Source of the DNA: a virus
Strand: one strand, 5' to 3'
IMG/VR virus record: IMGVR_UViG_3300036770_003326
Coordinates: 1 to 64,000 of that record
Length of the DNA stretch: 64,000 nt
Part shown: positions 1 through 64,000 of the stretch, piece after piece
Layout of the letters: the number at the start of each line of letters is the position of its first letter
How positions within the stretch are numbered: the first letter of the stretch is position 1
Notes under the pieces: generated by a model
What the model was told of the DNA's origin: nothing
The model's input: the letters and a program-made list of their open reading frames with translations, nothing else
Database searches by the model: none
Program-made: the position numbers and the translations under genes

Positions 1-22
1 TATCGGTAAGTAATTTTTCCAT
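1..22 (-). CDS. 5' start of a gene running off the left edge (next large virion/ejection gene)
   Basis: ATG at 22 directly after the stop of the 1273-aa ORF; reads MEKLLTD to the window edge. Confidence 0.5.
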
Positions 23-24
23 TA

Positions 25-3000
25 TTAACACTTTTTAAATACATTATCTTCATTAGTAAACATTTCAAAATCTGGATTTCCAGGAATTGTAGTTGCTGCT
101 ACTAATTGTTCTACAATATTATTAAAATTTTCTTGAATAAATTGATTTCTAAATGCAGAGTTTTCCGTAGTAGTTGTTTCTACTTCAGTATCTACTTCTG
201 ATTTTACAATAGCATTTCTTAGTTCACGTAAATGATTAGGCATTCCTGGTTTCCATGACGGGAGTCTTCCTATAAATACATCATTATGATAAACATTAAT
301 AGCAATATTATCTGCAGAAGGATTTTGAGTTTTGTTAAACTCATTGTCTGCTATTTTAAAAGTAGCTTGAATATCATTTTCTCGTAACTCTTTATTACTA
401 AGAAAGTTAGGATCATTTATTATTTTAGTATCTACAGGTTGATCAGTATTTTCTTTATCTAAAAATTTTCCTGATAGTTCATCTCTTTTAGGAGCTCCGT
501 CTACTATTTCTTTATCATGGGTAATAGGAATAGTAGCGTAATCACTTACATTAGATCCAGGTTGATAAATACTTGTAGAATGTAATTCTTCTACTATAGC
601 TCTGTATTTTTCTGCTATTGATGTTGATTCTGTTTTTAATGGTGCAGGCTGTGAAGCATCTTGAGGGTCTGCATAATTTAATTCTGACGATTGATTAGCT
701 TGATTAGTTCTTTGTGCTGCAGAAATAACTTGAAAAGCATTTAGAATTCTATTTAAACTTGTAGGATCTGTTACAGCAAGTTCTTGAAGTTCGTCAACAG
801 AAGTGATAGAAACAGGGGTTCCTTGTGCTTCTAGATAATCTAAGATGGCATTAAATAAACTAGGGCTTTTGCTTAAAGCATCTATTATTACGTCTGTATT
901 AATAGGTACATCACCTTTAGTTGTTTCACTTAAAGTAACTCCAGGAGCGCCACCAAAAATACTGCTGAATTCTGCAGCTAGTACATTTGCTATTTCATCT
1001 TCTATTTTATTATCTACTATATCGCTATCAGGGTCTAAAGATTCTATATCTTTAGCAGCTGCTTTAGCTCTATTACTAGATCTAGCTTTTAATAATTCTT
1101 CTTCAGCTTTTCTTTTTTGCTCTTCTATAAATATTTCTTCTCTTCTATTTTCTAAATCTGTATATAGATTTATAAATTTTTCAGCTCCTTTAGCAGTAAA
1201 CATTGTATTAAACATTGCTGCTACTCTAGCTTTTTCTCTTTTGATTCTAATTAAATCTTTAATAATTCCTTGAGCTTTGGCTTTATTTTCATTAAATCCT
1301 ACAGGATCTGAAGACCTCCACTCTTCCATTATAGCTTGATATATAGAATTAGTATTATCAGCAAAATCAAATTTTTCATCTTTATCTAAAGCAATAGCTT
1401 CTGCCTTAATCATATCAGTTACTTTAGCATCTATGTTAGTAGCTGTTACTCCTGATAATTCTTTTTCTAATTCTTTTTCTCTTTTTCTTAAATTATTAAT
1501 GCTGCTATCTAAAGAAATCATTTGATCTTTAGCTGCTTCTGTTAGGTTATTTATGTACATAGCCCTAGCAACAGGATCTTTAGCAAGTTCTTCGCCTATA
1601 AAAGCAGCTGCTTTTTTCTGTAAGCTAGAATAATTTTTATTAATAACTCTATCTATTATAAGATTTTGATCATTAAACATTGTATTAATGTCTTCATGAG
1701 ATTTTATAATAGATTCTGTACTTTTTCTTGCTTTATCTAAAGTAGCTTTTCTAGTTTTTTCATCAAATTTAAAATTACCGTCTGGTGTTTTAAATGTATA
1801 TAAATCATTAAACTCATTTATATCCATTTCTTCAAGAGCATCTAAATCTTGATAAATAGTATCTGCTATGCCGTTTTTATATCTAGTACTAACAAAAGAA
1901 TGCCAATAAGCATGCTCACTATTTTTATAGTGGAAAGTATCTTTTTTGCCTAATGCTCTATCCATGTCTGCTTGTAGTTTACTACTTCGCAACATGTTTT
2001 CCATATTATTTTTTAATACAGGTTGTATAGGAGTTTCTTTATATTTTTCAATAGTAAGCTTATCTCTTTCTCGTGCTTTTTTAAACTCAGACATACTTTC
2101 TTTGATACCACCATACCATCCTATTCCAAGTTTTACTCTTCCTGTAGCTTCGTCTACTTTAACAGGTAATCCTACTCCAAACATTCCCATAAGACCTCCT
2201 ATAGTAATAGAGTCTTGTCCCTCTGTAGAATTTAAATATCCTCTGGTTGCTTTTAACATAGCATTAGAAAATCCTACTGAATTTTGCATTGCATCGTCAG
2301 AATACAGAGAAGAGTAGTAGTCAGCATAACCGTGTTCAATTACACCTTGTGAAAATTCTTCAAAGCCTTCTGTTACTCCTCCTTTTCCAGCTACCATAGA
2401 ATAACCTACAATTTTTTTAGCTAAACCTGCTTGAGAAGCTTTAGTAACCAACTGTCCAGTTGTTTTGTCTATAGTGGTTCCTAATAGTGGATTTTTAATA
2501 GGATTAAGTTTTGCTAAAGATTGAGACATTCTATATCCTTTATTAAATATAGAAGGCAATTGTATCATCTGAGAAAATCCTACTAACGGTACGTTAGTAA
2601 ACCAAGCTAATTCTCCTGCTTGTTCTGCAGCATAAGAAGCTCTAGATAATACTGACGGATCTATAGATTGTTCTATTTGCGCTAAAGCATCTTTTTCAGA
2701 AACACCGTTTTCTATTAAATTTTTATAAGTACTTGCTAATTCAGGATTACTATCTATATGTCTTGCTAATACGTCTGATTTAGTTCTTTGATATGTATCT
2801 CTAGCTATTAAACTAGATTCGTATCCTGCTTGTCTTACAAGTCCTGTACCTAACATAATACCTTGTCGATATTTTTCTGTTAAGTTTACTATTTGACGAG
2901 CTTTCTGCATATCAGATACTGCATCTAAGCCCCTCATTACTTTTACTGACTTACTAAATAAACTAGTACCTTGTGCTGCAATTCTTGCAGTATTAGCAGC

Positions 3001-3846
3001 AAATGCAGGAGCCGCTGCTCCTAAAGTTGTAGCAGTAACTGCTCCCACAGCTAATTCACTAAGAACGGCCGACGCTACAAATCCTACTGCTGGTACTACA
3101 TCATTATTAATAGACTTCATTGGATTAGTTGCTAGCCTAGCAAAAAATCCTTTATCTCCTTCATAGTAATCACTGCCTCCGTATACAACAAACTTTTTAT
3201 CTAACCATGCATCTGCATCTGACCAAAGATCCATAGCACCATTGTTAAATATATTTTGTGCATCCATAGTTAATGCACCTTTGAATAAGCCATATATTAA
3301 TGGAAGTAATCCTGTAACTCCCATTGCTACTTTTCCTACTAATTTATCACTGGTCTTATAAAGTTCTTCAAAAAATCCTTGATTCTCATCTAGTTCGTCC
3401 AAGAATTGTTTTTGTTTAGCATTATAATTTTTTTCGTAGTAATTTAAATATCCTTCTACATCTTTATCAAATCTAATGGCGTATTTATCAGGATCTAATA
3501 ATTTTACCATCTTAGAACCATGCTCTTCTATATAAGCTTTACGTTCATTTTCATCAGGAATAGCTTTAGCTAAATCTACTTCATTATAAAGATCATATGC
3601 AGCAGCACTTGTAGTAAAGTCTGTATTTTTAATACTAGGAGTAAAAGGACTATCTGCAATAGTAGAAGTAAATGCTGCTAAATCTTTATCTTTAGGATCA
3701 TCTGGTTCTTTGTATATATTATATGGTTTATATACAGGTAATGTTTTTATAAGATCTACATTAATAGGGTCTTTTCCACCATTGTCTTCTCCAACAGTAC
3801 TTGGGCGATTGCCAAAACCTACTTCTTGATTTTCTGACTCTGCCAT
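25..3846 (-). CDS. Large virion cargo/ejection protein with hydrophobic segments (crAss-like)
   Basis: 1273 aa; Gly/Ala-rich hydrophobic helices in the N-terminal half and coiled-coil C-terminal part; lies downstream of tail genes as in crAss-like phages. Confidence 0.65.
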   Translation of the reverse strand: MAESENQEVGFGNRPSTVGEDNGGKDPINVDLIKTLPVYKPYNIYKEPDDPKDKDLAAFTSTIADSPFTPSIKNTDFTTSAAAYDLYNEVDLAKAIPDENERKAYIEEHGSKMVKLLDPDKYAIRFDKDVEGYLNYYEKNYNAKQKQFLDELDENQGFFEELYKTSDKLVGKVAMGVTGLLPLIYGLFKGALTMDAQNIFNNGAMDLWSDADAWLDKKFVVYGGSDYYEGDKGFFARLATNPMKSINNDVVPAVGFVASAVLSELAVGAVTATTLGAAAPAFAANTARIAAQGTSLFSKSVKVMRGLDAVSDMQKARQIVNLTEKYRQGIMLGTGLVRQAGYESSLIARDTYQRTKSDVLARHIDSNPELASTYKNLIENGVSEKDALAQIEQSIDPSVLSRASYAAEQAGELAWFTNVPLVGFSQMIQLPSIFNKGYRMSQSLAKLNPIKNPLLGTTIDKTTGQLVTKASQAGLAKKIVGYSMVAGKGGVTEGFEEFSQGVIEHGYADYYSSLYSDDAMQNSVGFSNAMLKATRGYLNSTEGQDSITIGGLMGMFGVGLPVKVDEATGRVKLGIGWYGGIKESMSEFKKARERDKLTIEKYKETPIQPVLKNNMENMLRSSKLQADMDRALGKKDTFHYKNSEHAYWHSFVSTRYKNGIADTIYQDLDALEEMDINEFNDLYTFKTPDGNFKFDEKTRKATLDKARKSTESIIKSHEDINTMFNDQNLIIDRVINKNYSSLQKKAAAFIGEELAKDPVARAMYINNLTEAAKDQMISLDSSINNLRKREKELEKELSGVTATNIDAKVTDMIKAEAIALDKDEKFDFADNTNSIYQAIMEEWRSSDPVGFNENKAKAQGIIKDLIRIKREKARVAAMFNTMFTAKGAEKFINLYTDLENRREEIFIEEQKRKAEEELLKARSSNRAKAAAKDIESLDPDSDIVDNKIEDEIANVLAAEFSSIFGGAPGVTLSETTKGDVPINTDVIIDALSKSPSLFNAILDYLEAQGTPVSITSVDELQELAVTDPTSLNRILNAFQVISAAQRTNQANQSSELNYADPQDASQPAPLKTESTSIAEKYRAIVEELHSTSIYQPGSNVSDYATIPITHDKEIVDGAPKRDELSGKFLDKENTDQPVDTKIINDPNFLSNKELRENDIQATFKIADNEFNKTQNPSADNIAINVYHNDVFIGRLPSWKPGMPNHLRELRNAIVKSEVDTEVETTTTENSAFRNQFIQENFNNIVEQLVAATTIPGNPDFEMFTNEDNVFKKC

Positions 3847-3848
3847 AA

Positions 3849-6800
3849 TTATCTTATTGTTTGACCTGGAGGAATAATTCTATTAATACTATTAGTAACT
3901 GTACCATTACTATTTAAATAAAATCCTGGCACAAAATCTATATCTCTAAATCCTGCCATTGCTTTAGGAATATCTTGTATACGACCTGTACCGTAAGTTA
4001 AATCTAAAGTTAGTAATGCAGTAGGTAAATTACTATTTACTTGGTCTAAATCTTTAGATGTTACATATTCATTATTAGTAATAACTCCTTGTTCATTTTT
4101 TGTTAACTTATATACTTCTGCATTTACTTTACCATCTGCTACTGTGTATTTAATAGAAAATCCTTCTGAATTTTTTTCATCTATTTGGTTCCAAACTGCA
4201 GGTGGCTGCACAAATGTTTTAAACTCATTTTGTTTTATACCATCATTAATTTCTGAAGCAGCAGCCATATATAATTCTCTTCTCTTAGAATCTGAAACTA
4301 ACCATATAGGAGCAAAGTTTCCAGTAGCAATTCTAGCAGCTTCTTGACCATCTTCTGTTCCTAATTTAATACCATTAGTTACTATTTCTTTATATTTATT
4401 TTGTGCATCTGCAACAAAATCAATATTAGTTCCTTCTACTACTACATAAAGGTTATCAGGATTTTTTTGTTTCCAAGCATTTACTTGAGAGTCCGTAACA
4501 AAAGAAGATCCTTTTGCAACTTCATCTTTATTTATTCCTGTTCCTGTACTTAAAAAATTAGCAACTGCTCCTTTTACAGTAGCAGGTTTTCCTACAAATT
4601 CTTCTTTAATATTAAATCTTAAAATAGTATTACCATTAGGATCTTTTCCTACAAAATGCGGCCTATCTGTATTATAAGCACCAATACTATAATCAGTATC
4701 TCCTGATGTATTTTCTAAAGTTAATCCATTTGTAATATTAGCTCTACGCATTGCTGTAGAACCTGTAGTATTAGCCAATACTTCTTTTACAAGTTCAGTA
4801 CTTTTGTTATTAGTAAATTTCCCTAGAGACTCGTTCATAGTAACTTCTAGAGGATTTAATACTTCTGGATTATCAATTTTTAAATTAGTTTGGTATTGTT
4901 TAAAAATTTGTCCTAACATTATAGTAGCAAAATCATCTTGAGTATTTCTATATTTACTTTGTGTAGAAGTAGTAATAGTTTTTGCAGGAGGTTGAACTAC
5001 TGTATTTAAAGCTGCTTTTAACTGAGGATTAGCTTCTAAATTATTTATTATATTTTGAGGATTAATATCATAAGTAGCCGCAGTATAATCATTTAATAAA
5101 TTAGGGTATTTTTCTGCAAAAGCTTTTGTTACTGCTGCTTTATTAGAATTTATTCTAGTAGCAATTTGAGTACTGCTTAAATTAGGTAACGGTGCAGTAG
5201 TAGTAGCCGTCGTCGGTTTTCCTGCAGCATTTAATCCTGTTTTCATATATTGCTCTCCTGCAATTATGTTCAATTCTTCTATTACTCCGTATGGATTTGC
5301 ATTTGCAGAAGGTTTGTAAGTAACAGGATCATAGCCATTTTTCAAAAGAATAGATTTTATTTTTTCTTTATCACTATCATTTAAACCTGTTGTAGCAGTA
5401 TTCATAAATCCTTTTTCAAAGAAATTATTTTTTATTAAAGTCTCTGTAATAACATTACCAGTCATTTGCTCTGTAGCAGTCAAGCTTAATCTGTCTGTAA
5501 TAATTTGATTAGCTAAACTATTTTTTTCTGCCATTAAAGATTTACGTTCTTCAGGACTTACTGCTGATGCCATTCTATTATTTAATGCGGCAATTTTAGC
5601 TTGGTTGTCACTAATAGATTTATTGTATTGATTTTTTATATTTAAAAAATTATTAGTGCTTTGTATTATTTGTCCCTGCGTTTTTTCAAAGTCTGCATTT
5701 AAAGTAGCTAAATCAAATGTTTTAATTAAAGGACTAGTTGCTAAAGTAAAAGCAGATTGTAAATTTTGTTTTGCGCTATTTAATGGGTCAGCTGTCCCTA
5801 ACATAGCAGGTATGTTAGTCTTAGGAAAAGTAGAAGATTGTCCTGCACCTACGGAAGTAGAAATGGTACCTATATCTGCTATTGCTTCAGTAGATTTTTT
5901 TCTAGCAGCATTTTGTGCTTCTGTATCTGTTTTAATTTCTAAGTCTACTCCTGTAGATCTATAATCAACTATATCAGCTGCTGTGTAAGCAAGTCTATCA
6001 AATTGTCCTAATGCATCTTCTTTATATAGTTTTTTAGCAAAATCATCGTAAGTACCATCAGCAATAGCTTGCTGATAATCTTTTTGTAATTCAGTTAAAT
6101 TAGTATTTAATTTTTTTAAAGCTTCAGGATTATTATTATTTTTCTTTACGTAATTTATTTGATCTTGTATTTTTCTAACAGTTCCTTGATAAATTTGATT
6201 TTTAAATGCATCAGGATCTATATCAGCACCATTAGCGTAAGCTGTTTCTGTTTTATGATTATTATAAAAATATTCTCTATCTGCTTTATCTAAAATATAA
6301 TCTTTAAATCTAGATTGTCCTTTTAAAAAATTTGCTACTTCTTTTTGCGTAGAATCTAAGTCCCTAACTTTAACAGTTCTCTTTAAAAGATTTGCATCAA
6401 ATCCGTTAGTACTTCCTAAATTTTGTATAGATTCTTCATCATTCGATGCTAGCATTCCTGCTAATTTTAAAGATAAATCTTGCATCTCCTTTTCTCTATT
6501 TTCTTCAGGAGGCCTAGTATTTATACTAGTATATTTTTGAGTACCAGGGTCATATCTGGTTCCACCAAAAGTATTTTTAATTTTATAATCCCAAGTTTCT
6601 AAATCTTTTTGATCTATCTTTCCTTCTTTTACTCTTTTTTCTTGCTCATCGTAAGCTTTCTTATAAGCATCATAATTTCCTACAATAGCTTTAGTTTCTA
6701 AATCTTCAGTAAATGATTTATTTAATTTTTTTAATTGTATAGCAGCTTGTCTATAATTTCCTGTTCTTCCTAATTCTTCTGCAATATAATCTGTTTTATC

Positions 6801-6995
6801 TTTTAATTCTTTTACAAGTTCTTTTCCCCTAGGATCGTCTTGAGATAATCTTGATATATTATATGTAGCATCTTCTAATGCAAGTTTAGTAGCATCGAAT
6901 TTACTCTGAATATCAGAAAGAGGCTGCATTAAATTTTCTAAACCTAAAGGTTTGTATTCAGTTTTAAAAGGAACATGAAAAGGTGTAACTGCCAT
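3849..6995 (-). CDS. Large virion cargo/ejection protein
   Basis: 1048 aa, helical, tightly packed with flanking large ORFs. Confidence 0.6.
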   Translation of the reverse strand: MAVTPFHVPFKTEYKPLGLENLMQPLSDIQSKFDATKLALEDATYNISRLSQDDPRGKELVKELKDKTDYIAEELGRTGNYRQAAIQLKKLNKSFTEDLETKAIVGNYDAYKKAYDEQEKRVKEGKIDQKDLETWDYKIKNTFGGTRYDPGTQKYTSINTRPPEENREKEMQDLSLKLAGMLASNDEESIQNLGSTNGFDANLLKRTVKVRDLDSTQKEVANFLKGQSRFKDYILDKADREYFYNNHKTETAYANGADIDPDAFKNQIYQGTVRKIQDQINYVKKNNNNPEALKKLNTNLTELQKDYQQAIADGTYDDFAKKLYKEDALGQFDRLAYTAADIVDYRSTGVDLEIKTDTEAQNAARKKSTEAIADIGTISTSVGAGQSSTFPKTNIPAMLGTADPLNSAKQNLQSAFTLATSPLIKTFDLATLNADFEKTQGQIIQSTNNFLNIKNQYNKSISDNQAKIAALNNRMASAVSPEERKSLMAEKNSLANQIITDRLSLTATEQMTGNVITETLIKNNFFEKGFMNTATTGLNDSDKEKIKSILLKNGYDPVTYKPSANANPYGVIEELNIIAGEQYMKTGLNAAGKPTTATTTAPLPNLSSTQIATRINSNKAAVTKAFAEKYPNLLNDYTAATYDINPQNIINNLEANPQLKAALNTVVQPPAKTITTSTQSKYRNTQDDFATIMLGQIFKQYQTNLKIDNPEVLNPLEVTMNESLGKFTNNKSTELVKEVLANTTGSTAMRRANITNGLTLENTSGDTDYSIGAYNTDRPHFVGKDPNGNTILRFNIKEEFVGKPATVKGAVANFLSTGTGINKDEVAKGSSFVTDSQVNAWKQKNPDNLYVVVEGTNIDFVADAQNKYKEIVTNGIKLGTEDGQEAARIATGNFAPIWLVSDSKRRELYMAAASEINDGIKQNEFKTFVQPPAVWNQIDEKNSEGFSIKYTVADGKVNAEVYKLTKNEQGVITNNEYVTSKDLDQVNSNLPTALLTLDLTYGTGRIQDIPKAMAGFRDIDFVPGFYLNSNGTVTNSINRIIPPGQTIR

Positions 6996-6997
6996 GA

Positions 6998-9900
6998 TTA
7001 GATTTTTTTCTTCTTATTAAATAATCCTGCTGTATAGGAACCAAGTTGATCTAAAATAGTATTGTACTCTAAATTTCCTGCAACATCTGGTGCAAATATT
7101 TTAAGTTTTTCTAAATCAAACTTATTTTTAGCATCAGTTTCTATTTTACTTTTAAGGCCTGATAATGCTTCATTTAAATGCGCAGCTTTAGCAGCTTTAG
7201 CCATTTTATTATATTGAGTTACTACTTTTAATGCTTCGTCTTTACGTTTTTTGTTTAAACTATCTGTTTCTGATTTTATTTTAGCATTAGTGTTTTGCTC
7301 TAATTCATCTATTTTAGAAAGTCCTTCAGATAATTTATTTGCAGTACTTTGGATATTTGCTAAATAAGCACCACCTTGAGTTTTACTTTTAATATCTTTT
7401 TTAAGACCTGCTGCAGTATCCCTCATTATATTTCTACTAGTAGCATAATTTACTAGCTCAGGATTTATATCACCTGAATAAATATCATTTAAATTCATTT
7501 GATCAGGTCTAGATAATCCTTGATAAAGATTATACATAGATGGAGCCATACTTAAAGCAAAAGCAGGTAAACTTTCTTTATACTTTAAATTAATTTTAGC
7601 CATATCTAATGCTTGTTTTCTAGCATAGTTTTCTCTAGCTGTTTGCTTTTGTTCTTCTGTAAGATCTTCTCCAGTATTTAATTCTGGTATTTCTGAATCA
7701 GGTACTGAATCAGGCATAAAAGCTGTTAGGATACTATTGCTTCCATCTATACCTTCTACAGGAATCATGTTTGGTTTATTAGTATTTACTGTAGGAGTAG
7801 GTGTAGCTACAGGTGCATCTAAATCATCTGGTAAATCTATAAATCTAGTAAAATAACCTGTAGGAGAAAAATCTTCTGTAGTAGTATTATTTTGAGTACT
7901 AATAGTTGGTGTATTAGGTAAATTAAGACCTAGTATTTTCATTAATTTCTCATATGCCTCTCCTGGATAATTTTCTTTTGATTCAGATATTTTTTGCTTA
8001 AAAGGCAATATACCTGTGGGAACATTTTCAGGTTGTGCTGCAGGTTCGCTAGGTTTAGTTGCATTTAAATTTTTACCAGTAACTTCTTCGTATTTTTGTA
8101 ATACATCCATTTCTGATAAAGTAGGTTCTGTAATTTTTCTTACATTATTAAATTGAACATCACCTATTTTATAAGTTTCTTCAATTAAATCTCCATTTTG
8201 GTTAGTTCTTACTAAATATTTATTTGGGGGATTCATATCTCCCCCATTGCTAAAAAAATTTCTAGTTCCTAGGTACCCTCCCATACCGTCTGCATCATAA
8301 TAAGCACTAAGACCTTTTCCCATAGTACCTCCCATTGCAAAGGTATCAGGTAGATCTATATAATCTGTTTCGTCTATTACATTAATAGGAGTATTTTTTC
8401 CTAAAGGCATTCCTGGTCGACCTAAAAAAGGAGTCATTGCATTAGTTATAGTACCTACGCCACCTAATATATTTTTAGTTTCGTCAGATATACCTTCAGT
8501 ATTTTGAATACCTTGATTAAAACCTGCAATACTATTACTAATTGCACCTGGTACATTTCCTGTTACAAGTCCTGATAATGAAGTTACTCCTTGAGTATAT
8601 CCCATTGCTCTTTTTTCTGCATCACTAAGAGTTGGATCTATTCCTTTATAAATAGCATCTATTCCTTGTGATACATAACCTCCAACACCTGGAATCATAG
8701 CAGTAGCACCTTTTAATCCTCCAACTATACCAGCTCCTAATAAATTATCACTATTATCTTCACTTAATACAAAACCTCTTCCTGGAACAAATTGTCCCCC
8801 TGAAGCATACATTCTACCTCCACATCCATAGCAATTTCCTCCCATAGCTCGCATGTTACTTTGCATTTTATTTAAATCTGCCTGAATTTCTTTTTCTCTT
8901 ATATAATCTGTATATTCAGGTGAAAGTGCTGTTATTTGACGTTGAGTCTGATATGGTAAAAAACCTTGATTTTGATTATTTAAATTTAACTGATTATTTA
9001 AATAATCTGCTTTATCTCTTTGTGCAACAGGAATAAAATTGGTAGTTAAATTAGTAGGCCCAGCAGTATTTACAGGACCTTCAAATTCATTAATAGGAGA
9101 TAACGGAGGAATAGGAGTATCATCGAATCCTCCATAAGTACCAAAGAATGGTGGTGGATCTCCTGCATATCCTCCATTAGGATACATATTACCCCCCATT
9201 GCATGTTGTACTTTATGAGGTTCTCCTTTAATACTTACTTTTTGATTTCCTGGAGTTCTATCAAATGCACCAGAAGCATGTCCGTATCCTAACCAAGCTT
9301 TATATGCAGCAGGAGATTTAAAATTCATTGAACCTCCACCTCCAAATGCAATATTACTTAAAGGACCTCCATAAGCCATACCTTTCATTGATCCTTCCAT
9401 CATAGGCTGTCCTGCCATTTGTCCTTGTTGCATTGCTGCTTGTTCCATCATCATCATTTCTTCAGGAGATGGTTGAGTAGGAGCCATAGAAGGTTGACCT
9501 TGTCCTTGTCCTGCTATTGCTGCTAATGCATTAGGATCTAGCTCATTAATTTCCTCAAGCTTTTTAGATACTTCAGCTTGCTTAAACATTTCTTGAGCTT
9601 CTTGCAATTTAGTAAGATTTCTTTCTATATTAGCTTGTTCTATTTTATCATCTACTCTTCGTGAATTACTTTTTTGCATAGATTTAGAAGCATCAGAAAA
9701 AGTTTTACCTACATAATTTTTAGGCAAATTAAATTCTTGTGCTATATCTTTTGTAATTTCTAGTCTATCAGAAAAGATGTAATCACCAAATCTAGTTTCA
9801 CCTTCTTCTACTAAATTAGGCTGACCATTAGGACCTTGTCCTACAGGAATTCCTCCTAAAGGATTTTCTTCGTGAGTTCCACCTTCGTTATATTCAGTCA

Positions 9901-10012
9901 ACATTCCGCCAGTATTATACATTCTTCCTCCATATTTCATATTAGAAAGAATATTTTGTTGAACACTTTGAGGTAGTGCTCTAAATCCTGGGTTATTAAT
10001 TCCTTTGTTCAT
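6998..10012 (-). CDS. crAss-like internal cargo protein with repeated xxxGG motifs
   Basis: 1004 aa; N-terminal GGTHEENPLGGI...VEEGET...IFSDRL block recalled from crAss-like structural proteins; low complexity with many [YF]xxGG motifs. Confidence 0.65.
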   Translation of the reverse strand: MNKGINNPGFRALPQSVQQNILSNMKYGGRMYNTGGMLTEYNEGGTHEENPLGGIPVGQGPNGQPNLVEEGETRFGDYIFSDRLEITKDIAQEFNLPKNYVGKTFSDASKSMQKSNSRRVDDKIEQANIERNLTKLQEAQEMFKQAEVSKKLEEINELDPNALAAIAGQGQGQPSMAPTQPSPEEMMMMEQAAMQQGQMAGQPMMEGSMKGMAYGGPLSNIAFGGGGSMNFKSPAAYKAWLGYGHASGAFDRTPGNQKVSIKGEPHKVQHAMGGNMYPNGGYAGDPPPFFGTYGGFDDTPIPPLSPINEFEGPVNTAGPTNLTTNFIPVAQRDKADYLNNQLNLNNQNQGFLPYQTQRQITALSPEYTDYIREKEIQADLNKMQSNMRAMGGNCYGCGGRMYASGGQFVPGRGFVLSEDNSDNLLGAGIVGGLKGATAMIPGVGGYVSQGIDAIYKGIDPTLSDAEKRAMGYTQGVTSLSGLVTGNVPGAISNSIAGFNQGIQNTEGISDETKNILGGVGTITNAMTPFLGRPGMPLGKNTPINVIDETDYIDLPDTFAMGGTMGKGLSAYYDADGMGGYLGTRNFFSNGGDMNPPNKYLVRTNQNGDLIEETYKIGDVQFNNVRKITEPTLSEMDVLQKYEEVTGKNLNATKPSEPAAQPENVPTGILPFKQKISESKENYPGEAYEKLMKILGLNLPNTPTISTQNNTTTEDFSPTGYFTRFIDLPDDLDAPVATPTPTVNTNKPNMIPVEGIDGSNSILTAFMPDSVPDSEIPELNTGEDLTEEQKQTARENYARKQALDMAKINLKYKESLPAFALSMAPSMYNLYQGLSRPDQMNLNDIYSGDINPELVNYATSRNIMRDTAAGLKKDIKSKTQGGAYLANIQSTANKLSEGLSKIDELEQNTNAKIKSETDSLNKKRKDEALKVVTQYNKMAKAAKAAHLNEALSGLKSKIETDAKNKFDLEKLKIFAPDVAGNLEYNTILDQLGSYTAGLFNKKKKI

Positions 10013-10035
10013 GACAGCAAATTTTTATAAAATTA

Positions 10036-10965
10036 TCATTTTTTTCTGTAATCTCTAAATATATTTTTTAAATTACTATCATATTTAGAATAGTAATTAT
10101 TTTGCATATTTCCTCCTTGAGCAAATTTAATAGGCTTTAATAAAGTTTCAAATAAAGGTTTTTCTATTTTATCTACTTGTTTTTCTAAATACTCAGATCT
10201 ACCAGCATTTTCCATAGCTTGTATAATCTCATGATTTTTATCTATTTCAGTAGTAAGCCCTAAACCTTTATCAAAATATGGTCTTACTTTTGGAAGAGAC
10301 GGAGCTTGTATATTATATACTGGTGCTTGTTGTTTATATTCTATAGGAGGATTTGAAGCTGCTTGTGATTTATATTCTTCCCATTGTTTTAGAATATTAG
10401 GATCATAGTTGCTAAGTTTATTTGGAAGAGTCTCTAATACTGTATTTACTTTTTTTACATAATCAGATTCTCCCCCAGCATATCCTGCTTTAGCTACAGC
10501 ATTAATGTGATCTTGTGGAGTTTTAGCATTAAAGACCCCATTCTTTTTATATCTTCCATTATCAATATAAAAATCTACTTGAGCTTTTATTCCGTCAGAA
10601 ACAGTAGGATACGCCCTCCATTTGTAGCTTTGTTTAGTTTGTTTATTTACCATATCTACTACTTGCCCTTTCCAATTTTTATCTGCACGTAGTCCTCCAA
10701 AATTATTATACTTAGAACTTAATTCTGATTTTCCGTAACCTGTTTCAAATAGTATTTGAGCAGTAATACCTAAAGCATTTAGATCTTCGTTAGCAGCTAT
10801 TCTTCCTGCTTTTTTAGCAGCCTGAATATTATTATTTACTTCGTCATATATTAATTTAGCAATATCATTAGTATTTGCTTTTTTAAAATTAAAACTAGTA
10901 ACTGGCGGATTTACAGTATTTTCCAAATTAGCAACTATATTATTATATTTTTCTGCAATAGTCAT
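10036..10965 (-). CDS. GH73 glucosaminidase (virion-associated peptidoglycan hydrolase)
   Basis: AQILFETGYG...NNFGGLRA...WRAY...RY...AGYA motifs typical of FlgJ/GH73. Confidence 0.85.
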   Translation of the reverse strand: MTIAEKYNNIVANLENTVNPPVTSFNFKKANTNDIAKLIYDEVNNNIQAAKKAGRIAANEDLNALGITAQILFETGYGKSELSSKYNNFGGLRADKNWKGQVVDMVNKQTKQSYKWRAYPTVSDGIKAQVDFYIDNGRYKKNGVFNAKTPQDHINAVAKAGYAGGESDYVKKVNTVLETLPNKLSNYDPNILKQWEEYKSQAASNPPIEYKQQAPVYNIQAPSLPKVRPYFDKGLGLTTEIDKNHEIIQAMENAGRSEYLEKQVDKIEKPLFETLLKPIKFAQGGNMQNNYYSKYDSNLKNIFRDYRKK

Positions 10966-10966
10966 A

Positions 10967-13900
10967 TTAATATGTTTGAATATTAGACGCTTTAAAACTA
11001 GATAAATAACCTCCGTTAGCTTTTTGATTATTTATTTTTCTCTCTTGTGCTAGCATTTCTTTAGTAGGTTTTTTCCCTGAGCCTGCATTAGCTCGAATAT
11101 TATCCCAAAGACCTCTTTTAGAATAACTTCCGTCTGCACGTTTAATCATACCTCCATTTGCATAAGTTCCATGTTGAAATACATCATACATAGAATAATC
11201 TATTTTGCCTCCATTTGAGTATGTATTTGGATTTTCTCTATGCCATTTTTTAGTAGCAGCAACGCCTTGTGATACAGTTTTAGAATTTGCTTTATCAGTA
11301 AGATTTATTGTATCCCATTGTCCTTTATCTTCTTTAGGATGATTAACTATTATATCACCTTCTGCATTTTTATATACTCTATGATATTCTCCTCCTGCGG
11401 TAATAAATTTTCCTCCATTGCCATAATATCTACCTAAGCTAGATGCATACATACTAGGAATTAATCCTTGGCGCTCATATAAATTACTGCCATACTTAAA
11501 CTGTCTTCCTAACATTAGATTACCGTAATTTTCAGAATCTTGTAAAAGTTGATTATACTGATCGTATTCTTGTAAATATCTTTCAGCATCTCTTTGCATT
11601 TTTTTAGAAGCAAATCCTCCTTCAAAATTTATAGGTCTATTTTCTAGTGAAGCTTTTTCATATTCTCCAGGTTCCTCATCAGTGCCGTAATAGTAATCTG
11701 GATCGTAATCTGTTTGTTGCTGTACTCTTGCTGCAATAGGATTAATAAATTGATTTTGATTCCATCCACTTATATAAGGTAATCTAAGACCTCCAGATGT
11801 TTGGTAATTACTAGCGCCTTTTCCCATAAATGGAACTACTCTAGATTTAAATTTAGGAGTAGGTAAACCTGACATATAATACTCTTCATCAGGTACAAAT
11901 GATGGAGGATTTAATTCAGGACCCATAGAAGGCATTTCTTCTAATTGAGATATAGGTTCTTTTAATAAATCTATGCTAGATTTAGCAGGTATTGCTAAAT
12001 TTTCTCTCATAGCTAATATTGCAGGATCTATTACAGGTGCTTGAACTTGAGGTGTTACTGCTGCTTGATTTATTGGAGCTGTAGTATTTACTCCTATAGG
12101 TTGTAATGTAGGAGAAACATTATAAGTTTGGTTTAGTTCTTGTAATTTTTCAGGAGTTACTTTTTTTAATCTTTTATCTAAAGACTTAGCCATTTGATTT
12201 ACTTTTCTAGCATAAGTAGGTTCTCCTCCTGCGTAACCTGCTTTAGAAACAGCTGCTAAATATTCTTGAGTATTTTTAGCGTTAAATACTCCAGCTTTTC
12301 TATATCTAGGATTATCTAGTAAAAAATCTATTTGTGCTTCAAGTCCTTGCTCAGGTGTATCGTATGCTCGCCATAAAAACTTTTTACCTGTAGCTTTGTT
12401 AACCATAGATACAGTTTTTCCTCCTCTATCTATAAATCCTTGAGTAGCTCGTAAACCACCAAAGTTATTATATTTAGCAGTTAATCCTGATTTAGCATTT
12501 CCTGATTCTAATAATATTTGTGCTACTACTCCTCTAAGATCTAAGTTTTCTCCTGGTTTTATTTTACCTTCAGCTTTTTTTCTTTCTATAATATTAGCAA
12601 CAGTATTATACAATAAAGCACTTACTTCATTTGTATTTAGATTTTTTAAACTAGGTAATACTGGATTATCTGGTGGACCGTCTAACATTCCTCCTGAAGC
12701 AAAAGGTAATGCTGTAGTATCTCTATAAATAGGAGTGCCTTTAAAATTATAGTAAGTAGGAATATTAGGTGCTAAACTTCCGCCTGATTTATAAGTTTTA
12801 TTTAATTGTTGGTTCGCTAAAAATCCTCCTCCAATTACTCCTGGAATTGTTAAAGGAATTCTACCTGCCATTTTTGCTAAAAATGATGGACTCCAATTTT
12901 CTATTAATTGTTGTGTTTCTGTAGAATAAGGTCTTATAATTTGCTCTACTTTATCTACATCTTTATTAAATGTTTTAGATAATAATTTTAAATCTTCTGA
13001 AGATGCTCCTAGTTTTTCCATTCTTTTTCTAACATCTCTCATTTCCCTTATCATGTTTTTCTGTGTGTCTTTTAATCTAAATGCACTTGATTTTTTTATA
13101 TCTTCAGCACTAATAGGTCTTTGAAAATAATCAGCAATTCCTTCTGTTTTTAAATCTTCTTTTAATTGTTTTAATCTAACTTCAAATTCTGAAGGATCTG
13201 CAAAATAATCCATATTATCCGCTTCATAAAATGGATTATCATATTGAGTAGAATTTTGTTGTAAGTATTTTTTAGTTAAAAAATCAGGCAATAATTCATT
13301 ATCATTAGTTCTTTGATGGCCTAATTCGTGCCAAGTAGCTCCTGTGTCTGAAACAATTGATGTCCCTCCTCTACCTGAATACATTTGCGGATTAGTGTTA
13401 GCATTAACTACTCTTTCTGCAAAACTAGGAGTATATCCAGCAGGGTAATTTACACCACTACTATTTTTACTAAAATAAACACCCGCTGCATTTTTTTCAC
13501 CTATTTCTCCTACAGTTAGTTCTTTTTGTAAATTCTCTAAAGTAGTTGCTTTATAAGTTTCTATATCTACATCAGGATAATGTTCTTTCATTATTCTTTT
13601 AAATTCAGGACTATCATAATAAGCTTTTAAGTTTTCTACATACTCTTCTTGTAAAGTTTTTCCTGTATTATTATTTAAAGGAATTTTTTTATTACCTATA
13701 GTTGCTATTTGTATATTAGGATTGGAAACTGTACTATGATTATTTATAAGATAAGAAGCTCGTTCATTAGAGTTTATTGGATTAATTTTTGAATTTGTAG
13801 AAATTTGTTTATATCCTTTTAACCAGTGAGGAGTATTAAATGCTTTATCTTCTTGTACAAGCTGTTGCCAATCTTTTGTACCAAATATTTCAGACTCATT

Positions 13901-15967
13901 AATCTTATTTCTTGGTACAATAAATTCTGTATCATAATTTAAACTAGCTTTTTGAGCTTCTGGAAAATTTTTAAGGTTATATGATAAACCTTCTTCTTTA
14001 GGTACTTTTAATCTTAAAATGTTACCTTCATCTCCGTCCAATCTATCTTTCATATAAAAATCCATTCTTTCAGGATTTTTATCAAACCATTGACCATGAT
14101 ATTCATCAAGTGCTTTTCTAAACGGTTCAGGTTGATACTTTATTTTATTTAGTTTTCCTTGTAAATAAAATGGTACTTTTTCTCCTTTTAATATTTTATC
14201 TGTTATTAAATCTTTTAACTGTTGCTCTTCTGTATAACCAGCAACAAAATCTTTAGGTTGAGTTCTGTAAAGAAACATTTCAGGATTTTCTTTTAAAGCA
14301 AAAGGATTTATTTTATAAAGATTTTGTAAAGGAGTTTGTGTTGTAAGATAATTACTTAAATTATTAAGTCCTGTATTTTCAGCATTTATAGGTTTAATAA
14401 TTATATTATCTAGTCCATTTTGTTTAACTTTACCTATTACTTTAAATCCATTAGGAACATTTCCTATTAATTCTTTTTCTGTTACTGCATTTTTATTTAA
14501 GCCGAATTCAGGATCCCAAATAAATTGAGATCTTTTATCATAATAAGGCATACCTGCAAATTCACTTCCTAAATTTTTAGTATATCTTCTTGGAATAACT
14601 AATCTTGTTTTTCCTTTAAAATGTGAACCTATTTTAGGAATACCTGCACTCCATGTTCTAATGCTTTTATCAGTAGGTGTATTGAATATTTCTCCTCTTT
14701 TTAAATTTTGAATAGCTGTATTTTCGGCACTATTAGGAGCATAATAACCAATTACTCTACTAATAGGAAAATTACCTTGACTAAAATCTGTAACACCTGA
14801 TTTTCTTAATTCTTCTAATTGTTGCCATTCTTTAGGTGTAAGGTCTTTCATACCTTTACCGTATTTATCTAACAATTTAATTTGATCGTCTGTATAATTT
14901 TTTACTATATAATCAGAAGATTTTGGAGATATTATAGGTTTTTCTAATTTCCAAACTGGTACACCAAAATCTGTTAAAAGAGAATTTCCTGTAGCTACAT
15001 CTTCGTATAAATTACCAATAGCTCTTGGAGTGTTTGCTATTCCTTGTCCTGCTTTAAGTAACATATTTCCCATTCCAGGAGATGTAAGAACTCCAAGAGC
15101 ATCCATAGTTACGTTACCTGTAGCATCAAGTATATTTTTAGTAGTAGGGTTTTGATAAGCTCTACTTATGCTTTGTCTGCTTGCTGAATTAGGATCTGCT
15201 AAATTAGCTGCACTGTGGGCTCCAAATCCTAATCCTATTGTATTAATAGGATTTATGAGAGGAAAAGCTTTACTACCTATTGTAAGTGGTGCTGTAAGAT
15301 ATGGCGGAATAGTATTAGCTGCAAGTGTCATTACTTCTGGAAGTACAGCTGCTCCCCCTCCAAGTAAAGGAGCTGCCATTGCAAGTTTATTTACTTTTGA
15401 AACAAAATCAGGGACATCTTCCATCCAATTTTCTCTTGTTTCTTTAGCAGAATAAGTAGCGCCAGGGCCGTAACCGTATTGAGTATTAGGGTCTACTAAA
15501 GATCCATAATTAGCATAATAATCTCTAAGACTATTATCATATGCGTTGTTTTCTATTTTTAATTTTCGCATGGCAGCTAAACCTGCTGGCGTTATTACAT
15601 CAGAAACTGTTTTATTATTCCACTCATCTGGATATGCTGTTCTTAAATCTGCTAAAGCTCTATTTGCTGATGCAAATTGATCAGTAACATTTTTATAAGA
15701 TTCATTTAGTTTATTGATTTTAGCTTGTAGTTCTTCTGTAGAACTCATTCCTCCTTGATAGTCTTGAAACCCAAATTGTGCTTGATCGTCAGCTTTTAGA
15801 CCGTAGTCGCTTATAAGATTATTATAATCTTGTTGTGTCTGAGCTAGTTGTTTTCTTAATTCTTTTTGTTTTTCCCAATTAGCTCTAGAAGCTGTAAGAT
15901 TTATTTGAGGTAGTTCGCCACTATCTTTTATATCTCCACCATTAGGATATTTTCTAAGAGGTCTCAT
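10967..15967 (-). CDS. Polyvalent virion protein: putative ART-like domains, HExxH metallopeptidase-like domain, GH73 domain
   Basis: 1666 aa; WHELGH motif; AQILLESGNAKS...NNFGGLRA...AGYAGGE GH73 domain paralogous to the adjacent gene; R...S/W...E patterns. Confidence 0.7.
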   Translation of the reverse strand: MRPLRKYPNGGDIKDSGELPQINLTASRANWEKQKELRKQLAQTQQDYNNLISDYGLKADDQAQFGFQDYQGGMSSTEELQAKINKLNESYKNVTDQFASANRALADLRTAYPDEWNNKTVSDVITPAGLAAMRKLKIENNAYDNSLRDYYANYGSLVDPNTQYGYGPGATYSAKETRENWMEDVPDFVSKVNKLAMAAPLLGGGAAVLPEVMTLAANTIPPYLTAPLTIGSKAFPLINPINTIGLGFGAHSAANLADPNSASRQSISRAYQNPTTKNILDATGNVTMDALGVLTSPGMGNMLLKAGQGIANTPRAIGNLYEDVATGNSLLTDFGVPVWKLEKPIISPKSSDYIVKNYTDDQIKLLDKYGKGMKDLTPKEWQQLEELRKSGVTDFSQGNFPISRVIGYYAPNSAENTAIQNLKRGEIFNTPTDKSIRTWSAGIPKIGSHFKGKTRLVIPRRYTKNLGSEFAGMPYYDKRSQFIWDPEFGLNKNAVTEKELIGNVPNGFKVIGKVKQNGLDNIIIKPINAENTGLNNLSNYLTTQTPLQNLYKINPFALKENPEMFLYRTQPKDFVAGYTEEQQLKDLITDKILKGEKVPFYLQGKLNKIKYQPEPFRKALDEYHGQWFDKNPERMDFYMKDRLDGDEGNILRLKVPKEEGLSYNLKNFPEAQKASLNYDTEFIVPRNKINESEIFGTKDWQQLVQEDKAFNTPHWLKGYKQISTNSKINPINSNERASYLINNHSTVSNPNIQIATIGNKKIPLNNNTGKTLQEEYVENLKAYYDSPEFKRIMKEHYPDVDIETYKATTLENLQKELTVGEIGEKNAAGVYFSKNSSGVNYPAGYTPSFAERVVNANTNPQMYSGRGGTSIVSDTGATWHELGHQRTNDNELLPDFLTKKYLQQNSTQYDNPFYEADNMDYFADPSEFEVRLKQLKEDLKTEGIADYFQRPISAEDIKKSSAFRLKDTQKNMIREMRDVRKRMEKLGASSEDLKLLSKTFNKDVDKVEQIIRPYSTETQQLIENWSPSFLAKMAGRIPLTIPGVIGGGFLANQQLNKTYKSGGSLAPNIPTYYNFKGTPIYRDTTALPFASGGMLDGPPDNPVLPSLKNLNTNEVSALLYNTVANIIERKKAEGKIKPGENLDLRGVVAQILLESGNAKSGLTAKYNNFGGLRATQGFIDRGGKTVSMVNKATGKKFLWRAYDTPEQGLEAQIDFLLDNPRYRKAGVFNAKNTQEYLAAVSKAGYAGGEPTYARKVNQMAKSLDKRLKKVTPEKLQELNQTYNVSPTLQPIGVNTTAPINQAAVTPQVQAPVIDPAILAMRENLAIPAKSSIDLLKEPISQLEEMPSMGPELNPPSFVPDEEYYMSGLPTPKFKSRVVPFMGKGASNYQTSGGLRLPYISGWNQNQFINPIAARVQQQTDYDPDYYYGTDEEPGEYEKASLENRPINFEGGFASKKMQRDAERYLQEYDQYNQLLQDSENYGNLMLGRQFKYGSNLYERQGLIPSMYASSLGRYYGNGGKFITAGGEYHRVYKNAEGDIIVNHPKEDKGQWDTINLTDKANSKTVSQGVAATKKWHRENPNTYSNGGKIDYSMYDVFQHGTYANGGMIKRADGSYSKRGLWDNIRANAGSGKKPTKEMLAQERKINNQKANGGYLSSFKASNIQTY

Positions 15968-15969
15968 AT

Positions 15970-18900
15970 TTAAAAAATTTGATAATCAAAATAAGAAATT
16001 AATCTATTCATAATTAATTCTTTATTCTCAGTATTGTCAAAATATAAAGTTACAATAAAATAAGAACTACGCAATCTTGCTCTATTATTATTTATATCTC
16101 TTGGAATTTTTACTCTCCACTTATCAAATCTTCTTTTTATTCTACCTGAACTATAAAGTATTTTTCCTGTATCTTGATATTCATTTTGAATTCTAAATGC
16201 AGTAATAGTCTTTGTTCTATCTATTAGTTTATTATCATCTCTAACTATACTATTAAATTCTATAGTTCTTAAAATTTTATTAATATCTGCTTGTTCATTA
16301 ATTACTAAACTTAAAGAACATTCTGTAATATTTCCGTAAAATTCTCCATAATTACCTATGTTATGAATATATACAGAACTGTTAGCTTCTGATAAATTTG
16401 GACTTAGTAAAGTATCTGCATTGTCTATCCAAATTTTAGGAGTTTGTGATAATCTACAAGAAAAGCTAGTAGTAATCTCGTCAAATACTATGGATGTGTC
16501 TTGTATTTTATTTAAGTTTTCTAAAGTCTCACTAACTGCAAGAATTTCATCAATAACTGCTGGTTTGGATCCTCCTGTAGTAATTTCTTCTTGTACTACT
16601 ACATAATAATTAATTTCTGCATTTATTACTACAATGTCCCCAGGGTAATAAGTAGTATTAGTATTAGGAATTAATACTATTCCTGAGCCAAGAAAAGTAA
16701 AGATAACTTCATCGTTTATTACATCTTTTCCTATATGTACGCCTTTGTTTAGTATTGGATTATCTCCTGTTTTTTCTTTTCTATAAAAACATGCATCTCC
16801 AATAACTTGTAAAAATGAATGCATTCCCTTTATTTCTGATAAAGGTGCATTTTGCGCTTCTCCTTTTGTAGTTGTTCCTATAAGAAATATTTTTCTGTGA
16901 AGACCGTCAAAAAAGTAAATACCTGAATCAGTAGATTTTACTGCCCATTGGTGTATGCTTCCATTTTCTTTAGAGTAATATTGGTGCTTACCAAATCCTT
17001 GACCTTGTCCTAATTGTGTAGGTACTCCATCTAAACTTGTAGTAACAGCGGCTCTATTAATAGCGTATACTCCAACTGCTCTATCTTGAAAAAAGAATAC
17101 ATTATCTTTATAGTTAATAATTTTATTAATAGGACCAAAATCATCTATATCGTAAAAATTATTAAGTGCAAACTTTGTCCAAGAATCTATTGTCTCATTA
17201 TTAGTTTTAACATCTGATAGATAAGTTCTAACGTCGTTAACTATACAAACATTATTTTGATTTATTGGCTCTACTGCAAAACTTACTTGTATATTTTCTC
17301 TAGAGTTTACTAGATTATATCCATACATATCTGGAACTAAACCACTAAAAGTAAAAGTATTATTGTTTTCTTGTCTAAAATAACTTTGCTCTTCTGTAGT
17401 AGATCCATTAATAACAGTGTATTTTACTTCTCTTTTTATTGTAGACCCGTAATCTAACTCGGTATTCACAGTAGTTTCTAATACTCTTAAATCAGTGCCC
17501 GACTGCATGTAGTTATATTTTCCAGGAGCAATACCACCACCTGTTCCATAAAAAGCTCCAAATTCTGTCATGCTTACTTGTATAGTAGGCATAGTAATAA
17601 ATATATCTCCTCCAAATACAATAGGATTTAAATCATTTGTAGATATTATTGGAGAAGCTATTATAAATACATTAGATTCTAAAGCATCTTGATTAAATCC
17701 TCCATAAATTTCTGATTTAGGAATTAATAAATCAATAATAGGAACAGCTTCATCAGTATTTACTGTCAAAGGACTTATGCTATTAGGGTAAGTAGTATTG
17801 CCATTTATTATAAAATAATCAGCTGGAGAATAAGTAGTTAAACTAGTATTATCTAAAGGATCTACATCTATTTTTTCTATTAACATAGAAAGATTAGATC
17901 CTCCTCTGGAAATTAAAGGACTTTGGTCATCTATTCCTGAATTACCTGGATTTCCTAAAGTTCCTGTTTGCGTAAATACAAAATAATTTCTTAAATAATT
18001 TGGATCTGTTGCAGGCGGTACTACTCCTACTACACCTACTTTTGATTCTATAGTAGAATCATCAGGCATATTAAAATATATAGATTTTTTAATTTTTTTA
18101 ATATTTTCTACACTATTAAAACTAACAGGTTCTACTGTTCTATGTTTATACCTATAATCTTTTAAATAATTTCCTAAATCTAATGCAGCATTAGGAATAT
18201 GATCAGAAGTGTCTATTATAAAATCTTGGTTATCAGTAACTCTAGTATGTACGCCTGTCATTAATAAACAAGGTGAGTTTCCTAAATTTATTCCTGTGTC
18301 TATTATATTATTTAGTTTGTATGATATTTCAGGGCTGTAAAATGCTAAATGTTGAGATCTAATTCTAGTAAAAGGTGCTGCTCCTGGCCAAGTAGCGCTA
18401 GTACCAAATTCTCTTAAATTATTAGGAGTATCTTGTTCATCACACATCCAAAATAAAGTATCAATATTATTTCCTGTACTAGTAGCAGCATTAGCTACAA
18501 AAGGAGGAATTAAATGTAAAACATTTTCGCTAGTACCTGCTCTAAAATCAAAATCATTTCCTGTAGGAGCATCTATATCTTGATAATAATAAGATTTTAA
18601 AAATCCTTGACACAATCTGCGCTTATCTACATCTGTTCTTTGTACTCTTACTATTTGATAACCTGTTATTTTATTTTGTAAGTTAGGACAAGTGCTTAAA
18701 TCTATTGTAAATTCTATACCTAGGTTATATCCAATAGTTATATTAGGATTACTAGGATCTTGTTGAGATAATATAAAATAAGGAGTTCCTGAAATATTAT
18801 TAGCTCCGTCAGGTTCAGAAATATCTGGAAACTTAATATCTCCAATATATTCTACAAAAGTTGCTTCACCTTTTAAAGTATAAAATATTATTCCAAATCT

Positions 18901-20364
18901 ATAAGTTTCGCCTCTTTTATAGCCTCGCAACAATCCTGATATAAAAGGAGAAGTATTACTAGGAAAAGAATTATTAGTATAAACTCCGTATCCGTCGTTT
19001 AGATCATGATTATCATAAGTTTGTAAAACAGGAGATATATTATTAAATCCAGCTTGAGTATCTCCATCTAGACTCATAGGTTCTAAATGAAATTTATAAC
19101 TTATATTTAAACCTACTCCACCTAAAGTAACTCCATCAGTTTGATATTTATACTGCATATTGTTATGCCAATCTTCATCCCAATGAGCATCTAAATTATA
19201 TTCAGTATTAAAAGATCCTGAAGCAGGTGCGCTGGTACCGTCATTTAAATATCTTAAAGTACTAGCATCAAAACTTTCTCCTGGCTCTAATAAATCTGCA
19301 AGTCTTACTTGAGATCCTTTAATATTAGCTGCAACTAGAGTACTATCTTTGTGAGTAATAGTTTTAGGAGTCTTAAAAGCAATATTTTTTACTGTAAAAT
19401 CAAAAAGTTCTACAGTAGTTAGTGAACCTTCATTTCCCGTATAAGTAAATGAAATACTTGTGTTACTTCCTATGTTTTGAGTTTCTACTGACTGTGCTAA
19501 TGGTACTGCAGTTCCTGTTTCAAAATATAGTACTAAAAATTCTATTTTATCAAAAATATCATAACCAGTAGTATCTACTTCAAAAGTTAATGATTTGCCT
19601 GTATTAATTGCCGTAGGCTCTCCTACATATTGAGCAGATTGTGTTAAACTTTCACTAGAACTTACTACATGAACTAAATTACTAGGAGGAGATACTAAAG
19701 TTTCTTTTCCATCAAAAGTAATTAGTCTATAAGCTGCTTGATATTCTCCTGCTTTTAATGACCCACCTCCTGCTACAACTTTTAACAAAGGTTGTCTAAA
19801 TTCTACATTAGGATAATTATCTATTAATCCTACAGGTGTAGAGTCTAAATTAGCATCTTCTAAATTTATTGCTCGAAAAAAGTTATTATAATCTGTCCAA
19901 TAAACTCTTTGAATACAATCAGATTCATAACGACCTAAAGCTTCTATTGGCCAATCTTTTTTAAAATTAAATGCACTAGAATAATATTTTAATATAGGGA
20001 ATCCTGGAAGAATTATTCTAGTTGCAGGATCATATTGAACATCATAAATCCATCCTTTAGCTCCTGAATTGTCTGCTACAAATATTATAATTCGATTTCT
20101 AATAGTAGTATAGCCGATGATTTCTGGAGTATCTGCTGTCCACGGAACTGGGGGCCCTGATGGATTTTTTGGGTTTGTAAATACACCACTATTAGGAATT
20201 GTAAAAGACTCTACGTTACCTTTTATATTAGTAAAAGCTCCCGTAGATTCTCCATTGACTGTAGAAATTCTAATATCTAAAGCGTCTATATAAAGATTTT
20301 CTGGCAATGTATCATATGCCACATCTTTATTCATTCCTGTGTAAGTATTTACTCTTGCTTGCAT
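15970..20364 (-). CDS. Tail stabilisation protein (P22 gp10-like / muzzle)
   Basis: 1464 aa beta-rich; N-terminal GMNKD, GYKRGETYRFGIIFY motif and C-terminal RRFDKWR...RLRSSY as recalled for crAss tail stabilisation proteins. Confidence 0.8.
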   Translation of the reverse strand: MQARVNTYTGMNKDVAYDTLPENLYIDALDIRISTVNGESTGAFTNIKGNVESFTIPNSGVFTNPKNPSGPPVPWTADTPEIIGYTTIRNRIIIFVADNSGAKGWIYDVQYDPATRIILPGFPILKYYSSAFNFKKDWPIEALGRYESDCIQRVYWTDYNNFFRAINLEDANLDSTPVGLIDNYPNVEFRQPLLKVVAGGGSLKAGEYQAAYRLITFDGKETLVSPPSNLVHVVSSSESLTQSAQYVGEPTAINTGKSLTFEVDTTGYDIFDKIEFLVLYFETGTAVPLAQSVETQNIGSNTSISFTYTGNEGSLTTVELFDFTVKNIAFKTPKTITHKDSTLVAANIKGSQVRLADLLEPGESFDASTLRYLNDGTSAPASGSFNTEYNLDAHWDEDWHNNMQYKYQTDGVTLGGVGLNISYKFHLEPMSLDGDTQAGFNNISPVLQTYDNHDLNDGYGVYTNNSFPSNTSPFISGLLRGYKRGETYRFGIIFYTLKGEATFVEYIGDIKFPDISEPDGANNISGTPYFILSQQDPSNPNITIGYNLGIEFTIDLSTCPNLQNKITGYQIVRVQRTDVDKRRLCQGFLKSYYYQDIDAPTGNDFDFRAGTSENVLHLIPPFVANAATSTGNNIDTLFWMCDEQDTPNNLREFGTSATWPGAAPFTRIRSQHLAFYSPEISYKLNNIIDTGINLGNSPCLLMTGVHTRVTDNQDFIIDTSDHIPNAALDLGNYLKDYRYKHRTVEPVSFNSVENIKKIKKSIYFNMPDDSTIESKVGVVGVVPPATDPNYLRNYFVFTQTGTLGNPGNSGIDDQSPLISRGGSNLSMLIEKIDVDPLDNTSLTTYSPADYFIINGNTTYPNSISPLTVNTDEAVPIIDLLIPKSEIYGGFNQDALESNVFIIASPIISTNDLNPIVFGGDIFITMPTIQVSMTEFGAFYGTGGGIAPGKYNYMQSGTDLRVLETTVNTELDYGSTIKREVKYTVINGSTTEEQSYFRQENNNTFTFSGLVPDMYGYNLVNSRENIQVSFAVEPINQNNVCIVNDVRTYLSDVKTNNETIDSWTKFALNNFYDIDDFGPINKIINYKDNVFFFQDRAVGVYAINRAAVTTSLDGVPTQLGQGQGFGKHQYYSKENGSIHQWAVKSTDSGIYFFDGLHRKIFLIGTTTKGEAQNAPLSEIKGMHSFLQVIGDACFYRKEKTGDNPILNKGVHIGKDVINDEVIFTFLGSGIVLIPNTNTTYYPGDIVVINAEINYYVVVQEEITTGGSKPAVIDEILAVSETLENLNKIQDTSIVFDEITTSFSCRLSQTPKIWIDNADTLLSPNLSEANSSVYIHNIGNYGEFYGNITECSLSLVINEQADINKILRTIEFNSIVRDDNKLIDRTKTITAFRIQNEYQDTGKILYSSGRIKRRFDKWRVKIPRDINNNRARLRSSYFIVTLYFDNTENKELIMNRLISYFDYQIF

Positions 20365-20366
20365 AA

Positions 20367-21191
20367 TTAAGATGTAGCTGGATTAGGTCCTTGTACAGAA
20401 GCTGCTAATACATTTACTGATGATACTAAAGATACTCCTGCTTTAGGCCTAAACTTACGTTGTTCAGGTAACTGCATATTTGCAAAGAAACTAGCATGTG
20501 CTTGTATATCAGGAATAGTACGTACAACTGAATTTTTAACTGATTCTGCTTCATCTACACCATTCCATTGTTTAGCATGATTAACCGCTTGAGCAAAATA
20601 CCAATCTCTATCTCTTTCTATTAATTGAAATAAGTCAGGACGCATTTGATTTTGGTATAATAACTTTCTTGCTATTTTATGTGCTATATAATGTGCTCCT
20701 GCTTCCATCCACTGTTGTTCTGCTGGAATTACAGGATACCCACAATCATCAGTAGGAATAGCTATATAACTCATCATTACTACGCCTGTATTAAAACTTG
20801 GAAAAATATAATTGTTTTCTACAGTATAAGTTTCTCTAGATTCTGAAGTATAATCTCTATCGTCTATATGATATCTTTTATGAAAATGATCAGTTGCCCA
20901 TCTCATTGGAAAAGGTCTACCATGACCGCATTCTGCTTCTTCTAAAGTTTGTACTCCTTCAAGATGAGCTGTTTGTTCTATTTTATGTAAATCAAAAGGC
21001 AAATCTCCTCTACCGTCACATATTTGAATATATGCAATATTGTTAGTCATTACTACTCCTACATTAGTATGAGCCATAAATTCTGCTAGCCATTCAAGTC
21101 CTTCTTCGTCTTTAATATCATAATTAAATCCAAAGTCTCGAATGACTTTATCTACAACAGCTTTATATGAAACGGTTTTTCCTGCAAACAT
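20367..21191 (-). CDS. Tail tubular / ring protein (P22 gp4-like)
   Basis: 274 aa; YIAIPTDDCGYPVIP motif; position next to tail stabilisation gene. Confidence 0.7.
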   Translation of the reverse strand: MFAGKTVSYKAVVDKVIRDFGFNYDIKDEEGLEWLAEFMAHTNVGVVMTNNIAYIQICDGRGDLPFDLHKIEQTAHLEGVQTLEEAECGHGRPFPMRWATDHFHKRYHIDDRDYTSESRETYTVENNYIFPSFNTGVVMMSYIAIPTDDCGYPVIPAEQQWMEAGAHYIAHKIARKLLYQNQMRPDLFQLIERDRDWYFAQAVNHAKQWNGVDEAESVKNSVVRTIPDIQAHASFFANMQLPEQRKFRPKAGVSLVSSVNVLAASVQGPNPATS

Positions 21192-21466
21192 TAGTCTAAG
21201 TTTTTAAGCAATGCTTCTAAACGATCAGCAATACCTTCTGAAGATTTGTCCATAGTAGGATCTGTAGTACTAACAGATTTTTCTGTTTTCCACTCCCACT
21301 CTCCTTTATCATTTTTGCATCGACATTCTTTAGTTATGATGTATCCTCCTTCAACTTGCTCTACACGAGTTTCTTCTGAAGAACCATCTTCAAATTCTTT
21401 ACGAGTAATTTTAACAGTAGACTCTACTGACTTTCCGTTACTTAATTTTTCTACCATTTCATCCAT
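21191..21466 (-). CDS. Hypothetical protein
   Basis: Likely start MDEMVEK at 21466, overlapping the upstream stop; 91 aa. Confidence 0.6.
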   Translation of the reverse strand: MDEMVEKLSNGKSVESTVKITRKEFEDGSSEETRVEQVEGGYIITKECRCKNDKGEWEWKTEKSVSTTDPTMDKSSEGIADRLEALLKNLD

Positions 21467-21980
21467 AATAAAAAGTTTTTCTGTTTGGGTCTTTAACAAC
21501 TTTAGCAATTAATCTAGAATATTGTCTAGAAGCACTAAAGTTATAAAAACTTTTATATTTTACATTAGCCGTACTGTTATCCCAATAATGCTCATAAAAC
21601 TCACCATTACTGTGCTCGTTGTCATGATAGATTAAAGGTTTATCAGTAATCTTTTTTAATTCTTCTTTTGTCAATCCTGGATATTTTGTATTCCAGTAAT
21701 CTATAGTAGCCTTCCAGTTTACTCTAATACTTTTAGCACGTTTGCCATGTTTATTAAAGTAATGTAGTTCTTTAGTTCTTATTCTAATTTTTCCTAATTT
21801 GTTTAGTCTAAGCTCTAATCCTTTTTCTACTATTTCTTTGCTATAATTATCTAATAATTCTTTTAAAAACTTATTATATATATTTTGTGATATAATTGGT
21901 TCTTTTGAATTCTTTACATAATAATTATAAAAATCTTTTTTTCTTAATTCTCCTGTTGTTTTTCCTTTTCCTCTATTCAT
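21459..21980 (-). CDS. IHF/HU-like basic protein of the crAss structural module
   Basis: 173 aa, basic, LELRLNKLGKIRIR IHF-like segment; conserved position. Confidence 0.6.
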   Translation of the reverse strand: MNRGKGKTTGELRKKDFYNYYVKNSKEPIISQNIYNKFLKELLDNYSKEIVEKGLELRLNKLGKIRIRTKELHYFNKHGKRAKSIRVNWKATIDYWNTKYPGLTKEELKKITDKPLIYHDNEHSNGEFYEHYWDNSTANVKYKSFYNFSASRQYSRLIAKVVKDPNRKTFYYG

Positions 21981-22695
21981 TTTGCTGTCCTTGTGGCGCG
22001 ACCATCATAGCCTGTGTTTTATCATCTTGAGCATTATTATTGTCATCAAGTCTATTAATGCTTTTCTGCATTAGTTGTTGTAAAATTTGAGGTTTAATAT
22101 ATTCCCACATCCATAAATTTAAAGGATATGGTTCTGAAGATTTATAACATGGCAAGCCGTTTACACAACTTACGTATTCTCCTAATTCTGTTGGATCTTC
22201 AAAAATTCCTCTTAAAGTAATATATTTTAATAAGCTTACACTAGGGTCTTTGCTTATTACATAAATATATTGATTATAAATAAAAGCGTAAATAGCTCTT
22301 TGTGTAGTTCTTCCGTGGCCTACATATGGCACTCTAGAATAATCTATTAAAACAAATCTAGGCTTAGTAATATCTGCTGGACCTATAGCTGCTATTCCTT
22401 TTGTAAAATATAATTCAATAGTATTAGGAATAACTTTTTTAGTGCGAAGTACTTTACATTGGTTGGGCACTTCAATGCAACAATCTATTGGATTTACTAA
22501 TTCTAATTCTAAGCAAGATAATGTTTGTAATACATATGGGTCTATACTGCGATTTTTGTTGTACTCATTGCGCATCCATAATGCACGTTGGCCATTAATT
22601 AAATCTGTAAAGAATTCATATGAAAATGAAGACTCAATAGAATTTATTGCTAAAGCTTCGTCAATTTGAGCATGAAGATCGTCTAGAGTCAACAT
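21973..22695 (-). CDS. Neck/ring structural protein
   Basis: 240 aa; LRGIFEDP motif; crAss-like synteny. Confidence 0.65.
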   Translation of the reverse strand: MLTLDDLHAQIDEALAINSIESSFSYEFFTDLINGQRALWMRNEYNKNRSIDPYVLQTLSCLELELVNPIDCCIEVPNQCKVLRTKKVIPNTIELYFTKGIAAIGPADITKPRFVLIDYSRVPYVGHGRTTQRAIYAFIYNQYIYVISKDPSVSLLKYITLRGIFEDPTELGEYVSCVNGLPCYKSSEPYPLNLWMWEYIKPQILQQLMQKSINRLDDNNNAQDDKTQAMMVAPQGQQNE

Positions 22696-22700
22696 AATAA

Positions 22701-22708
22701 CAAATATA
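22701..22708 (-). promoter_or_regulatory. Bacteroidota -7 promoter box TATATTTG
   Basis: Minus strand reads TATATTTGttattATG, matching the TAnnTTTG consensus. Confidence 0.5.
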
Positions 22709-22720
22709 AGTGTTTAATTA

Positions 22721-22861
22721 TTATCTTCCTTGTCCTCTATAAACTTTTTTATAGTTCTTAGAGGTTTTTATTTTACTACTTTTAGTCTTCGCGTGCACGC
22801 CTGGGCGAGAGACTTTTACAGCTAATTTACTGTTTAATGCGGGTTCTTTAATTTTTGCCAT
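22721..22861 (-). CDS. Small basic protein (46 aa)
   Basis: Translated by hand: [46 protein letters not shown]. Confidence 0.65.
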   Translation of the reverse strand: MAKIKEPALNSKLAVKVSRPGVHAKTKSSKIKTSKNYKKVYRGQGR

Positions 22862-23019
22862 TATCTATTCTTTAAAGTAAAGTTTAAAATAGTAATAAGA
22901 TAAAATTCTCTAGATAAATCTAGTTCAAGAGTAAAAATATCTACACTAGATAATCTAAATCTTATCATTACTTTGTCCCATTGTTTACGGGTTGTTCCCC
23001 AGTTACTTCTAAATTTCAT
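22861..23019 (-). CDS. Small hypothetical protein (52 aa)
   Basis: Translated by hand: [23 protein letters not shown]...; start and stop overlap both neighbours. Confidence 0.6.
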
Positions 23020-23483
23020 GATCCTATTTCAAAATGCATCCAGTCATAATTCTTTTCTCTACCTAAGCTTATAAATCCATGTTTATAAAACACATCTATC
23101 ATAGCTTTATATTCAGGTCTTGCAAATCTAGCAGTCTTGCTTGTTTCTTTTAAAGTATTTCTAGCAGGATCTAAATCAATAGCAATTCCCCAAGAATGTT
23201 TACTCCATGCAGAACCACCTCTCATCTTACGGTAATTAAAACAACCACCAAATAGATCAATCCCTAGCTCTTTAATTCTAGGCAAACCATAAGTAGTAAG
23301 CAATTCTTTAAATACAGCTTCAAATTTATCTGCTACTAATTTGTGACATCTCATCTTAGTAACAATCTCGTCTGTATCCCATGCCAATCTCATTGGATAT
23401 GGAAGTGTTATTGTAACTAAATACCCCGCACCTGTTTCATTAGGAGTACCGTACTTTTTTATAGTTTGTGCTGTTGTTAACAT
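23016..23483 (-). CDS. Endolysin, peptidase M15 family
   Basis: RKMRGG...[10 protein letters not shown]...DWMHFE (SxHxxGxAxD / HxE zinc motifs). Confidence 0.88.
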
Positions 23484-23489
23484 ATTATT

Positions 23490-23798
23490 TTAATGAATTC
23501 TATTATTAAATTTTTTGGTATAAATTTTTCCTAACCAATTACCTATTCTTCGTAAAAAAGAATTTTGAGCATCAACTGTAACAGTTGTACCTTCTTCAGT
23601 TTTAATAACATTCACATCAAGCTTTTCACTATCAAGTTTAAATTCTTGTTTTACTTCATCTTTGTGAATCTCAACATCTACCTTAGGAGTATCAACTACT
23701 ACATCAAGTTTCTTACCTTCTTTTTTTACTTTAGCTTTAACTTTCTTAGTTTTAACATTAACTTCTAAGTCTTCAATTTTCTTTGCTTTCTTTGTCAT
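23490..23798 (-). CDS. Hypothetical Lys/Val-rich protein in lysis block
   Basis: 102-aa ORF. Confidence 0.55.
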   Translation of the reverse strand: MTKKAKKIEDLEVNVKTKKVKAKVKKEGKKLDVVVDTPKVDVEIHKDEVKQEFKLDSEKLDVNVIKTEEGTTVTVDAQNSFLRRIGNWLGKIYTKKFNNRIH

Positions 23799-24021
23799 CT
23801 TTCTTTATTTTATTATCTTCTACTGTTAATTGTGATAATGTAGCTGCTGTAGTTGCTACTGTTGCTACATAAGTTGCTGCAGTTATTACTGCTGCTGGAA
23901 GTGTTACTGGTGCTGCTAAAACTGCTCCAGCAACTGCACCTGTAATTAATGCCCACCTTTGTACTCTTTTCCAAAACTTAGGTGTTTTATCATTCCATCT
24001 TTCCTTAATATTCTTTTCCAT
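23773..24021 (-). CDS. Holin-like membrane protein
   Basis: TPKFWKRV followed by an Ala-rich hydrophobic hairpin; near the endolysin. Confidence 0.65.
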   Translation of the reverse strand: MEKNIKERWNDKTPKFWKRVQRWALITGAVAGAVLAAPVTLPAAVITAATYVATVATTAATLSQLTVEDNKIKKDDKESKEN

Positions 24022-24022
24022 T

Positions 24023-24304
24023 TTATTTTCCTTTTATGAAGTATTTATAATGAAAATGCGCTCCCCAAATAAATACCATAGCAAAAGATACATGAACTAA
24101 AAAAGAGGCTTCAGTACCTACTGTTAAAGCATCATATAAACTTCCTGCAGCTCCAAGAGATAATGCAATTCTTACTGAAATAGCTTCAAATAAATTAACT
24201 TTTTTCATTTTACCTTTATCTCTATTTACAAAGTAAAGAAAAAATATTAAACTAATTGCAATAACTAAATCTGCAACACTATTGATTACTTGTATTATTT
24301 TCAT
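24023..24304 (-). CDS. Membrane protein (about 3 TM), lysis accessory
   Basis: Hydrophobic segments. Confidence 0.55.
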   Translation of the reverse strand: MKIIQVINSVADLVIAISLIFFLYFVNRDKGKMKKVNLFEAISVRIALSLGAAGSLYDALTVGTEASFLVHVSFAMVFIWGAHFHYKYFIKGK

Positions 24305-24584
24305 TTTCAGCTTGGTCTATTAAATATTGACTAACAAATTCAACACCCTTCACTCCCAAAAATCCTAGTATAAATGCTATTGACATTTCATATTTAGTAT
24401 CTACACGAATAATATCCATAATTATTGGAGTAATATAATTGGCACTTGCAACTCCCGTAACAATAGCAAAAAAAGTAGTTTTTAAATTATTCTTTTGCTT
24501 TTTACCTATTAGGATTAATGATCCAAAGAAACCAGCTACACTGATTCCAATATTAAAGCCTATTTCTTGTAGTAACTGTTTCAT
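24279..24584 (-). CDS. Putative holin
   Basis: About 3 TM segments; AGFFGSL...FILGFLG pattern. Confidence 0.65.
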   Translation of the reverse strand: MKQLLQEIGFNIGISVAGFFGSLILIGKKQKNNLKTTFFAIVTGVASANYITPIIMDIIRVDTKYEMSIAFILGFLGVKGVEFVSQYLIDQAENENNTSNQ

Positions 24585-24589
24585 TTTAA

Positions 24590-24904
24590 TTATAGTGTAA
24601 GATCTATAATAACTTCATACCCTTGTTGCTCATAAGCTATCTTAGCATATTTATGAGCTGTCTCTAAAGATTGTACTTCACCTTCTTCAAGATTAGCTTG
24701 ATAACTTCCAATAGGAACATCAGTATAAAGCATTTTACCTTCTGCAAATGTTTCTGCATTAGCAAATGTTGCTACCTCACCTTGAATTGTAGTTCCTGTA
24801 AAATCACCTACAAAACGGATTCTACCATAAACCTCTAGTAACTCAATACCTGTCCCTGAGATTGTAATCTTTTTTTCTTCTGTTGCTTTAATTAATATTG
24901 CCAT
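24590..24904 (-). CDS. Tail-fibre-associated protein (possible chaperone)
   Basis: 104 aa directly downstream of the tail fibre gene. Confidence 0.5.
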   Translation of the reverse strand: MAILIKATEEKKITISGTGIELLEVYGRIRFVGDFTGTTIQGEVATFANAETFAEGKMLYTDVPIGSYQANLEEGEVQSLETAHKYAKIAYEQQGYEVIIDLTL

Positions 24905-24945
24905 TTTTTTATGTTTTAAAATTTTACGCTAATATACTATTTTTT

Positions 24946-26058
24946 TTATTGGAGAATACCTAAATTTCTTAACGCTTTAACTACTTGTCCAATTGTATAA
25001 CCATCAAATGTGGCTGTATCATTTAATATCCCTGATGTATTAGTTACAAATGTAGCTGCTGCAACTCCTGTTGTTTCTTGATACAACTTAACAATAGAAC
25101 CATTCTCTGTTCTGAAATGTGGTGCTGCATTACCTGCTGTGATGTCATTAGAATACTGAATATATCCATCCGTTATACTTACAGAAGGAACTCTTGGAGT
25201 AGATAACTGATAATGATTTAATCCATCTGCTTCCCCTCTAATAGTAAACATTTCACTAAATATGTTTCTATTAAAAGACGCTCCACCTGTATTACTTGGT
25301 GCAACGTGAAATTGAATGTTACTGCCAGCACCACTACCAGTCCCATTGGGAGAAAAGAATCTAACAGGATGTGCAGCGGCACTAATATTTCCTGGTCCTC
25401 CTGCCATTCCTGAAACTCTAAAATCTAAACCTCTTAAATTTGCCCCAGAACTTGCCTCTCCACCTGTGGATACCCACCAAGTGTTTACAGGAAAAGCATC
25501 ACTTCCACAGAAAAAATGATTTGAATTACTTACAAAAACCCCTCTACCTAACCCAATAGAATTAGTAAATGTTCCTTGAGTAAAACCATCACCAATTATT
25601 GTATTTCCATTTCCTTGTAGAATAGCACCACTTCCTCTACCAATAACAACACAGTTTGAACTTGTTGTTGATAATGAAGCTACATTATAACCCAAAAATA
25701 TTCCTTGATTTGTATTATTTGTACCTGTTAAATAAGCTGCATGTCTAAATGGTACTGATTGTATCCATTCAGAACCATCTCCTCTAAATGATACTAAATC
25801 AGCTGTATCAGCACTGTTTCTAACTCTAAAAGCCACATCTGTTGACAAAGCTCCTTGAGCTCTTACATCAAGTCTAACATTTGAAGCTGGCGTTGCACCT
25901 ACTCCTAATCTCTTATTAGTGTTATCCCAAAAGAATGCAGAATCTTGCTGAACTACTCCACCTGCTTGAAAGAATACTCTACCATCTGTTCCTGATGTTA
26001 CAGCTGTTGTTCCTACTGTAATATCTGATGAAGGTGCTATATTTATTCCTGTACTCAT
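24946..26058 (-). CDS. Tail fibre / receptor-binding protein
   Basis: FFWDNTNKRLGVG fibre motif; Gly/Asn/Ser-rich beta repeats; C-terminal VVKALRNLGIL trimerisation-like end. Confidence 0.75.
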   Translation of the reverse strand: MSTGINIAPSSDITVGTTAVTSGTDGRVFFQAGGVVQQDSAFFWDNTNKRLGVGATPASNVRLDVRAQGALSTDVAFRVRNSADTADLVSFRGDGSEWIQSVPFRHAAYLTGTNNTNQGIFLGYNVASLSTTSSNCVVIGRGSGAILQGNGNTIIGDGFTQGTFTNSIGLGRGVFVSNSNHFFCGSDAFPVNTWWVSTGGEASSGANLRGLDFRVSGMAGGPGNISAAAHPVRFFSPNGTGSGAGSNIQFHVAPSNTGGASFNRNIFSEMFTIRGEADGLNHYQLSTPRVPSVSITDGYIQYSNDITAGNAAPHFRTENGSIVKLYQETTGVAAATFVTNTSGILNDTATFDGYTIGQVVKALRNLGILQ

Positions 26059-26059
26059 C

Positions 26060-26617
26060 TTAATATATTTTTGTTAAAATAAATGTTTCACTATAAATGC
26101 TATTTCCTAAATCTGCTGTAGCCCATTCTGCTGTTATATCTAATGTGTTGCTTATAGTAGTGTCAAAAGTAGTGTTGTTTACCGTAGTAAATCCAAATCC
26201 TTGTAAACTAGCATTACTTGTTTTTAAATAAGTAAATCTTCCTGATGCTGATATTTCTGCAACACCTGCTGTTCCTATTTGCCTAATAGTAAAATAAATA
26301 CTTAATGTCCATACATCATTTATTACACTACTACCTAAGTCTTGTAGTCCGCTATCTAGTAAAACAACTGAACCAGATTTTATCCTTATAGTTATATCCT
26401 CATTGTTTACAGCATTCATGATACCACTCATCTCTGCTTTAAAACTATCTCCTACTTTAAAGAAATTAGCAGGTACAGATAAACCACCTACTCCACCATC
26501 TATTAATGTTGTTTCAGTAGTAGTATTGGTAATAGAAGTACTATTTGCTGTCTGAGCAAATAAACCTCCTATAATAGTGAAAGAGTTAGCATTTAATATG
26601 TTTATCTGTGTACTCAT
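26060..26617 (-). CDS. Tail-associated beta-rich protein
   Basis: 185 aa, Thr/Ser-rich. Confidence 0.55.
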   Translation of the reverse strand: MSTQINILNANSFTIIGGLFAQTANSTSITNTTTETTLIDGGVGGLSVPANFFKVGDSFKAEMSGIMNAVNNEDITIRIKSGSVVLLDSGLQDLGSSVINDVWTLSIYFTIRQIGTAGVAEISASGRFTYLKTSNASLQGFGFTTVNNTTFDTTISNTLDITAEWATADLGNSIYSETFILTKIY

Positions 26618-26844
26618 TCTTCTGTTGTTACTTCAAATTGTGTTGGTTCTCCTAATATTACTCTAATTGACTCATCAAAGACAATATACCAAAATATAGG
26701 TGTATCAAGTTCTGCTGTTTCATAGTCAACCCAATATTGAGTGACATCATCAGGTTTAACAGGTAAGCCATAATAATCAGCACATTGTTTACGTGCGTTT
26801 ATTGCCTCTTGTTCATTCGTGTATTTGTAGCCATCAATAAGCAT
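26614..26844 (-). CDS. Hypothetical protein
   Basis: 76 aa; overlaps both neighbours. Confidence 0.6.
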   Translation of the reverse strand: MLIDGYKYTNEQEAINARKQCADYYGLPVKPDDVTQYWVDYETAELDTPIFWYIVFDESIRVILGEPTQFEVTTEE

Positions 26845-27685
26845 CCCAATAAGTATTTATGTTATCTTCTATTCCTGTTCTATTTGCACTTTGTTCTGAA
26901 TCCCAGTATATGTATTCTTGGTATTGACCTGAAGTGTATTGATTTGTTGAAACTTGACCAAATGTAGTAAGTGTTACAGCAACAGGTGCTTGTGTTGCTG
27001 TATTTGTTAATTGAACCCCATTACGATAAGCAACTTTTAAATCTGCAGAATCTCTTAATGAAGTCATAATACATCTTCCTGTCGTAGATATATTATCATA
27101 ACTTAATAAAGTTGACATATAACTAACAACTTGATATGAAGCTGCTGAATTTCTCCACCATAAAACACAAGGGGCATTCCCTGTTGAATTACCTAAATGA
27201 ATCAAATTGTCTGTTGTTGTAGCACCCCTTCTCCACATTGAAACAGATAAGTATTTTGTGTTTGTACTTATTCCACTTGTTAACGCATATCTATCAGAAG
27301 CCCAAGTTGTTGTTATTTTACTTGTATCAGCATCCAAAATTAAACTACCACTTGAAACAATTTGACATTGGTTAGCTGCTGTTGCCTGTGTTGAATTATT
27401 AGCATTACCGCTTTGGTCGTACCAAGTTGTTATAAATCCATTACCAGCACCACAAAATGTAAGCAAAGATGCCGTATCTAAATTACCACCTACAAAGTTA
27501 ATATCCTGCTCTGCATTATCACTTGAACGTCTTACTCTTATTGCTGCCCCTGTGTATGCTGTTCTTAATTGTCTTAATGAATAAGCAACCGCTGCTCCTG
27601 TATAGGTGTCAAGTAGTAAAGGACTAGCTGGAGGAGCTAGTGAAGCTAAATAAATACCAGTATTTCCGCCTAAGATAACAGGCAT
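26834..27685 (-). CDS. LamG / arabinofuranosidase-B-like carbohydrate-binding virion protein
   Basis: AYSLRQLRTAYTGAAIRVRRSSDNAEQDI...TWYDQSGN motif. Confidence 0.7.
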   Translation of the reverse strand: MPVILGGNTGIYLASLAPPASPLLLDTYTGAAVAYSLRQLRTAYTGAAIRVRRSSDNAEQDINFVGGNLDTASLLTFCGAGNGFITTWYDQSGNANNSTQATAANQCQIVSSGSLILDADTSKITTTWASDRYALTSGISTNTKYLSVSMWRRGATTTDNLIHLGNSTGNAPCVLWWRNSAASYQVVSYMSTLLSYDNISTTGRCIMTSLRDSADLKVAYRNGVQLTNTATQAPVAVTLTTFGQVSTNQYTSGQYQEYIYWDSEQSANRTGIEDNINTYWDAY

Positions 27686-27687
27686 GA

Positions 27688-28107
27688 TTAATAAACAAAA
27701 ATGATTATAAACTCAGTTCCTGTTGCATCATAAGCAAAGGAAGTAAAGTAATTGTTTACAGCATCAGCAGAGAAGTTTAATACTTCTCCTGGTTTAATTG
27801 TAGTACCACTTAGTACAGTTCCATTAGCAGCACCTACGTTAGCTACAGATACAGAATAGAAAGTGGCAGCAGAAGAACTAACATTACCAGAAGCAGTAGG
27901 TCTAATGATACCAGGAGTTCTAGCTATCCCTAATTGATCACTAGCCAAAGTAACAGCTACTGAATCTTGCATTAATTGCTGTCCAATAGGAGATACTATA
28001 TTTGCATCAATTGTATCGTTTACTTTGACTAATAATTCTTGTTGTCCTGTAACAAATGCGGAGGTATTATTAGGACCCCCTTTTATAACGACTTCTCTTT
28101 GTGACAT
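27688..28107 (-). CDS. Putative structural protein
   Basis: 139 aa, in the tail gene block. Confidence 0.55.
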   Translation of the reverse strand: MSQREVVIKGGPNNTSAFVTGQQELLVKVNDTIDANIVSPIGQQLMQDSVAVTLASDQLGIARTPGIIRPTASGNVSSSAATFYSVSVANVGAANGTVLSGTTIKPGEVLNFSADAVNNYFTSFAYDATGTEFIIIFVY

Positions 28108-28130
28108 TGTTTTAAATTTTATCTAAATTA

Positions 28131-29324
28131 CTATTTATTTATTAATTTTTTTATTGTATTATACTCTAAATTATTATATAATACAGTATTTTCTTCTATA
28201 TCTCTAGAATCGTAGCAGTTTAAAATTTCTAAAACTCTTCTTTGTAGTTTTAAATTTTCTAAAGCATGACAATCTACGTTACCAAACATTAGCCCATGAA
28301 TATAATCTAATACACATTTAGAAAACTCACATTGTTTTTCCCATACTAATAATTCAAAACAATTATTTTCTACAGGAGGACATATTCTCAAACATAAGTC
28401 TCCTGTTATTTCATAAGTTTCTGTACTATATCTAGTAGTTTCTCCTTCAAATTTTGAAAAGAAAGTTCCTGTAGGAACATCAGTAGATGGATCGAAATTA
28501 AATCCTTGATAGGTTCCGCTTGCTACATCTTGTAATATCCAACATGATATTCCAAAAGGAGCTTCTGCAGCTACAGGTGCTGGAGCCCAATAAATAGTAG
28601 AAAATGCTCCAATAAAATTATTATAGAAAGTAAAAGATTTTCTATTATTTACTGTAGTATAATCCCATACTATTTGGTTATCCAAACTTCCTAATACTAA
28701 GAAATTTAAACCTTGATATTCTATTATAGTATTAGTAGCAGCATCTCTAAGTATAACTCCTAAAAAACTTCTATTAGGACCAGGTTGTGTATATAAAGTG
28801 CTATTATCGTTAGATATATATACAACTGATTGTATAATAGGTTGTTGATATTGAGCTATTGGAAAAGGCGATGTAAGAGAATCTAAATAAATTCCTGGTG
28901 CAATGTATTCTTCTATTGCAGGATCTAATTTAAAAACATAATTTCCTAAAGTTCCAGGAAGTCCTAAAGTATCTTCATTAGACCAAGGAGAACATACTTG
29001 TCCTAAAATAAATTCTCCCGTAGTTAAATTTACTATATATTTAGTAGTTAGTTTCCAATCTCCTTCAGGACAAGAACTAGAAATATCTAAAGTTCCTACT
29101 TCTTGAGGGTCATAACCAGGAATAGTTTCAACTAAACTCCAATAAAAAACTTTTCCTTCTATAAAAAGTATTGTATAATCTACAAGTACAGGTTCTCCAC
29201 CAGGATTAGTATCTATAGAAAAACTATAATTATAATTTACTCCGTTAAATACTCCTTCAACTATTATTACAGTTGGACTTTCTGCTCCAGTTAATAAATA
29301 TGATATTTGTATAGTAGGACACAT
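28131..29324 (-). CDS. Tail hub / accessory structural protein
   Basis: 397 aa with a Cys-containing helical C-terminus. Confidence 0.5.
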   Translation of the reverse strand: MCPTIQISYLLTGAESPTVIIVEGVFNGVNYNYSFSIDTNPGGEPVLVDYTILFIEGKVFYWSLVETIPGYDPQEVGTLDISSSCPEGDWKLTTKYIVNLTTGEFILGQVCSPWSNEDTLGLPGTLGNYVFKLDPAIEEYIAPGIYLDSLTSPFPIAQYQQPIIQSVVYISNDNSTLYTQPGPNRSFLGVILRDAATNTIIEYQGLNFLVLGSLDNQIVWDYTTVNNRKSFTFYNNFIGAFSTIYWAPAPVAAEAPFGISCWILQDVASGTYQGFNFDPSTDVPTGTFFSKFEGETTRYSTETYEITGDLCLRICPPVENNCFELLVWEKQCEFSKCVLDYIHGLMFGNVDCHALENLKLQRRVLEILNCYDSRDIEENTVLYNNLEYNTIKKLINK

Positions 29325-29788
29325 TAAGCTATTATAACAATTCTAACAAAAACGTTTAATCCTGTTCCTCCTAAATTTACTGTTAAATCTCCTGAAATAG
29401 TATCTATAGATGTATTAGCATTATTTGCTAGTATCCAAGAATTTCCTGGAGTAGGAGGTTCATTTGTTCTAAACCAAACTTGTACATGAAAATCTCCAAA
29501 AGGTGTTGCACTTGTTTCTCCTAGAAAGCATCCTGAAGGCAAAGTTCCGCAAGATGTTAATAGTGCATTACTAATTACAAAATCGGTATCATCTGCTCCA
29601 CTACTTTCTAATACAGCTTTAAATGTTCCTTCTCCTGGAGCACCTGTAAAATCAGGTGTAGTAAAAGTAGAACCATTAGTTAAAAATATAGTAAAGGTAC
29701 CGTCATTATTATTAGTAATAACTTGTATTCCTACACCGTCACTGCCTTTAAAAAGCGTAACATCTTTGCAATCTTTACATCCACACAT
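29324..29788 (-). CDS. Tail-fibre-like structural protein
   Basis: GSDGVGI...NNDGTFTIFLTNG...TPDFTGAPG fibre-type repeat; N-terminal MCGCKDC. Confidence 0.55.
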   Translation of the reverse strand: MCGCKDCKDVTLFKGSDGVGIQVITNNNDGTFTIFLTNGSTFTTPDFTGAPGEGTFKAVLESSGADDTDFVISNALLTSCGTLPSGCFLGETSATPFGDFHVQVWFRTNEPPTPGNSWILANNANTSIDTISGDLTVNLGGTGLNVFVRIVIIA

Positions 29789-29792
29789 AGTA

Positions 29793-30632
29793 TTAACAAT
29801 TTTTTCCGCAGCCGCATCCTATACAGCCTAGAATAGTTTCACAAAAAGTTGTTGCTGCTGTTATTATTGCATCTGCTGTATCAAAATCTCCGCAAGCAAA
29901 TGCTGTTTTAATTCCGTAGATAAACATTTCCATTTGATCTACTTGTTCTTTTAATTTTTTTGTAGCAATCATATCGCAAGCTTCAACTAGTTTTACTACT
30001 AGATTGTCTTTACAATTGCATAAATTGCATATAAATAAAACATGTTGTTTTTCATTAGTATATGAATTACCGTCAGTGTCTATAATATTATATACTAATT
30101 GATAAATTCCGTCTGGATTAGACCATGAAGCTTCTGATATTGCTAAAAAACTTCCTGGAGTTGGAGCTGAAACTACGCCAGAATAAACATCTGTAGTTCC
30201 ATCATACATAATGTAATTAGATGTAAGAACTGTTCCATAAATTGTAGTTCCTGCAGGAATTACTTGTGGAATGTTTATTTCGTAAGTTCCTCCATCATTA
30301 CTTCCTGTACCTGTAATTACATCTGTAATTACTGTTCCAGGAGCTATGCCTGTACCTATTAATGTTTGGCCTATAGCAAAAGAACCTGTAAAATGTGTAG
30401 TGTCAGTAAATGTTGTGCCTGAAATTTCTCCTGAACCTGAAGCAAGTATTCCAGGAGTCTGTTCTAAATTATAGAACTGTACATCTGCATAGGCAATTTG
30501 CGCTGTATCTATATTACCATTTCCCCATCCTGTCTCATTAGTGCATTCAACATAAGGACCAGTTTCTTCAGTTAAACTGATTTTGTTACATTTATTATTT
30601 AAACTAGCTGATATTTTTGGAAGAAGAGCCAT
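29793..30632 (-). CDS. Tail hub-like structural protein
   Basis: 279 aa; Cys-rich C-terminus (CIGCGCGKNC). Confidence 0.55.
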   Translation of the reverse strand: MALLPKISASLNNKCNKISLTEETGPYVECTNETGWGNGNIDTAQIAYADVQFYNLEQTPGILASGSGEISGTTFTDTTHFTGSFAIGQTLIGTGIAPGTVITDVITGTGSNDGGTYEINIPQVIPAGTTIYGTVLTSNYIMYDGTTDVYSGVVSAPTPGSFLAISEASWSNPDGIYQLVYNIIDTDGNSYTNEKQHVLFICNLCNCKDNLVVKLVEACDMIATKKLKEQVDQMEMFIYGIKTAFACGDFDTADAIITAATTFCETILGCIGCGCGKNC

Positions 30633-30664
30633 AATTATTTATTTCAAAAATACTTAAAAATATA

Positions 30665-30712
30665 GTAGCCCGCCATAGAATAGACAGCAAATTTTTTCTA
30701 TGACGGGACTAC
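30665..30712 (-). terminator. Hairpin / putative intrinsic terminator
   Basis: Imperfect inverted repeat gtagcccgccatagaa...ttctatgacgggactac, followed by a T-run on the minus strand. Confidence 0.55.
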
Positions 30713-30725
30713 TTTGGGCGGAGAA

Positions 30726-32021
30726 TTACTCGTTTAAGTCAGATGCAGTAACACCTAATGCCGTAGCAAGAGTTTCACCAGTGTTATCAGGAGTAGTTGC
30801 TAAAATTCCTGAACCTGCATTGTCTGCAAGGTTTAACCAAAGAATAGCACTTCCTTTACCACCAGCCATAGATACTAGACCTGAGATACCTTCTTCCCAT
30901 GCAAGTGTAATTGCAGAGTACTTAGTAGTCAATGCTGTATTACCGCCTACACCAGGGATTTTAACTTCTTGATCACGGAAACGTGGAGGAACAGCCAACA
31001 TATCGTTTTGTCCTTCATAACCGTAGCTCATATACTCATCCATTGCAACTTGTTGCCACATACCGTTACCGTTACGTGCACCTTGTACATGTGTAACAAG
31101 AGTAGTAGAGTCAGAGAAAGTTACAGTGAATCTGTTTGCGTAGTAATCTCTAAATGCATTAACATCAAATGGAGCTTGAGCACCTGTAAGTCTAACACCG
31201 AAATTAGCTGTAGCAGCAACAGCAGCTGTAATTCTTCTAACATTAGCAACAGCAATAGTAGCAGTTCCACCTTGGTAAGCCCAAGCTAATGTAATTGTAT
31301 TTGGAGAATCTACTGCTTCTACTTTATAAACAGCTGTAGTTGTAGAAGTACCACCTAGTTTAATAAAGTCACCTGCAGCTACGTTAGTTACAGTACCATC
31401 TAATGTAACTACTTTAGAATTATAAGTAACTCCAAAATTAGCTACAGTACCTGTAATTGCAGCATCTGTTCCTGAAGAAATAATTTCAAAACGTAAGTAA
31501 CCATTAGCTGGCTCGTCAGAGAAATTCTTAACTCCGTTTGTAGCTAACAATTCTGCTAGTTCTGCTTGAGTACCTGTAGCGTCAGTTTTAACTGGCCCTG
31601 CAAATAAACTCATAGGTTGAGAACGGTTAGCAGCATCGTTATCATTTTTACGGATTTTAATCCAGAAATCTGTGTTGTTAGCTACTGGAAGAGCTCCTGT
31701 TGTACCGTTATATCCTACTACAGTAACTTGTTGTACTGCTGGACGGAATTTAGCGATAGAAATTTTTACTTTTCCTTTAGTTAATACAGGAGTTTTCATT
31801 AAAGGATTTCCAACACCTTTACCTTGTACAATAAAGAATTGCTCACCATCAGCTAAACCTGAAAGGGCGTTAATTCTTCTTAAACCTACATCAGTAAGTA
31901 CTACAGCACCGATAGCTAGGTTAGCATCAGTAACAACTGTACCTACAGCAGGCAATCCAGTAGTTGCTTGATTTACATCACTCAAGATTACTGAAAACAC
32001 ATTGTTTGCTTTACGTAACAT
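30726..32021 (-). CDS. Auxiliary capsid protein (crAss gene 74-like)
   Basis: 431 aa, Ala/Thr/Gly/Val-rich, third gene downstream of MCP. Confidence 0.65.
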   Translation of the reverse strand: MLRKANNVFSVILSDVNQATTGLPAVGTVVTDANLAIGAVVLTDVGLRRINALSGLADGEQFFIVQGKGVGNPLMKTPVLTKGKVKISIAKFRPAVQQVTVVGYNGTTGALPVANNTDFWIKIRKNDNDAANRSQPMSLFAGPVKTDATGTQAELAELLATNGVKNFSDEPANGYLRFEIISSGTDAAITGTVANFGVTYNSKVVTLDGTVTNVAAGDFIKLGGTSTTTAVYKVEAVDSPNTITLAWAYQGGTATIAVANVRRITAAVAATANFGVRLTGAQAPFDVNAFRDYYANRFTVTFSDSTTLVTHVQGARNGNGMWQQVAMDEYMSYGYEGQNDMLAVPPRFRDQEVKIPGVGGNTALTTKYSAITLAWEEGISGLVSMAGGKGSAILWLNLADNAGSGILATTPDNTGETLATALGVTASDLNE

Positions 32022-32053
32022 TTTATTTTAATTTAAAGTTAATATTTAATAAT

Positions 32054-32818
32054 TTATTCTAAATCTTTAAAGCCTTCTATTATAGGGACTTTTTGATCTT
32101 TTGTTCTTTGCATCATTAAATCTGTTGCTATATCTACTACTACTACATGAGTGGAAGTATCTAATTCACAGTTTCTCTGATTTGCAGGAGTATCTCTGTC
32201 TACTACTATGTCTTGTGGATTTTTAAGATAACGCATATAATAATTTGTTATGTTAAAAGTTCCGTCTGTAAATAGTTCGTGGCGTTTTGAAGTAGCTGGG
32301 TTACTAGGATTTATTCCTGTAACTTCTCTTTCATATTCAGAACGCCATACTCTACAATCACCATTCTCTTTATAAAAAGGTCTTTTGTATTTACTCCAAT
32401 TAAACCTTTGCATTTCGTTATGGGCGATAGGTACTATATACCCTACAATAAATTTATCTGTTCCACATTCTTTTTTATCTATTACGCATTCTTCATATAT
32501 AGTATACATATGATCGGATGGTAAATCAAAGAACTTTCCTACTACATTATTATTCACAATCACGCCTGCTTGTGAAGCTGAAACTGTTAGAGCGTTGGCA
32601 TTTTTAATTAATGCCGCTAATCCTTGGTTTCTTATTTCAATTTCTTGGAAGCCTTTTTGTTTTCTATTGTTGACTTCATCAAAAAACTTTTTTACATATA
32701 ACTGCTGGGCTTCTGTTAATACGGAAGATAAATCAAAATCTTCGTATCCTGGGGAACCAAAACTAGAAACTCTATCTAGTTTTTCTTCCAACAAATCTGC
32801 CATTTGGTTTGCAGTCAT
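32054..32818 (-). CDS. Ring / head-tail connector protein (crAss gene 73-like)
   Basis: SPGYEDFDLSSVLTEAQ...YYMRYLKNP...CELD..H pattern. Confidence 0.7.
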   Translation of the reverse strand: MTANQMADLLEEKLDRVSSFGSPGYEDFDLSSVLTEAQQLYVKKFFDEVNNRKQKGFQEIEIRNQGLAALIKNANALTVSASQAGVIVNNNVVGKFFDLPSDHMYTIYEECVIDKKECGTDKFIVGYIVPIAHNEMQRFNWSKYKRPFYKENGDCRVWRSEYEREVTGINPSNPATSKRHELFTDGTFNITNYYMRYLKNPQDIVVDRDTPANQRNCELDTSTHVVVVDIATDLMMQRTKDQKVPIIEGFKDLE

Positions 32819-32819
32819 T

Positions 32820-33758
32820 TTATGCTCGTTTTGTTAATTCAATTTTAGCTTTAATTCTTAATTTAACTTCTTGGTTTTCAGGATCAGTAAGATAATTAAT
32901 TGTATCTGTTAAATCACCTAATTCCACTCCGTTATCTAATACATATCGCTTTTCACCTTTGCGTATAATAGCTCCTGCTTCAATTGCCTCCTGTACAAAA
33001 ATTCTATCATTGTACTGAGGATGATTAACTATTTCTAAGAAATACTTAGGGTTATTATCTACCACATTAAGTACTTCTCCTTTTAGCCAATCTTCTGTAG
33101 CTGATGCAGGAATTGTTCTACCTAAAGATTTAATAAATCCAATGATTGCTTTTTTGCTGTTTGTAATTTCTGCAAACTTAACAAATGCTTGAGCTTTAAT
33201 ATTTGCTTCTTCTAATTTTTGAGAAGTAACTTTAGACTCATCTACAACCATGAATTCATATGTAGCTTTTAAATTACGTTCATCATATGATGGACATATT
33301 AAAAGTTTATTTGACATTAATATCAAATATTTCAACATATCTAAAGGATGATTTAAATTTAGAGTAGTTCCTTCTTTTGTAAGTATTACTCTACCTCTTC
33401 TATCACTTCTCCAGAAATTTTTTTCTGTTTGAAGTGTAGGATTTAAATCAACTCCTAATTCTTTTTCAAAGAACTCTTTTTGTGTCATCCCGTTAGGGAA
33501 GCTCTCCATGTATTTTTGGATTTTAACTCTACGTTGGTCATCCAAAATTACTTTTACTCCTCCTCCTTTAATTTCGCTATTAAGTGGAACTTGATAGCTA
33601 CGTTTTGTTTTGTTGTACATGAAAGGATCTTTTTTTCTATCCTGTCCTGCTACTAATAAAGTACTCCATTTTCCAGAAGATTCTACAGGTTTAATACTGA
33701 TTATTCTATCTTGTAAAAATGTTCCGTAAATTACTTTTTCTTTTTCTTTTGTTTCCAT
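32820..33758 (-). CDS. Conserved capsid-module protein (crAss gene 75-like)
   Basis: 312 aa directly downstream of MCP; LNLNHPLDMLKY motif. Confidence 0.7.
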   Translation of the reverse strand: METKEKEKVIYGTFLQDRIISIKPVESSGKWSTLLVAGQDRKKDPFMYNKTKRSYQVPLNSEIKGGGVKVILDDQRRVKIQKYMESFPNGMTQKEFFEKELGVDLNPTLQTEKNFWRSDRRGRVILTKEGTTLNLNHPLDMLKYLILMSNKLLICPSYDERNLKATYEFMVVDESKVTSQKLEEANIKAQAFVKFAEITNSKKAIIGFIKSLGRTIPASATEDWLKGEVLNVVDNNPKYFLEIVNHPQYNDRIFVQEAIEAGAIIRKGEKRYVLDNGVELGDLTDTINYLTDPENQEVKLRIKAKIELTKRA

Positions 33759-33800
33759 TTTGCTGTCTTTAATTTTAATTTTCTCCGTTGTTTACTAAAA

Positions 33801-33835
33801 CGCTCTCCCCAGGCTTTCACCTCTGGGGATGAGCG
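33801..33835 (-). terminator. Intrinsic terminator after MCP
   Basis: cgctc-tccccag...ctggggatgagcg stem followed by TTTT on the minus strand. Confidence 0.65.
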
Positions 33836-33851
33836 ATTCTAGTTTGGTTTA

Positions 33852-35363
33852 TCATCTTTCAACCAAAAGTCGTAAGTCAACAACTTTAGTTGGGTCTTCA
33901 ATCATCATTCCACCCCATTTTTGGAAATGTACTTCATAACCATCTACACGAGAAGCTACCATTTTAGGTGAACCTTTTCCTGCAGGAGAGAAAGGATCTC
34001 TCATACCTGGGATATAAGCCCAATTGTATTCAGGAACTCCTTTTGGTTTAACTCGGTAAATACCTGCGTTATCTCCGTAGTCAAGAGCAAGGATTCTGTG
34101 AGATTCTACAATACCTTTTCCATCTGGGTGTCTTTGTGGAAAGTAAACATCATCATCAAAGAAATCTAGGATTTCTACCATGATAGTTACTCCGTTATAC
34201 CACTCATAAACATTCCATTGTGGCTCCATTAAACCTTTAGTGTTTTTACCACCTAAGTTTCCTGGATTAGTATTAGAAGTCAAGAATTTATCAGAGATAA
34301 CTGTAAATTTACCTGAACCTGATTTAGCATTGATTTGCTTAGAAATCTCGATAGCACCAAATTCACCTGTTAACAAGTGGATAGTACGTTTTCCACGCTC
34401 TAATTTACCAACACCCATATCCAACAATAATTCTAAATGCCAATCAAGGTCATAAGTATTATAGTAGTGTACGTTAGAAGGAGCGATTTGCTCAAAGAAA
34501 CCAGAACCAGATTCGATAGCATATTTAGTCTTATCATCTTTGTTCAAGTACTTGTGGTCAGCTGTCCAGTTTTTCTTACCGTATACAAGCATTCTTGCAA
34601 ACATTTCTTCACATTGGTGATGAGCAACTAAATCTTGGTAGTTAATCCAAATAGACTCAGTTTGTCCTTTGTAATTAAATCCAAATTCTAATGGCTCGTT
34701 TTTACCTTTGTTAATAGTATTACCTGCTACTTCATATTCCATTCTCATAGTTGCAGGACGGTTTTCCATTCTCCAAGGAGAAGTGAAATACGGCTTAGAA
34801 CCTTGGTAAGAAAGAGTTGAAGGAGAAAGTGAATAATACTTAGACCAACGAGTACCGATAGCAAGCTCTTCAGATGGTACAGATTTAGTAGCATTGTCTG
34901 TTACTAATTCTACTTCGTATTTATAACGAGAACCAGCATCCATAGCTTTTTTAACTAATAGATGATAATCATCAACTTCTCCACGAAGAACGTTAGTTTC
35001 TTCAAATAGAGGTTCGTCAAAGATTAAGTAAAAACGCTCACCGTTAGCACCTACGTTAGCAGGGAAAGTACCTGCAGAAATAGTAAGGCCGTTGATTGTT
35101 TCAGCATCAACTAGAGGTAGGTTTTTGTCATGTTGTCCTTGCAACATCCAGTTGTAGAAACCATTTTCTTGTTCTACTTCTTTAACAGGAAAACGATCTA
35201 CGAATTCACGAAGTTTACCTTGTAGATTAGTTTTGTAGATTTGTTTAATCACATTGCTAATCAATTGTGGTTTTTGTTGGTACAATGAGTAAAAGTGATT
35301 ATCAGTCACTAACCCGTTGTAATCTTTAGCTTCGTACTTTTGTAATGGAAGTAATTGAGCCAT
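33852..35363 (-). CDS. Major capsid protein (crAss-like)
   Basis: 503 aa; GLVTDNH N-terminus, GSGFFEQI, TGEFG and C-terminal DGYEVH...DPTK; follows portal and gene-77-like ORFs. Confidence 0.88.
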   Translation of the reverse strand: MAQLLPLQKYEAKDYNGLVTDNHFYSLYQQKPQLISNVIKQIYKTNLQGKLREFVDRFPVKEVEQENGFYNWMLQGQHDKNLPLVDAETINGLTISAGTFPANVGANGERFYLIFDEPLFEETNVLRGEVDDYHLLVKKAMDAGSRYKYEVELVTDNATKSVPSEELAIGTRWSKYYSLSPSTLSYQGSKPYFTSPWRMENRPATMRMEYEVAGNTINKGKNEPLEFGFNYKGQTESIWINYQDLVAHHQCEEMFARMLVYGKKNWTADHKYLNKDDKTKYAIESGSGFFEQIAPSNVHYYNTYDLDWHLELLLDMGVGKLERGKRTIHLLTGEFGAIEISKQINAKSGSGKFTVISDKFLTSNTNPGNLGGKNTKGLMEPQWNVYEWYNGVTIMVEILDFFDDDVYFPQRHPDGKGIVESHRILALDYGDNAGIYRVKPKGVPEYNWAYIPGMRDPFSPAGKGSPKMVASRVDGYEVHFQKWGGMMIEDPTKVVDLRLLVER

Positions 35364-35402
35364 TGTTTTTTAATTTTTAAATTGTTAAACGGTATAAATT
35401 AA

Positions 35403-36560
35403 TTATTTTTTAAATGCATTTTCTAGCATATTTAAAATACTATCTGTTTTTTGAGAAGTCTCTACAGATGTATTTCTTCCTACGCCTCTTTGTTCTTCAG
35501 CTGCAATGATTTTATCTAAATCATTAATAGCTGCAGTTTTTGCGACAGTTTTAAGCTTGCTAATATCTGGCTTAAACTTGCCGTCTTTATCTAGATTAAA
35601 TAAACCTAAAGTATCATAGTAGTTAATCAACATTTCAAACTCTACAGGATTTCTTTGTTGCTTATACATTAAAGAGTTAAATTCTCTTCCTGTTTGTGGG
35701 TCTTTATAAACTGGATTTAAGATATTACTTTTTAGTTTATCTCTTGTCGGTTTATTAAGATTTAATCCATCTATGAAACTTTCTCTACTATCTATATGAT
35801 TTATTAAATTTTCAAATGCTTTTTCTTGCGCTTTTATCTGTGCTTGAGTCTTTTCTTGTTTTACAGCCTTAGCTTGTTCAACATAACTATTAGCCTCTGC
35901 ACGTAACTCAGGAATTGCTTTTAACGCTTTATCTTTTAACTTTCCTACTGATACAGCATCTTCTATAGCATCTATAGCATCTTGATCAGAAAAGTTTTTA
36001 GATTTTAATAAATCAAAATAAACTTGTTTCTGAAGATTTTCATCTTCTGATAAGGTTTGTTCATCTATACTATCAAAGAACTCTAATCGTTGAGCCATCA
36101 TAATAGCTTGGTCAGTTTCGTCAAATGCATCTTCGATTTCTAAGAATCTTTTCTTTGCAGCTGGCATGTTAGCTTTCCAAGCTTTTTCTGCAGATTGAAA
36201 TTTATGTTTAACTGTTTTATCTACTAAATCTTTTATAGTATCTAAATTTCCAGGTAACTTATCAAGTTCTTCTACTTGTGCTGCAGTTAAAATTCCTGCA
36301 TCTAGAAGTTCTTTCATCAATCCTTTATAAATAGCTTCGTTTTTTGTAAGGTCTACATTTGGTTTTGTAGGTTCCGTACTAGGGTTTTGGTTAACTCCCT
36401 CACCTGTTTCCGTTGAAACAGGCTTAAATATTTCACCATCATCTTCTCCTTGACTAGGTGTTTTATCTTCAGATTCTTCATTGTTGGCTACTGCAGAATT
36501 TAATTCTTCAGGAGACATGATTTCTAAACCCTCAAATAAGTTTTCATTCTCTGTATTCAT
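35403..36560 (-). CDS. Acidic scaffold-like protein (crAss gene 77-like)
   Basis: 385 aa with acidic N-terminus, between portal and MCP. Confidence 0.65.
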   Translation of the reverse strand: MNTENENLFEGLEIMSPEELNSAVANNEESEDKTPSQGEDDGEIFKPVSTETGEGVNQNPSTEPTKPNVDLTKNEAIYKGLMKELLDAGILTAAQVEELDKLPGNLDTIKDLVDKTVKHKFQSAEKAWKANMPAAKKRFLEIEDAFDETDQAIMMAQRLEFFDSIDEQTLSEDENLQKQVYFDLLKSKNFSDQDAIDAIEDAVSVGKLKDKALKAIPELRAEANSYVEQAKAVKQEKTQAQIKAQEKAFENLINHIDSRESFIDGLNLNKPTRDKLKSNILNPVYKDPQTGREFNSLMYKQQRNPVEFEMLINYYDTLGLFNLDKDGKFKPDISKLKTVAKTAAINDLDKIIAAEEQRGVGRNTSVETSQKTDSILNMLENAFKK

Positions 36561-36647
36561 TTTGCTGTCGTTATTAAGTTACAATATTAAAATTTTTTTA
36601 ATAAATTAAATTATTAATTTTTATAAATTCTCTATAATTCTATAGCT

Positions 36648-39092
36648 TTATCTTTTAGCTACAGGTCTGTTTTTCTGAATCTCTAATGCTTTAGCTTTTA
36701 ATTCTTCGTTAGCTTTATTAGAACGTTCTGTCTCTGCCAGTTTATCTCTTTGTAAAGAAATATTTTCGTTTTTATAATTTTCTTCTACTTCAGTGCGTCT
36801 TAAATCTAACTCATCTGCAATGCCATTACTATCTGAATCTAGTAAGCCAGATTCTGTGCGATAATTATTTCCTTCTTCTCTTAAAGCTGCTATAGCAATG
36901 TTTGCTTGTATTTGCTCACGTTTAACTGCTATTTCATCTTCATGTTTTTTCATTTCAAACTCTTGTTTCATCTTAGCTTGTTGATCAGCAAGTTGCGCAG
37001 CTTGTTGTTGTTGCTGTAATTGTTGTTGTTGCATTTGCTGATTCTCTTCTCTAATTTTTCTAGCAGAGTCTTCTAGTTTTCTAGCAATTTCTTGTACAGA
37101 TTCTGATTGTGAAATAGTAATTAAATCTGCAATAGTTGCTTGGCCATTTTGAATAGCTGCTTGTGAAAGAGAACGCAAGTCGTTAAACAATTGCTGGTCA
37201 GCAGAAGAGTTAGAAAGATGTAAGTCATATTCTGTAGAGCAGAACTCATCAAAGTGGGTAATTAATTGCTGCCCTAAATCGTCTAGTAAATACTGTCCTT
37301 TTTTAGGATTAGTCTTATAAGCAAACTTACAGCATTCTAAGAATTTAGTAAGAACTCTTTTTCTAAAGTTATTATCTATAGCAAACCATTTTTCTGTAAT
37401 ATGAGATGTTTGTGCTACTTCTCTTTCTACATTATTTACTGCTTCTCTATTTTGTATTTGTCCTTCGCGCGCGCCTGATACTCCTGCAAGTTTACCTAAT
37501 GTGTTTTCTATATCTAACATTAAGTTAGTATACATTGATATTTCATTAGGATCACCTACTTGTATTTGTTGTGCTGTTAAAGTATTAAAACTTCCTGCAG
37601 ATTTACCTTGAGACGGTCCTTTAAGTATTTCATTAGTAGGGTCTAACCAAGCAAATTTGTTGATAGTCACATATCTCACCCATTCTTTTGGATCCCAGCC
37701 TGAAGGAACAAGTGATGCATTGAGTGCAGTAAAGGACCCCTTATATGTGGCTATTGCAAGTTCCCTTTTATAATAAGCAATATCATAAGAATACGCCAAG
37801 GGTTTCATAACATCCATAAGAGATTGGACCTTATAATCATTAGTAGAATTAACAGAACCTACATATGGAGGGGTCCCTTTAGATTTATTAACTAAAGATT
37901 TACTTGCAAATGGTACAGGACGCATTACAGTGTAAATATGGTCGGCTATCTTTGTACCTTCCATCCACTCATTGACCCATATCCACCTAACTGTTTCCCC
38001 TAAAGTTTTATTAGGTTTGTAATCTTCTGGCACATAATCTTTTTGTTGATTGCCGTCTTCGTCTATATATGTTAATTCTCCTATTTTACGTCTTGATCTC
38101 CAACATACTTTTAAAACTCTTACGTTTCCATAAGTATCAAAAGCTCCTGCAAAAGTTCTAACTCCCATCTCATTAGGATGGAAAATATTTAGAGCTCCTT
38201 GTTCGCCATAATAATCATATACTGATATATCTCTATTAAGCCCTATTCCTCCGCCTGAACCCATAGAAGCATCTACTTTTCCTCTTTCTAGAAAATCTAT
38301 ATCTTCAGGTTTAAGAGTATCCCAATAATCATCTATTACTTGTCCAATAGATTTATAACCGTATTCTACAATAATATCTGCGTCTTCAATAAACATTGAG
38401 TTTCCACCCATTGTATATAAATTCATAGGATTTACTCGACGCATTACTGGATTGCCTCCAAGTACTCCACAGTACATTATTTCTTCGCCTCCAACAAGTA
38501 AATCTTCAAAAGTGCGAAGGAAAACAAAATCAAAATCTCCTTCTTTATATTCTTTCTTTAGAATTTTATTAGCTACTATTTCTGCAACATCTTGAAATTC
38601 ATAAGAATTAAATTTTTGTAATTTCTGTAATCTCTCTTGTATTTCCTGCTCGCTAACAGAAGTGCCCATAACTATCTGAGCCATTTCTGATTTAATACTT
38701 TGCATTATTTGCTGTTCTTTGCGAGATATACCATCAGGATCATTAGAGGAAATATAAGCTCTGAACTCTTTACGTCTCTTAGCATATTCTCCTAGTAATA
38801 AATTTACTTTAGAGTTTTCTATGCCGACATGTTGGAAACTAGCAGGTAAAGATTCTAAATCTAGATTATCAGGATTAATAAATTTTTCAAAATCTTTAGA
38901 GCTTATAATATTAGCTCGTAGATTATAATTAACCTTTTTGTTTTTAAAATTAGAGCGAAGATTTACATCAGAGGTAAGCAAATGCTCTGCAAAGTCTATG
39001 TTTTTCTTATACCAGTGGTCAGTTTTTTCAGAGTCTGATAGTTTTTGTCTAGGGAAACTTATATATCCTTGAATCTTTACAGGCTGGCTCAT
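36648..39092 (-). CDS. Portal protein
   Basis: 814 aa; FPRQKL, KVNLLLGE, WVNEWMEGTKI motifs; coiled-coil Gln-rich C-terminus; adjacent to TerL. Confidence 0.88.
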   Translation of the reverse strand: MSQPVKIQGYISFPRQKLSDSEKTDHWYKKNIDFAEHLLTSDVNLRSNFKNKKVNYNLRANIISSKDFEKFINPDNLDLESLPASFQHVGIENSKVNLLLGEYAKRRKEFRAYISSNDPDGISRKEQQIMQSIKSEMAQIVMGTSVSEQEIQERLQKLQKFNSYEFQDVAEIVANKILKKEYKEGDFDFVFLRTFEDLLVGGEEIMYCGVLGGNPVMRRVNPMNLYTMGGNSMFIEDADIIVEYGYKSIGQVIDDYWDTLKPEDIDFLERGKVDASMGSGGGIGLNRDISVYDYYGEQGALNIFHPNEMGVRTFAGAFDTYGNVRVLKVCWRSRRKIGELTYIDEDGNQQKDYVPEDYKPNKTLGETVRWIWVNEWMEGTKIADHIYTVMRPVPFASKSLVNKSKGTPPYVGSVNSTNDYKVQSLMDVMKPLAYSYDIAYYKRELAIATYKGSFTALNASLVPSGWDPKEWVRYVTINKFAWLDPTNEILKGPSQGKSAGSFNTLTAQQIQVGDPNEISMYTNLMLDIENTLGKLAGVSGAREGQIQNREAVNNVEREVAQTSHITEKWFAIDNNFRKRVLTKFLECCKFAYKTNPKKGQYLLDDLGQQLITHFDEFCSTEYDLHLSNSSADQQLFNDLRSLSQAAIQNGQATIADLITISQSESVQEIARKLEDSARKIREENQQMQQQQLQQQQQAAQLADQQAKMKQEFEMKKHEDEIAVKREQIQANIAIAALREEGNNYRTESGLLDSDSNGIADELDLRRTEVEENYKNENISLQRDKLAETERSNKANEELKAKALEIQKNRPVAKR

Positions 39093-39118
39093 AATAAATA
39101 TTTATTTAAAAAACAAAT

Positions 39119-41290
39119 CTATGAATAAAAATTAGAATCTAAAGTATTTGGTACTCTCTTTTTTAAAACTCCCATTTCTTCAAAATAAGGGTTATCTAAA
39201 AATGTTTTTATTTTAGTTACTTCTTGTGTTATTTGTTTATACATAGTAGAGTCTAGCCATAACAGCATAATTAGCGCACTAACCCTATCAAAGTTTCCAT
39301 CAGGATTCCACATAATTAATTCTGTTAATAAAGCAGGAGAATAAATAGTTTCATAAACTCTTAGCTCTGAATTCAAAGATATTTTTTCTTGTAACCAGGA
39401 TTTTACCATATTTCTTCCTTCTGCATTAACTGCATTAGAAGCGTTAATACCTTTAGCTGTATTAGTTCCAGATTTATAAGTATCAGAAGATCTTAGCTGA
39501 TAAGGCGTTTCTGCTAATAAATAAGTACACTTGTTTTGATCAAAGTAATTATATAAACCAATAAGGTTTTTCTCATACATACCTATGGCGTTGTAGTATA
39601 ATAACAATTTTCTACATATCTCATAAAAATCTTTAGCTTCAGAGGTTCTTCCTGTATATTCAGCAACTAACTGTCTAGTTAGTCTATTCATTATAAATAT
39701 ACTAGGCAGTGAGTCAGTAGTAGATTTGTCCTTATCTACGACGTCGATTCCAGCTATGTAAACTCCTTTAGGAATTACTCCTTCAGGATTTTTTTGAGGC
39801 TTAACCCATATTTCTATACAGCCTTGCTTCTCATCATTTTTATTTAATGGAAATTTCCTTATAGGTCTCAAATCTTGTATAGTAACAAAATCTAATGTAT
39901 TATCTTGATTAAATACTAAATGCCCTTTAAAAGAAGCATCTGTGTATTTTACATATTTTCCTCCTTCTACTTCAGCTAGTTGTTCTTTTAATTGTAGAGT
40001 AGGAAAGAATGCACCTTCAAGAACTAGAAAAGCTTCTGAAGGAACCATAGGACCGTTAATAATTTCTGTCTGGTATACAGTAGGATCTGGTGATTTTTTA
40101 GCTTCTTGTCGTTTATTTTCTATAAACATTTTTGCTAATATCTCATCTGTGTCTTTATTTACCCCTGTTTTAAATTCATTAAGAGTTTTAGAATACGGCA
40201 CAAAATATCCTATCTTGCCTCTATGCTCAAATATATCTTCAAACTCTATGCAGTTATAATCTTGTGGATTTCTGAAAATACTTTCTGCATATAAAGCTGC
40301 TCTACCCGATACTAGTCCGCCTGTTCCTAGGGCCCATATAACCAAACTTTTCTTTGCTTTAGATGCTTGAGTGGCTTCAATGGCTCCCCATGATTCTTTT
40401 ATATTATACATGAAGCCAACTTCATCAAGTGCAACTAAGTTAGGTCTAGTACCGTTAGCTGCTAGTGGATTATCTTTAAAAGTTCTATGTCTTACTACAG
40501 ATCCTGATTTACTAGTAGCCTCTCTGTTAGGCGCAAGAGTTCCTGAATAATTAATCATTAATGGAGATGGATAATATTCTTCTCCTAACTGATAAGCTCC
40601 TGCAAGTAATTCTAAAGCAGTAGTAGATTTTTTTAATAACGGTATAGTGTATTTAGTATCAATTGCTCCTACAACAGTATCTGATGCTAAGTATTGTTTT
40701 AATTTACGTCTTTCTAAATAATCATCATAATCTGTGGCTCCGTCAAATAAAAAATTATGATTAATAATAGCAGAGGTAGAGTAACTCTTACCTGATCCCC
40801 TAGCTTGAATACTCATAAAATGTTTAGCAGAGTTTTTATATAAAGGTTTGCCTAATGATTTACCGTGGTTTTTGCGTAGATACTCTCTAGCAGGTATGTA
40901 AGTAAACTTTTTTAAATCATCTTCTGTGATACGTTTAAGTTTTAAACTTAATTCTTTTTCAGGTCCGTATTTTCTATCACAAGTATATTGTTTATCTAGT
41001 TCAAATCCTGAAAAGCCTCGACACTCTTCATATAATAAAAACAATTCCCAATCTATGTCTCGCAAAAATGGCAAGCCAAAAGCTTGTGCAACTGACGAAT
41101 CATCTTCAAACTGTATATTATGAAAATTAGTATAGTAATATAGCGGCCCTGGCATCCATTTTCCTGAAGACCAGTAGCCTTCTATACACTTTCGTTTTTC
41201 TTCTTTCCAAAAATTTACTCTTTCATAGTGCTCTAATACAGGATGAAAGTTAGGAATAGAAGTTAATTTAAAATTAGCGTTATTAACCAT
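39119..41290 (-). CDS. terL: Terminase large subunit
   Basis: Walker A ARGSGKS, Walker B VALDEVG, RNase H-like IAGID...D, GNFDRVSA. Confidence 0.92.
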   Translation of the reverse strand: MVNNANFKLTSIPNFHPVLEHYERVNFWKEEKRKCIEGYWSSGKWMPGPLYYYTNFHNIQFEDDSSVAQAFGLPFLRDIDWELFLLYEECRGFSGFELDKQYTCDRKYGPEKELSLKLKRITEDDLKKFTYIPAREYLRKNHGKSLGKPLYKNSAKHFMSIQARGSGKSYSTSAIINHNFLFDGATDYDDYLERRKLKQYLASDTVVGAIDTKYTIPLLKKSTTALELLAGAYQLGEEYYPSPLMINYSGTLAPNREATSKSGSVVRHRTFKDNPLAANGTRPNLVALDEVGFMYNIKESWGAIEATQASKAKKSLVIWALGTGGLVSGRAALYAESIFRNPQDYNCIEFEDIFEHRGKIGYFVPYSKTLNEFKTGVNKDTDEILAKMFIENKRQEAKKSPDPTVYQTEIINGPMVPSEAFLVLEGAFFPTLQLKEQLAEVEGGKYVKYTDASFKGHLVFNQDNTLDFVTIQDLRPIRKFPLNKNDEKQGCIEIWVKPQKNPEGVIPKGVYIAGIDVVDKDKSTTDSLPSIFIMNRLTRQLVAEYTGRTSEAKDFYEICRKLLLYYNAIGMYEKNLIGLYNYFDQNKCTYLLAETPYQLRSSDTYKSGTNTAKGINASNAVNAEGRNMVKSWLQEKISLNSELRVYETIYSPALLTELIMWNPDGNFDRVSALIMLLWLDSTMYKQITQEVTKIKTFLDNPYFEEMGVLKKRVPNTLDSNFYS

Positions 41291-41534
41291 TTTTTATACT
41301 AGGCCATTTATTTATTGGACATGAGGAACTTAGTGATTTGGTTTTAAAACTTAAAGAACATCCACAGATTTTACAACAAGTACTAACTAATGCTACACAA
41401 TTTGTAGAATAATTACTACAAGCTTTGCATATCTTTAATCTATCTGCTGCAATAGAATCTACATAAGAGTTTTTAACTAGACTATTCTTAATGCCTTCAA
41501 GAATCTTTTCTTTATTTTTCCAAATACTATCCAT
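41283..41534 (-). CDS. Small Cys-rich (zinc-binding) protein
   Basis: RLKICKAC...CKICGC...SCPINKW. Confidence 0.65.
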   Translation of the reverse strand: MDSIWKNKEKILEGIKNSLVKNSYVDSIAADRLKICKACSNYSTNCVALVSTCCKICGCSLSFKTKSLSSSCPINKWPSIKNG

Positions 41535-42055
41535 TATATTTCTCCTGATTCAGTTAAAGAATTTATATGTTTACCTTTTTTAGTTACTTTTTCTTCTTCG
41601 TAATCTTTTTTGATTTTTTTATAATCTTCAAATAATTTAGGTGTGTTACTTAACATTTTATCTAGTTTTACTAACTCATCTGTGTCTTTAGCTTGTATAG
41701 CTTGTTTATAAAGTAACTTAATAGATTCATCACGCATTGTAATTATTTCTCCCCAAGTAACTAATGCTCTTTCTGCGTCAGTTAGAACAGAGTTTTTATA
41801 AATATCTATTATATTTTTTATACTAGCAAATTTAAATTTAGGATCTTTAATAAAATCTCTTGTAAGTATATCTAGTTTATCAGGTATATTATAAAACCTA
41901 GACTCAGGATTATATGCAAAATATACTGCCCAAAGTATTTTAGAACTGTATTGTTTGTCCTTACTAGTATCTTTAGTATAATAATCTTTAAACTCTGTAA
42001 TTAATAAATACTCAGGATGTACTTCCCAAAAGTTTTTATCATATAGATTTTTCAT
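41534..42055 (-). CDS. Hypothetical protein upstream of TerL (possible small terminase)
   Basis: 173 aa; assignment from position only. Confidence 0.5.
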   Translation of the reverse strand: MKNLYDKNFWEVHPEYLLITEFKDYYTKDTSKDKQYSSKILWAVYFAYNPESRFYNIPDKLDILTRDFIKDPKFKFASIKNIIDIYKNSVLTDAERALVTWGEIITMRDESIKLLYKQAIQAKDTDELVKLDKMLSNTPKLFEDYKKIKKDYEEEKVTKKGKHINSLTESGEI

Positions 42056-42230
42056 AATGTTTTAATTTATCCCAAACTTCTTCAAAACTTAATGTGCATA
42101 AATACTGGGTTCCGTTAGTATGTATAAAGCATTGATTATTATATGCAGGGGATAGTGCATATATCTTATAAAAAGTAATAAATTCAGGATCATGATTTTC
42201 GTTTACTTTAATGGGCAGTGTGATATTCAT
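42039..42230 (-). CDS. Hypothetical protein
   Basis: Likely start MNITLPIK overlapping the upstream stop. Confidence 0.55.
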   Translation of the reverse strand: MNITLPIKVNENHDPEFITFYKIYALSPAYNNQCFIHTNGTQYLCTLSFEEVWDKLKHYEKSI

Positions 42231-42481
42231 TTGTCTATGTTTTTCTTTGTTAAACAATAATTAGCGTGACGTATTTTGCGTTGATTAGGAATAAACTTGC
42301 CAAAATTATCTATATGTATAGTTCTAAATTTTTCTGGATTAAATAAGTTTCCTTCTTTTTTATCACTAGATATTTCTTCTTGTATAAAAGTATTAAATAA
42401 TCTAAATACTTCTTCTGCTTGAGCAATAGTTAAGCTATGTTTTCTAGCTAAAGAAATTAATATATCTCTTTGATTATTCAT
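42227..42481 (-). CDS. HU/IHF-like DNA-binding protein
   Basis: Two helices then IHIDNFGKF, the HU-family signature. Confidence 0.65.
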   Translation of the reverse strand: MNNQRDILISLARKHSLTIAQAEEVFRLFNTFIQEEISSDKKEGNLFNPEKFRTIHIDNFGKFIPNQRKIRHANYCLTKKNIDK

Positions 42482-43034
42482 CAGGTAAGTTTATTTCTAT
42501 ATCAAATTCTTCTTCCTCAAGTATAGGAGCCTTAGATGCATCGTGTTTATACTCTACAGGAGGTTCTGGAATAGTAGTAGTAGTATTTAAATATTCTTGC
42601 GGTTCTTGTGGTTCTTGCGGTTCTGAAATAACAGTACTCACAACACTAGGCTTACTAGTCATAACTAGATTAACTTCTATTTTAAATCCATCTGAATCAG
42701 GTAAATAACATAATTCAGGATGTAAAAAATTATTGTCGTCCAGTAATGGCTTATTAAATAATAGTTTCTTTTTTAATCTAGATATAATAACATTAAATTG
42801 TTTCTCTTCTATCTTAACCAACTCTCTTATTTCTTTTCTCATATCTTTAGATAAAATAAACTTAGCGCGCTTTTCTAACGGCAGTGCTGAGTATTCATTA
42901 TTTAATCTAATAATCTCTGCTAATACATCTCTCTCTTGTGGAGTTATGTTTAACATGAAATTCATAAAAGCAAGAATTTGTCTATATATCTTACTCTGGT
43001 TGGTCGGAAGTGAAATTACTTTGCGCTGTCTCAT
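42474..43034 (-). CDS. HTH-type DNA-binding protein with acidic Pro-rich tail
   Basis: ITPQERDVLAEI...FNVIISRLKKK; EPQ x3 repeat. Confidence 0.55.
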   Translation of the reverse strand: MRQRKVISLPTNQSKIYRQILAFMNFMLNITPQERDVLAEIIRLNNEYSALPLEKRAKFILSKDMRKEIRELVKIEEKQFNVIISRLKKKLLFNKPLLDDNNFLHPELCYLPDSDGFKIEVNLVMTSKPSVVSTVISEPQEPQEPQEYLNTTTTIPEPPVEYKHDASKAPILEEEEFDIEINLPDE

Positions 43035-43404
43035 GTATAATTTCTTTTTGCATTTCTTTATCTGTATTTAGAATCTTAGCTACCTCATAATAAGTAAGTA
43101 ATGATGTTTGTGTTAAGCTAGCTATAACTTCTATTAACACATGGTACTCCATATGTTTTGCGTCTATGTTGTTAGGCCTAGGAAATTTAAACTGTTGTAC
43201 AGTGTGTTCACCGTAGCCTAGTTCCTTAACTATAATATCAAAATGCCAAGCTTTAAATTCAGGGTTATTTTCACTAGCTGGTACGTCTACTGGGTAAGAC
43301 TTGTAAGTAAAACTAATTCCGCTGCCCATAGATTTTTCTGTAGCTAACATAAAGCTAGTGGCTATTATCTCTTTTAATACATTAACTCTTTCTGTTGTTG
43401 TCAT
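42991..43404 (-). CDS. Hypothetical protein
   Basis: 137-aa ORF within the operon. Confidence 0.6.
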   Translation of the reverse strand: MTTTERVNVLKEIIATSFMLATEKSMGSGISFTYKSYPVDVPASENNPEFKAWHFDIIVKELGYGEHTVQQFKFPRPNNIDAKHMEYHVLIEVIASLTQTSLLTYYEVAKILNTDKEMQKEIIHETAQSNFTSDQPE

Positions 43405-43579
43405 TTTGTGTTATTTTAAACTTTAATATAAATACTAATTTATTTTTTGCACTAACCTCATAAGACGTAGTAAGAACCTTACTGTGCTGTCTGCAGTAAG
43501 GCTCAAACCTTGTCTTGACTATCTCTTCTCTAGTAAATAATTCTTCTAGTTCTGTTGATATAAATTCTCCAATAATCAC
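43382..43579 (-). CDS. Hypothetical protein
   Basis: 65-aa ORF within the operon. Confidence 0.5.
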   Translation of the reverse strand: MIIGEFISTELEELFTREEIVKTRFEPYCRQHSKVLTTSYEVSAKNKLVFILKFKITQNDNNRKS

Positions 43580-43580
43580 C

Positions 43581-43856
43581 CTAGTAGTCCTGAGTTAATG
43601 TTTCTGATATTTTATACTTACCTCTTGCTGCAGATATAATTAACTCTCTTGTTTTTAGAGAATAAATTATTTTTTCTAAACTAGAACTGGTTAAGTTTAG
43701 CTTATCGCAAATATGTTTTTTATTAATCTTATCTGCATGCCATATATTATTTTCTCTATCTACCTGTAATAAAATATAATACAATGCATTAAATCCTGTA
43801 TCGGTAGATTTTAGTAAAATACTATCTGAAACATCTAAGCTTGTGTAAAATACCAT
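43581..43856 (-). CDS. Winged-helix protein (RepL-like)
   Basis: ICDKLNLTSSSLEKIIYSLK...RGKYKI. Confidence 0.6.
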   Translation of the reverse strand: MVFYTSLDVSDSILLKSTDTGFNALYYILLQVDRENNIWHADKINKKHICDKLNLTSSSLEKIIYSLKTRELIISAARGKYKISETLTQDY

Positions 43857-43860
43857 AGGG

Positions 43861-43868
43861 CAAATATA
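43861..43868 (-). promoter_or_regulatory. Bacteroidota -7 promoter box TATATTTG
   Basis: Minus strand reads TATATTTGccctATG. Confidence 0.5.
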
Positions 43869-43905
43869 ATAATTTTACAATAACTAACTAATTATTATAA
43901 TATAT

Positions 43906-44421
43906 TTATAATAAAAAAGGTTGAAATACTTCAAATACTTCCTTATCTATGGTTTTTCTTTTACGAGCTATATAAGGATTTAACATATATATAACTCTAA
44001 CCTCATTAGATATCCTGCCTTTAATCTGATATAATACTCCTAACTCTATAAGCCTTTTTAATAACTTTAAAAACATAGCCTTAGAAGAATAGCCTAAAAA
44101 TTTTTGCAGTGTGTCGTTGGTGTGTGGCCTAGGGCCATTATAAACTAAATTAAGTGGAGTTTTTAAATCAGTAGTCATCATAAGTAAGTTATGCATTTCT
44201 GTTCTAGATAACTCTGTAGATAAATACCTAACAGTCTTAGAATCTAATACTACAAAATCATCAGAAGTAATAATAACATAATTACCTTCTGAAGTAATTT
44301 TATAATTTAATTCTTGTTTAATCTCTGAAGATAGTAACTCACCAGTATCTGTGTTTACATATCTTTCTAAATCTAGTTTTATATTCTTACTAGATTTAAT
44401 ATTTTTTATACTATTCCCCAT
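43906..44421 (-). CDS. RepL-like replication/maintenance protein (wHTH)
   Basis: VNTDTGE N-terminus; LKRLIELGVL...YMLNPYIARK, typical of the plasmid RepL family. Confidence 0.7.
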   Translation of the reverse strand: MGNSIKNIKSSKNIKLDLERYVNTDTGELLSSEIKQELNYKITSEGNYVIITSDDFVVLDSKTVRYLSTELSRTEMHNLLMMTTDLKTPLNLVYNGPRPHTNDTLQKFLGYSSKAMFLKLLKRLIELGVLYQIKGRISNEVRVIYMLNPYIARKRKTIDKEVFEVFQPFLL

Positions 44422-44463
44422 AACTACAAAGTTATTGTAAAAATATTACAATAACTAATCTCC

Positions 44464-44515
44464 AGGTACTAAAAATAGTACCTATAACGCCTGTGAGGTA
44501 CTAAAAATAGTACCT
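44464..44515. repeat. Two identical 20-bp palindromic boxes AGGTACTA-AAAA-TAGTACCT
   Basis: Copies at 44464-44483 and 44496-44515. Confidence 0.9.
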
Positions 44516-44816
44516 GACTAAAAGCTCTGTAAGTCAATAGTAGTATGGTCTAGACTATGATTTTTTGTCATTTCACGCTTTATTATAATTATTTGGGAAT
44601 TTTTTTTGACCTAAAATATACTACCCTATATAAACTATCCCCCCTGTTTTCTCTGCTTAAATAGTAGTCCCCCCTAACAAAACTACCTATGGAAAATATT
44701 TCTAAAATATAAAATACAAAATATTTCTAAAATGTATAGAAGTGGGTACCAGCACCGTCACCGACCCCTTCTATGTTTGGGGTGGGAAGGAATCCGCCCC
44801 GTAAAAATTGTAAGAT

Positions 44817-45065
44817 ATGAAATATACTGTAGAATTTAGCAAGGAAGTAACCAAGGATTGGGGTACTAGTTTTATTAGCAAGCTCGTGTTGCCTGTAGTT
44901 GATAACGTATTAGGATGCGGTCGCAAGACTACATACTACGTATGGGGCACCAAACAGCTCGAGGGTACCGTAGAACTCAACATCGACGAGTGGAATGTCG
45001 TGGAGAAGGAAGCGGTGATCAACGGAGAGACGATGATGCTGAAGTACATCACGGGGCCACGGTAG
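44817..45065 (+). CDS. First early gene, hypothetical, GC-rich
   Basis: 82 aa; many C/G-ending codons unlike the rest of the window; followed by hairpin CCCC-TTCG-GGGG. Confidence 0.7.
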   Translation: MKYTVEFSKEVTKDWGTSFISKLVLPVVDNVLGCGRKTTYYVWGTKQLEGTVELNIDEWNVVEKEAVINGETMMLKYITGPR

Positions 45066-45089
45066 TGGTCCCCCTTCGGGGGTCGATCT

Positions 45090-45895
45090 CAATGAGTAAA
45101 GCTATAAAGTCCTGTATAAAGAGGCCGTGATACTGCGTAAACGTACAACAAAGTGAACAACGTAAAGTATTGACAATGAGATACATAGTCATATATGGTG
45201 TGGTTACTAACTCATCCTGGGCCGTAAACCCTAACGCATAACTATGCGTGATTAGCCTATCATTATATATGTTATGGCTAAATGTATAATAAACAATTGT
45301 AGTAATAGAAGATACATCGTTTGTGTTGAGTATATCTCATGTAAATCTACCTATCTTTAAAAACCCCATGCTGAAATATAAGAACCAGTTGAATGTGGCT
45401 TTATTACAATTGTTTATATACTCTCATCCAATTGCAGGTAATGTGAGACTACCAGAAATGGGGTCCTGCTATAAATGTATCACATACTTCAAGGGTTGCA
45501 ACCTTGTGAGAGTACAATATTGCAGGACACAGCACTTTACAGGTGGGCAGTGTCCAACAAGAACTAATCAATTCTTGTATGGAAAAACTCTGTATTTGGT
45601 GAGTTATATTACTGTAAATAGTATAACAAATCCAATATTTAAGCTTGATAAGCTACACAGTATATTGTGGTTTGAGTAAAAAGACAATAAGCCCTTTGTG
45701 GTGAACAGTATAACAAGGACTCTGAACAAACCCTTGTAATCCTACTAATATACTAGTAGGTAGTAATGCACCATTCCTGATTCCCAAGGTCAGGCAGTTG
45801 TAAGAACAAGATAGACCTATTTATAGGTAGAAGAGCTACAGTGATGTGGCAAGAATTAACTCTTAAGTCTTACAACTGAGTGCAGAGGGGTATTT
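45090..45895 (+). ncRNA. Large structured non-coding region (one or several ncRNAs)
   Basis: Dense nested inverted repeats (see findings); no credible CDS. Confidence 0.55.
45758..45895 (+). ncRNA. Candidate twister ribozyme variant
   Basis: UAA-UGCA-CC-auu-CCUGA-UUCCCAAGG-UCAGG-[long P5]-AG-UGCA-GA-GGG matches twister topology (P2, P4, T1, T2); weak P1. Confidence 0.5.
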
Positions 45896-45935
45896 AACTT
45901 ATAGAAACTTTACTTATTTATTTAAACATAAACTT

Positions 45936-46160
45936 ATGACAAGAGCAGAAGCACTTAAAAAAACTAGAGAAAAATTTACTAATCTATTAGACGGTAAAGT
46001 TCTTCCTAATGCTACTATTACAGAAATTATTTTATACTATGAAACATTAGTAGTAAAGAATATTGCACCAATAGTTAAATCAAACTCTGGTATAATAGAT
46101 AATTTCCGTGAAGCAGAAATTCAACAATATCAAGAAGATAACGATGAGTGGTATCATTAA
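45936..46160 (+). CDS. Hypothetical early protein
   Basis: 74 aa with A-rich leader. Confidence 0.65.
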   Translation: MTRAEALKKTREKFTNLLDGKVLPNATITEIILYYETLVVKNIAPIVKSNSGIIDNFREAEIQQYQEDNDEWYH

Positions 46161-46189
46161 AATACCACTCTATTAAAACTATATAACTT

Positions 46190-46369
46190 ATGAAATACTC
46201 TAAACTATTTATGTACATTACTATACTAGGTATAGTATCAGGATTATTATCAGCTTATCTAATGCTAGTAAAAAACAACCCTTCAATAAGTGCTTTACTA
46301 GCTACAACATCTTTTACTTTATTATTCACAGGATCTATGCTAGACAATAAATCTAAATATAAAAATTAA
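46190..46369 (+). CDS. Small 2-TM membrane protein (59 aa)
   Basis: Translated by hand: MKYSKLFMYITILGIVSGLLSAYLML... Confidence 0.55.
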   Translation: MKYSKLFMYITILGIVSGLLSAYLMLVKNNPSISALLATTSFTLLFTGSMLDNKSKYKN

Positions 46370-46388
46370 TTTACTAAATCTTATCTAA

Positions 46389-46580
46389 ATGAAAACTTTA
46401 ATTGAATTTTGTATAGTACTAGTAATCACACTATTAACTTTTGGTATAGCTAGTTACACTAGTTTTAAATTTTCTAATAATCTCTTTATAATACTTTTTA
46501 TTTCTTTTACAGTATCCTTTATAACTTCTATAATATCTACTGAAATAATTATTAACTTAAAATATATAAATCATGATTAG
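46389..46580 (+). CDS. Small 2-TM membrane protein
   Basis: 63 aa, hydrophobic. Confidence 0.55.
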   Translation: MKTLIEFCIVLVITLLTFGIASYTSFKFSNNLFIILFISFTVSFITSIISTEIIINLKYINHD

Positions 46581-46830
46581 TACTTTAAATCAAAACTCAA
46601 CAGCAAAATCAAATGCTAACTTATTATTTCCTGAGCATATAGAAATCTCAGAGCGTGAGTTTTCTGATTATTATAATGCATTCTTATGCATGGACAGTAA
46701 ATTTATTAGAGATAACATGTCTGTAATAAATGAATCTGTATGGACTTTTAACTTTCATTATACTTTTTTCTGCGTTATACTAAATCCTGGATTATATAAC
46801 GAAGAACTTTACATGGGTGTAATAAAATAA
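46573..46830 (+). CDS. Hypothetical protein
   Basis: 85 aa; followed by hairpin agagccct...agggctct. Confidence 0.6.
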   Translation: MISTLNQNSTAKSNANLLFPEHIEISEREFSDYYNAFLCMDSKFIRDNMSVINESVWTFNFHYTFFCVILNPGLYNEELYMGVIK

Positions 46831-46926
46831 GTCAGAAGAGCCCTGTAACAAGGGCTCTATTTGATTAAGCTATAATAGGCTTAAAATAAATATATATTAT
46901 ATCATTTAATTTATTATATTTATATC

Positions 46927-47175
46927 ATGTTTGAAACTGTTAATATATTTACAATAAATATTAGTATAACTAAAACTAAGAATATACTATTAATAATATT
47001 TGCCGAGAATCTTACATCAATAGATGAAGTTAAAAGCTTTTATTTCAATAAATACAAACACTTACAAAAAGATCCTGATAAATTTAGTTTTATTCACAAA
47101 GGCAAATACTCTACTGACAGTAAGTATTTTGATCTAGCATGTGAAGGATTAAATTATTCCTGTACATTTTCTTAA
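46927..47175 (+). CDS. Hypothetical protein
   Basis: 82 aa; followed by a long hairpin at about 47181-47239. Confidence 0.55.
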   Translation: MFETVNIFTINISITKTKNILLIIFAENLTSIDEVKSFYFNKYKHLQKDPDKFSFIHKGKYSTDSKYFDLACEGLNYSCTFS

Positions 47176-47403
47176 TCTTTGGTTTCTTAGTAAACTATTC
47201 TTTTTACTTACAATTTTTAGGATAGTTTATTAAGAAACCTTTCTTTTTTATTTACACGCTAATATTATTCTGCATCGTCGCAAAAAGAATAATGGGCACT
47301 GGATATAATATGCTTTAGTTATATCTAGTATAGACTTTATAAGTCTGATCTATAAAGCACCTTAATTAATTTAATTTATAAACTTTTAAAAAATTTAAAA
47401 ATC

Positions 47404-47919
47404 ATGGAAAAAAGAATCATTTTAGAATCAGCAAAAGGTGTTAAGAATAACAAAGTTCAATTGTGTTTTTCTCAAATAGTAGAAAGCTCTAAAACAAACA
47501 CTAATGTATTAGGACTATTAAACGCATCTGATGAGCGTTTTACACAGTCTAAACCTCGTTATGCTTGGGTTACAGCAGAACCTAAAGATGTTAAAGCACA
47601 ATTTGGTATTGATGTAGATAGTCTTAAACAAGGTGATGTATTGGAAATAGGAGCTGTAGATCCAAGAATGGCATCATTCCCAGAAACAGCACTTAACATT
47701 CAAATTACCGAGACAACAGAAGGTAGTGACTATGATGTACAAAACTTCGAGACTCGTGCTAAGAGAGCAGGTAAAGATGGTGATTTCATTATGAAAGACG
47801 GTTTGTATATCTATGTGAATACTACTGTTGTACCAGGTGAGCCTAAGCATGTTATCATTACTGATACTGAACGAGTATCTGCTAATGGATCTTCTTTGGC
47901 AAACTCTTTAGGAGTATAA
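47404..47919 (+). CDS. Conserved crAss-like early protein (possibly ssDNA-binding)
   Basis: 171 aa; KRAGKDG...GLYIY motif; has its own terminator. Confidence 0.6.
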   Translation: MEKRIILESAKGVKNNKVQLCFSQIVESSKTNTNVLGLLNASDERFTQSKPRYAWVTAEPKDVKAQFGIDVDSLKQGDVLEIGAVDPRMASFPETALNIQITETTEGSDYDVQNFETRAKRAGKDGDFIMKDGLYIYVNTTVVPGEPKHVIITDTERVSANGSSLANSLGV

Positions 47920-47929
47920 TCTAACTATA

Positions 47930-47961
47930 AAACCAGGGTAAGTTGATTCTTGCCCTGGTTT
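47930..47961 (+). terminator. Intrinsic terminator / hairpin directly before the cassette array
   Basis: aaaccagggtaag...cttgccctggttt. Confidence 0.6.
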
Positions 47962-47991
47962 CTAATTATCTAACCTTTAAATCAGAATAAA

Positions 47992-48258
47992 ATGGAACAG
48001 AAACAGACAGCAGTAGAATGGTTGGTCCAACAACTAAGAAATGGTAAGGAATTTAATGATGAATTAATCCAACAAGCCAAAGCAATGGAGAAAGAAGAAA
48101 TAATGTATAGTGAGGAAGAAGTTTTAGAAATACTACAAAAATGGTCAATGTATCAAGTTGACATAGAGTTGAATAAATTAAATATAAAAGAACTAAATGA
48201 TGTGTTGAAAAAAACATTGTCATATAAAGAATGGTTTGGTCAAATCAAAAAGAAGTAA
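47992..48258 (+). CDS. Cassette ORF, TAVEWL / AKxMEKE family
   Basis: Starts at the ATG inside the repeat. Confidence 0.75.
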   Translation: MEQKQTAVEWLVQQLRNGKEFNDELIQQAKAMEKEEIMYSEEEVLEILQKWSMYQVDIELNKLNIKELNDVLKKTLSYKEWFGQIKKK

Positions 48259-48259
48259 T

Positions 48260-48322
48260 ATGGGAAAAGGATTAGACGTAGAAAAGTTTATGAAAGAAAA
48301 AGAAACCTTTAAATCAGAATAA
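48260..48322 (+). CDS. Mini ORF (20 aa) ending TFKSE
   Basis: MGKGLDVEKFMKEKETFKSE*. Confidence 0.5.
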   Translation: MGKGLDVEKFMKEKETFKSE

Positions 48323-48323
48323 A

Positions 48324-48548
48324 ATGAAAACAGCAGTAGAATGGTTGGTTGAAGAAATAAATAAACTAACTGGATTAACGATTCAAATGGATGAGCCAAT
48401 AATTGAACAAGCTAAAGAAATGGAAAAAGAGCAGATAAAAAGTGCATTCACACAAGGTGATTTATTTGCAGAAGATTATTTTAACCCTGAAAAATCTAAC
48501 ATCGATTGTTCAGAAAATTACTACAACAAAACCTTTAAATCAGAATAA
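48324..48548 (+). CDS. Cassette ORF, TAVEWL family
   Basis: Runs repeat to repeat, ending YYNKTFKSE. Confidence 0.8.
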   Translation: MKTAVEWLVEEINKLTGLTIQMDEPIIEQAKEMEKEQIKSAFTQGDLFAEDYFNPEKSNIDCSENYYNKTFKSE

Positions 48549-48636
48549 CGGTTTGCGGCTTTGCAATAGCCGCCAAAGAAGAATTTAATTATTAACCGAG
48601 AATTGTCAGGCGGCTATTGCAAAACCGCTGTTAGCC
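48543..48636 (+). mobile_element. attC-like site 1
   Basis: GAATAAC...20-bp arms (19/20 complementary)...GTTAGCC. Confidence 0.75.
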
Positions 48637-48663
48637 GCTGGCCTTTCTCACAACTTTAAAACA

Positions 48664-48894
48664 ATGACAGCAAAAGAACAAGCAAGTAGTTTAGTTGAGT
48701 ATTTTTGGACAGATGTTGAAGAGTTTAAACAATACGAAACTATTAAAATGACAAAAGAAATGGCTAAAGATTGTGCCATAAAAGTAGCTGAAGAAGCTAA
48801 AATAGAAATAGGAAATTTTGATAGAACTGATGGATTTGTCAAAACTCGTGAAGATTTTTGGGATGCTGTCATTGTCGAAATACGGTCTATGTAG
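48664..48894 (+). CDS. Integron-type cassette A ORF (MTAKE family)
   Basis: Flanked by GTTAGCCGC and its reverse complement GCGGCTAAC; paralog of 51113-51322. Confidence 0.8.
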   Translation: MTAKEQASSLVEYFWTDVEEFKQYETIKMTKEMAKDCAIKVAEEAKIEIGNFDRTDGFVKTREDFWDAVIVEIRSM

Positions 48895-48900
48895 GCTTGC

Positions 48901-49023
48901 GGCTAACGTTCCGAGTATTTGCGTAGTGCCTATACTGAACTATATTGTAAAATACAAAACTTAAAAATATGCAGAAAAGATTATTAGAATTACGAAAGGC
49001 ATTACGCAAATACTGTGTTATGT
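48901..49023 (+). mobile_element. attC-like site 2
   Basis: GGCTAAC...AGTATTTGCGTAGTGCCT / AGGCATTACGCAAATACT...GTTATGT. Confidence 0.8.
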
Positions 49024-49041
49024 GCCGTTTTTATTCAGATT

Positions 49042-49383
49042 ATGACAACGAAAGAGAAGATAATAAATCAAAGCATTGAGCAAGTTGAAAAGCAACTCAA
49101 AGAAATCAATTTGATACTTGAAGCTAATCCTTTAAGCGAGATATGTAAAATTAGACAAGAAGCACAAAAATTGCTCGATGAAAACAAAACTGTTGAGCAA
49201 AGAACGAGTGATGATTTTATTGCTAAAATAGAAGCATTGTCTAAACGTGAAAAAGAGCAATTTGCATTAGCTGAAAAAGGCAAGGATAGTATAAAATTGA
49301 TTGACGAAAAAGTCAAATTAGAGTTTGAGTTGTCAGACTTGCGAAATGAACTGTATCATATTGAACGTAGGCGCGTGTCTTAA
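49042..49383 (+). CDS. Integron-type cassette B ORF (coiled-coil, 113 aa)
   Basis: ATG at 49042; flanked by GTTATGTGCC and GGCACATAAC. Confidence 0.8.
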   Translation: MTTKEKIINQSIEQVEKQLKEINLILEANPLSEICKIRQEAQKLLDENKTVEQRTSDDFIAKIEALSKREKEQFALAEKGKDSIKLIDEKVKLEFELSDLRNELYHIERRRVS

Positions 49384-49389
49384 AATGGC

Positions 49390-49440
49390 ACATAACACCA
49401 AAGCAGGTGAAGTTTTAATTTCACTTGCTGACTGTTATCC
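49390..49440 (+). mobile_element. attC-like site 3 (short)
   Basis: ACATAAC...AGCAGGTGAAGTT / AATTTCACTTGCT...GTTATCC. Confidence 0.65.
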
Positions 49441-49484
49441 GCAGTTTTAATTGCGAAAGTTATTAACCTTTAAATCAGAATAAA

Positions 49485-49706
49485 ATGAAACAGACAGCCG
49501 TAGAATGGTTAGTTGAAAAATTTTCAACTCAAGGAACATTACATAGTTCAGATATATCACAAGCCAAAGCAATGGAGAAGGAGCAGATAATGGATGCAAG
49601 AGAAGATGGTCATTTATCTACATATGCAGAATATGGTTCAACTCCTAAATGTTACTTAGACGGAGGACATGAACAATACTACAACGAAACATTTAAATCA
49701 GAATAA
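49485..49706 (+). CDS. Cassette ORF, TAVEWL family
   Basis: Repeat to repeat; ends YYNETFKSE. Confidence 0.8.
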   Translation: MKQTAVEWLVEKFSTQGTLHSSDISQAKAMEKEQIMDAREDGHLSTYAEYGSTPKCYLDGGHEQYYNETFKSE

Positions 49707-49707
49707 G

Positions 49708-49905
49708 ATGGAACTATTTAAAAGTAAATGGGGTCAATGGACAGACCTATCAACTACGGGGTATATGGGGTATAAATATTTACTTCAAGCAAGAAGGCAT
49801 AAAGACGGAAGAATACAATACAGAGTAGAAAAAAGTAAGGATTGCTATACTTGCAACATTCCAACACTTGAACAATTAGAAAAAGTAACCTTTAAATCAG
49901 AATAA
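49708..49905 (+). CDS. Cassette ORF (MELFKSKWG...), 65 aa
   Basis: Start at the repeat ATG; ends TFKSE. Confidence 0.75.
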   Translation: MELFKSKWGQWTDLSTTGYMGYKYLLQARRHKDGRIQYRVEKSKDCYTCNIPTLEQLEKVTFKSE

Positions 49906-49906
49906 G

Positions 49907-50092
49907 ATGAAAACAATAAATGACTTTATTAAAGAACTTCAAATGATTAGTGAAGAAAAAAGAAAATTACCATTGGTTGTTCAATGTCCAAATGGGGAAA
50001 TAACATCACCAACAATTAAGATGATGTGGGATGAACCATTAATGATGTTTGAAAAAGAACCTGATAAAATGATTATTAGTTGGAGAGATTAA
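49907..50092 (+). CDS. Cassette ORF, hypothetical
   Basis: Start at the repeat ATG; stop overlaps the next repeat. Confidence 0.75.
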   Translation: MKTINDFIKELQMISEEKRKLPLVVQCPNGEITSPTIKMMWDEPLMMFEKEPDKMIISWRD

Positions 50093-50110
50093 CCTTTAAA
50101 TCAGAATAGA

Positions 50111-50509
50111 ATGATAATACAAACAAGAAGGACTTATGATTTTATTGAAATAAAAGTTGATGAAATTAAAACTACAATTTTTAAAAGTGACATTAAGGAA
50201 ATAAATGACACAATTGAAAATTTATTACAAGTAGTTGATGAATTAAAAACACTAAAAGAAAGACAAAAAAACAGAACTATGAAACAAACAGCAGTAGAAT
50301 GGTTGGTTAACGAACTTAAAAACAATCACGGTATAGATTTAAAATTATACAATGAGTTTGACAAAGCCAAAGAAATGGAGAAAAAGCAGAGAAAAAAAGA
50401 CTTTGTTAATGGCTATAAATCAAGAGCCAAAGAAAGCAATTTAATTTTTGATGAAACCTCTGAAATGTATGCAATTAAATTATTTAACGAAACCTTTAAA
50501 TCAGAATAG
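50111..50509 (+). CDS. Fused cassette ORF (unknown N-module + TAVEWL module from ATG 50279)
   Basis: Internal KNRT-MKQTAVEWL. Confidence 0.7.
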   Translation: MIIQTRRTYDFIEIKVDEIKTTIFKSDIKEINDTIENLLQVVDELKTLKERQKNRTMKQTAVEWLVNELKNNHGIDLKLYNEFDKAKEMEKKQRKKDFVNGYKSRAKESNLIFDETSEMYAIKLFNETFKSE

Positions 50510-50510
50510 A

Positions 50511-50897
50511 ATGAAAGCAAATGAATTAAGAATAGGAAATTATGTTTATGATACTTTAGGTAAAGTAAATACCTATATTGTAAAAGAACCACATAATCAA
50601 GTTAAACCAATCCCGCTAACAGAAGAATGGTTGTTGAAGTTTGGATTTAAAAAATACCCTGACATTAGAGATACATTTCAACAAGTATATTATGATTCCT
50701 ATCAACTTGAAATTGATAGATTTACTATTATTTCATTTTCTATCCAACAAAACAATAAAAATTTGATTAAGTGTAATTATGATAGAGGTTATAGGTCAGA
50801 AGATAATAAAAAAAATTATTACATCAAATATCTTCATCAACTTCAAAACCTATACTTTGCACTTACAGGAGAAGAATTAACCTTTAAATCAGAATAG
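50511..50897 (+). CDS. Cassette ORF, MKANELRIGN...IPLTEEWL...HQLQNLYFALTGEEL family
   Basis: Family recalled from Bacteroidota phages; runs repeat to repeat. Confidence 0.8.
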   Translation: MKANELRIGNYVYDTLGKVNTYIVKEPHNQVKPIPLTEEWLLKFGFKKYPDIRDTFQQVYYDSYQLEIDRFTIISFSIQQNNKNLIKCNYDRGYRSEDNKKNYYIKYLHQLQNLYFALTGEELTFKSE

Positions 50898-50898
50898 A

Positions 50899-51111
50899 AT
50901 GAAAACAATAACAAAATCAGTAATTAAGTTGTCGGATATTCCACAGCATTTACAACAAAATGTAGCATTACAAGGACATAAAATACATACTTATGCAGAG
51001 TTTCACATTGATAATTCAGAACAAGATGATTTAACATTGTGGCTATTAAATAAACATCCTACATTAAAAAGGAAAATAAGTTTTTTAATTCATATTGATA
51101 AATCAGAATAG
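50899..51111 (+). CDS. Cassette ORF, hypothetical
   Basis: Ends DKSE in the truncated repeat. Confidence 0.75.
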   Translation: MKTITKSVIKLSDIPQHLQQNVALQGHKIHTYAEFHIDNSEQDDLTLWLLNKHPTLKRKISFLIHIDKSE

Positions 51112-51112
51112 A

Positions 51113-51322
51113 ATGACAGCAAAAGAAAAAGCAAATAGATTGTGCATTGATTTTTTAATGAACATTGATACAGATGATTGTGATTTTGGAATGAATAAAG
51201 AAATGGCAAAACAATGTGCATTGGTTGCAGTGAATGAAATACTTGAAAGTTTTATAATAACTATCCCTAAACATCAAACTGAGTTTTGGGAGCAAGTTAA
51301 ACAAGAAATAATTAACCTTTAA
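51113..51322 (+). CDS. Cassette ORF, MTAKE family
   Basis: Start at the repeat ATG; ends NL* in a second frame of the next repeat. Confidence 0.75.
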   Translation: MTAKEKANRLCIDFLMNIDTDDCDFGMNKEMAKQCALVAVNEILESFIITIPKHQTEFWEQVKQEIINL

Positions 51323-51333
51323 ATTAGAATAAG

Positions 51334-51576
51334 ATGACAGCAGTAGAAGAATTAATACATTTTATTAAAAATGATAGAATGCAAAGTACATACACAAAAG
51401 AACAAATATTGGAACTACTTAAATTTAAGTTAGAAAAAGAGAAAGAGCAGATGATTGAATTTGCTAAGTACACAGAATTTATTGATACAGATAAAAGTGA
51501 TATGAACAAAGTAATAGACTTTTACTTAACACTTGACGGAGAAGAATTTGTTGAAGAAACCTTTAAATCAGAATAA
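51334..51576 (+). CDS. Cassette ORF, divergent TAVE / EKEQ family
   Basis: Repeat to repeat; ends TFKSE. Confidence 0.75.
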   Translation: MTAVEELIHFIKNDRMQSTYTKEQILELLKFKLEKEKEQMIEFAKYTEFIDTDKSDMNKVIDFYLTLDGEEFVEETFKSE

Positions 51577-51577
51577 G

Positions 51578-51779
51578 ATGGAAAACAGCAGTAGAATGGT
51601 TTCAAGAACAGTTTAATAAGTATTATGCTTTTTCAAAGGAAGAAATGCAAACATTTGATTGGATGTTTAACAAAGCCAAAGAAATGGAGAAAGAGCAGAT
51701 AATAGATGCTTGTAAACAATGTTCTTATAGTTATGAAGAAGCAGAACAATACTACAACGAAACCTTTAAATCAGAATAA
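51578..51779 (+). pseudogene. Frameshifted TAVEW-family cassette
   Basis: ATG+G+AAAACAGCAGTAGAATGG: one extra G; the shifted frame reads KTAVEWF...AKEMEKEQI...YYNETFKSE*. Confidence 0.7.
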
Positions 51780-51780
51780 G

Positions 51781-51858
51781 ATGATGATTGCAATTGTATT
51801 TTTCTTAATAGGAATAGTTGTTGGACTTATAATGGGTTACAACATAATGAAAAAATAA
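51781..51858 (+). CDS. Cassette micro-ORF, single TM helix (25 aa)
   Basis: MMIAIVFFLIGIVVGLIMGYNIMKK between two repeats. Confidence 0.6.
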   Translation: MMIAIVFFLIGIVVGLIMGYNIMKK

Positions 51859-51930
51859 TTAAATCAGAATAAGATGAAAGTAACATATAAATTTTCTTAT
51901 TATACTTTAAACGCTTTAAACTAAAATAAA

Positions 51931-52125
51931 ATGAAACAATTTCTTTTATATACACTCTCCTGGATAAGCCAAAACTTGGCTGTACCATTTTGGGTAGTAG
52001 GACACGTTCATTTGAGTATTAATGTATATGAAGATATTTACGAACTGCTAGCGTCATTTGGCATGAACGCAATTGTCCTAGCAGGATTTATTTACGATTA
52101 TTTAAAACAAATAAAAAAATTATAG
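51931..52125 (+). CDS. Small membrane protein
   Basis: 64 aa, hydrophobic; ATG within the degenerate repeat copy. Confidence 0.65.
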   Translation: MKQFLLYTLSWISQNLAVPFWVVGHVHLSINVYEDIYELLASFGMNAIVLAGFIYDYLKQIKKL

Positions 52126-52128
52126 CAT

Positions 52129-52269
52129 ATGAAATATGAATTTAGAATAATAAAATGGGATACACATTTTATGTTAATACCCACAATAGCAATAGTAAGA
52201 GAAGAAAATGGTGGTATAGGGATATCTTTAGTATGGTTTAATAGGGCAATAGAATTTATTGTGGGATGA
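52129..52269 (+). CDS. Hypothetical protein (46 aa)
   Basis: Translated by hand: MKYEFRIIKWDTHFMLIPTIAIV...; ATGA overlap with the next gene. Confidence 0.5.
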   Translation: MKYEFRIIKWDTHFMLIPTIAIVREENGGIGISLVWFNRAIEFIVG

Positions 52270-52505
52270 CAGAAGAATTTGTAAATAGAGCCATTGATAA
52301 ATTATTTATTATAAATAATAATTCTTTAGTCATACAAGAATTTAGTATTTATTTAGAATATAAGACTTGGTTTATAAAAACCCTTAAAAAACATAATAGT
52401 ACTTATACTAAAAGAGATTTACTAAGAATTTGGAGTGAATTTGAAGAAAAATATATTATAATCCTTAAAATTAAAAATCATGAATATACCTATGAACAAG
52501 AATAG
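52266..52505 (+). CDS. Hypothetical protein
   Basis: 79 aa. Confidence 0.55.
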   Translation: MTEEFVNRAIDKLFIINNNSLVIQEFSIYLEYKTWFIKTLKKHNSTYTKRDLLRIWSEFEEKYIIILKIKNHEYTYEQE

Positions 52506-52618
52506 TTCCCCTAAAACCTTACCTGAAATAATATCCTATTGGAAAGGATTTAAAGGGAATAGTTTTAATATTGATTTATACATAAAAATATGCTTGGCTA
52601 AAGCTAAATTAATAAATC

Positions 52619-52885
52619 ATGAAAAAAACTGAACAGCTTACTAGAGTAAGATTAGACGAACTAAGTTTATATCTACAAACAATATATCAGCAGTATGGCA
52701 AAAAAACTAATCAAGAATATGCTGATTTAGTGCAGCATCATTTTAAAGTAGAATGTAGTACTCAAGATATAGAATTTATAGAAGACTTAGAGCACCACAA
52801 AAAACAATTAGATTATGAACTAATATCCAGAAGAGAAGAATATTTTAGATCTCAAGGATTATCAAACTTTTTAGATTATGAGTAA
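52619..52885 (+). CDS. Hypothetical protein
   Basis: 88 aa. Confidence 0.6.
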   Translation: MKKTEQLTRVRLDELSLYLQTIYQQYGKKTNQEYADLVQHHFKVECSTQDIEFIEDLEHHKKQLDYELISRREEYFRSQGLSNFLDYE

Positions 52886-53126
52886 TAGTGTAATACAAGA
52901 AATTATCACAAGATTAGAAACAGAGTATGATAAAGCTCACAGTGTTGAATCTAAAAGTATATTAGCATATCTAACAGGGCTGTTAAAAAATAATTATGTT
53001 ATTAAAGAAAAAAATCTTTTAGAAAAATTTTACATTAAAGGCATAATGCAGAGTATAGATAGTTTTGAAAATGATACTATTTTAAAATCTTTTGACGATC
53101 TTTATAATCAAGAAAACTTAACATGA
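52878..53126 (+). CDS. Hypothetical protein
   Basis: 82 aa. Confidence 0.6.
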   Translation: MSNSVIQEIITRLETEYDKAHSVESKSILAYLTGLLKNNYVIKEKNLLEKFYIKGIMQSIDSFENDTILKSFDDLYNQENLT

Positions 53127-53338
53127 TGAAAGATAGTTTATTATTATTAGCAGCCGTAGCTATATGGACATACATGGGTATGTATGGCTATATTTATTGG
53201 ACACAAAAAACCAATGATTATTTACACAGAAAATGGAGAAGGGATGAGATAAAATTAATACCTATAATGGGAATTTTAGGTATTTTTTCTTATGTAGTGG
53301 GGCATATTATTTTTAATAACAACAAATATAAAAACTAA
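53123..53338 (+). CDS. Small 2-TM membrane protein
   Basis: 71 aa. Confidence 0.55.
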   Translation: MMKDSLLLLAAVAIWTYMGMYGYIYWTQKTNDYLHRKWRRDEIKLIPIMGILGIFSYVVGHIIFNNNKYKN

Positions 53339-53349
53339 AAAAAAAAATT

Positions 53350-53520
53350 ATGGAGAATTACAAAATAGTAGAAAATGCACATGGTTCTTTTAACATTAAA
53401 AAAAGAACATTATTATTCTTTTGGAAATATTTACCGCATCCAAAATATTCTAACGTAATATGGCATAGTAAGACTCGTAGAGGCGCACAAGCTTATATTA
53501 ACTTACTAGTTAAAAAATAG
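53350..53520 (+). CDS. Hypothetical basic protein (56 aa)
   Basis: Translated by hand: MENYKIVENAHGSFNIKKRTLLFFWKYL... Confidence 0.55.
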   Translation: MENYKIVENAHGSFNIKKRTLLFFWKYLPHPKYSNVIWHSKTRRGAQAYINLLVKK

Positions 53521-53551
53521 ATAATTATTATCTGTAAAATCTTAAATTAAT

Positions 53552-55306
53552 ATGATTTATTTAGTAACTAACCAACGGAGTTTATTTAATTCCGTTGGTT
53601 ATATTATATGTGATGTAGAAGAATCTTTAAAATATTTAAATAACCTTGATATAATAGCAGTCGATACAGAAACTATGGGTATGGATCCCTATACTTGTAA
53701 TTTAGTTTCTTTGCAATTAGGCGATAACGACAAGCAATATGTAATAGATGTTAATACAGTAGATATCAAAGTATATAAAGAATTACTTGAGAGTAAAACA
53801 CTAATATTTCATAATGCAAAATTTGATTTAAGGTTTTTATATCATCATAATATAGTACCAAAGAAAATATTTGATACTTTTTTAGTAGAAAGAATATTGT
53901 TTACGGGCATAGACTCTGCAAGAAAATCTTTAGATGCTGTAGTGCATAAATACTGCAAAATAGAACTTGATAAAACTGTTCGCGGTGCCATTCACAGAGA
54001 AGGTTTGAGTACAAGAGTAATAAAATATGCTGCTTACGATGTAAAGTTTCTTCATGAAGTAATGAGAAAACAACAAGTATTTCTACAAGAACATAACTTA
54101 ACTCGTACTGCTAGTTTAGACAATGAATTTGTTAAAGTTCTAGCTTATATAGAGTATTGTGGTTTTTATCTAAATCCTAAAGATTGGCAAAAAAAGTGCG
54201 AAGAAGACTTGAAAGATCTAAACGTCATAAAAGCACAATTGGATCAATTTATTCTAGATAATCCTGAAAAATATAGCAAGTATATAGACAATCAATTAAG
54301 TTTATTTGACGAAGGAACAAAATGTAAATTAAACTGGGCTTCTTCTCATCAAGTAATTCCTTTTATGCAAAGTCTAGGTGTTGATACTCTTACTAAAGAT
54401 AAACAAACAGGCTTATCTAAACATTCTGTAGATAAAAAAGTAATAGGGCCACAAAAGAAAAAACATCCTATTATTAAAACTTATATAGAATTTACTGAGC
54501 ATCAAAAAGTTGTAAGTACTTATGGTGAAAATTGGTTTAATTATATTAATCCTGTTACTAAACGTGTACATAGCAATTATCAGCAAATTATGAATACTGG
54601 TAGATTATCTAGTGGTCAAAAAGGAGATAGAAAGAAAAACTTACCACAATTGCCTAATATGCAAAATATACCTAGTGATTCTAGAACTAGATCATGTTTT
54701 CAAGCACAAAAAGGTAACAAACTTATAGTGAGTGACTATTCTGGCCAAGAACAAATAGTATTGGCTAATAAGAGTTTGGATCCTGACTTGTTATATTTTT
54801 ATTCTCAAGGTCTTGGAGATATGCATAGTTTTGTTGCAAGTAAAATATTTCCTGAGCTTAGTAATTTAACTCTTGATGAGATTAAAAACAACCACAAAGA
54901 CAAACGACAGATTGCTAAAGGTGCTGGTTTTGCGATAAATTATGGTGGTACTGGAATTACTATTTCTCAAAATCTTTCTATTTCTATGGAAGAAGGCGAA
55001 AAAGTATATCAAGAATATTTTAAAGCATTTCCTGGATTAGCTAATTATTTTAAACAAGAAAAACAAAAGGCTTTAAAACTAGGCTATATAGAGTTTAATA
55101 ATATTAGCAACCGTAAATGTTTTATAGATTATTTTCAAGACTTTACTAGATTGCACAATGATATTTATAATACAGAAGGTTTTTGGGAAAATTACAAACA
55201 CGAAAAAGAAAATAATACTGAAAAATTTAAATTGTTCTATAAACCCAAAGTACGTGAATATTTTATGAAAAAAGGTGATATTGAACGTATGTCACTTAAT
55301 TATCCT
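53552..55306 (+). CDS. polA: DNA polymerase family A, exon 1
   Basis: 3'-5' exonuclease DTET / HNAKFD / YAAYD; TGRLSS; motif A DYSGQE; motif B RQIAKGAGFAINYG; ends ...MSLNYP. Confidence 0.93.
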
Positions 55307-56148
55307 AAATGAATGGGACCTTACTCAGTGATGAGTATTGCAAACTCCGTGAATTGCTGGAAGGCTAAGGGCACGTCCGCCTATGCTAATCAGCAGCCAA
55401 GACTACTAGGAATAGTAGTAAGGTTCAGAGACTAGGTTATGGAGACCAGAACGGTCGGTAAAAACCCACGAGTGCGGAGCATCTTTAATTAATTATCCAA
55501 ATAAACTATTAGGATAATTAAAACAATTTAAGTATTTTTGCTAAAATATTAAAACTATGATAGCAAAAAAATGTAGTAAATGCCAAAAAGTACTTCCTAT
55601 AGAAGAATTTTATAAATATGCCAAAAGTAAAGACGGGTTAACACATCATTGTCAGCATTGTTATAGAAAATATAGGAAAGAAAAACAAGAACATTATCGT
55701 CAATATATGGAAAATCGTAGAAAAACTGATAATGAACGTGTCAAACAAATGAAAAATAAGTCTTGGCAAAATTTAGATCCTAGGAAAAAAATGTTACAAC
55801 AAGTTAAAAATCGTTGTAATAGAAAAAACTTAGAATTTAATTTAGAATTAGAAGATATTATTTTACCGCCAGTATGTCCATTATTAGAAATACCTTTTGT
55901 TGTAGGTACTAGAGATAATTATGAACACACATATAGTTTAGATAGGATAGACTCTTCTAAAGGATATATTAAAGGTAATGTTTGGGTAATTACAAAGTTG
56001 GCAAATTCTATGAAAAACTCTGCTTCTAAAGAAGAGTTAGTAGTTTTTGCTAAAAACATATTTAAATATTTTAAAGATGATGATATAGTCCGAACTGTAT
56101 AGAAATATACAGAAATATGAGATAAAGAGCTCATATAGTAACAAATTG
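55307..56148 (+). mobile_element. Group I intron (IA2-like) in polA
   Basis: Exon-terminal U55306 and intron-terminal G56148; P AATTGCTGGAA, Q AATCAGCAG, R TTCAGAGACTA, S GATATAGTCC; P3 CTCCG/CGGAG; P8 CATCTTTAA/TTAAAGATG; splicing restores NYP-IQGS. Confidence 0.92.
55557..56102 (+). CDS. Intron-encoded HNH-like homing endonuclease
   Basis: N-terminal CxxC...CxxC; SLDRIDSSKGY...GNVWVI...NSMK; lies in the P8 loop. Confidence 0.85.
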   Translation: MIAKKCSKCQKVLPIEEFYKYAKSKDGLTHHCQHCYRKYRKEKQEHYRQYMENRRKTDNERVKQMKNKSWQNLDPRKKMLQQVKNRCNRKNLEFNLELEDIILPPVCPLLEIPFVVGTRDNYEHTYSLDRIDSSKGYIKGNVWVITKLANSMKNSASKEELVVFAKNIFKYFKDDDIVRTV

Positions 56149-56403
56149 ATTCAAGGATCTTCTGCTGACATTACAAAACTTGCAGGTATATATTTCTTTA
56201 GGTATTTAGAAGAAAATAATTTAGTATTTAAAGTGCTTATGCCTAATGTAGTTCATGACGAATGGATTGTAGAAAGTCCTGAAAACATGGCTGAAGAAAT
56301 AAGTAAAGTCTTAAAACAATGTATGGAAGATGCTGGTAAATTATTTTGCCCTGTTGTAAAATTATCTGCTGATCCACATATCACTGATTATTGGGAGCAT
56401 TAA
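56149..56403 (+). CDS. polA: DNA polymerase family A, exon 2
   Basis: IQGSSADITK and motif C VHDE. Confidence 0.92.
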   Translation: MQGSSADITKLAGIYFFRYLEENNLVFKVLMPNVVHDEWIVESPENMAEEISKVLKQCMEDAGKLFCPVVKLSADPHITDYWEH

Positions 56404-56413
56404 AAAATAAAAT

Positions 56414-56806
56414 ATGGAAAAAGATATAAATTTTAACGAGTTTGATGTATTAATAAATAACTACGAGAAGAAAATAGAAATATTGAAAAAATGTAAATAC
56501 TATTACAATTATTTTAAAAAAGTAAAAAATTCTAAAAATAGTTACTTAGTAGAATTGCGCACTAAAATAGGTAAAGAATTATATGATATGGGTGCTAGTC
56601 TTACTGAAGTAGGCAAAGCAATTGGAAGAAATCATTGTACTGTAATACATAATAGAAAAACAAGTGCTCATAGGTATATAGAAGATATAGTAGAAGAAAA
56701 TGCTCATTACTGGATAGAAAATAATTTGTATCCAAGTACTTTAAGTGTGAAAAAATACAATCAACCTTATAAAGTAACTTTTAAATTAGTAAAAAAAGAT
56801 GACTAG
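56414..56806 (+). CDS. HTH protein, DnaA C-terminal-like
   Basis: SLTEVGKAIGRNHCTVIH. Confidence 0.6.
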   Translation: MEKDINFNEFDVLINNYEKKIEILKKCKYYYNYFKKVKNSKNSYLVELRTKIGKELYDMGASLTEVGKAIGRNHCTVIHNRKTSAHRYIEDIVEENAHYWIENNLYPSTLSVKKYNQPYKVTFKLVKKDD

Positions 56807-58052
56807 AACAGAAAGACAAATAGAAGTTCTAAAGCGTTGGCGATTAAATAATTATAGTGGCATATTTCAAGCAGCTACAGGTTTTGGTAAAACTTATACT
56901 GCTATTATGGCTATAAAAGGCATGGTGCCAAGAGCTGGAATACAATCATGTTTGATTGTAGTTCCTACAATTGCCTTAAAAAATCAATGGGAAAAAGAAT
57001 TAGAGGTTCATAAAGTAAATTTTGCTGAAGTATTAGTAATTAATACTGCTATCAAACAAAATAGAAATTATGATTTTTTAATTCTTGACGAGTGCCATAG
57101 ATACGCTGCAGAAAGCTTCAGAAAAATATTTGAATTAGTAGAATTTAAATATATTTTAGGCCTAACTGCTACTTTAGAACGTGAAGATAACCTTCATGAA
57201 ATAATTTTAGAGTATCTACAAGTAATAGATAAAATTACTGTTGATGAAGCATTAGAAAATAATTGGATATCTCCTTACACAGTTTATAATATTGCTGTGC
57301 CTCTTAGTGCTGCTGAACAAATAGATTATAATAAATCTGACAATGCTTTTAAACATTTTGCTGCTAAACTTGGCTATGGTGGTCAAGCTTTTAAAAATGC
57401 AGGAGCATTCTTAAAATCTAGTGATAAAGCTTTACAAGGCCAAGCAGGTGCTTATTATAATGCAATGAGAAAGCGCAAAAATATTTGTTTAAATAACTCA
57501 AATAAAATAGACGCAGTAGACAAGATTATAAAGAATACGGGAAAACGTAATGGCTTGATATTTAGTGCGACTACAGAATTTGCAGAAAGTTTGCAAGATA
57601 AACTTGGGGATATTTGTATGACTTTTCATAGCAAAATAACAAAAAAGGTGCAAAAAGAAATAGTAGCGAGGTTCAAAGACAAAAGGACTAAAGTACGCTA
57701 TTTAAGTACTGTACAAGCTCTAAACGAGGGCTTTAATGTGCCTGATTGTTCTTTGGCTATTATTGCGGGCAGTAACTCAACAAAACGCACATTTATACAG
57801 CAATTAGGGCGGGTAGTTCGTATGCAACCAGACAAACAAGCAGTTATCATAAACCTTTATAGTCCAGGTACTCAAGATGAAGTTTGGATGAGAAAAAGGC
57901 TAGATGGAATTGATAAAAATCGAGTATTTTTTTGTAACTTAGATGAGTTTTTAAATCAATTTATTTATGGAGATAACCTTGAGTTTGGCGCTGATGAAGC
58001 GGTCCAACCTAACCCCGAATCAATTGGTGTTACTGAAATTACTATATCATAA
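56799..58052 (+). CDS. SF2 (DExH) helicase
   Basis: ATGFGKT, DECH, TAT, LNEGFNVP, QQLGRVVR. Confidence 0.9.
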   Translation: MTRTERQIEVLKRWRLNNYSGIFQAATGFGKTYTAIMAIKGMVPRAGIQSCLIVVPTIALKNQWEKELEVHKVNFAEVLVINTAIKQNRNYDFLILDECHRYAAESFRKIFELVEFKYILGLTATLEREDNLHEIILEYLQVIDKITVDEALENNWISPYTVYNIAVPLSAAEQIDYNKSDNAFKHFAAKLGYGGQAFKNAGAFLKSSDKALQGQAGAYYNAMRKRKNICLNNSNKIDAVDKIIKNTGKRNGLIFSATTEFAESLQDKLGDICMTFHSKITKKVQKEIVARFKDKRTKVRYLSTVQALNEGFNVPDCSLAIIAGSNSTKRTFIQQLGRVVRMQPDKQAVIINLYSPGTQDEVWMRKRLDGIDKNRVFFCNLDEFLNQFIYGDNLEFGADEAVQPNPESIGVTEITIS

Positions 58053-58527
58053 TGATATAGAAAGTATAGTAGCAATATTTGGTAAATCTGAAGCGCTAAT
58101 TATTAGAAATAGTTTAATTGGATCTAATTATATTTTATCAGGAAATACAAAATTTACTGATACTATATTAAGCAAGAAAAATATTGAAAAATTACTTGAT
58201 ATAAGATCTGATGAAATTAATTTTTGGGAGTTTTATAATTGCTATCCTATTAAAGTGGGTCCTAGAGTATTAAGAGCTGCGGGACCTACTTCACAAATAG
58301 CATTAAAACACGAAAAAAAGTATTTAGCGAGAGTTAGAACTATTGAAGCACACCAACAAGCTGTAAGTGCTATACAATCTTTTGTAGCTAAACAAAAACA
58401 AGCTGGAAAATTAAATTTTCTTCCTAACATGGAAACTGTTTTAAATAATTCTATGTGGGAACAGTGGTTTATATTTATTCAAGAGACGGGTATAGAAGAA
58501 CAAGAATGGAATAATGATCAAATATAG
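57967..58527 (+). CDS. Putative replication initiator / helicase loader
   Basis: FWEFYNCYP...ETVLNNSMWE; immediately upstream of the DnaB-like gene. Confidence 0.55.
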   Translation: MEITLSLALMKRSNLTPNQLVLLKLLYHNDIESIVAIFGKSEALIIRNSLIGSNYILSGNTKFTDTILSKKNIEKLLDIRSDEINFWEFYNCYPIKVGPRVLRAAGPTSQIALKHEKKYLARVRTIEAHQQAVSAIQSFVAKQKQAGKLNFLPNMETVLNNSMWEQWFIFIQETGIEEQEWNNDQI

Positions 58528-58530
58528 TAT

Positions 58531-59610
58531 ATGGCAAAAATTAAATATTGGGACAAGTTAAAAAATAATATAGAAAGAGGCAAACAGGGATTAAATAAAG
58601 GCATCCCGTTTCAAGGCTTTACTACTTTAAGTAATCACATTAAAAATATTCAACCAGGTCGTTATGATTTAATTTTTGCAGGTACTAGTGTAGGTAAGAC
58701 AGCTTTTGTTAATAGTACCTATGTGTATGGAGCTATAGATTTTATTCAAGCAAACCCTAATTATGTACATGATGTAGAGATTATTTACTATTCTCTAGAA
58801 ATTCCTCCTGAGCATCAAATTGCCAAGCATATTGCTAATTTAATTTGGAGAGAACATGGCATATTAACAAGTTTAAATGAAATACTATCTATAGGTGGGG
58901 AGATATTAAGACCAGAAGTAGAAGAGTTGATTCCTTTATATGAATCTAGGATGCAAGAAATACAAGATAAATATTTACATTATCGAAGTACTTTGAGTCC
59001 TGAGTATTTATATAAAGATGTGATGGGGTATGCTGAGAGCAGGGGTGAGATTATAAGAAATGAAGATGGTTTAATAGTAAACTATATTCCTAAAAATCCA
59101 GGGTTAATTACTCTTATTGTGATAGATCATATTGGTTTGATTAATTATAACAATCATAAAGATCTTAAAGAAGCAATAGACAAAGTATCAAGAACTTTAG
59201 TGTTTTTTAGAAATATGTTTAATTACAGCCCTGTAGTAATTTCTCAAATTAATCGTGGGTCTGAAAATATGGAACGTAGAGAAAATGACAACTGGATGCC
59301 TATGTTAAGCGATATAAAAAACACTGGTAATATTGCAGAGGATGCTAATACCGTTATAGGTATAGCAAGTCCATTTTATTATGGAGTGGATAAGTGTTTG
59401 GGGTATGATATTACTAAATATAAAAATCGCTACAGGCTAGCAAAAATTTGCAAGAACCGTGATGGTGATGTAAATAAAATAGCTAGTTTTTTATTTATTG
59501 GAGAAATCGGTGGTTATTACCAATTACCGAAAGCAGAAGAACTTCAGGGAAATAAACCTGAAGAATTAGCAAAAATTGATAAATACTATTTTAATCAAAA
59601 AACAAAGTAA
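58531..59610 (+). CDS. Replicative DnaB-like (SF4) helicase
   Basis: AGTSVGKT, YSLE, VIDHIGL, SQINR, KNRDG. Confidence 0.88.
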   Translation: MAKIKYWDKLKNNIERGKQGLNKGIPFQGFTTLSNHIKNIQPGRYDLIFAGTSVGKTAFVNSTYVYGAIDFIQANPNYVHDVEIIYYSLEIPPEHQIAKHIANLIWREHGILTSLNEILSIGGEILRPEVEELIPLYESRMQEIQDKYLHYRSTLSPEYLYKDVMGYAESRGEIIRNEDGLIVNYIPKNPGLITLIVIDHIGLINYNNHKDLKEAIDKVSRTLVFFRNMFNYSPVVISQINRGSENMERRENDNWMPMLSDIKNTGNIAEDANTVIGIASPFYYGVDKCLGYDITKYKNRYRLAKICKNRDGDVNKIASFLFIGEIGGYYQLPKAEELQGNKPEELAKIDKYYFNQKTK

Positions 59611-59611
59611 A

Positions 59612-60055
59612 ATGCCTATTGTAAAAAGAGTAAAAAGTAGTAATGTTTTAGAAACATTGCAACAAAATGGAAGTATTAAACTTCTAGCATTAAATTTAAA
59701 TTGTGTAAAAAGCCAGGAGGCTCATCAAGAATTGTTTACTCAATTTCCTGAATTAAAATATATAGATGATAACTTTGAGTTACCAGCATTATATAGATTA
59801 GGAGATTATAGTGTAGCTACAACAGAATCTGGATTAGCATTTTTATTGTTTTATACACAACTAGACAAAACTGGGGAAATGGAAATTTCAGCTTTAAAAT
59901 CTTGTCTAAAAAAATTAAGTGGCGAAGCTATTAATAGTGGTAATTATATTTCATTTGCTATGATAAAACCTAGCGATGCAAAAACATGGGATATAGTACA
60001 AAAACTATTAAGTTTTCAGGAATATTTACTAATAACTATTATTGAAAATGATTAA
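59612..60055 (+). CDS. Divergent macro-domain-like protein
   Basis: NCV...LGDYS...FYTQ...ALKSCLKKL...WDIV resembles Poa1-like macro domains; likely start MPIVK. Confidence 0.4.
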   Translation: MPIVKRVKSSNVLETLQQNGSIKLLALNLNCVKSQEAHQELFTQFPELKYIDDNFELPALYRLGDYSVATTESGLAFLLFYTQLDKTGEMEISALKSCLKKLSGEAINSGNYISFAMIKPSDAKTWDIVQKLLSFQEYLLITIIEND

Positions 60056-60338
60056 AGATAAGTATGATTGGGTAAAAGATAAGCTTACTCTTTATCCTGT
60101 ACTTAGAGATTCTACTGAAAGATTGTATTACATATATCTTCTGGAAATAGATTACGATGTGAACAAACCTTTTAAACAAGTTCTAAAAGATATGGAAGCT
60201 AGGATAATTCCTTATATAGATTCTTTTGGTAGAGCTTCTCGTAAAGTACAAGAAGAGCATCCTCATCTTAGAGGTAAATTGTACAATAAACGCAAAAGAA
60301 AGCAAGAAGAAGTAAAGCAAGAAATTAAAGATATTTAA
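60048..60338 (+). CDS. Hypothetical protein
   Basis: YPVLRDS...RASRKVQEEHPHLRG. Confidence 0.6.
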   Translation: MIKDKYDWVKDKLTLYPVLRDSTERLYYIYLLEIDYDVNKPFKQVLKDMEARIIPYIDSFGRASRKVQEEHPHLRGKLYNKRKRKQEEVKQEIKDI

Positions 60339-60403
60339 GCTCTAAAAGCCTTGTGTATTCTAGAAAAAATTCGTAAATTTATTAAATAATCTAAAACAAT
60401 TTT

Positions 60404-61078
60404 ATGGCACAATTAGTATTCCTGGTTGGAAAATCGGGTATGGGTAAATCTACCTCATTGAGAAACCTAAACCCTGATGAAACTGTAATTATCAACACTG
60501 ATCAAAAAGCGTTGCCTTTCAAACAGTTTAATCTAAAATATAATGAGGAAAGAAAGAATTACAAAAAGACTTCTGATGCTGTAGAAGTCTATAAAGTACT
60601 GAACAAAGTAAACAGCATGGAAAATGTTAAAACTGTTGTAATAGATACTTGGTCAAGAATTATGACTGACGCTATTATGTCACAAAGTTTTCGTGCAGAA
60701 AAAGGCTTTGATAAATGGTCTAAGATGGCCGCTAATCAATATGATTTAATTAATTATATTAACGACGGTATGAGAGATGATATAATAGTATATCTAATGG
60801 CTCATCCTGAAACTCATTTTGATGAAAACGGCTTTTCTACTGAACGTATTGGCGTACAAGGTAAAATGCTTGAGCGTTTTGTGCCAGAAAGTTTTAGTAC
60901 CATAGTACTTTATGCAGAAATTATCAAACAGCCTGGACAAGCTAACAAACATGTATTTAGAACTGTATCTTCAGGTTCTGATACTTGTAAAACGCCTTTA
61001 GAAATGTTTGAAACAGACAGTGTAGAAAATGATTTATTACTTGTAAATCAAAAAATTAGAGAATATTATTCAATTTAA
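60404..61078 (+). CDS. AAA_24 / Sak4-like ATPase
   Basis: GKSGMGKSTS, VVIDT, MAH, CKTPLEMF. Confidence 0.8.
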   Translation: MAQLVFLVGKSGMGKSTSLRNLNPDETVIINTDQKALPFKQFNLKYNEERKNYKKTSDAVEVYKVLNKVNSMENVKTVVIDTWSRIMTDAIMSQSFRAEKGFDKWSKMAANQYDLINYINDGMRDDIIVYLMAHPETHFDENGFSTERIGVQGKMLERFVPESFSTIVLYAEIIKQPGQANKHVFRTVSSGSDTCKTPLEMFETDSVENDLLLVNQKIREYYSI

Positions 61079-61095
61079 AAATAAAATAAAAACAA

Positions 61096-61689
61096 ATGGA
61101 AGATTTAATTTGGGACGGAGTACCCGCACAAAGAAAGAAAAGAGAAGAGAAATTTTCATTTCCTGTAATAACATTGGCAGCATTGGATAAGCCAGGAGCG
61201 GGGAGAAAATTTATATTTAATAAGGCTGCACAAGAATTATTAAATATTCAAGGTGAAGAAAGAGTTTCTTTTGGATTTAGCGCTGATAGAAGTATTATTG
61301 CGGTTCGTAAAGCTACTGATATAAATTCTGGTATTCAGCTTACTAAAACTTGTACTATTAGTGATAAGAAAACTTATGAGTTTATTGCTAAAATTCTTAA
61401 TCTAGATACTAGTGTAGAAAATAATTTTGAAATAGTATCTAACGGGTCTTTAAATACTTTAAAATTGCACACAAATATTGGTGTAATAGACGAAGTTGTA
61501 ATAGAAGAATCTCAAGATAATTTTGAAGTAACTCAAGAGCAAGCAGTAATGCCTGAGCCTGAAGCTATTGAAGAAGAAGAAATAGAAGAAGATTTTTCTG
61601 ATGTAGAAGTAAATATAGACGATATGCCATTTGCTTTAGATCCAGAGTTTTCTAAAGGAACAGAAGATAATACAGAAGAAGGTTGGTAA
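61096..61689 (+). CDS. Hypothetical protein with acidic tail
   Basis: 197 aa. Confidence 0.65.
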   Translation: MEDLIWDGVPAQRKKREEKFSFPVITLAALDKPGAGRKFIFNKAAQELLNIQGEERVSFGFSADRSIIAVRKATDINSGIQLTKTCTISDKKTYEFIAKILNLDTSVENNFEIVSNGSLNTLKLHTNIGVIDEVVIEESQDNFEVTQEQAVMPEPEAIEEEEIEEDFSDVEVNIDDMPFALDPEFSKGTEDNTEEGW

Positions 61690-61710
61690 TTAATAATTAA
61701 ATAAATAAAT

Positions 61711-62319
61711 ATGTATAATTTAAATGATTCGAGTTTTGACTCAAAAGGTAGTGTAATTATTTTTAACGATGGTAAAGCAGGTCTAGTAGAAAATGTAACT
61801 ATGACTGTTTCTAAAAAGAAACCTGAAGATAAAGAAAACGCTCCTGATTACAAAGTAATATTTACTGACGCAAACGGTGGCGAATGTTCTACTTCTTATT
61901 GGTATGTTACTAAAGCTACTGAGTATGCTACTATTGAAGACCAAGTTAAAAAACAAGGTACAGCAATGAAGCATATTATTCATGCTATTTACGGAAAAGA
62001 TTTTCAAATTCCTGTAAATGCTACAACTCCGCAACAGTTACTTGATCAGTCTATGAAAGTTATTCGTGACGGTCTTGCATCTGGTGCTAAGTTTAGAATA
62101 TTTGCTACTTATGGTACTCTAAATTCTACAAAAAATTATATTCAACCTCGTAGTTGGGTTCCTTTTGTAGAAAATATGAGCCATCCTGTTACAGAGACAG
62201 CGTTGAAATTATCTTCTAATGTTGACGCAATGGAGCGTCTTACAGAAGATAATGTAGCTCCTACAAAATCTAATGAGAGTCTTGCTAATAGCATTATCTC
62301 TGATGGAGACGATTGGTAA
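61711..62319 (+). CDS. Putative ssDNA-binding protein
   Basis: Beta-rich N-terminus, acidic DGDDW tail, near the AAA ATPase and primase. Confidence 0.5.
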   Translation: MYNLNDSSFDSKGSVIIFNDGKAGLVENVTMTVSKKKPEDKENAPDYKVIFTDANGGECSTSYWYVTKATEYATIEDQVKKQGTAMKHIIHAIYGKDFQIPVNATTPQQLLDQSMKVIRDGLASGAKFRIFATYGTLNSTKNYIQPRSWVPFVENMSHPVTETALKLSSNVDAMERLTEDNVAPTKSNESLANSIISDGDDW

Positions 62320-62339
62320 AAAGTGGTTTAATTAAAATA

Positions 62340-62373
62340 AAGGGAAGTAGGAATTAACTACTTCCCTTTTCTT
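62340..62373 (+). terminator. Intrinsic terminator
   Basis: aagggaagtag...ctacttcccttttctt. Confidence 0.65.
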
Positions 62374-62376
62374 GTT

Positions 62377-63378
62377 ATGGAAAAGATAGACTTAAATTCA
62401 TTAATGTTTAATGCTCTTATTACAAGAGAAGATATTCTTAAACATGTAACACAAGAAGAAATATATGGGTTTTATATGGGTGAAAATATTAAGAATTTAG
62501 GTGTGTATCATAGTCCGTTACGGGAAGATAATATACCTTCTTTTGCTTTGTATTTTCATAAAATACATCATAATACTCTTATGTTCAAAGATTTTGCAAC
62601 TAATGATTGCGGTGATTTTGTTGTATTAGTTATGAAGTTATTTAATCTAAATTATTCTAATGCATTATTTAAGATAGCATATGATTTTGGGCTATCTAGT
62701 TTAAATATTTCTAGCAATAAGGTTAATATAAATTATACTAAGTTAGAACACAAAGAACGTGTAAATCTAGCTGTAAAGCTTAGACAATGGGAAAAACATG
62801 ATAAAGATTATTGGACTAGCTTTAATATTAGAAAGAGCACTCTACATAAATTTAGTGTATTTCCAATTAGTCATGTGTTTTATAATTCTAATGCTGTCAA
62901 AACTCATAAATATGCTTATGTATATGTAGAAGAAAAAGATGGAATAGTAACTTATAAAATATACCAACCTTTTGAAAACAAGCAGAAAAAGTGGATTAAT
63001 AACGCTAATTATACTGTACACCAGGGTTATAAACAACTGCCAAATACAGGAGAATTATTGATAATAACTAAATCTTTAAAAGATGTTATGAGTATTCACG
63101 ATACTTTAAACATTGCTGCTATAGGTTTACAATCTGAATCTGTGATGATGAAGGAAAGTGTAATGGAAGAATATAAATCTAGATTTAAAAGAGTAGTATG
63201 TCTATTTGACAATGATGAAGCAGGTAGAAAGTTATCTGTAGGTTTTACAGAAAGGTACGATGTTCCACACATATTTGTACCTGAGTTACCTAAAGTAACA
63301 GACTTTAGTGACTTAGTAAAAGTAGTAGGACAGCAAGAAGCTGTTGAAATTTTAAAAAAATTAATTAAAGAAATATGA
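62377..63378 (+). CDS. DNA primase (DnaG/TOPRIM type)
   Basis: SPLREDNIPSF...FKDF; TKSLKDVM; LFDNDEAG; TDFSD. Confidence 0.88.
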   Translation: MEKIDLNSLMFNALITREDILKHVTQEEIYGFYMGENIKNLGVYHSPLREDNIPSFALYFHKIHHNTLMFKDFATNDCGDFVVLVMKLFNLNYSNALFKIAYDFGLSSLNISSNKVNINYTKLEHKERVNLAVKLRQWEKHDKDYWTSFNIRKSTLHKFSVFPISHVFYNSNAVKTHKYAYVYVEEKDGIVTYKIYQPFENKQKKWINNANYTVHQGYKQLPNTGELLIITKSLKDVMSIHDTLNIAAIGLQSESVMMKESVMEEYKSRFKRVVCLFDNDEAGRKLSVGFTERYDVPHIFVPELPKVTDFSDLVKVVGQQEAVEILKKLIKEI

Positions 63379-64000
63379 AATTAGAAACAAAAAAACAAAT
63401 TGATTTTACTTCTAATGCTTCTTTTGAGGGTTACGATGCTACTATTAGCAAACATGACATGCATAAACTGTGGGATATGCTACAAAATCCTTACAAAAAT
63501 CCTATCGGTGCAGTTGTAAGAGAATATGTTAGTAATAGTTTTGACAGTCATGCAGAAGCTAAATTTATTAAAGAGCACTCGATAGAAGAAATTAAAAACG
63601 AATATTCTATTTATCAAACTGCTCCAATGGAAGAGTTAGTAGCTTTAAAACAAGCTGTAGAAATCTTTAATGATGATGCTGTAATTGTTACTATTGACAA
63701 AGACGATACAGGTTGGTTTTGGGCAACTGAAGATTTTGGTGTAGGTTTATCTCCTAGTAGAATTAAAGATGTATTTGTAAATTATTTGAAATCTACTAAG
63801 GAAACAAGTAATACGATGATAGGTGCGTTTGGTATGGGCTCAAAAAGCGGTTTAAGTTATGCTGATGTAGTTTTTATTCGTACTAGATATAATAGCATAG
63901 AGTATAGTTATATGCTAAGAAAAGGTGAGAATGGTCCTAGACTAGATATTATTGGAGAAGCAGCAACAACAGAAAGAAACGGCACGGAGATTAAAGTTTA
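63375..64000 (+). CDS. rIIA-like GHKL (HSP90-type) ATPase, 5' partial
   Basis: Translated by hand: YKNPIGAVVREYVSNSFDSH...EDFGVGLS...STK...IGAFGMGSKS; runs off the window. Confidence 0.8.
   Translation, partial: MKLETKKQIDFTSNASFEGYDATISKHDMHKLWDMLQNPYKNPIGAVVREYVSNSFDSHAEAKFIKEHSIEEIKNEYSIYQTAPMEELVALKQAVEIFNDDAVIVTIDKDDTGWFWATEDFGVGLSPSRIKDVFVNYLKSTKETSNTMIGAFGMGSKSGLSYADVVFIRTRYNSIEYSYMLRKGENGPRLDIIGEAATTERNGTEIKV

Follow-up and report, generated by a model that had tools for sequence, protein, structure and literature searches.

A putative stop-restart junction repeat at the boundaries of apparently exchanged small genes in a phage accessory island

Introduction

Several kinds of short sequence are known or supposed to mark gene boundaries at which mobile genomes vary. 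In the modular theory of Susskind and Botstein, and for the boundary sequences of lambdoid phages, short conserved sequences between genes are proposed to guide the homologous exchange of modules, although most such linkers are hypothetical or weakly conserved. Integrons and CALINs hold small promoterless cassettes in one orientation, which are swapped at a repeated boundary. In T4-type phages, the promoter-early stem-loops (PeSLs) are, according to excerpts of the primary account, short conserved regulatory cassettes, repeated among small non-essential ORFs where the genome is hyperplastic; each reaches from the stop of one gene to the start of the next, and recombination between copies yields insertions, deletions and replacements in related phages (Arbiol et al., 2010; PMC2839356). 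They combine sigma70 promoters, terminator stem-loops and Shine-Dalgarno (SD) sequences, and the same excerpts report a transcription-level function shown with reporters (PMC2839356). The start-associated sequences (SAS/ESAS) of Cluster K mycobacteriophages, as excerpts of their description have it, are short, asymmetric and uniformly oriented, lie a few nucleotides from mostly ATG starts in the non-structural half of the genome only, sometimes contain the upstream stop, and are scarce in the host genome or missing from it (Pope et al., 2011; PMC3203893). Their role in translation initiation is presented there as proposed and unproven; they have the SD core AGGAG and belong to one phage cluster and to particular gene families (PMC3203893).

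Here we describe a 23-nucleotide phage repeat that shares features with each of these. Unlike the PeSLs, it has no promoter consensus, hairpin or SD, appears to act at the level of translation, and is one sequence common to phages of very different genome size. In contrast to the SAS, it lacks an SD, provides stops in three frames, is not bound to a phage backbone and sits at mosaic breakpoints. Its array resembles integrons and CALINs in enclosing a nested attC-like block (AAC..hairpin..GTT elements, and ORFs with complementary arms of their own), but the 23 nucleotides are not palindromic, do not fold, have no associated integrase and would themselves be the translation signal. In contrast with the linkers of the modular theory, this is an exact 18-23-mer, found in many phages, with quantified breakpoints.

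Results

The analysed window comprises 64,000 nucleotides of the IMG/VR virus record IMGVR_UViG_3300036770_003326 (89,529 bp, approximately 70% complete). In it, AACCTTTAAATCAGAATARRATG has 12 matches at up to three mismatches, all on the plus strand (nine exact, two with one mismatch and one with three), against an expectation of 0.01 from 100 dinucleotide shuffles, none of which reached 12. With three truncated or degenerate copies these make up 15 co-oriented sites at 47972-51933, 57-935 bp apart, in agreement with the preliminary description, which had counted 12 near-identical, two truncated and one degenerate copy. That description had seen no copy elsewhere in the window, and this holds for the whole 89,529-bp record: the 16-mer core at up to two mismatches gives 12 forward matches in the whole record, every one within 47974-51778. 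The entire array lies in a plus-strand accessory island (47920..52618). In at least nine backbone relatives the ortholog of 52619-52885 follows that of 47404-47919 after only about 75-110 nt, which indicates that the island arose in this phage specifically, by insertion or by expansion.

All copies of the array are on the plus strand. Copy 1 (47972..47994, exact) follows a hairpin 53 nt past the preceding stop and starts the ORF of an 88-aa TAVEW-like protein (47992-48258); copy 4 (49465..49487, exact) follows non-coding DNA and starts a TAVEW paralog (49485-49706). At these two sites the earlier claim that each copy ends an upstream gene does not hold. Copy 2 (48304..48326, exact) ends a 20-aa ORF (48260-48322, ..ETFKSE*) and starts another TAVEW paralog (48324-48548), which is ended (..NKTFKSE*) by copy 3 (48530..48548), an exact 19-mer that has no ATG and, as had been remarked, gives no start to a following gene. 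The TAA of copy 3 is followed by a C and then by a GC-rich block of nested palindromes.

This GC-richer block (48549..49464, plus strand), docked exactly at the copy 3 stop codon and with a 19-nt direct copy of the junction repeat on each side, has three AAC..hairpin..GTT elements and two ORFs with their own inverted arms: 48664-48894 (arms 48630-48644/48893-48907) and 49042-49383 (arms 49015-49031/49382-49398). This layout resembles that of attC sites and integron cassettes, and the block is truly attC-like. At three other loci (L284, L111 and L285) an 'empty' attC-like element lies between two copies of the repeat.

Beyond the block, related and unrelated genes follow. Copy 5 (49688..49710, one mismatch) ends the paralog begun by copy 4 (..YYNETFKSE*) and starts 49708-49905, a non-TAVEW ORF that copy 6 (49887..49909, exact) ends (..KVTFKSE*) before starting 49907-50092. 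The latter enters copy 7 (50091..50113, exact) in the third frame and ends ..WRD*, its stop TAA overlapping the first AA of the repeat (50092, TAAcc). Copy 7 starts 50111-50509, a fusion ORF resulting from loss of a junction, which ends in copy 8 (50491..50513, exact; ..NETFKSE*); there 50511-50897 (phrog_10066) begins, to be ended by copy 9 (50879..50901, exact; ..GEELTFKSE*), the start of 50899-51111. The 5'-truncated copy 10 (51093..51115), retaining ..ATAAATCAGAATAGAATG alone, ends this ORF (..IDKSE*) and starts 51113-51322 (phrog_21441), which runs into copy 11 (51314..51336, one mismatch) in the second frame (..EIINL* at 51322). Copy 11 starts 51334-51576, ended by copy 12 (51558..51580, exact; ..EETFKSE*), where one extra G after the ATG frameshifts the next TAVEW paralog (51579-51779). 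Copy 13 (51761..51783, exact) ends that paralog (..YYNETFKSE*) and starts a 25-aa hydrophobic ORF (51781-51858); copy 14 (51854..51876, 5'-truncated, three mismatches) starts a 16-aa ORF (51874-51924), and the degenerate copy 15 (51911..51933, five mismatches) starts 51931-52125. The C-terminus TFKSE, which had been described as shared, is indeed that of many ORFs (48260-48322, 48324-48548, 49485-49706, 49708-49905, 50111-50509, 50511-50897, 51334-51576 and 51645-51779), including unrelated families such as phrog_10066 and one beginning MELFKSKWGQW..., but not of those ending ..INL* (51322) or ..WRD* (50092).

These endings reflect the fact that the repeat has a stop for every reading frame: (T)AA at its 5' end, a central TAA, and TAA or TAG one nucleotide before the start. 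Among 195 repeat instances, counting upstream ORFs of at least 35 codons, 121 stop such an ORF in the TFKSE* frame, 28 in the NL* frame and 20 in the TAAcc frame; the other 26 have none. The start, too, is positioned regularly: of 178 instances, drawn from the window and 120 IMG/VR loci, 160 have the ATG exactly 2 nt past the 16-mer core, nine more have it within 0-3 nt and one at 7 nt, and eight lack it. A single family may meet the repeat in different ways: seven of 15 phrog_10066 homologs end ..GEEL+TFKSE*, five end TY[KNS]C*, one reads the same repeat as ..INL* and two end otherwise. From these reading frames we take the repeat to be a junction at the nucleotide level and not a protein motif. 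It probably originated as the 3' end of genes of the TAVEW family. Among the best 120 TAVEW homologs 61 end TFKSE, while the remainder retain YYNETF and then diverge. As for the 5' half, (A)AACCTTT, the simplest reading is a relic of the ..E-T-F codons conserved at the C-terminus of this very large family of small proteins; the 3' half is K-S-E-stop plus leader.

The repeat extends well beyond this phage. A search of other genomes, as had been proposed, recovered the 16-base core in at least 120 IMG/VR contigs; the repeat is in none of 50,697 isolate phage records, and each of three Flavobacterium isolates (three species) has one exact chromosomal copy of it. The comparative data are metagenome assemblies throughout. 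Records at least 95% complete, of 29 to 160 kb, carry 1-5 copies each, records of 48-224 kb carry 1-6, and sister phages sharing the flank gene and DNA polymerase have 0-3, versus 15 here; copy number is independent of the phage backbone. In three contigs (L111, L012 and L087) a tRNA-like gene lies between two copies, which a pure translation signal leaves unexplained.

Of 658 pairs of loci compared, 609 (0.93) lose homology at the repeat. The same happens in 1994 of 3607 cases (0.55) at the stops of small ORFs up to 3 kb away, with a fraction of 0.45 for ORF stops in general and 0.135 for randomly chosen positions. Since these controls contain spurious ORFs and the repeat sits where the genomes are most plastic, the contrast with ordinary gene ends is probably exaggerated. 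Counted from the first base of the repeat, upstream HSPs stop at +15 to +40 and downstream HSPs begin at -5 to +5. The 386 repeat-bounded segments fall into 303 clusters, and members of multi-member clusters mostly have differing neighbours (5/5, 5/6, and 4/4 on both sides). In one locus (L024) the segment 48324-48547, running precisely from its ATG up to the following repeat, recurs at 99.1% identity between unrelated flanks. The junction-skipping joint that the preliminary description had suggested seeking was found in a public Logan contig (X6 record 20), in which 49925-50095 is fused repeat-to-repeat to 51859-51936 with 0-1 differences, skipping 1763 bp. As assemblies from metagenomes are the only source, chimeric assembly could underlie some mosaic joints. 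At 23-45 nt, however, the repeat falls short of the length of reads and of Logan 31-mers plus flanks, and the same cassettes stand in differing contexts across independent assemblies from different studies. Its recurrence in many unrelated phages exactly at gene-content differences makes it look like a shared adaptor for swappable, still-translated small genes. Accordingly, the part of the cassette proposal that predicted changes of gene content at the repeat stands, but not a dedicated integron-like mechanism.

As to translation, the repeat has adenines at -3, -5, -6, -8, -11, -12 and -13 relative to the ATG. Among these are the SD-less initiation determinants of Flavobacterium johnsoniae, for which excerpts of the published work give A at -3, -6, -12 and -13 as positive (Baez et al., 2019; PMC6847099). 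The 53 other genes of the window show A peaks at the same places (-13, 0.55; -12, 0.74; -11, 0.75; -8, 0.60; -6, 0.57; -3, 0.74; background 0.33), and their G fraction is so low (at most 0.11 at -16 to -6, and 0.17 at -5) as to indicate that genes of this phage have no SD. Eight RNAs of 61 nt centred on the repeat have folding energies of -0.8 to -5.5 kcal/mol, each weaker than its shuffle mean (z +0.2 to +1.5), and the array contains neither a Bacteroidetes-type promoter consensus nor a terminator. The one RNA run covered (X15) consists of short contigs. The suggestion that the junction itself signals where translation of the following gene begins is hence plausible, given the fixed ATG spacing, the adenine positions and the unstructured RNA; translation of successive genes may likewise be coupled.

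The Sak4-like single-strand annealing protein named in the preliminary description is confirmed at 60404..61078 (plus strand; phrog_2872, E 1.1e-64; PF13479 above cut-off) and is a candidate for the enzyme recombining short homologies; excerpts of work on Sak4 report that it anneals oligonucleotides diverged by up to 20% (PMC5928155). The replication-recombination module also encodes an Endonuclease VII/HNH-type endonuclease (55557..56102, plus strand; phrog_3322, 3.4e-34; phrog_1035, 7.1e-29). The supposed SSB (61096-62319) has no Pfam or PHROGs match. Neither a tyrosine nor a serine recombinase (PF00589, PF00239) matches in the approximately 70% complete record, and PF00589 has no match in nine other records with an attC-like element, two of them about 100% complete. 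With no integrase found, and with the repeat asymmetric, devoid of an attC-like fold and tied to the ATG with single-base precision, the term 'integron-like' applies by analogy only.

Discussion

From the observed anatomy of the repeat, its spread, the breakpoints at it and its match to initiation determinants, we consider it rather probable that this is a portable junction between cistrons, at which translation stops and restarts, in phages of Flavobacterium-type hosts that dispense with the SD, and that it doubles as a short recombination homology. The three-frame stops would terminate whatever gene lies upstream, and the unstructured A-rich leader, with adenines at the initiation positions, and the ATG would let the ribosome (re)initiate on the next gene. 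Many phages have these same 18-23 bases, frequently lengthened by ATGAAA or ..TACTACAACGAA, next to numerous unrelated genes, and there the bases constitute short homology tracts. Homologous or annealing recombination at these tracts, for which the Sak4-like annealase is a candidate enzyme, may insert, delete and swap gene cassettes between co-infecting phages, and might at once keep the copies identical and spread them.

One feature sits uneasily with a leader alone: a few adenines would suffice for it, yet 18 positions are nearly invariant. Mismatches over these positions are bimodal, with 92 exact, 15 with 1-2 and 12 with 3-4 before the background is reached, the exact class being inflated because loci were picked for an exact copy. 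Such near-invariance with few intermediates would be expected if a specific factor recognised the repeat, and equally so if recombination homogenised its copies. The repeat could, then, be the mRNA or DNA site of one protein or small RNA that co-regulates early accessory genes, like the targets of T4 RegA or the SAS as proposed, with recombination a by-product. Fixed orientation, fixed spacing to the ATG and confinement to one early region would agree with this, the SAS offer a precedent for which excerpts of their description leave the same question unresolved (PMC3203893), and the conserved chromosomal copy in three Flavobacterium species would suit a host factor. We nevertheless regard such an operator as unlikely: copies are not tied to the backbone, a phage-encoded factor would need to travel with the cassettes since a sister phage uses different repeats, near-matches in host genomes are at about control level (24 vs 10, 17 vs 19, 14 vs 10 and 9 vs 5), and complementarity to host 16S rRNA is no better than in 9.3% of shuffles.

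The attC-like block raises the question of whether the repeat is the site-specific core (attI/attC-like) of an integron-like cassette system, with its recombinase encoded in the missing 30% of the genome or by the host. The trinucleotide AAC marks the integron crossover point, and the left edge of the repeat is ..AA|CC (preceding CC, AAA in 104, TAA in 60, GAA in 5 and CAA in 2 of 178 instances); the genuine block at the copy 3 stop and the 'empty' elements elsewhere point the same way. However, the AAC is also accounted for by the TAVEW E-T-F codons, the repeat shows dyad symmetry only in TTTAAA, and a recombination site needs neither single-base ATG spacing nor three-frame stops. Together with the recombinase searches above, this renders the proposal quite improbable.

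Hardly better is a transcription-level role, as a phage-specific promoter of leaderless or near-leaderless transcripts or as an RNA-processing site. It would accommodate the tRNA-like genes flanked by two copies, and TAAATCAG matches four of the six specified positions of the Bacteroidetes -7 box, TAnnTTTG. Against it, there is no -33 element at the correct distance and no full match to the promoter consensus in 44-54 kb; upstream genes enter the repeat in frame, in operon-like fashion, and F. johnsoniae transcripts are mostly leadered, as stated in excerpts of PMC6847099. Least credible of all is that the copies are merely the conserved 3' end of tandem TAVEW paralogs, shuffled by metagenome mis-assembly: although the data are entirely assemblies, the tail YYxxTFKSE occurs in 74 of 123 TFKSE-frame ORFs and TAVEW homologs lie upstream at 57-60 of 130 loci, the other 49 of these ORFs carry other tails (about six being TAVEW variants), 48 of 195 instances have the repeat read in another frame and 26 come after non-coding DNA, one family joins it in two frames, and neither its length relative to reads and k-mers nor the recurrence of cassettes across studies suits an artefact.

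The stop-restart design itself is not confined to this sequence. One relative (L159) has two different junction repeats of like design, and the second type occurs in at least 120 contigs, with a break fraction of 0.75 versus 0.44.

An island of small genes separated by a junction repeat

Database and pattern searches confirm the tally of the preliminary description, 12 near-identical, two truncated and one degenerate copy of the 23-base stop/start repeat, with a total of 15 sites spaced 57-935 bp apart. The pattern AACCTTTAAATCAGAATARRATG has 12 matches at up to three mismatches between 47972 and 51876, all on the plus strand, against 0.01 expected from 100 dinucleotide shuffles, none of which reached 12. 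A search with the 13-mer core adds the copy at 48530 (an exact 19-mer without an ATG after it) and a truncated copy with its ATG at 51113, and a degenerate copy ends at 51933. The repeat had been seen nowhere else in the window, and none was found outside 47.9-51.9 kb in the whole 89,529-bp record either (about 70% complete according to CheckV). Most copies end an upstream gene, as had been claimed for every copy, but those at 47972 and 49465 terminate none. Likewise, the C-terminus TFKSE, described as common to the unrelated proteins of the array, is shared by eight ORFs, whereas others end in two further frames, as ..INL at 51322 and as ..WRD at 50092, where the TAA stop overlaps the first AA of the repeat.

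Seven genes of the array (47992-51779) are paralogs belonging to TAVEW, a large family of small proteins with the motif MKQTAVEWL. The paralog at 51578-51779 has one extra G right after its ATG and is thereby frameshifted, its intact frame beginning at 51579; loss of function as a pseudogene, a mistake in the assembly or a deliberate shift may account for this. The ORF at 50111-50509 is a fusion of an unrelated 56-aa N-terminal part to a complete TAVEW gene, with an internal MKQTAVEWL at 50280, and the junction repeat seems to have been lost at the join. We also observed a hairpin at 47929-47962 (CCAGGG..14 nt..CCCTGG) that separates gene 47404-47919 from the first repeat copy; the terminator scan does not call it because its loop exceeds 8 nt.

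Large genes, presumably for structural proteins, occupy the minus strand of 1-44.4 kb. Past about 45 kb the gene direction is rightward, small ORFs coming first and replication and recombination genes after them; protein family searches recover a DNA polymerase (53552), an endonuclease VII/HNH protein (55557), helicases, a Sak4-like annealase (60404-61078) and a primase. For a comparison of the phage backbone, we used 22 loci encoding a protein related to that of the left flank gene 47404-47919 (46-72% identity; DNA polymerases 63-77% identical). In at least nine of these, the ortholog of 52619-52885 directly follows that of the flank gene across a gap of about 75-110 nt; the region 47.9-52.6 kb is therefore an island specific to the window phage. 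Save for TAVEW relatives, none of its cassettes was found in the 22 loci. The cassette proteins belong to no named family: PHROGs and Pfam return only unnamed families, including phrog_10066 (50511-50897) and phrog_21441 (48664-48894 and 51113-51322), and the ESM Atlas only viral hypothetical clusters. They probably have host-takeover or anti-defence functions.

Distribution of the repeat

A database search for the 23-mer had been suggested in the preliminary description, and it proved productive. At least 120 IMG/VR contigs contain the 16-mer core, and many of them have 2-6 co-oriented copies. Among 178 exact cores, comprising the matches listed in these contigs and those of the window, the ATG lies exactly 2 nt past the core in 160, 0-3 nt past it in nine and 7 nt in one, with no ATG in eight; the three preceding bases are AAA in 104, TAA in 60, GAA in five and CAA in two. 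Repeat-bearing records overall span 29-224 kb. Those with a completeness of 95% or more (29-160 kb) hold 1-5 copies each, always on one strand per record, and the repeat is thus common to clearly different phages. The window has the largest array seen; in sister phages that share its backbone the count is 0-3.

A search of 185,579 species genomes gave ten stretches with the exact 23-mer. Six are MAG contigs with the same cassettes, variously binned (five of 0.5-5 kb and one of 33.7 kb, behind L131), and a seventh is a 118-kb MAG contig (L130). The remaining three come from the chromosomes of Flavobacterium limi, F. pectinovorum and F. calami (L132, L135 and L136), where they occupy one orthologous site; these are the only isolate genomes with the repeat among those searched. 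This chromosomal copy has 25 exact bases (TAACC...AAAATG) and is flanked by small paralogous genes in tandem, with a response-regulator gene downstream. We rejected a host-wide signal: four Flavobacterium genomes have one exact copy each, and near-matches stay at about the control level. Among isolate phages, the repeat is present in none of 50,697 GenBank records (INPHARED), with only 24 partial chance matches, and the 4.8-kb array region gives just three matches, about 50-60 nt long, in Tenacibaculum phage JQ and Cellulophaga phage phi10:1. Searches of article texts found neither the string TTTAAATCAGAATA nor junction repeats of Flavobacterium phages. From the genome and MAG labels, the short similarity to Tenacibaculum and Cellulophaga phages and the absence of Shine-Dalgarno signals, we infer a host among the Flavobacteriia.

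Homology between loci ends at the repeat

In an all-against-all blastn comparison of repeat-bearing loci (HSPs of 150 nt or more with at least 70% identity), 609 site/partner cases show homology ending no more than 30 nt from the repeat and 49 show it continuing through, a break fraction of 0.93. The corresponding fractions are 0.55 (1994/3607) at same-strand small-ORF stops within 3 kb, 0.45 when the stops of all ORFs of 80 aa or more are taken and 0.135 at random sites; these controls include spurious ORFs and the loci were chosen via the repeat, so the size of the excess is uncertain and its direction clear. Counted from the repeat start, HSPs arriving from upstream stop at +15 to +40 and those on the downstream side begin at -5 to +5, such loci sharing the repeat itself only. 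The expectation that gene content changes at the repeats is borne out by the break fractions.

Clustering of the 386 repeat-bounded segments at 75% identity gives 303 groups (at least 303 cassette clusters overall), and the multi-member clusters mostly have differing neighbors (5/5, 5/6, 4/4 upstream, 4/4 downstream). In one comparison contig (L024), window positions 48324-48547, which run exactly from an ATG to the next repeat, recur at 99.1% identity between unrelated flanks. In record 20 of X6, a public run from another study analyzed as Logan contigs, 49925-50095 is joined repeat-to-repeat to 51859-51936 with 0-1 differences, skipping 1763 bp; the stretch shared at the joint is shorter than the Logan k of 31, and this speaks against an artefact of the assembly graph. 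Most Logan joints have sides under 40 nt, and our conclusion from these data is drawn from this record alone (171 + 78 nt), no weight being given to two further repeat-to-repeat joints with short sides (49480>50882 and 49692>50511). Parts of the window that lack cover in the runs X4, X6, X8 and X15 do not count as absent. We are largely confident that the repeat marks mosaic boundaries.

Mechanism of exchange

No match to the tyrosine and serine recombinase families (PF00589, PF00239) was found in the 89.5-kb record (about 70% complete), which extends the earlier remark that no integrase is visible in the window. The repeat has no dyad other than TTTAAA, and no fold. Of the two recombination factors put forward as candidates, the Sak4-like annealase stands, while no SSB was identified with Pfam or PHROGs. 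Since the record shows no such recombinase and the repeat no dyad, and the phage encodes both the annealase and a homolog of endonuclease VII, we infer a homology-driven exchange at the repeat. It would act at 18-23 identical bases, often lengthened by ATGAAA or ..TACTACAACGAA; Sak4 is described as annealing oligonucleotides that are up to 20% diverged (PMC5928155).

The copies of the repeat comprise 92 that are exact (a class inflated by how the loci were found), 15 with one or two mismatches and 12 with three or four, followed by background. Continual homogenization would account for this near-absence of intermediate variants, and recognition of the repeat by a specific factor would do so equally well. 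If the factor were encoded by the phage backbone, the repeat type should follow that backbone, and it does not. In the equivalent region of the backbone relative L159 (10624-13163), there are two other repeats, TTAAACCAAAACAAAG(aag)ATG in eight copies and TAAACAATAGAGATATG in seven, both beginning with a stop, A-rich with A at -6, -12 and -13, and adjoining an ATG. These other repeat types in a backbone relative, along with the 0-3 copies in the sisters, indicate that repeat type is independent of the backbone; this speaks against a specific factor encoded by the backbone and in favor of junctions moving together with the cassettes. The integron-like system originally envisaged for the 23-nt repeat is not upheld, there being no integrase in the record (about 70% complete) and no palindrome or fold in the repeat.

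The TTAAACCAAAACAAAG(aag)ATG type occurs in at least 120 IMG/VR contigs (L162-L281). Of 181 instances among the matches listed, 112 have the ATG at 0 and 24 have it at +3 (multi-copy loci, 87/88), and the break fraction of this type is 0.75 (139/186) versus 0.44 and 0.135. At least three types of junction repeat were seen, two of them widespread.

A probable stop-restart junction with an A-rich start context

With the A of the ATG as 0, the repeat has adenines at -3, -5, -6, -8, -11, -12 and -13. For F. johnsoniae, Baez et al. (2019; PMC6847099) describe adenines at -3, -6, -12 and -13 as positive determinants of initiation, and ribosomes that ignore the Shine-Dalgarno sequence. The 53 other genes of the window show A peaks at -13 (0.55), -12 (0.74), -11 (0.75), -8 (0.60), -6 (0.57) and -3 (0.74) over a background of 0.33; no Shine-Dalgarno signal is found in the window's genes, G being at most 0.11 from -16 to -6 and 0.17 at -5. 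The repeat closes all three frames within 21 nt, with (T)AA at -21..-19, TAA at -14..-12 and TAA/TAG at -4..-2. For 195 exact instances, upstream ORFs of at least 35 codons use these stops in 20, 28 and 121 cases, respectively, and 26 have no such ORF. In the main frame, the upstream stop lies 1 nt before the next ATG, a stop-restart layout within one transcription unit in which translation may be coupled. Eight repeat-centered RNAs of 61 nt have minimum free energies of -0.8 to -5.5 kcal/mol (z +0.2 to +1.5), all less structured than the shuffle mean.

The Bacteroidetes promoter consensus is TTTG-N15-23-TAnnTTTG. It has no match in 44-54 kb, and four window-wide against 6.3 expected, with none in the array; a scan for sigma70-type promoters gave an uninformative 75 versus 58.9. 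No terminator-like site was detected within 47972-51933. On its sequence features, the simplest reading of the repeat would be an operon-internal stop-restart junction with an idealized local start context.

An Rfam scan of 45000-53000 on both strands (E<=1) returned four sub-threshold chance hits and nothing at the repeat; a twister ribozyme considered at 45758-45895 received no hit. Pairing of the repeat with host 16S rRNA, as in TURBS-like reinitiation, is unsupported: the best duplex, CCUUUAAAUC with internal GGGUUUAAAGGG (rRNA 554-565, dG -12.1), is equalled by 9.3% of 300 shuffles, in which 10-pair runs are common. The RNA run X15 (Logan) yielded short contigs only, in which neither expression nor the ends of transcripts can be seen.

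The TAVEW family and a probable origin of the repeat

The TAVEW family (MKQTAVEWL..AKEMEKEQI..EQYYNETF..) comprises 1987 clusters in the protein collection (90% identity, E<=1e-3); it has no Pfam family or name, and the ESM Atlas holds only viral hypothetical clusters for it. Its genes are conserved at the nucleotide level in the 5' MKQTAVEWL, the middle AKEMEKEQI and the 3' EQYYNETF segments and hypervariable between them. TFKSE ends 61 of the 120 best TAVEW hits, the others keeping YYNETF and then differing (e.g. KNK, KKK, NK and KQQEQ). Of the 130 loci that carry the repeat, 61-64 have TAVEW homologs, which adjoin it by their 3' end in 57-60 and by their 5' end in 5-6. Since the 3' ends of these genes keep YYNETF and adjoin the repeat, its (A)AACCTTT would most simply represent the E-T-F codons of a TAVEW gene, with K-S-E-stop and the leader joined on.

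The repeat is, nevertheless, not a protein feature, as is evident from non-TAVEW tails and the ends of the phrog_10066 and phrog_21441 proteins. The YYxx tail is missing from 49 of 123 ORFs in the TFKSE frame. In 15 phrog_10066 homologs, the conserved ..FALTGEEL is followed by TFKSE and the stop in seven, by TY[KNS]C and the stop in five, by the repeat read as ..INL in one and by other ends in two; in five of eight phrog_21441 members the repeat is entered in the NL frame.

Comparison with known systems

The repeat stands apart from three known systems because the defining features of each are missing. The promoter-early stem-loops of T4-type phages, as described in PMC2839356, resemble it in the modular shuffling of a hyperplastic early region, where indels between relatives are explained by recombination between copies, a parallel drawn from the absence of the island in backbone relatives, the break fractions and the X6 joint; they are defined by a promoter and a stem-loop, whereas the repeat has no Bacteroidetes promoter consensus, stem-loop or terminator. 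The start-associated sequences of Cluster K mycobacteriophages (PMC3203893) are likewise asymmetric, in one orientation and near start codons (3-7 nt) in a non-structural region, comparable to the early region occupied by the repeat copies. However, their core, as described there, is a Shine-Dalgarno sequence pairing with the 16S 3' end, and they are confined to one phage cluster and conserved with particular gene families; the repeat lacks a purine-rich Shine-Dalgarno sequence and is found in records of 29-224 kb and 303 segment clusters. Integrons combine an IntI-type tyrosine recombinase with attC sites, imperfect palindromes (R''-L''..L'-R') that fold as single-stranded DNA; no such recombinase was found in the record (about 70% complete), the 23-nt repeat is neither palindromic beyond TTTAAA nor folded, and folding is restricted to three nested elements. 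The ..AA/CC left edge in 171 of 178 cores could reflect the integron crossover G/TT (AA/C) or, equally well, the E-T-F codons. On balance, we favor the combined explanation that the repeat is a Shine-Dalgarno-independent three-frame stop-restart junction, common to phage lineages, that coincides with recombination breakpoints.

The modular theory of phage evolution postulated 'linker' sequences between modules. A wider and decidedly more speculative possibility is that unrelated phages of Flavobacterium-type hosts share one small-gene pool by means of a universal 23-nt adaptor, which unites a three-frame stop, an optimal Shine-Dalgarno-independent start and a crossover point, makes any gene acquiring it plug-and-play across lineages and also acts as a dock for attC-like cassettes, the several adaptors being parallel 'standards'. 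If so, the repeat would be a concrete, sequence-defined instance of such a linker, rendering the hypothesis directly testable, and one short sequence would give phages of hosts without Shine-Dalgarno signals both the expression of a new mid-operon gene and a place for recombination. The repeat would also offer a sequence handle for cataloging orphan early genes, whose pool is large and changes fast, and is a candidate portable translation-initiation cassette for genetic tools in Flavobacteriia.

A nested attC-like block and a tRNA-like gene

The block at 48549-49464 is flanked by 19-nt direct copies of the repeat. Three AAC..hairpin..GTT elements lie within 48546-49440 (DNA folds with z -2.2 to -4.5), and each of its two ORFs has its own perfect inverted arms, GTTAGCCGC../..GCGGCTAAC and GTGTTATGTGCC../..GGCACATAACAC, these ORF-plus-arms units following the same layout logic as integron cassettes. 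The third element recurs in nine other viral contigs (L111 2190-2285; L282-L289), with its right side always fused to the junction repeat; across the ten loci its left edge is always a variable xxxAAC. In L284, L111 and L285 it is 'empty', directly following a repeat copy (..CAGAATAAC/ACCAAAG..). PF00589 is absent from all nine records. By its architecture, the block is a second cassette system of another structural type, which docks at the first system's stop codon.

Between two repeats of viral contig L111 (2420-2564), and likewise in L012 and L087, there is a tRNA-like gene that carries an insertion of about 90 nt. In L111 it scores 34.4 bits with Rfam RF00005 (gathering threshold 29); ARAGORN calls no tRNA in any of the three. 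It is preceded by the mini-ORF ATGAAATAG, and is present or absent at the repeat among otherwise similar contigs (L073, L037).
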